DNA from: Candidatus Caldarchaeum sp.
Lineage (GTDB): Archaea > Thermoproteota > Nitrososphaeria_A > Caldarchaeales > Caldarchaeaceae
Length of the DNA: 15,238 nucleotides
Reading direction: 5' to 3'
Assembly (NCBI GenBank): GCA_038844785.1
Contig: JAWBRA010000033.1
Coordinates: 1 to 15,238 of the forward strand
The notes under the pieces were generated by a model. The model worked only from the letters and a program-made list of their open reading frames with translations. It did no database searches and was not told where the DNA came from. The translations under genes were made by a program, and so were the position numbers. The stretch's first letter is position 1, and each line of letters starts with the position of its first letter. Below are positions 1 through 15,238 of the stretch, in pieces.

Positions 1-416
1 ATGCTGAGAAGAGAATTCTGATGAAGTCCGTCAAGGCTGTTGAAGAATCTATGATGGAGATGGCTTCGTCGATAGTCTCTGAGACTGAGAAAAGGTACCC
101 GCAGTTCAACAAGGTGGTGGAGGAGCTTGGAATAACCGGAGAAAACCATCTGCTTTCCAGAGAGTCGCTGGCAGAGATAATACCTTACGTCGAAAGAAGC
201 AGGTCTTACAGACGTCTCAAAAAGTTCTTCGGCCTCTTCAAAGGCAGGAAGGGAGTCAATAAAATCTATAGCAAAACGGCGAGATGCGCGCTTTCAAGGC
301 TGACAACAGCAGTTCTCAAAAACACATGCCACAGAGCCCGAGACGAAGAACAACTGCTAAACAGAATCTGGAAGACTGTTAAGGAGACCCGGGAAAGGCT
401 GGAGGCGCCGGCCTAA
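1..416 (+). CDS. IS110-like / Nop-fold RNA-binding protein, C-terminal part (copy 1; frame open to the window's 5' edge)
   Basis: Frame is open from nt 3 (AEKRILMKS...). LGITG...LAEIIPYVERSRSYRRLKKFFGL...ARCAL...LLNRIWK resembles the IS110 Transposase_20/Nop C-terminal region (GIG...LAEIGD..RF...L..YAGL...LR..L...KL.R..W). A paralogue sits at the other end of the window. Family call is by motif recognition only. Confidence 0.65.
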   Translation, partial: AEKRILMKSVKAVEESMMEMASSIVSETEKRYPQFNKVVEELGITGENHLLSRESLAEIIPYVERSRSYRRLKKFFGLFKGRKGVNKIYSKTARCALSRLTTAVLKNTCHRARDEEQLLNRIWKTVKETRERLEAPA

Positions 417-549
417 ACAGCAGGGAAAAACCCCTCTGGAAAGGCCGGCCCATGGTTTATTAACTGTATCCTTTAGGATACGGTCCTTAACGTATTAGCC
501 GGCCTTTCTCATGGGTTTCTTGATGTTGTTCTGCTGGTTGCCTCCAGCC
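397..549 (+). ncRNA. Putative structured dual-guide RNA of element copy 1
   Basis: Nested stems: GGCTGGAGGC 397-406 / GCCTCCAGCC 540-549; CAGCAG 418-423 / CTGCTG 531-536; GAAAGGCCGGC 439-449 / GCCGGCCTTTC 498-508; apical hairpin ACTGTATCC-TTTA-GGATACGGT 463-484. These enclose a 13x13 internal loop (450-462, 485-497). The structure is conserved in copy 2. Confidence 0.7.
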
Positions 550-550
550 A

Positions 551-572
551 ACTCTCCCCTTGTTTTTTCCTT
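551..572 (+). terminator. Pyrimidine/T-rich tract after the stem-loop (possible archaeal terminator); homology to copy 2 ends here
   Basis: ACTCTCCCCTTGTTTTTTCCTT; a matching tract occurs in copy 2 (14796-14818, minus strand). Confidence 0.4.
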
Positions 573-629
573 CCAGAAGATTAAATACTGCACTCGCAGA
601 TAGTTCTAATCCGTAGGATGAGATCTGTC

Positions 630-858
630 TTACTTGACGTATTCTTTCAAACTCCCGTCCGGTCACAGCCGTGTTGTCGATGAAAGCCGTATCTTGCCCG
701 AAGTCGCCGAACTCGACCTCCGTGGTAGTTGTAAAAGCGTCCAGGTTTACTGATATGCTATCGTGATAGGGGAGCCTGAGGCTCCAGTCTCTAAGCCCAT
801 GGTACTTAACCAATCCCTCCATGGTGTGCGCAACCGCCCTCGCCTTCAAACCATCCAC
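630..858 (-). pseudogene. mvaD: (Di)phosphomevalonate decarboxylase, N-terminal fragment only (GHMP family, haloarchaeal PMD-like)
   Basis: KARAVAHTMEGLVKYHGLRDWSLRLPYHDSISV matches the MVD/PMD N-terminus (GLVKYHG, LPYHDSISV). Similarity ends after about 75 aa (..FERIRQV), whereas full-length enzymes are >300 aa. The ORF then runs antisense into the element RNA to a stop at 487. Confidence 0.8.
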
Positions 859-1434
859 CTACCTGAACTTTACCGTCTTAAATCGCAGGGCCAGGCTTCT
901 GGCTTCAGCGGCTACGTTCTCCCCGTCCAAAGCCATTCTGCAAAGCCTCGCAATACGTGACATCTGTTTCACCCCCATTCCTCTTCTCGTAACCTCTGAT
1001 GTTCCAACCCTAACCCCGATGTCAACGAGGATTCTTGATTTTTCAAGAAAGTCTCTGACTTTAACGCCTTCGCTTTCCTGATAGGGTAGGTAGACTTGAT
1101 GCGATTTGGTGTATCCGAGCTTTGTCTTGAACGGTTTGAGCCCGTTGTTTTCAAGCGAACGCGCGAGCTCAGCTGAGTTTTCCACAACCTTCTCAGCGTA
1201 CCTGTGTCCGTTCCGTCTCATCTCGTCAAGAGCCACCGCAAGAGCAGCAACCCTGTTGAAATGTATGTTGTCCACAAATTTGTGGAAGGCTGTCTCTTCG
1301 ATTTTTTTGGCAATTTTCTCGTCGTTCGTGAGAATGATGCTTCCCTGTGGTCCGAAGAAGGATTTGTGGGTGGAGCCGATAAGGACGTCAGTTCCGTCCT
1401 GAAGCGGTTTCTGAAATATTCTGACCGCACCCAC
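859..1434 (-). pseudogene. glyA: Serine hydroxymethyltransferase, C-terminal half only (5'-truncated)
   Basis: FQKPLQDGTDVLIGSTHKSFFGPQG (PLP-lysine motif), YAEKVVENSAELA, TKSHQV, GVRVGTSEVTRRGM. There is an in-frame stop just upstream (1438-1440), and the roughly 200 N-terminal residues are absent. Confidence 0.85.
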
Positions 1435-1820
1435 AAATCACAGAAGAAGGCTATAAACCATGGTCTCCGGCTGCTTCAAACATAATGAAAACCTGAGAAA
1501 TTATACGCAAGACAAACTAACCACCACCTATCACTCAAAAAATTCAGCCGCTACAACAGCTCATGCAGCTAACCATACCTATTCAGGCTTGATTCATTCA
1601 GATGCTATGAGTGCGGGCATGTAGACGTGTATTTTGTAGAGTAGCTGGTTTTGTTTGCAGAGGTATCCGCGGTCCCTGATACGCTTTCACCCCGGCTACT
1701 AAACTCCCATTAAATCCACCTTTCCAGACTCGGAAGTTTTACCGCCGTAATCACTGGATATTATTGTTGTGTATGCTGGAGGGCATGTTGATAAGCATCC
1801 GTAAAGCATTGTTTTGCCAG

Positions 1821-4800
1821 ATGGTTAGGATTAAGTCGATAGCGATTCAGGGCTTCAAGTCGTTCGGCAGTAAACGGACTGTGATAAAGTTTCCACTCGG
1901 GTTGACAGTCATAACCGGGCCCAACGGCGGCGGGAAATCCACTGTTTTGGACGCGATTAAGTTTGCTCTGGGAGAGCTCAGCGCCCACAACCTCAGGGCA
2001 GACCGTTTCTCCAAGCTTCTCCACGAATCCAGCAAGGGCCAGGACCAGTATGCCATGGTTTCTCTAACGCTCGACAACTCTGCACACACTTTACCCGTGG
2101 ACTCCGACGAAGCAGTGCTGACTAGACGTCTTTTTTCAACAGGTGAAAGCGAATACCTTGTCAACGGCAAAACCGTTTCTCGAAACGAGATGCTCACCCT
2201 ATTGTCCGCATCTAACATAAAACCCGACGGACTGAACCTCGTCACGCAAGGCTCAGTCGTAGGCATCGCCGAGATGACGAGCAGGGAGCTTAGACAGGTT
2301 TTGGAGGATGCCGCAGGCATTTCAGGCTATAAGAAAAGGCGGGACGAAGCTCTGAAAGAGCTTGAAACAGCTCAGAAAAACCTGGATGTGGCTAAAGCCG
2401 CTACGTCGGAGGTGAGAAACAGGGTGAAGCAGCTGGAGCTCGAGAGGAACCAGTACCTGCGCAAAACACTTGTTGATAGGGAGCTGGGCAGGCTTAAGTC
2501 TGTCTCCCTGGTCAACGAGGTTAAGAAAACACGGCTTGCACTGGCTCAGCTGGAGAGCCGGGCATCGGAGCTTGTGAACGGCCTCGCCGAAAAACAGAAA
2601 CATATCGGGGAAACGGTTGAAAAGTCCTCCATAATACGTAAAGAGGTTGAGTCACTCCAGCATCTGGGAGAGCAGCTTAACACCCGGCTGAGAGCGATCG
2701 AACGTCAGAAGTATGACAAAGAGTCTGAGAAAAACAGGTTGAAGGCTGAGATAAACTCCTATGAAATAAGCCTTCAACAGGCCGCTGAACACCGTAAAAC
2801 CCTGCTGGAGAATGTTCAAGAATGGAGGGAAAGGCTGGCTGCCTTGGAAGCTAGGCTCAGAGAAAAAGAGGCCGAAGCTGAGAAAGCCTACGAGAGCTAT
2901 AGGAGCGCGGAGGAACAGCTCAACTCTCTTAGGGCTGAAGTTGAAAAGGTTAGAGCGAGCTTGGAAAATGTCGAGGATAACTACTCCTCAAAGCTCGACG
3001 AGCTCAAATACCTCAAGCTTACTGACGACGGCAGGTCGCTTCTGCTGGAAAGCTTGGAAAAACAGATAGCTTCCAAGAAAAGCGAGCAAGAAGAGCTTCT
3101 GAAACAGTTTGAATACCTGCGTAGCAAGAGGCTGGATTTGGAGGCTGAGCTTGAGAAATGCAAGAACGCTGTTGCCGAGCTCTCGTCAACTCTTGAAACG
3201 TTTGAGAAACAAGCCGAGGCCACTAAAGCCGCGTTAACTTCCGAAAGATCGAAACTGGATGAAGCTGAAAGGATGCTTGACGAGCTGAGGCTTCTCAAAT
3301 CGTCTATAGCACAGCTGCTTGAGACACTACGGAAGGAAGACGACGGCAGAAAAGATGGAAGAACCGTGAAGACGTTGGGGGAGTTTTTCGGACAGAATCT
3401 CAACCCGGCTTTCAAAGCTGTACTGGGAGACTGGGTCAACGCAATACTTGTAGAGGACGTAGAAAACGCTTTCACGCTGGCCGCTAGGGCTGCCGAGCTA
3501 GGGCTTCCGCTAAAGATAGTGCCGGTGGACGATTCCAGCTTGGAGCCTGAAAAAATTATTGAACGTGTTACAGGCTCGCCGCCGCCGAGGCTCGTGGAGT
3601 CGGTGAAACAGCTCCATCCCACCGACAAAAACGTCGCAACATACGACGGCGTATACGTAAGCCAGAACCATACGGTCGTAGTGGTAGGTGATTCTGGCAA
3701 AACCCGTCTTTACACCCGTTTAGAAAACAGCCTGAATAAACTGGATACGCTGGAGGAAAGGCTTTCATCATCTAAATCGGTCATACAATCCAAGCTATCG
3801 TCGCTTGAAGAGTCTCTGAGACAGACAGCTCAAAAATCCGAGGAGGTTAAGAAAGAGCTGAACGAGAGACGGGTTGAACACGCAAGGGTTGAAGAAAGGC
3901 TGCGGGAAGTTGAGAAGACAACGGAGTCGCTGAAAAATAGGATAACTTCCTTGGAGAAGAGTTTGCAGAGTTTAGAGGATGAGAGGGAAAAGCTGAGGTC
4001 TACCGTTGCGGAGAAAAGCGACGAGCTGGCGTCTCTGACGGCTTTAAGGAAGGAGATGGAGAGGCTGAGGAGGGAGCTAAGGAAAGCTGAGGAGAAGCTG
4101 CGCAAACAATCTACAAACGCTTCAAACCTTTACAAAACATACTTAAACGTGGAAAAAGAGAAGGACTCTCTACAGCTTGAAATAAAAAACACCGTGGAAC
4201 GCATCGAAAACGCTGGCAGGGAGCTGGCGGTTCTGTCAACCCGTGAAGAAAAGCTTGCCGCAATGCTGGAGTCAAAGAGGATCGAGCTGGCCAAGGTTGA
4301 GCAGGAGCTGGCTAGAATGTCGGAAGACGAGAAAACATTGGAGATGGAGCTGGGCTCTCTCAAGGAAAGGCTGAACGAGAAAAACAACGTGCTCAAACAG
4401 GTTGAGGAAGGTTTGCAAAGGCTTAGGGATGAGGCTGCCGCCCTAGAGAGAGAAAACAGCAGCCTCATGGTTGAGAGGGTTAGGCTGGAGACAAGCCTGC
4501 AGGCTTTGAACGAACGTTTACAAGCGCTTTCGACTACTGCAGACGAGGAGGTTACAAGGCTGCCTCACGATCTTCTGCCAAGCTTGGAGGAGGAGTCGGC
4601 GGAAATCTCAGTCGTCAACCAGCTGGCGGTCATGCAGTATGACAGCATAATCTCAAATTACAAACTGCGTTCAACAAGGATAAACGAGCTTGAGATGGAG
4701 CGAAAACGCATACTCGACCTCATCGAATCCATTAATAGGGAGGAGGTGGAGGCGTTTGAGAAGGCCTTGGAGAAGGTGTCGAATTCGTTTAACTTCTATT

Positions 4801-5210
4801 TCAACCAGCTGACGGGGGGCGAGGGTTTCCTAAGGCTTGAGAATCCGGAAGACCCTCTCAACTCAGGTGTTGAGATGATTGTAAGGTTTGTTGGGAAGCA
4901 GGCTAGAAGCACCTCATCAGTGAGCGGCGGAGAAAAATCTGTGTCGGCCGTAGCCCTAATCCTAGCGCTTCAAGACCTCACCCCAGCCCAGTTCTACGTC
5001 TTCGACGAGATAGACGCCCACCTCGACGTCGTATACGTCAAAAACCTCGTAAACCTGCTGAAGAAAATGTCGTCCAAAAAACAGATAATCATAATAACTT
5101 TGAAGGACATCATCGCCGAACAGGCCGACGCGCTTTTCGGCGTCTACATGGTGAACGAGACATCGCATGTGGTGAGGACAAGGCTGTCGGAGGTGGTTGA
5201 GGCTGGATAG
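1821..5210 (+). CDS. smc: Chromosome segregation ATPase SMC
   Basis: MVRIKSIAIQGFKSF start, Walker A GPNGGGKS, Q-loop VTQG, two long coiled coils around a hinge, signature SGGEKS, Walker B/D-loop FDEIDAHLD. ATG 1821 is preferred over the upstream 1764 start. Confidence 0.96.
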   Translation: MVRIKSIAIQGFKSFGSKRTVIKFPLGLTVITGPNGGGKSTVLDAIKFALGELSAHNLRADRFSKLLHESSKGQDQYAMVSLTLDNSAHTLPVDSDEAVLTRRLFSTGESEYLVNGKTVSRNEMLTLLSASNIKPDGLNLVTQGSVVGIAEMTSRELRQVLEDAAGISGYKKRRDEALKELETAQKNLDVAKAATSEVRNRVKQLELERNQYLRKTLVDRELGRLKSVSLVNEVKKTRLALAQLESRASELVNGLAEKQKHIGETVEKSSIIRKEVESLQHLGEQLNTRLRAIERQKYDKESEKNRLKAEINSYEISLQQAAEHRKTLLENVQEWRERLAALEARLREKEAEAEKAYESYRSAEEQLNSLRAEVEKVRASLENVEDNYSSKLDELKYLKLTDDGRSLLLESLEKQIASKKSEQEELLKQFEYLRSKRLDLEAELEKCKNAVAELSSTLETFEKQAEATKAALTSERSKLDEAERMLDELRLLKSSIAQLLETLRKEDDGRKDGRTVKTLGEFFGQNLNPAFKAVLGDWVNAILVEDVENAFTLAARAAELGLPLKIVPVDDSSLEPEKIIERVTGSPPPRLVESVKQLHPTDKNVATYDGVYVSQNHTVVVVGDSGKTRLYTRLENSLNKLDTLEERLSSSKSVIQSKLSSLEESLRQTAQKSEEVKKELNERRVEHARVEERLREVEKTTESLKNRITSLEKSLQSLEDEREKLRSTVAEKSDELASLTALRKEMERLRRELRKAEEKLRKQSTNASNLYKTYLNVEKEKDSLQLEIKNTVERIENAGRELAVLSTREEKLAAMLESKRIELAKVEQELARMSEDEKTLEMELGSLKERLNEKNNVLKQVEEGLQRLRDEAAALERENSSLMVERVRLETSLQALNERLQALSTTADEEVTRLPHDLLPSLEEESAEISVVNQLAVMQYDSIISNYKLRSTRINELEMERKRILDLIESINREEVEAFEKALEKVSNSFNFYFNQLTGGEGFLRLENPEDPLNSGVEMIVRFVGKQARSTSSVSGGEKSVSAVALILALQDLTPAQFYVFDEIDAHLDVVYVKNLVNLLKKMSSKKQIIIITLKDIIAEQADALFGVYMVNETSHVVRTRLSEVVEAG

Positions 5211-5868
5211 CCAGCTTGCTGAGCAGGTTCTCTCCGCGCCGTGGCGGATATTGTTTGACGTCACACGTCTAGATAGGCTGAAGGTTTGGGAGATAAAGCT
5301 GAACGAGGTTTTAGCCGAGTTTTCCCAAGCACTCCGAACCTACGGATACATAGACCTAAACCTCTGCGGCATAGCTGTTCTCTCAGCCGCCACAATCCAT
5401 CGGATTAAGACGGAGAAGCTTCTTCAAGGCGATGTCCCGCCGAAACCTAAGCCGAAGCCGGAGATAAACATCCTCCCACCAATAGAGCTGCCTTTCAAAC
5501 CCGAGCTGATGACGGCCACCATTCAGGAGATAGTCACAGCCCTTCAGAAAGCGTTGTCGCAGTCGGCTAACAGAAAATCCGAAACAGCTCCTCCACAGGT
5601 TCAGGAAAACAGGATTGTTCTGGCGGAGTTTCTGGTCAAGATTGAGGAGGAGCTGGAGAGGTTTGTTGAAAAACTGTATCAGATATTTCAGCAAACTGAC
5701 ATGATTTCTTTCACGCAGCTTGTGAAGGACATGTCTAAGCTTGATGCGGCGAAAACATTCATCCTCCTGCTTTTCGCCGCTGCACGTAAATTTGTCGTGT
5801 TGATGCAGTTTGATGGAACAGACGACCTACAAATCTTAAAAGGTGAGGTTCTTGGAGCAGGCGCCTGA
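5197..5868 (+). CDS. scpA: Kleisin ScpA
   Basis: N-terminal VWEIKLNEVLAEF...LNLCGIAVLSAATIHRIKTEKLL and C-terminal winged helix (ISFTQLV..AKTFILLLF..LMQ). Overlaps the smc stop. Confidence 0.9.
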   Translation: MRLDSQLAEQVLSAPWRILFDVTRLDRLKVWEIKLNEVLAEFSQALRTYGYIDLNLCGIAVLSAATIHRIKTEKLLQGDVPPKPKPKPEINILPPIELPFKPELMTATIQEIVTALQKALSQSANRKSETAPPQVQENRIVLAEFLVKIEEELERFVEKLYQIFQQTDMISFTQLVKDMSKLDAAKTFILLLFAAARKFVVLMQFDGTDDLQILKGEVLGAGA

Positions 5869-6451
5869 CAGCAAAACGCTCGCTGAAGCGATACTCTTCG
5901 CGTCAGACAAGCCGGTTGGAATTAAAACGCTCCAGAGAGCGTTGCGTATGAGGTCGGACAAAAAGATACGGGAGATTCTCGAAGCTTTGAAGACGGAGTA
6001 CCGGGGCAGGGCGGTGGAGATCGTCGAGCTTGAAGGCGAGCGTTTTTACATGAGGCTTAGGCCAGACCTCGCCAATTTTGCGAAAAAGTTTACACGGAGG
6101 AAAGCATTGCCCCACGGAGTCCTGAAAACTCTCTCAACGATAGCTTACTATCAGCCTCTTCCCATGTCCACTTTAGCCGCCATCAGAGGTAAGGATGCTT
6201 ACAGACAGCTGAAGATACTCGTTGAAAGAGGTCTTGTTGAAACGGAGAAGTCTGGGCGGACTAGGCTGCTGAGGACAACCCAGCTTTTCGCCGACTTTTT
6301 TGGCGTGGAAAACAACCCCCAAGCCGTCCGCAGCTACATCAGCAAGATGCTTGAAGAAGTTGGGAAAAGGAACGGAATACATGAAACAGGTTTAAAGCAT
6401 GCTTGCAATCCTCTTTTAAGGGATGGTTCAGTGGCATACGGACATCCATAA
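5843..6451 (+). CDS. scpB: Kite subunit ScpB (start may be TTG 5852)
   Basis: AEAILFASDKPV, LKTLSTIAYYQP, AAIRG, L..RGLV, RTTQLFADFFG are typical ScpB motifs. Confidence 0.93.
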   Translation: MRFLEQAPDSKTLAEAILFASDKPVGIKTLQRALRMRSDKKIREILEALKTEYRGRAVEIVELEGERFYMRLRPDLANFAKKFTRRKALPHGVLKTLSTIAYYQPLPMSTLAAIRGKDAYRQLKILVERGLVETEKSGRTRLLRTTQLFADFFGVENNPQAVRSYISKMLEEVGKRNGIHETGLKHACNPLLRDGSVAYGHP

Positions 6452-6812
6452 AAGGAAAAAGACAGGGGCGAAATCCCATCCAAGCCGAGGTAAGAGGAAG
6501 AGAGAGCGTGGAGGCGAAGTACATCTCGCAGTCGTCGGCGAGCAGAAAACCGTGGTCAGAAAAGCCCGCGGCGGCAACATTAAAACAGCTATCGTCGCAG
6601 CAACCCATGCAAACGTCGCAATAGGTCCTGTCGTCAAAAGACTCGAAATACTCAGGGTAGTGTCAAACCCCAGCAACAGAGACTATGACAGACGTAAAGT
6701 GATAACGAAAGGAGCGTTGATAGAGACGGCTGAAGGGCTGGCGAGGGTTACGTCCTCACCTGGGCAGGACGGCACGGTCAACGCCGTCATCGTCAAGCAG
6801 GTGCAGGCTTGA
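6423..6812 (+). CDS. rps8e: 30S ribosomal protein S8e
   Basis: HKRKKTGAK..RGKRKRE.G, ARGGNIK, NPSNRDYDRRKVITKGALIET, VTSSPGQDGTVNA. Confidence 0.97.
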   Translation: MVQWHTDIHKRKKTGAKSHPSRGKRKRERGGEVHLAVVGEQKTVVRKARGGNIKTAIVAATHANVAIGPVVKRLEILRVVSNPSNRDYDRRKVITKGALIETAEGLARVTSSPGQDGTVNAVIVKQVQA

Positions 6813-7099
6813 TAAAAAAGGATGGTCTAATCATATGGCCTGCATACTTTGATGCAAGAAATTCACGCAGTGCAGGACGTCGCATCCCCATCCAGCTCGC
6901 AGCCCAAAGGCCTACTGTAGACGACCTTTTGAATGCCTGCAAAACCCTTGGATGGATGGCTGAAAAGGTTGAGGGAGCTTATCCAAGGACATGGTATTTG
7001 AAGACGGGATATTTGGTCGTCAACCCTGGTCGGAAGCTTCCGAAGAACGCTGTCGTGAGAAAGATTGCGGAGGCGCTGCAGAAGGTTGGCAAGAAGTAA
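6809..7099 (+). CDS. srp19: Signal recognition particle 19 kDa protein
   Basis: IIWPAYFDARNSRSAGRRIP...AYPRTW motif; conserved position after rps8e. Confidence 0.95.
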   Translation: MIKKDGLIIWPAYFDARNSRSAGRRIPIQLAAQRPTVDDLLNACKTLGWMAEKVEGAYPRTWYLKTGYLVVNPGRKLPKNAVVRKIAEALQKVGKK

Positions 7100-7340
7100 A
7101 CCCCCGTCATCCCGCAGGCTGTTGCTGTTGGGAGAAGCAGCTAGAGTAGGCGAGAGGACGATTGTTGTAAAGGCCCGTGTAGTACCTAGGCTTGCGGCCA
7201 GGGTCTTTGACAGCAGGGGGAGAGAAATAGGCTATGTCTCAAACGTTTTCGGGCCTGTGGCGAGCCCTTTAGTTTCCGTCAAACCTGTCGCTGAGAAGAC
7301 GGTAAAAGAGGGTGAGCCGTTATACACGGAAAAACATTGA
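7086..7340 (+). CDS. gar1: H/ACA RNP subunit Gar1/Naf1 (start uncertain, TTG 7086 chosen)
   Basis: VFDSRGREIGYVSNVFGPVASPLVSVKP motif; conserved gar1-tfb linkage. Confidence 0.9.
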   Translation: MARSKPPSSRRLLLLGEAARVGERTIVVKARVVPRLAARVFDSRGREIGYVSNVFGPVASPLVSVKPVAEKTVKEGEPLYTEKH

Positions 7341-8137
7341 AAACCTGCACATCATGCGGCAGCACCGAGATACGGTACGACAGCCAAGTCGGGGAAACTG
7401 TCTGCGCCTCATGCGGCGCAGTCATAGAAGAACGCACCCCGTCAACAACCCCCTCCAAGAAGATGCTCTTCGACGCTAAAGAAGGCGTTGGACCGAGACT
7501 TACCCAACTACTCCACGACCGTGGAATAGGAACGATCAAGATAGGTAGGCTTTCACCCTCCGAGGAAAAGCTTTTGACACGTCTGCTGAGCGAGGTCGCC
7601 TGGATATCCGACAAGCTTGCGCTGACAAAGCTGGTGGCTGAGAAGGCGGGGGAGCTGAGCAGGAAGGCCGTGGCCCAGAAAGTTTTTAAAAGGGCCCGCA
7701 GAGCCTCCGCGGCAGCGGCCGTTTTCATAGCCTCAAACCACTCCGGTCTGGCTAAAACGTTGGAGGAAGTTGCGTTGGCATCCGACGTCCCCGTCAACAT
7801 GCTCAGCCACGAGGTCTCGAGGATGGTTTTCGGCCTAAACATCAAGGTAAAGCCACCCGACTACGAGGCTTTGATAACACGTATCGGGAAAAACCTCGGG
7901 CTAGAGCCTTCAACGGTTGAGAAAGCCGTCAAACTATGCAACGACCTGTGTTTGGGGCGTTTGCTCATGGGCAGGAAACCCTCAGCCGTGTCAGCCGCAG
8001 CCCTCTACATAGCCTGCACAAACAACGGCTTAAAAATACCGTTTACCCGGCTGGCCTCTGCAGCAGGCGTCAGCGCTTTAACGCTCAGGAAAACAATCCA
8101 GCACATCCAAAGCATAAGCTTTAACAGGGGCTGTTGA
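7337..8137 (+). CDS. tfb: Transcription initiation factor IIB (TFB) family protein
   Basis: N-terminal Zn ribbon CTSC..CASCG, LLHDRG, and two cyclin repeats (AAAAVFIAS..KTLEEVA; GRKPSAVSAAALYIAC..AAGVSALTLRK). Confidence 0.92.
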   Translation: MKTCTSCGSTEIRYDSQVGETVCASCGAVIEERTPSTTPSKKMLFDAKEGVGPRLTQLLHDRGIGTIKIGRLSPSEEKLLTRLLSEVAWISDKLALTKLVAEKAGELSRKAVAQKVFKRARRASAAAAVFIASNHSGLAKTLEEVALASDVPVNMLSHEVSRMVFGLNIKVKPPDYEALITRIGKNLGLEPSTVEKAVKLCNDLCLGRLLMGRKPSAVSAAALYIACTNNGLKIPFTRLASAAGVSALTLRKTIQHIQSISFNRGC

Positions 8138-8162
8138 CGAACGGGCCTGCGTCGGAGTTACA

Positions 8163-8170
8163 TATTTAAG
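8163..8170 (+). promoter_or_regulatory. Possible TATA box for TFEbeta-rlmE
   Basis: TATTTAAG in the short intergenic gap, about 35-40 nt before the 8205 start. Confidence 0.35.
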
Positions 8171-8204
8171 TTATGCCTGCTAACCAATATGTTACGAGGA
8201 CATT

Positions 8205-8561
8205 TTGCCGGCGAAGCTTTCCAAGCTTGAGGAAAAGGCTCTGATGCTCCTGATGCAGCATGAGGGGGGGATGCTGCAGTCGGAGCTGTGGCATAAGCTG
8301 GGGGTTACCAGCCGTGAAGGCTCTAGGATAGGGATTAAGCTGGAGAGGAAGGGCTATATCAAGAGGGTTAAAGCCTTCTCGCACGACCGTTGGACACGCC
8401 GTCTAGTCCCGTTGATAAAGCAGGTGGACATCTCCCCTCTTCTGGGAACCCCATGCCCCTCATGCGTCTACGACCCTGTCTGCGGCCCCCGGAGCGAGCC
8501 TCACTACAAACAGTGCGTACTGCTCGAGGAGTGGCTTAACTCAAAAAGTGAAAGCAAGTGA
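8205..8561 (+). CDS. TFEbeta / RPC34-like transcription factor (winged helix plus C-terminal 4-Cys Fe-S domain)
   Basis: wHTH GMLQSELWHKLG..SREGSRI..KLERKGYIKR followed by PCPSC....VC..........CVLLEEWL, the RPC34/RPC39-type 4-Cys pattern. Adjacent to tfb. Confidence 0.85.
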   Translation: MPAKLSKLEEKALMLLMQHEGGMLQSELWHKLGVTSREGSRIGIKLERKGYIKRVKAFSHDRWTRRLVPLIKQVDISPLLGTPCPSCVYDPVCGPRSEPHYKQCVLLEEWLNSKSESK

Positions 8562-9256
8562 CGAAGGAGCAGTGGCTTCAACGCCGCAGCGAAGACCCGT
8601 ACTGGCGGATGGCCAAGGAGAGAGGGCTGCCTTCCAGAGCAGCTTTCAAGCTTGAGGAGATACAGAGACGGTGGCGTGTGATGCCGAAGGGTGGCAGGGT
8701 TCTAGACCTCGGCGCAGCTCCAGGGGGCATGACGGCGGTCGCCGCAGAGGCGGTTGGAGAAGAAGGGCTTGTGGTGGCTGTTGACGTCGAGCCTTTGAAG
8801 CTGGAAAGGCCAAACATAGTTTTCATAAAAGCCGACGTGTTCGAGCACAGGCTGGTGCGGGAGCTGGAAAACGTTCTGAAGGGCGGGTTTTTCGACACAG
8901 TCATCTCAGACCTTTCACCCCGTCACTCAGGAGACTACGACCTGCTGGTCCAACAGCAGTCAGACCTGCTAGCAAGAAGCAGGGAGCTAGCCTACAGGTT
9001 TCTGAGACGCGGCGGCAACATGGTTCTCAAAGCCTTCGAACACCCAACCCTAAGACCCTTCGAGAGAGAAACCGCAACAAGCTTCCGAAAACTCGAAAGA
9101 TACGTGCCGAAGTCATCGAAGAAAGGCAGCTCTGAAATATTCCTAATATACCTCGGGTATAAGGGCGGTGTCCAGCAGGGTTTGCCGGTGAATATACAGA
9201 ATACATGTCCAGAAAAGCTTACAGCAGTTAACACCGCAAGTACCTTTAGAGAGTAA
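8558..9256 (+). CDS. rlmE: 23S rRNA 2'-O-methyltransferase RlmE/FtsJ
   Basis: DPYWRMAKERGLPSRAAFKLEEI, VLDLGAAPGG, VISDLSP, VLKAF, SSKKGSSEIF (K-D-K-E tetrad). Confidence 0.95.
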   Translation: MTKEQWLQRRSEDPYWRMAKERGLPSRAAFKLEEIQRRWRVMPKGGRVLDLGAAPGGMTAVAAEAVGEEGLVVAVDVEPLKLERPNIVFIKADVFEHRLVRELENVLKGGFFDTVISDLSPRHSGDYDLLVQQQSDLLARSRELAYRFLRRGGNMVLKAFEHPTLRPFERETATSFRKLERYVPKSSKKGSSEIFLIYLGYKGGVQQGLPVNIQNTCPEKLTAVNTASTFRE

Positions 9257-9289
9257 AGCTTAAAGCATTTTAAAAGCGGTATAATAACA

Positions 9290-9529
9290 TTGAACAACGA
9301 AAATGTAGATTGGTTTGAGTGGGCCATCAAACGGTCTTTAGCTAGTCAAAAGGAAACGGGCAATCTGATAAAACATTTGGATGAGATTGGAAGACAGAAA
9401 GAGTTTTTGTTCAAGGTTTTTAAAGAAACCCGTTTTGGCTGTCTATTTTCCGTTTCAAAGGGAGAAGTCGAGATAGCAAGGGGCTCTATACATCTTTCGG
9501 AAAAAGATCTGTTCCACACATCTGGCTAG
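9290..9529 (+). CDS. Hypothetical protein in low-GC segment (possibly a gene fragment)
   Basis: 79-aa ORF with TTG start and protein-like composition; no recognised motif. Confidence 0.35.
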   Translation: MNNENVDWFEWAIKRSLASQKETGNLIKHLDEIGRQKEFLFKVFKETRFGCLFSVSKGEVEIARGSIHLSEKDLFHTSG

Positions 9530-9576
9530 GTTTACCCAATTCGACCACCCTTAGGTATTTTGAATCTTTCAACGGT

Positions 9577-9813
9577 GTGAAGCTTGTAATAATAGAGGAC
9601 AGAAAATATCAGAACTACATAGCTCTGCAACTGAGGCCATCCGCTAAGCTTAGAAGGTATAGAGACGGTCTCTGCTTCAACGTTTACTGCGAATACGGAC
9701 AGTATAAAATATCTGACGGAATAGACATCATTGTTGTAAAAAATATTAGTGAGGTTAGGGAATTTGCCATAAAATTATACGAAAAATTGTGCGAATTTGC
9801 TGAAAAATTATAA
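9577..9813 (+). CDS. Hypothetical protein in low-GC segment (possibly a gene fragment)
   Basis: 78-aa ORF with GTG start and AT-rich codons; no recognised motif. Confidence 0.4.
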   Translation: MKLVIIEDRKYQNYIALQLRPSAKLRRYRDGLCFNVYCEYGQYKISDGIDIIVVKNISEVREFAIKLYEKLCEFAEKL

Positions 9814-10102
9814 AGGCTGCAGAGGACCATCTGGTTCCGGTTCCTGCCGAAGCAGCCTGTACTGATCATTCGTTTCCTTACGTACAACATAATATTCTTC
9901 TACCACATCTAATTCTGTCCGTAATCTGTCTTCTAGTGAATTCATCCGAATGGCTTGACACATGTATTAAAACATCGAACTCAGGCATGTCCTTCCCTTC
10001 TTTAGTGAGAGGTGTAAATATCACCGCAGAATGTTTCTCTATTACTTCTTCAGTTCGGAGGGTTGGGTCGCCGCCATAAAAGTTTCAACAAGCATTTCAT
10101 GG

Positions 10103-11287
10103 TTATCCCACAAAAGATTTTGCAAGCCGTAAAAGCTCATTCGGCGGCGCGTTTGTTTTAACGGCGGTTGGGTCAACATGAGTTGTCGAAGCGCTGTATC
10201 CCAATTCTCTCAAAGCTGAAACTAGGTTTAACGGCGAGGGCGGCTTGCCTCCCGCAACCCTCGCAAGCTGGTCGACGGGATAGAATCCAACAACGTCCAC
10301 CTCCTCGACGATTTTACGGAGAGTTTTTAAAGCGTCAGGGTATTCGCCAGCCTGTTCAACCATTTTCTCAACTGTAGCAGTATCGTGGAGTGGTCCGAGC
10401 CATGCAGGCCCTATGACGCTTGCTTTTCCGCCGCACGTGGAACACGTTGCTCCGGGCGGCGATGTTATGGGGTGCTGGCTGATGTGCAGGTTGCTGCACG
10501 CCTGTATCCATCCAACGTTCTTCAACAGGCTGATGCATTTTGAACGCCCTCGCAAAACCTTGAAGAAAACTCTGACGAAGTGGCGGTGGTAGACGGAGAG
10601 GATGGGAGAGGGGGCTATGTTGAGCGAGCAGCCTCGGAGGATGACGTGTGATGCGAGAAGACGTAAAGCCGCTTCTTTGGCGAAGAAACTTTTTCCAGCC
10701 AAAACACCGTATTTTCTCAAGCATGTTTTGGGATGGTTGCCGACGAGCGAGGCGAGGTCTGTCGCCGAAACACCCAAGTAGCCTCCCGTCTCGCAGGCTC
10801 TGAGACTGTTTTCCACAAACCTTGCAGGCGGGCCCACAGGGTCCACGTCCACGTAGTAGAACCGTGTCCCCGGGTTGCTGTGGGCTGTGAGAAAGACGGC
10901 CGCATCCCCCTGATGGACCTCCACCCTGTCTAAAACGTTATTGTGCTCTGCGTTGAGCTTCATGACCTTGACGGCGTTCGGGTTTATGTCGTTCAACACA
11001 GCCTTCGACACGTTGGACGTCTCGAGAAGAAGCCTGATCGCCCTCACTCCAGAGCCTGCCAAAGGCTCGGCCACAACAGCCTCCCTGTCAAAAACCCTGG
11101 CGAGCAACACCGTCAAATCCCTTGAAAGGCTTGAGAAAGGGTTGTAGAAGACAGGCGACTTGGTTGGCGCCGTCGGCTCACCCTGCCCTGTCGTCGGAAA
11201 GACAGGCGCGACAAACCTAGCCCTTCCCTCAACATACCATCTCACCCGAAACCCAAGCTCGGCTGAAAGCGTCAGCTCCTCAGCCAT
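10103..11287 (-). CDS. trm1: tRNA (guanine26-N2)-dimethyltransferase Trm1
   Basis: PVFYNP...RDLTV, EPLAGSGVRAIR, NDINP, VDVDPVGPP, VSATD, CLRKYG, GPAWLGPLHD, STTH..PTAVKTNAP. Confidence 0.95.
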   Translation of the reverse strand: MAEELTLSAELGFRVRWYVEGRARFVAPVFPTTGQGEPTAPTKSPVFYNPFSSLSRDLTVLLARVFDREAVVAEPLAGSGVRAIRLLLETSNVSKAVLNDINPNAVKVMKLNAEHNNVLDRVEVHQGDAAVFLTAHSNPGTRFYYVDVDPVGPPARFVENSLRACETGGYLGVSATDLASLVGNHPKTCLRKYGVLAGKSFFAKEAALRLLASHVILRGCSLNIAPSPILSVYHRHFVRVFFKVLRGRSKCISLLKNVGWIQACSNLHISQHPITSPPGATCSTCGGKASVIGPAWLGPLHDTATVEKMVEQAGEYPDALKTLRKIVEEVDVVGFYPVDQLARVAGGKPPSPLNLVSALRELGYSASTTHVDPTAVKTNAPPNELLRLAKSFVG

Positions 11288-11820
11288 TCTTTCATCACCC
11301 CGTAAACCAGCCCTGGAATCCTGTCCCTGTTCCCAAAATCCAAAACGTAAAGGTGTTCGCCGGCGGCCCGCCTGACCTCTTCGACGACGGGATGGCGTGC
11401 CGAGAAATGTATTGTTAGCAGCGATGGCTTCCCAGATTTGAGAAGCTCTCTAACGGCTTCGACAAATGGCTGGCAGAACAGCTCCATAGGCCCCACCTCA
11501 TCAACAAACACAGCTTCAGACCTCTCCAACGCAGCCCTCAAGCTTCCCACACCCACCTCCAACATGTTCTCCAAGCTTACACGGTATTTTCCAACCTTGG
11601 GCCCCGACGCTATTTCGACGCTGGCGAGAACAGCTGTTTCGCCGGAGCCGATGTCGCATATCTCGAAACCATACCTCACGCCAGACCTCCGAATCTCCCG
11701 TGTGTAAAACCCTCCGACGGCGAAGCTGTCTTTCCTCAGCATTTCGACTACTTTTACCAAGGCGGTTGTTTTGCCCACGCCCGGCCTTCCTGTTAGGGCC
11801 GCTGTCCTAGAAGTCGTCAA
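11272..11820 (-). CDS. THEP1/NTPase_1-family nucleoside triphosphatase
   Basis: LTGRPGVGKTT, GGFYTREIR, VGKYRV, FVDEVGPMEL, LLTIH. Confidence 0.92.
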   Translation of the reverse strand: MTTSRTAALTGRPGVGKTTALVKVVEMLRKDSFAVGGFYTREIRRSGVRYGFEICDIGSGETAVLASVEIASGPKVGKYRVSLENMLEVGVGSLRAALERSEAVFVDEVGPMELFCQPFVEAVRELLKSGKPSLLTIHFSARHPVVEEVRRAAGEHLYVLDFGNRDRIPGLVYGVMKEWLRS

Positions 11821-12457
11821 GCCTGCTCTGCTTCAGCCTCTCCAAAGTCTTCCAGCCTTTCCTGACTTCTGCCGGCAGGTTGTTTTCGGAGAGCTTGTCC
11901 GCAAGCCATCTACGTGTCCTCGGGTCGGATGGATAGCCGGAGCCGAAGTCTCCGTAAAGCTCCCTCAGCCTTTTGACATGCCTGTCCCTCTCCACCTTAG
12001 CTATTATTGATGCCGCCGCAACCAAGACGTTTCTCCTATCACCCTTCACCATACAGCGTATTTCCGCACGGTGTTTGACGTAGCTGAGTATTTTCCTCCG
12101 TGCTTTGGCGACGTTTCTGTCAGGCGAGTCTACGAAGACTCTGTCGGGCTTGAGAGCGTCGACTAGCCGTGCAATCCACATGTATTCCAAAGTGTTAAGC
12201 CCCTCACCGCCGTTTACCCTAAGGCTTGAGTCAACAGACCAAGGCTCCAAAACCACCGTCTTAAAAACCAGCATTTCCGACAGCTTCTGATAAAGCTCAA
12301 ACCTTCTGAGCGGGGTCAGAGTCTTCGAGTCGGCGACACCAAGGCTTCTCAAGCTTCTAGCTTGAGGCGGGGAGGCCAACACGGCTGAGATAACCAAAGG
12401 GCCTAGGACGGAGCCTCTGCCAGCCTCGTCCACGCCGCACAGCTTTATCTCAGCCAT
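11807..12457 (-). CDS. rnhB: Ribonuclease HII
   Basis: GVDEAGRGSVLGPLV, DSKTL, VAAASIIAKVERD, GSGYPSDP, and a C-terminal PIP box QSRLDDF. Start taken as ATG 12457. Confidence 0.96.
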   Translation of the reverse strand: MAEIKLCGVDEAGRGSVLGPLVISAVLASPPQARSLRSLGVADSKTLTPLRRFELYQKLSEMLVFKTVVLEPWSVDSSLRVNGGEGLNTLEYMWIARLVDALKPDRVFVDSPDRNVAKARRKILSYVKHRAEIRCMVKGDRRNVLVAAASIIAKVERDRHVKRLRELYGDFGSGYPSDPRTRRWLADKLSENNLPAEVRKGWKTLERLKQSRLDDF

Positions 12458-13145
12458 GGTAGACCGCCGCAACCATTACATGGTCTTTTTCATAGGGCTC
12501 CAGCTCAACTCTGTCAACAACTTCAAACCCTTTCTCGGCAAGGGTTTTAACCTCCCGCTTCACAATCACTTCAGGCTCTTCAACGCTGTCTATGCTCCTC
12601 GCCTTCACGGCAAGCAAAACCCCACCTCCTTTCTTCAACATCAACCTCGAGTTAGCTGCTACGATATGTGCTTGAGATGGCTGAGCCACGTCGGCGTAAA
12701 CCACGTCGACAACCCCTACTATAAAAGAATAGTTCTCAGGCCTTGTTGCGTCGTCGAGAATAGGGACGACGTTCCTCCTCCTCTCAGCCACGTTCCTTAA
12801 GAACTGCTGCATGACCTTTGGCGAGAAGTCTACTGCGTAGACCCTGCCTTTCTCTCCCACTATGTCGGATACGTGGGATGCCGTGGTGCCCGTGGCGGAG
12901 CCGAGGTAGAGGACGCGGCTGCCAGGCCTGATGAATATCTCTCGGATTTCTTTTGTGATGGCTGCAGCCAGCTTGCTTCTGTAAGGGTTCCAAACCCTGT
13001 ACTCGACGTTTTCAAACCTGACGAGCTGCTCGCCGTAGACGGAAAAGCCTTCCGCAAGATTACGTGTTGCAAGCCTCATGCCTTCAACGTCCTCAACCCA
13101 GTAAACCCCCTCAAAACTCTGATGCTTAACGACCGACAGCTTCAT
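12450..13145 (-). CDS. flpA: Fibrillarin-like rRNA/tRNA 2'-O-methyltransferase
   Basis: VYGE, YRVWNPYRSKLAA, VLYLGSATGTTASHVSD, DVAQP, KARSID, LEPYEKDH. Confidence 0.97.
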   Translation of the reverse strand: MKLSVVKHQSFEGVYWVEDVEGMRLATRNLAEGFSVYGEQLVRFENVEYRVWNPYRSKLAAAITKEIREIFIRPGSRVLYLGSATGTTASHVSDIVGEKGRVYAVDFSPKVMQQFLRNVAERRRNVVPILDDATRPENYSFIVGVVDVVYADVAQPSQAHIVAANSRLMLKKGGGVLLAVKARSIDSVEEPEVIVKREVKTLAEKGFEVVDRVELEPYEKDHVMVAAVYHG

Positions 13146-14326
13146 CGCCTAACCCTTCTCCTGCGGCCTGGCTTTTCAACCTCTTTTTTCGGAGGCGTAG
13201 CATACTTCTTTTTTATCTCCTCAACCCTCTGCTCCAGCAGGCTTCTAAGCTGACCGCTCCTATCCTCTTTGCTAAAGTAGTCTATTCTCGCCGCGATGCT
13301 GATTTTCGCCGCCAAAACCCTCGCTATCTTACCCCTCTGCCAGCGTGGAGCGCTGTGGACGAACGGATGCTGGAAAATAACGCCATGCTTGGGTGCGCCA
13401 CGGCCTGTCTTGAAAAACCTAAACAACGCTTTCTCAGCCCCCAACACCTGTATAGTGCTAGCAGGCAGACGGGCGAGCTTCTCAAGACCGCCCGCCAAAG
13501 ATATCAGCCTGCTGCCTAAAACAGGCCCTGCAACCGCAGAGAGGTTGGGAGCCTCAACAGCCATCAGCTCTTTAATGTATTCGCCTATTTTCTCAGCCAG
13601 ACGGCTTATCTCAAGCCCCAGCGAGGCCAGCGACGCTATCCTAGCCATGTCTCTGTCGCCAACGCCGCCTCCGACAGATTTTTCAGCGGCTTCGGAGACA
13701 CGTTTCAGGACATTCGCATCCAAAACCTTCGAAACCTTTTCCACATCAATTTTATCTCTCACGAGCGGTGTGGACACAAGCTTAAGATATGTGTCTGGGT
13801 CTTCAACTATGCTCGCCAGCTCTGGAAAATGGACTTCATACCACTCCCTAACCCTTGCAAACACCTGGTTCTTCATCCTCTCCAAGTCGTCGAAAGCTCT
13901 TACCGCGTGGACGATGTGAAGGTCTCTTCTCCCAGCCTCGGCGAGAATACGCTGCCTGGCCAGCTCAGCCGCCACATCCCTCACAAGTTTTCTATAGTTT
14001 TCAAGCTCAGCGTCTGACAGAGCTGTCTCTATGTCCAGCGGCCGTGCTTCGACAAGCTCCAGCCTCGCCCCCATCCTCTCAGCATGTTTCTGGAGAAGCT
14101 TTCCCACGTTTTCATCCCAGAAGAACAGGGTCTCGACTCCTTTTCCACGGAGGTTGTTGAGGAAATCTTCGACGTACTGTGTAGGCATCTCCCCGCCCTT
14201 CATCCGCGTCAGAACGCTGGCTATCTCGGCTGGTGCGGCGGCGAAAGGCTTGAAGCTTATCAAACCACCATTTTCGTCGAACGCCGCCAGCCCGACAGCA
14301 GTCATCAACACATAAGCCTGCGACAT
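13142..14326 (-). CDS. nop5: C/D box RNP core protein Nop5 (Nop56/58)
   Basis: REWYEVHFPEL, APNLSAVAGPVLGSRLISLAGGL, PASTIQVLGAEKALF, PKHGVIFQHP, RGKIAR, ARIDYF. Confidence 0.97.
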   Translation of the reverse strand: MSQAYVLMTAVGLAAFDENGGLISFKPFAAAPAEIASVLTRMKGGEMPTQYVEDFLNNLRGKGVETLFFWDENVGKLLQKHAERMGARLELVEARPLDIETALSDAELENYRKLVRDVAAELARQRILAEAGRRDLHIVHAVRAFDDLERMKNQVFARVREWYEVHFPELASIVEDPDTYLKLVSTPLVRDKIDVEKVSKVLDANVLKRVSEAAEKSVGGGVGDRDMARIASLASLGLEISRLAEKIGEYIKELMAVEAPNLSAVAGPVLGSRLISLAGGLEKLARLPASTIQVLGAEKALFRFFKTGRGAPKHGVIFQHPFVHSAPRWQRGKIARVLAAKISIAARIDYFSKEDRSGQLRSLLEQRVEEIKKKYATPPKKEVEKPGRRRRVRR

Positions 14327-14355
14327 CTCGCCAACGATTCAGTGTATGGGCTGGC

Positions 14356-14362
14356 ATTTAAA
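14356..14362 (-). promoter_or_regulatory. Probable TATA box of the nop5-fibrillarin operon
   Basis: TTTAAAT on the minus strand, about 30 nt upstream of the nop5 ATG (leaderless-type spacing). Confidence 0.5.
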
Positions 14363-14370
14363 GGAGATAC

Positions 14371-14606
14371 GTGGTGGGCGGGATATCATCACGGTGTAAG
14401 TGTTGCGGCAACATGTACGACACCAGCCTACCGCTAGCAAAATGCACAAAATGCGGACATGTCTGGAACACCACAAGTAAAATGAAGTGGATAACCTGCC
14501 AAACTGCCGCAGCAAAGCAGGCAGGCTGGTAACAGCCAAGAGAAGGTTTCCAGCCACCATCAAACCCCGTCAAGCCTCATCAAGTCCTAGTTCGGACGGA
14601 TACTAG
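14371..14606 (+). pseudogene. Small Cys-rich zinc-ribbon gene with a one-base frameshift
   Basis: AAGGAG then GTG 14371 gives ...RCKCCG...KCTKCGHVWNTTSKMKWITC. One extra base at ~14500 would give TC-x-NCRSKAGR, completing a further CxxC pair and reading to TAG 14604-14606. As sequenced it stops at 14532 (53 aa). Confidence 0.5.
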
Positions 14607-14677
14607 CCCTGGCCGGATTTGAACCGGTGTCTCAGGGTCCAGAGCCCTGCATCCTTAACCACCTAGACGACGGGGCT
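14604..14677 (-). tRNA. tRNA-Gln (anticodon CTG), intronless, CCA not encoded
   Basis: AGCCCCG-TC-GTCTAGGTGGTTAAGGAT-G-CAGGG-CTCTGGA-CCCTG-AGAC-ACCGG-TTCAAAT-CCGGC-CAGGGCT-A forms a cloverleaf with A1-U72 typical of archaeal tRNA-Gln. It has two A.C mismatches. Confidence 0.92.
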
Positions 14678-14702
14678 GTCAACCGTGTAGATTTTGATAC
14701 GG

Positions 14703-14710
14703 TTTTTATA
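14703..14710 (-). promoter_or_regulatory. Probable TATA box of tRNA-Gln
   Basis: TATAAAAA on the minus strand, 26-33 nt upstream of the tRNA 5' end. Confidence 0.55.
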
Positions 14711-14819
14711 CATACGGGTTCTGAAACCCATCTAACACACCGCCCCCATAAACAAAGAAAAAACAGCAAAACAATACATAAGCAAGACATACAAAAAGGA
14801 AAAAATGGAGGGGAGAGTT

Positions 14820-14969
14820 GGCTGGAGGCCGCCAGCAGAACAACACCTAAGAACACCCCCGGGAAAGGCCGGTAACATATCTCTGCCGTATCCTATAGGA
14901 CACGGAAATCTAAATAGGCCGGCCTTTCCAGAGGGTTTTTCCCTGCTGTTCAGGCCGGTGCCTCCAGCC
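14820..14969 (-). ncRNA. Putative structured dual-guide RNA of element copy 2
   Basis: Same nested stems as copy 1 (14960-14969/14820-14829; 14919-14929/14862-14872; hairpin CCGTGTCC-TATA-GGATACGG 14886-14905). The 13x13 internal loop differs: CCTATTTAGATTT (14906-14918) and CAGAGATATGTTA (14873-14885). Confidence 0.7.
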
Positions 14970-15238
14970 TTTCCCGGGTCTCCTTAACAGTCTTCCAGAT
15001 TCTCTTTAGCAGTTGTTCTTCGTCCCTTGCTTTGTGGTGTGTGTTTTTCAGAACCGTTGTTGTCAGCCTTGAAAGCGCGTGTCTCGCCGGTTTGCTGTAG
15101 TTTTTGACCGTTCCCTTCTTGCCTTCGTAGAGGCCGAAGAACTTTTTGAGACGTTTGAAAGACTTGGTTCTTTCAACGTATGGTATTATCTCTGCTAAGG
15201 CCTCTTTTGCAATTAGATGGTTTTCTCCCGTTATTCCA
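14950..15238 (-). CDS. IS110-like / Nop-fold RNA-binding protein, C-terminal part (copy 2; runs off the window; absent from the ORF track)
   Basis: Manual translation GITGENHLIAKEALAEIIPYVERTKSFKRLKKFFGLYEGKKGTVKNYSKPARHALSRLTTTVLKNTHHKARDEEQLLKRIWKTVKETRERLEAPA*; 75/95 identical to copy 1 with no indels or stops. Confidence 0.7.
   Translation of the reverse strand, partial: GITGENHLIAKEALAEIIPYVERTKSFKRLKKFFGLYEGKKGTVKNYSKPARHALSRLTTTVLKNTHHKARDEEQLLKRIWKTVKETRERLEAPA

Follow-up and report, generated by a model that had tools for sequence, protein, structure and literature searches.

A hairpin with a single variable loop as the candidate guide RNA of a mobile element family in Caldarchaeales

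The window, which is the whole of a 15,238-nt contig from a Candidatus Caldarchaeum genome, has at its two ends inward-facing, cut copies of one repeat, each comprising the last 95-137 codons of an open reading frame (ORF), a long hairpin that overlaps the stop codon, and a T-run. This arrangement raises the question of what the hairpin does and why it follows this particular gene. We consider it likely, with a probability of roughly 0.65 for the reading as a whole, that the hairpin is the guide RNA of a Caldarchaeales mobile element, that its loop strands name the insertion site, and that insertion is RNA-guided.

The hairpins of the two window copies (Table 1) are approximately 150 nt long and fold with energies of -90.3 kcal/mol in copy 1 (z -7.92) and -97.3 kcal/mol in copy 2 (z -8.13), with 0 of 200 shuffles as stable in either case. 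In copy 1 the P1 helix is formed by pairing of GGCTGGAGG (397-405) with CCTCCAGCC (541-549). This is in agreement with the original prediction, made from the sequence alone, that both copies end in the same long stem-loop, an architecture which recurs in 39 related loci and in 22 loci of the same genome. Also as predicted, both copies have an internal loop of 13+13 nt (called 13/13 in each by our loop parser) that differs in sequence between them, and direct reading confirmed that the G.U pair occupies a different position in the two apical stems. A search of the window against Rfam returned a tRNA as the sole match, and the same search of three related loci (L001, L002 and L062) returned none. 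In a 53-row alignment of the family, a T-run following the hairpin was seen by eye, without a tally, in most of the rows that reach that far.

Table 1. Coordinates of the element copies in the window, their candidate guide RNAs and the adjoining target sequences
Feature	Position	Strand	Evidence
Copy 1 ORF 3' fragment, 137 aa; contig end cuts the 5' part, stop at 414-416	3..416	+	Full-length homologue P0003 (contig C14)
Copy 1 long 3' hairpin, candidate guide RNA; shares the last 20 nt of the ORF	397..549	+	Fold z; covariation on 53 sequences
Copy 1 5' loop strand CCATGGTTTATTA	450..462	+	Loop parsing; reverse complement = 11-nt match at 1453-1463
Copy 1 apical stem-loop	463..484	+	Direct sequence reading
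Copy 1 3' loop strand CCTTAACGTATTA	485..497	+	Loop parsing; 9/10 forward match to TTGACGTATT at 634-643
T-run right behind copy 1 hairpin, likely archaeal terminator	563..568	+	Sequence
Copy 1 conserved tail, ends TTGACGT(ATT); common to copies on C12, C7, C55 and C6	569..643	+	Comparison
ATAAACCATGG, reverse complement of copy 1 5' loop strand; candidate right junction	1453..1463	+	11-nt match
TTTAAA, two bases (CC) beyond right half-site of copy 2, 30 nt before ATG at 14326	14361-14356	-	Sequence
Copy 2 target: core CG (14371-14370) and right half-site TATCTC (14369-14364)	14364..14371	-	Junction mapping
Copy 2, part in window: ORF 3' end, hairpin, tail, tRNA cargo, right end	14372..15238	-	Left part on contig C46, 1895 down to 1
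tRNA-Gln(CTG), cargo inside copy 2, between hairpin and mapped right end	14604..14677	-	Rfam
Copy 2 long 3' hairpin	14820..14969	-	Fold z -8.13
Copy 2 3' loop strand CAGAGATATGTTA; reverse complement = core + right half-site CG-TATCTC, one U opposite G	14873..14885	-	Junction and empty-site comparison
Copy 2 5' loop strand CCTATTTAGATTT; equals left half-site TATTTAGA	14906..14918	-	Loop parsing; junction and empty-site comparison
Copy 2 ORF 3' fragment, 95 aa	14950..15237	-	ORF list/translation

Within the genome, BLAST matches to the ORF 3' end or to the hairpin occur on numerous contigs and frequently at a contig end, and 22 hairpin loci, belonging to three apical-stem subfamilies, were extracted from the 1.74-Mb, 57-contig assembly (G000). 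The copies are 75-90% identical to one another, and many of the assembly contigs terminate in the repeat. For the full ORF on contig C14 (P0003, 301 aa from stop to stop) a word-index search gave 71 homologues, all annotated as hypothetical, which come from Caldarchaeum (Caldarchaeales), Nitrososphaerota or Thermofilaceae MAGs and are frequently several per genome; a profile search of 1.84 billion representative proteins returned 192 at E<=1e-3. Forty-four related loci were retrieved, and the same hairpin architecture was present in 39/39 of those inspected that have the ORF 3' end. The expectation of a single variable loop without an array was borne out, as every inspected locus has one hairpin per gene and TRF detected no tandem array in the element parts of the window or in L002. 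In three genomes, some members of the family follow one and the same host gene, a situation that looks fixed rather than mobile.

The hairpins share one plan, in which the outer stem GGCTGGAG/CTCCAGCC is followed inward by ACAGCAG/TGTTGT, GAAAAACCC/GGGTTT and GGCCGG/CCGGCC, and then by the large loop and the apical hairpin. In the successfully parsed loci the two loop strands mostly have the same length (13/13, 12/12, 15/15, 17/17, 18/18 or 20/20); in several other loci the parser failed or chose another hairpin. Both strands of a locus share one frame, such as ATGTC-N8-AAACA, AC-N8-TAA or CC-N7-ATTA, with a variable core of about 7-8 nt across the family followed by 3-5 semi-conserved bases. 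The original prediction of 9-nt variable segments ending in AT therefore holds for the existence of a variable segment, and fails for its length and for the fixed AT.

Covariation was counted over 38 outer-helix pairs in 53 sequences, the pairs having been placed by hand from the copy 1 fold and the apical stem and loops excluded. Pairing was preserved in 89.2% of cells, in comparison with 29-51% when one partner was slid, a comparison somewhat favoured by taking the pair structure from one of the aligned sequences. Changes on both sides were seen in 19/38 pairs, and compensatory cells numbered 98 against 29.6 in shuffles, of which 0/500 reached 98. RNAalifold recovered just 13 pairs from a MAFFT alignment, because the subfamilies are out of register in that alignment. 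One column pair (36/199) is G.U in 39 of the 53 sequences, and frequent G.U pairs of this type fit an RNA of the ORF strand. Mean pairwise identity in the loop cores was 0.30-0.34 in group A (n=8) and 0.34-0.56 in group B (n=5), whereas the loop flanks gave 0.64-1.0 and the group B stems 0.80-0.90. The loop cores are thus near random between copies, unlike the flanks and the group B stems. Fixed-offset identities for the 60-nt outer segments and the group A stems were set aside, as register shifts spoil these figures. Stem covariation together with loop hypervariability had been proposed as a check on the guide RNA, and both were observed.

If the variable cores are guides, they should correspond to DNA associated with each element, and both junctions together with an empty site are available for two elements of one subfamily and one genus. 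Copy 2 has the left junction TATTTAGA-CG|TTGGCC, on the C46 side, and the right junction CCACCA|CG-TATCTCC at window 14372/14371. This insertion is common to G000 and its closest relative G004, while the site is empty in 6/6 other genus members examined (L063-L068), four of these being diverged; in G006 and G002 it reads ...TATTTAGA-GC-TATCTCG..., that is, ...TATTTAGA-GC-TATCTCGTTTAAATGG.... The target of copy 2 is accordingly the 16-bp sequence TATTTAGA-CG-TATCTC within the nop5 promoter of the host, approximately 40 nt upstream of the nop5 start, with a core that is CG at the junctions of the element and GC in the empty relatives. The 5' loop strand corresponds to the left half, and the 3' strand to the core and right half; the G000 guide places a U opposite the core G, and the orthologous guide in G004 (L003) has an exact C. 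The second element, on contig C12, has junctions 2.4 kb apart. Its left junction TTAACATATT is matched by the 3' strand CCTTAACATATT, and its right junction TATTTTTATAC by the 5' strand reverse complement TATTTTTATACG. In relative G007 the site stands uninterrupted as ...AAGCTTTTAACATATTTTTATACCGGC..., and G004 likewise lacks the element, at a diverged site. The C12 target is TTAACA-TATT-TTTATAC (17 bp), and TATT is found at both junctions. The roles of the two strands are therefore swapped between C12 and copy 2. The pseudo-symmetry of the loop makes such a swap possible, and the swap is equivalent to turning the element around on its target.

By these sequence correspondences, the loop strands encode the halves of the insertion site in both mapped elements. 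The proposal that each loop strand reads a different one of the two DNA strands, on either side of a short core, agrees with the comparison of C12 and copy 2 with their empty sites. The fixed palindromic AT core that accompanied this proposal does not stand, the actual cores being CG in copy 2 and TATT in C12; the target predicted for copy 2, GAGATAT-AT-CTAAATA, is correct at 14/16 positions of the real GAGATA-CG-TCTAAATA and wrong at the other 2/16. The ends of the C12 and copy 2 elements are unlike each other. A donor-binding loop was not found, the terminal 22 nt of either end having no match of at least 9 nt inside the mapped elements and just chance-level 8-mers, a result with which a weaker or split match would be compatible.

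The association of loops and flanks was also compared across copies. Of 61 sequences, 40 copies (80 loop strands) were kept; the 21 dropped were failed parses, partial hairpins, L032 (identical to L030) and the contig-end copy on C4 (identical to that on C37). An exact reverse-complement match of at least 9 nt to a copy's own loop strand was found within 1.44 kb downstream for 16/80 strands, compared with 3.3% of 3120 pairings with the loops of other copies, and matches of at least 10 nt for 8/80 compared with 0.9%; the 80 strands are not fully independent, as orthologous pairs (L003 and copy 2; L015 and L026, with similar loops) were retained. Forward-orientation matches downstream were found for 0/80 strands, and forward matches upstream were without clear enrichment (5/50 compared with 3.3%). 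Among further loci searched individually within 3 kb, L018 had no flank match for either strand, and L007, L025 and L030 had no second half-site.

Copy 1 presents a more complicated picture. The 16-mer predicted as its target was not found in one piece, and its two halves occur separately at window 634-643 and 1453-1463. The first of these, a 9/10 match to the 3' strand, terminates the conserved tail, and similarity to G004 (L054) resumes at window 1454, at the second. The sequence between them contains an SHMT gene cut at its 5' end and an MVD-like gene that is also cut, and the counterpart of window 631-1423 lies within a 35-kb contig, in a different context, in a run from another sample (X12). 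Copy 1 therefore contains a segment that was captured or rearranged. The corresponding region of G004 is itself rearranged, and the left end of copy 1 is on another contig; the match at 1453-1463 is a candidate for its right junction.

The protein encoded with the hairpin is of approximately 285 aa, with an RNase H/RuvC-like N-terminal domain, a coiled coil and a Nop/Tnp-like C-terminal domain. Searches with P0003, as a single sequence or as a profile, gave nothing meaningful in Pfam (no family at E<=1), NCBIfam or the PDB. Its AF2 model (pLDDT 87.8, pTM 0.82) has as its top Foldseek match TIGR-TasR (9mty_A; E 1e-6, TM 0.62-0.64) over the full length, followed by the IS110 recombinases IS621/ISCro4 (8wt9, 8wt6, 9t56; E ~1e-5, TM 0.54-0.60, ~300 columns); the match to TasH is partial only. 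Structure neighbours in the ESM Atlas carry PF02371 (Transposase_20) and PF01548. The modelled fold is thus TasR/IS110-like, which is consistent with the IS110/Nop-like protein named in the original prediction. At the sequence level the PF01548 (DEDD_Tnp_IS110) model has 0 matches in the whole of G000, despite its more than 20 loci, and matches in 4/41 genomes of the order; when distant family members were scored with PF02371 and PF01548, 2/10 reached 14-15 bits against a cut-off of 29. In an alignment of 44 sequences D47, G48, D71, F81, R95, R96, D116, A192, L220 and L264 are invariant and D24, H26, R27 and Y226 are at least 90% conserved, and no serine is invariant or at least 90% conserved. 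At what we take to be the position of the catalytic SG motif of IS110, placed without an alignment (the sole local IS110 copy is truncated), most family members have K-G. In an hhalign comparison with this truncated copy KTARND lies opposite KSDRSD, a weak lead (probability 0.2%) by which one of the four DEDD acids, the third, appears to be replaced. The ADVHR of the family resembles GLDVHK by eye. A comparison with the host Nop5 places RYPNFKKVVEE opposite HFPELASIVED and is likewise a lead only (probability 2%).

These observations have to be set against other ways in which a loop and its flanks could come to agree. That the hairpin has no guide function, being a terminator or end structure with a freely drifting loop that matches the flanks by chance, seems to us hardly credible. 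The loop is AT-rich, as are the intergenic flanks, and the second match is missing in 4/4 extra loci, but exact 10- and 11-nt matches are present at both junctions of the mapped elements, where the junctions were fixed independently by the empty sites; the enrichment is moreover orientation-dependent, and the strand lengths stay equal across subfamilies. It is also very improbable that the hairpin is the stem-loop guide of a TIGR-Tas-like regulator or defence system, directing the protein to promoters or foreign DNA with the nearby matches as its regulatory targets. The AT-rich, promoter-like character of the matched sites would suit such a role, as would the position of the copy 2 site two bases before TTTAAA and close to the nop5 start, and passages of 10.64898/2026.09.09.750476 describe repression of transcription by a catalytically dead stem-loop TasR. 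In both mapped cases, however, the half-sites are split by an element of 2.4-2.8 kb, so that an intact target is absent from the genome that bears the guide, and many assembly contigs end in the repeat.

A homing nuclease deserves fuller discussion, although we regard it as unlikely. Here a TasR-like dual-guide protein would cut the empty allele and the element would be copied in by homologous repair from a filled copy, its own insertion splitting the target site and thereby protecting it. The best structural match is indeed a nuclease, TasR; the serine nucleophile of IS110 appears to be absent; and a donor-binding loop was not found in elements whose ends are unlike. The copies are old, as judged by their 75-90% identity, and mostly site-unique, with guides that still match their flanks, which fits selection for homing, and G000 and G004 have the copy 2 insertion in common. 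Homologous repair does not predict a short core (TATT or CG) at both junctions, and homing alone leaves unexplained the origin of more than 20 differently guided loci in one genome. The apparent loss of one DEDD acid also counts against this reading.

We therefore favour RNA-guided insertion, and the following mechanism would be compatible with the data. The ORF and the RNA would probably be transcribed together from a TATA-like box immediately before the ORF, and transcription would be ended by the T-run behind the hairpin. A protein dimer may bind the pseudo-symmetric internal loop, each strand of which would carry about 8 programmable bases. One loop strand would be identical in sequence to the top strand in the left half of the target, and so pair with the bottom strand; the other would pair with the top strand in the right half. 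The two would meet at or overlap a core of 2-4 nt, which would afterwards be found at both ends of the inserted element, and together they would specify a 16-17-bp site without an adjacent motif. The assignment of strands to halves would be swappable, giving an element flipped relative to its target. By analogy with the seekRNA and bridge RNA of IS1111/IS110, the RNA would be made and bound and the protein would carry out RNA-guided insertion and excision. According to passages of PMC11187229, the guide of an IS1111/IS110 seekRNA must match the flanks of the donor itself as well as the target, and a guide that matches its own element's flanks is the pattern seen here.

The likeness to IS110/IS1111 goes further. 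As in IS1111 (PMC11187229, PMC11208160, PMC11208158), the guide candidate lies downstream of the gene, and two short internal-loop segments correspond by complementarity to the two target halves, each on a different DNA strand. A short core occurs at each junction of the inserted element and a single time in the empty site (TATT in C12; CG in copy 2, GC when empty), the guide agrees with the element's own flanks, and the protein combines a RuvC-like domain and a coiled coil with a Tnp/Nop-like fold. Unlike IS110/IS1111, the Caldarchaeales protein has no match to PF01548 or PF02371 and no conserved serine in the 44-sequence alignment, the element has one loop only with no donor-binding loop found, the two mapped copies do not share conserved ends, and the family is archaeal with cargo such as tRNA genes.

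The relationship to TIGR-Tas (PMC12045711; 10.64898/2026.09.09.750476) is similarly mixed. TasR 9mty is the closest protein by structure, at the level of the fold and without a sequence match. The parts of these reports that describe the guides also show pseudo-symmetric units with two spacers of ~8-12 nt that read opposite strands of adjacent DNA segments, guides that can overlap the 3' end of the tas gene, and tolerance of swapped spacers; here, too, the spacers lie between conserved motifs, for example ATGTC-N8-AAACA on both strands. In contrast to TIGR-Tas, the Caldarchaeales loci have no array but one unit per gene, this unit is repeated at more than 20 dispersed loci of the genome, and its spacers match the flanks of the unit's own insertion and overlap or abut the core, whereas the same parts report tigRNA spacers as non-overlapping. 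Archaeal Nop5 with box C/D sRNA offers a third comparison, with a similar domain order and a two-guide internal-loop layout. P0003 nevertheless has no Pfam Nop match, and the host has its own genuine nop5-fibrillarin pair inside the window (Pfam Nop E 1e-65 for Nop5). No canonical C/D boxes were seen by eye, and what the guides match is DNA at the junctions instead of rRNA or tRNA in the form of RNA.

The family is thus an apparently serine-less, single-loop variant among the IS110/IS1111-TIGR-Tas systems. More tentatively, and at somewhat less than even odds, these mobile elements may form an RNA-guided lineage of archaea, not described so far, that is intermediate between IS110 recombinases, TIGR-TasR nucleases and Nop5 and in which a serine-less protein of ~285 aa with one 8+8-nt dual guide and no donor loop inserts kilobase-sized DNA with cargo at a motif-free 16-17-bp site. 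The passages of full-text literature covered by our search contain no description of such an archaeal family or of such a single-loop guide; the supplementary tables of the TIGR-Tas papers may list these loci as array-less and Tas-like.

What is established about RNA-guided insertion through bridge RNA or seekRNA comes from bacterial IS110/IS1111; the Caldarchaeales loci would extend such targeting to archaea of hot springs. If our interpretation is true, the Caldarchaeales element would be a very compact reprogrammable insertion tool, and it offers a compact, single-loop, thermostable candidate for programmable DNA targeting. The element also explains the repeats at which many contigs of the assembly end. 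The family is structurally nearest to TasR, yet behaves as a transposon would, with a target named by its single loop, and as such provides a test case for the kinship of IS110, TIGR-Tas and box C/D systems. In its passages on distribution, the survey that linked IS110 to Nop5 (10.1101/2024.06.21.599552) found archaeal IS110 only as scattered transfers from bacteria and could not exclude an unsampled archaeal clade. The Pfam models on which such surveys rely do not detect the present family, which was confined to Caldarchaeales and Nitrososphaerota in our searches; if the reading given here is true, it could be the archaeal clade missing from that scenario.

The loop strands of two family members in other genomes (loci L015 and L026) point to tRNA genes as insertion targets. 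In each, the 3' loop strand of the hairpin, the candidate guide RNA, includes a 10-nt piece of the anticodon stem-loop of a tRNA (Val-TAC in L015, Thr-CGT in L026), and a half tRNA gene has the matching 10 nt at its edge. Between the hairpin and this edge, the element holds an intact tRNA (Val-TAC in L015, Thr-TGT in L026). The loop-strand match at this edge, together with the intact tRNA within the element, suggests that these elements inserted into tRNA anticodon loops and carry a replacement tRNA as cargo. The element copy cut by the right end of the window (copy 2) also holds a tRNA gene as cargo, tRNA-Gln(CTG), which is found with its flanks at five places in this genome (on the window's contig, twice on contig C26, and on C35 and C1), three of them immediately after an element hairpin.

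Coordinates of features in and around the element copies
Feature	Position	Strand	Pfam match
tRNA-Gln(CTG), cargo within copy 2	window 14604-14677	-	
Loop-strand match to half tRNA gene edge	L015 about 1364-1373; L026 about 1128-1137		
SHMT gene fragment (C-terminal part) and MVD-like gene fragment (N-terminal part)	window 634-1450		
Solo copy-1-type tail, without hairpin	G000 (this genome), contig C7, about 64200-64291	-	
nop5 and fibrillarin, host genes	window 12450-14326	-	PF01798, E 1e-65 (nop5); PF01269 (fibrillarin)
Repeat, about 390 nt	L002 about 2585-2975 = G000, contig C12, 41384-41774		

At the opposite end of the window, the tail of copy 1, the conserved segment that follows its hairpin, is separated from the site matching its guide by SHMT and MVD-like gene fragments. 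The stretch with these fragments has an in-frame stop at 859-861, and a paralogous region, 77% identical, is located on contig C4. A tail of the copy-1 type stands alone on contig C7, preceded by TTAAGGTATTAG, in which 11 of 12 positions agree with copy 1's 3' loop strand extended by the following base; this solo tail may have arisen by deletion or may represent a footprint.

The left parts of the copy-2 element and of the element on C12 (locus L002) share a repeat that gave some 40 BLAST matches over the genome, mostly away from any ORF. It is possibly a small element in its own right or a non-autonomous relative. Alignment of L001 and L002 revealed, in the 450-700 nt GC-rich region upstream of the ORF, a hairpin GCCACCCC-N12-15-GGGGTGGC whose terminal loop varies among copies. 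It is adjoined by GGGGAGGGTTTGGCTGGAG, the inverse complement of the end of the 3' hairpin, and is common only to members of the same subfamily.

Comparison of empty sites showed that the copy 2 insertion site, TATCTCGTTTAAATGG, is kept in related genomes that lack the insertion. The genes immediately downstream of this site are the genuine nop5 and fibrillarin of the host, so the promoter that holds the Nop-like element is that of the true nop5 gene. Other family members occupy apparently fixed host positions: L027, L029 and L030, each from a different genome, directly follow a shared upstream host gene, and L004, L011 and L014, likewise from three genomes, directly follow theirs; in one of these groups the ORF start overlaps the stop of the upstream gene (TAGATG). 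The copies of both groups look vertically inherited or fixed.
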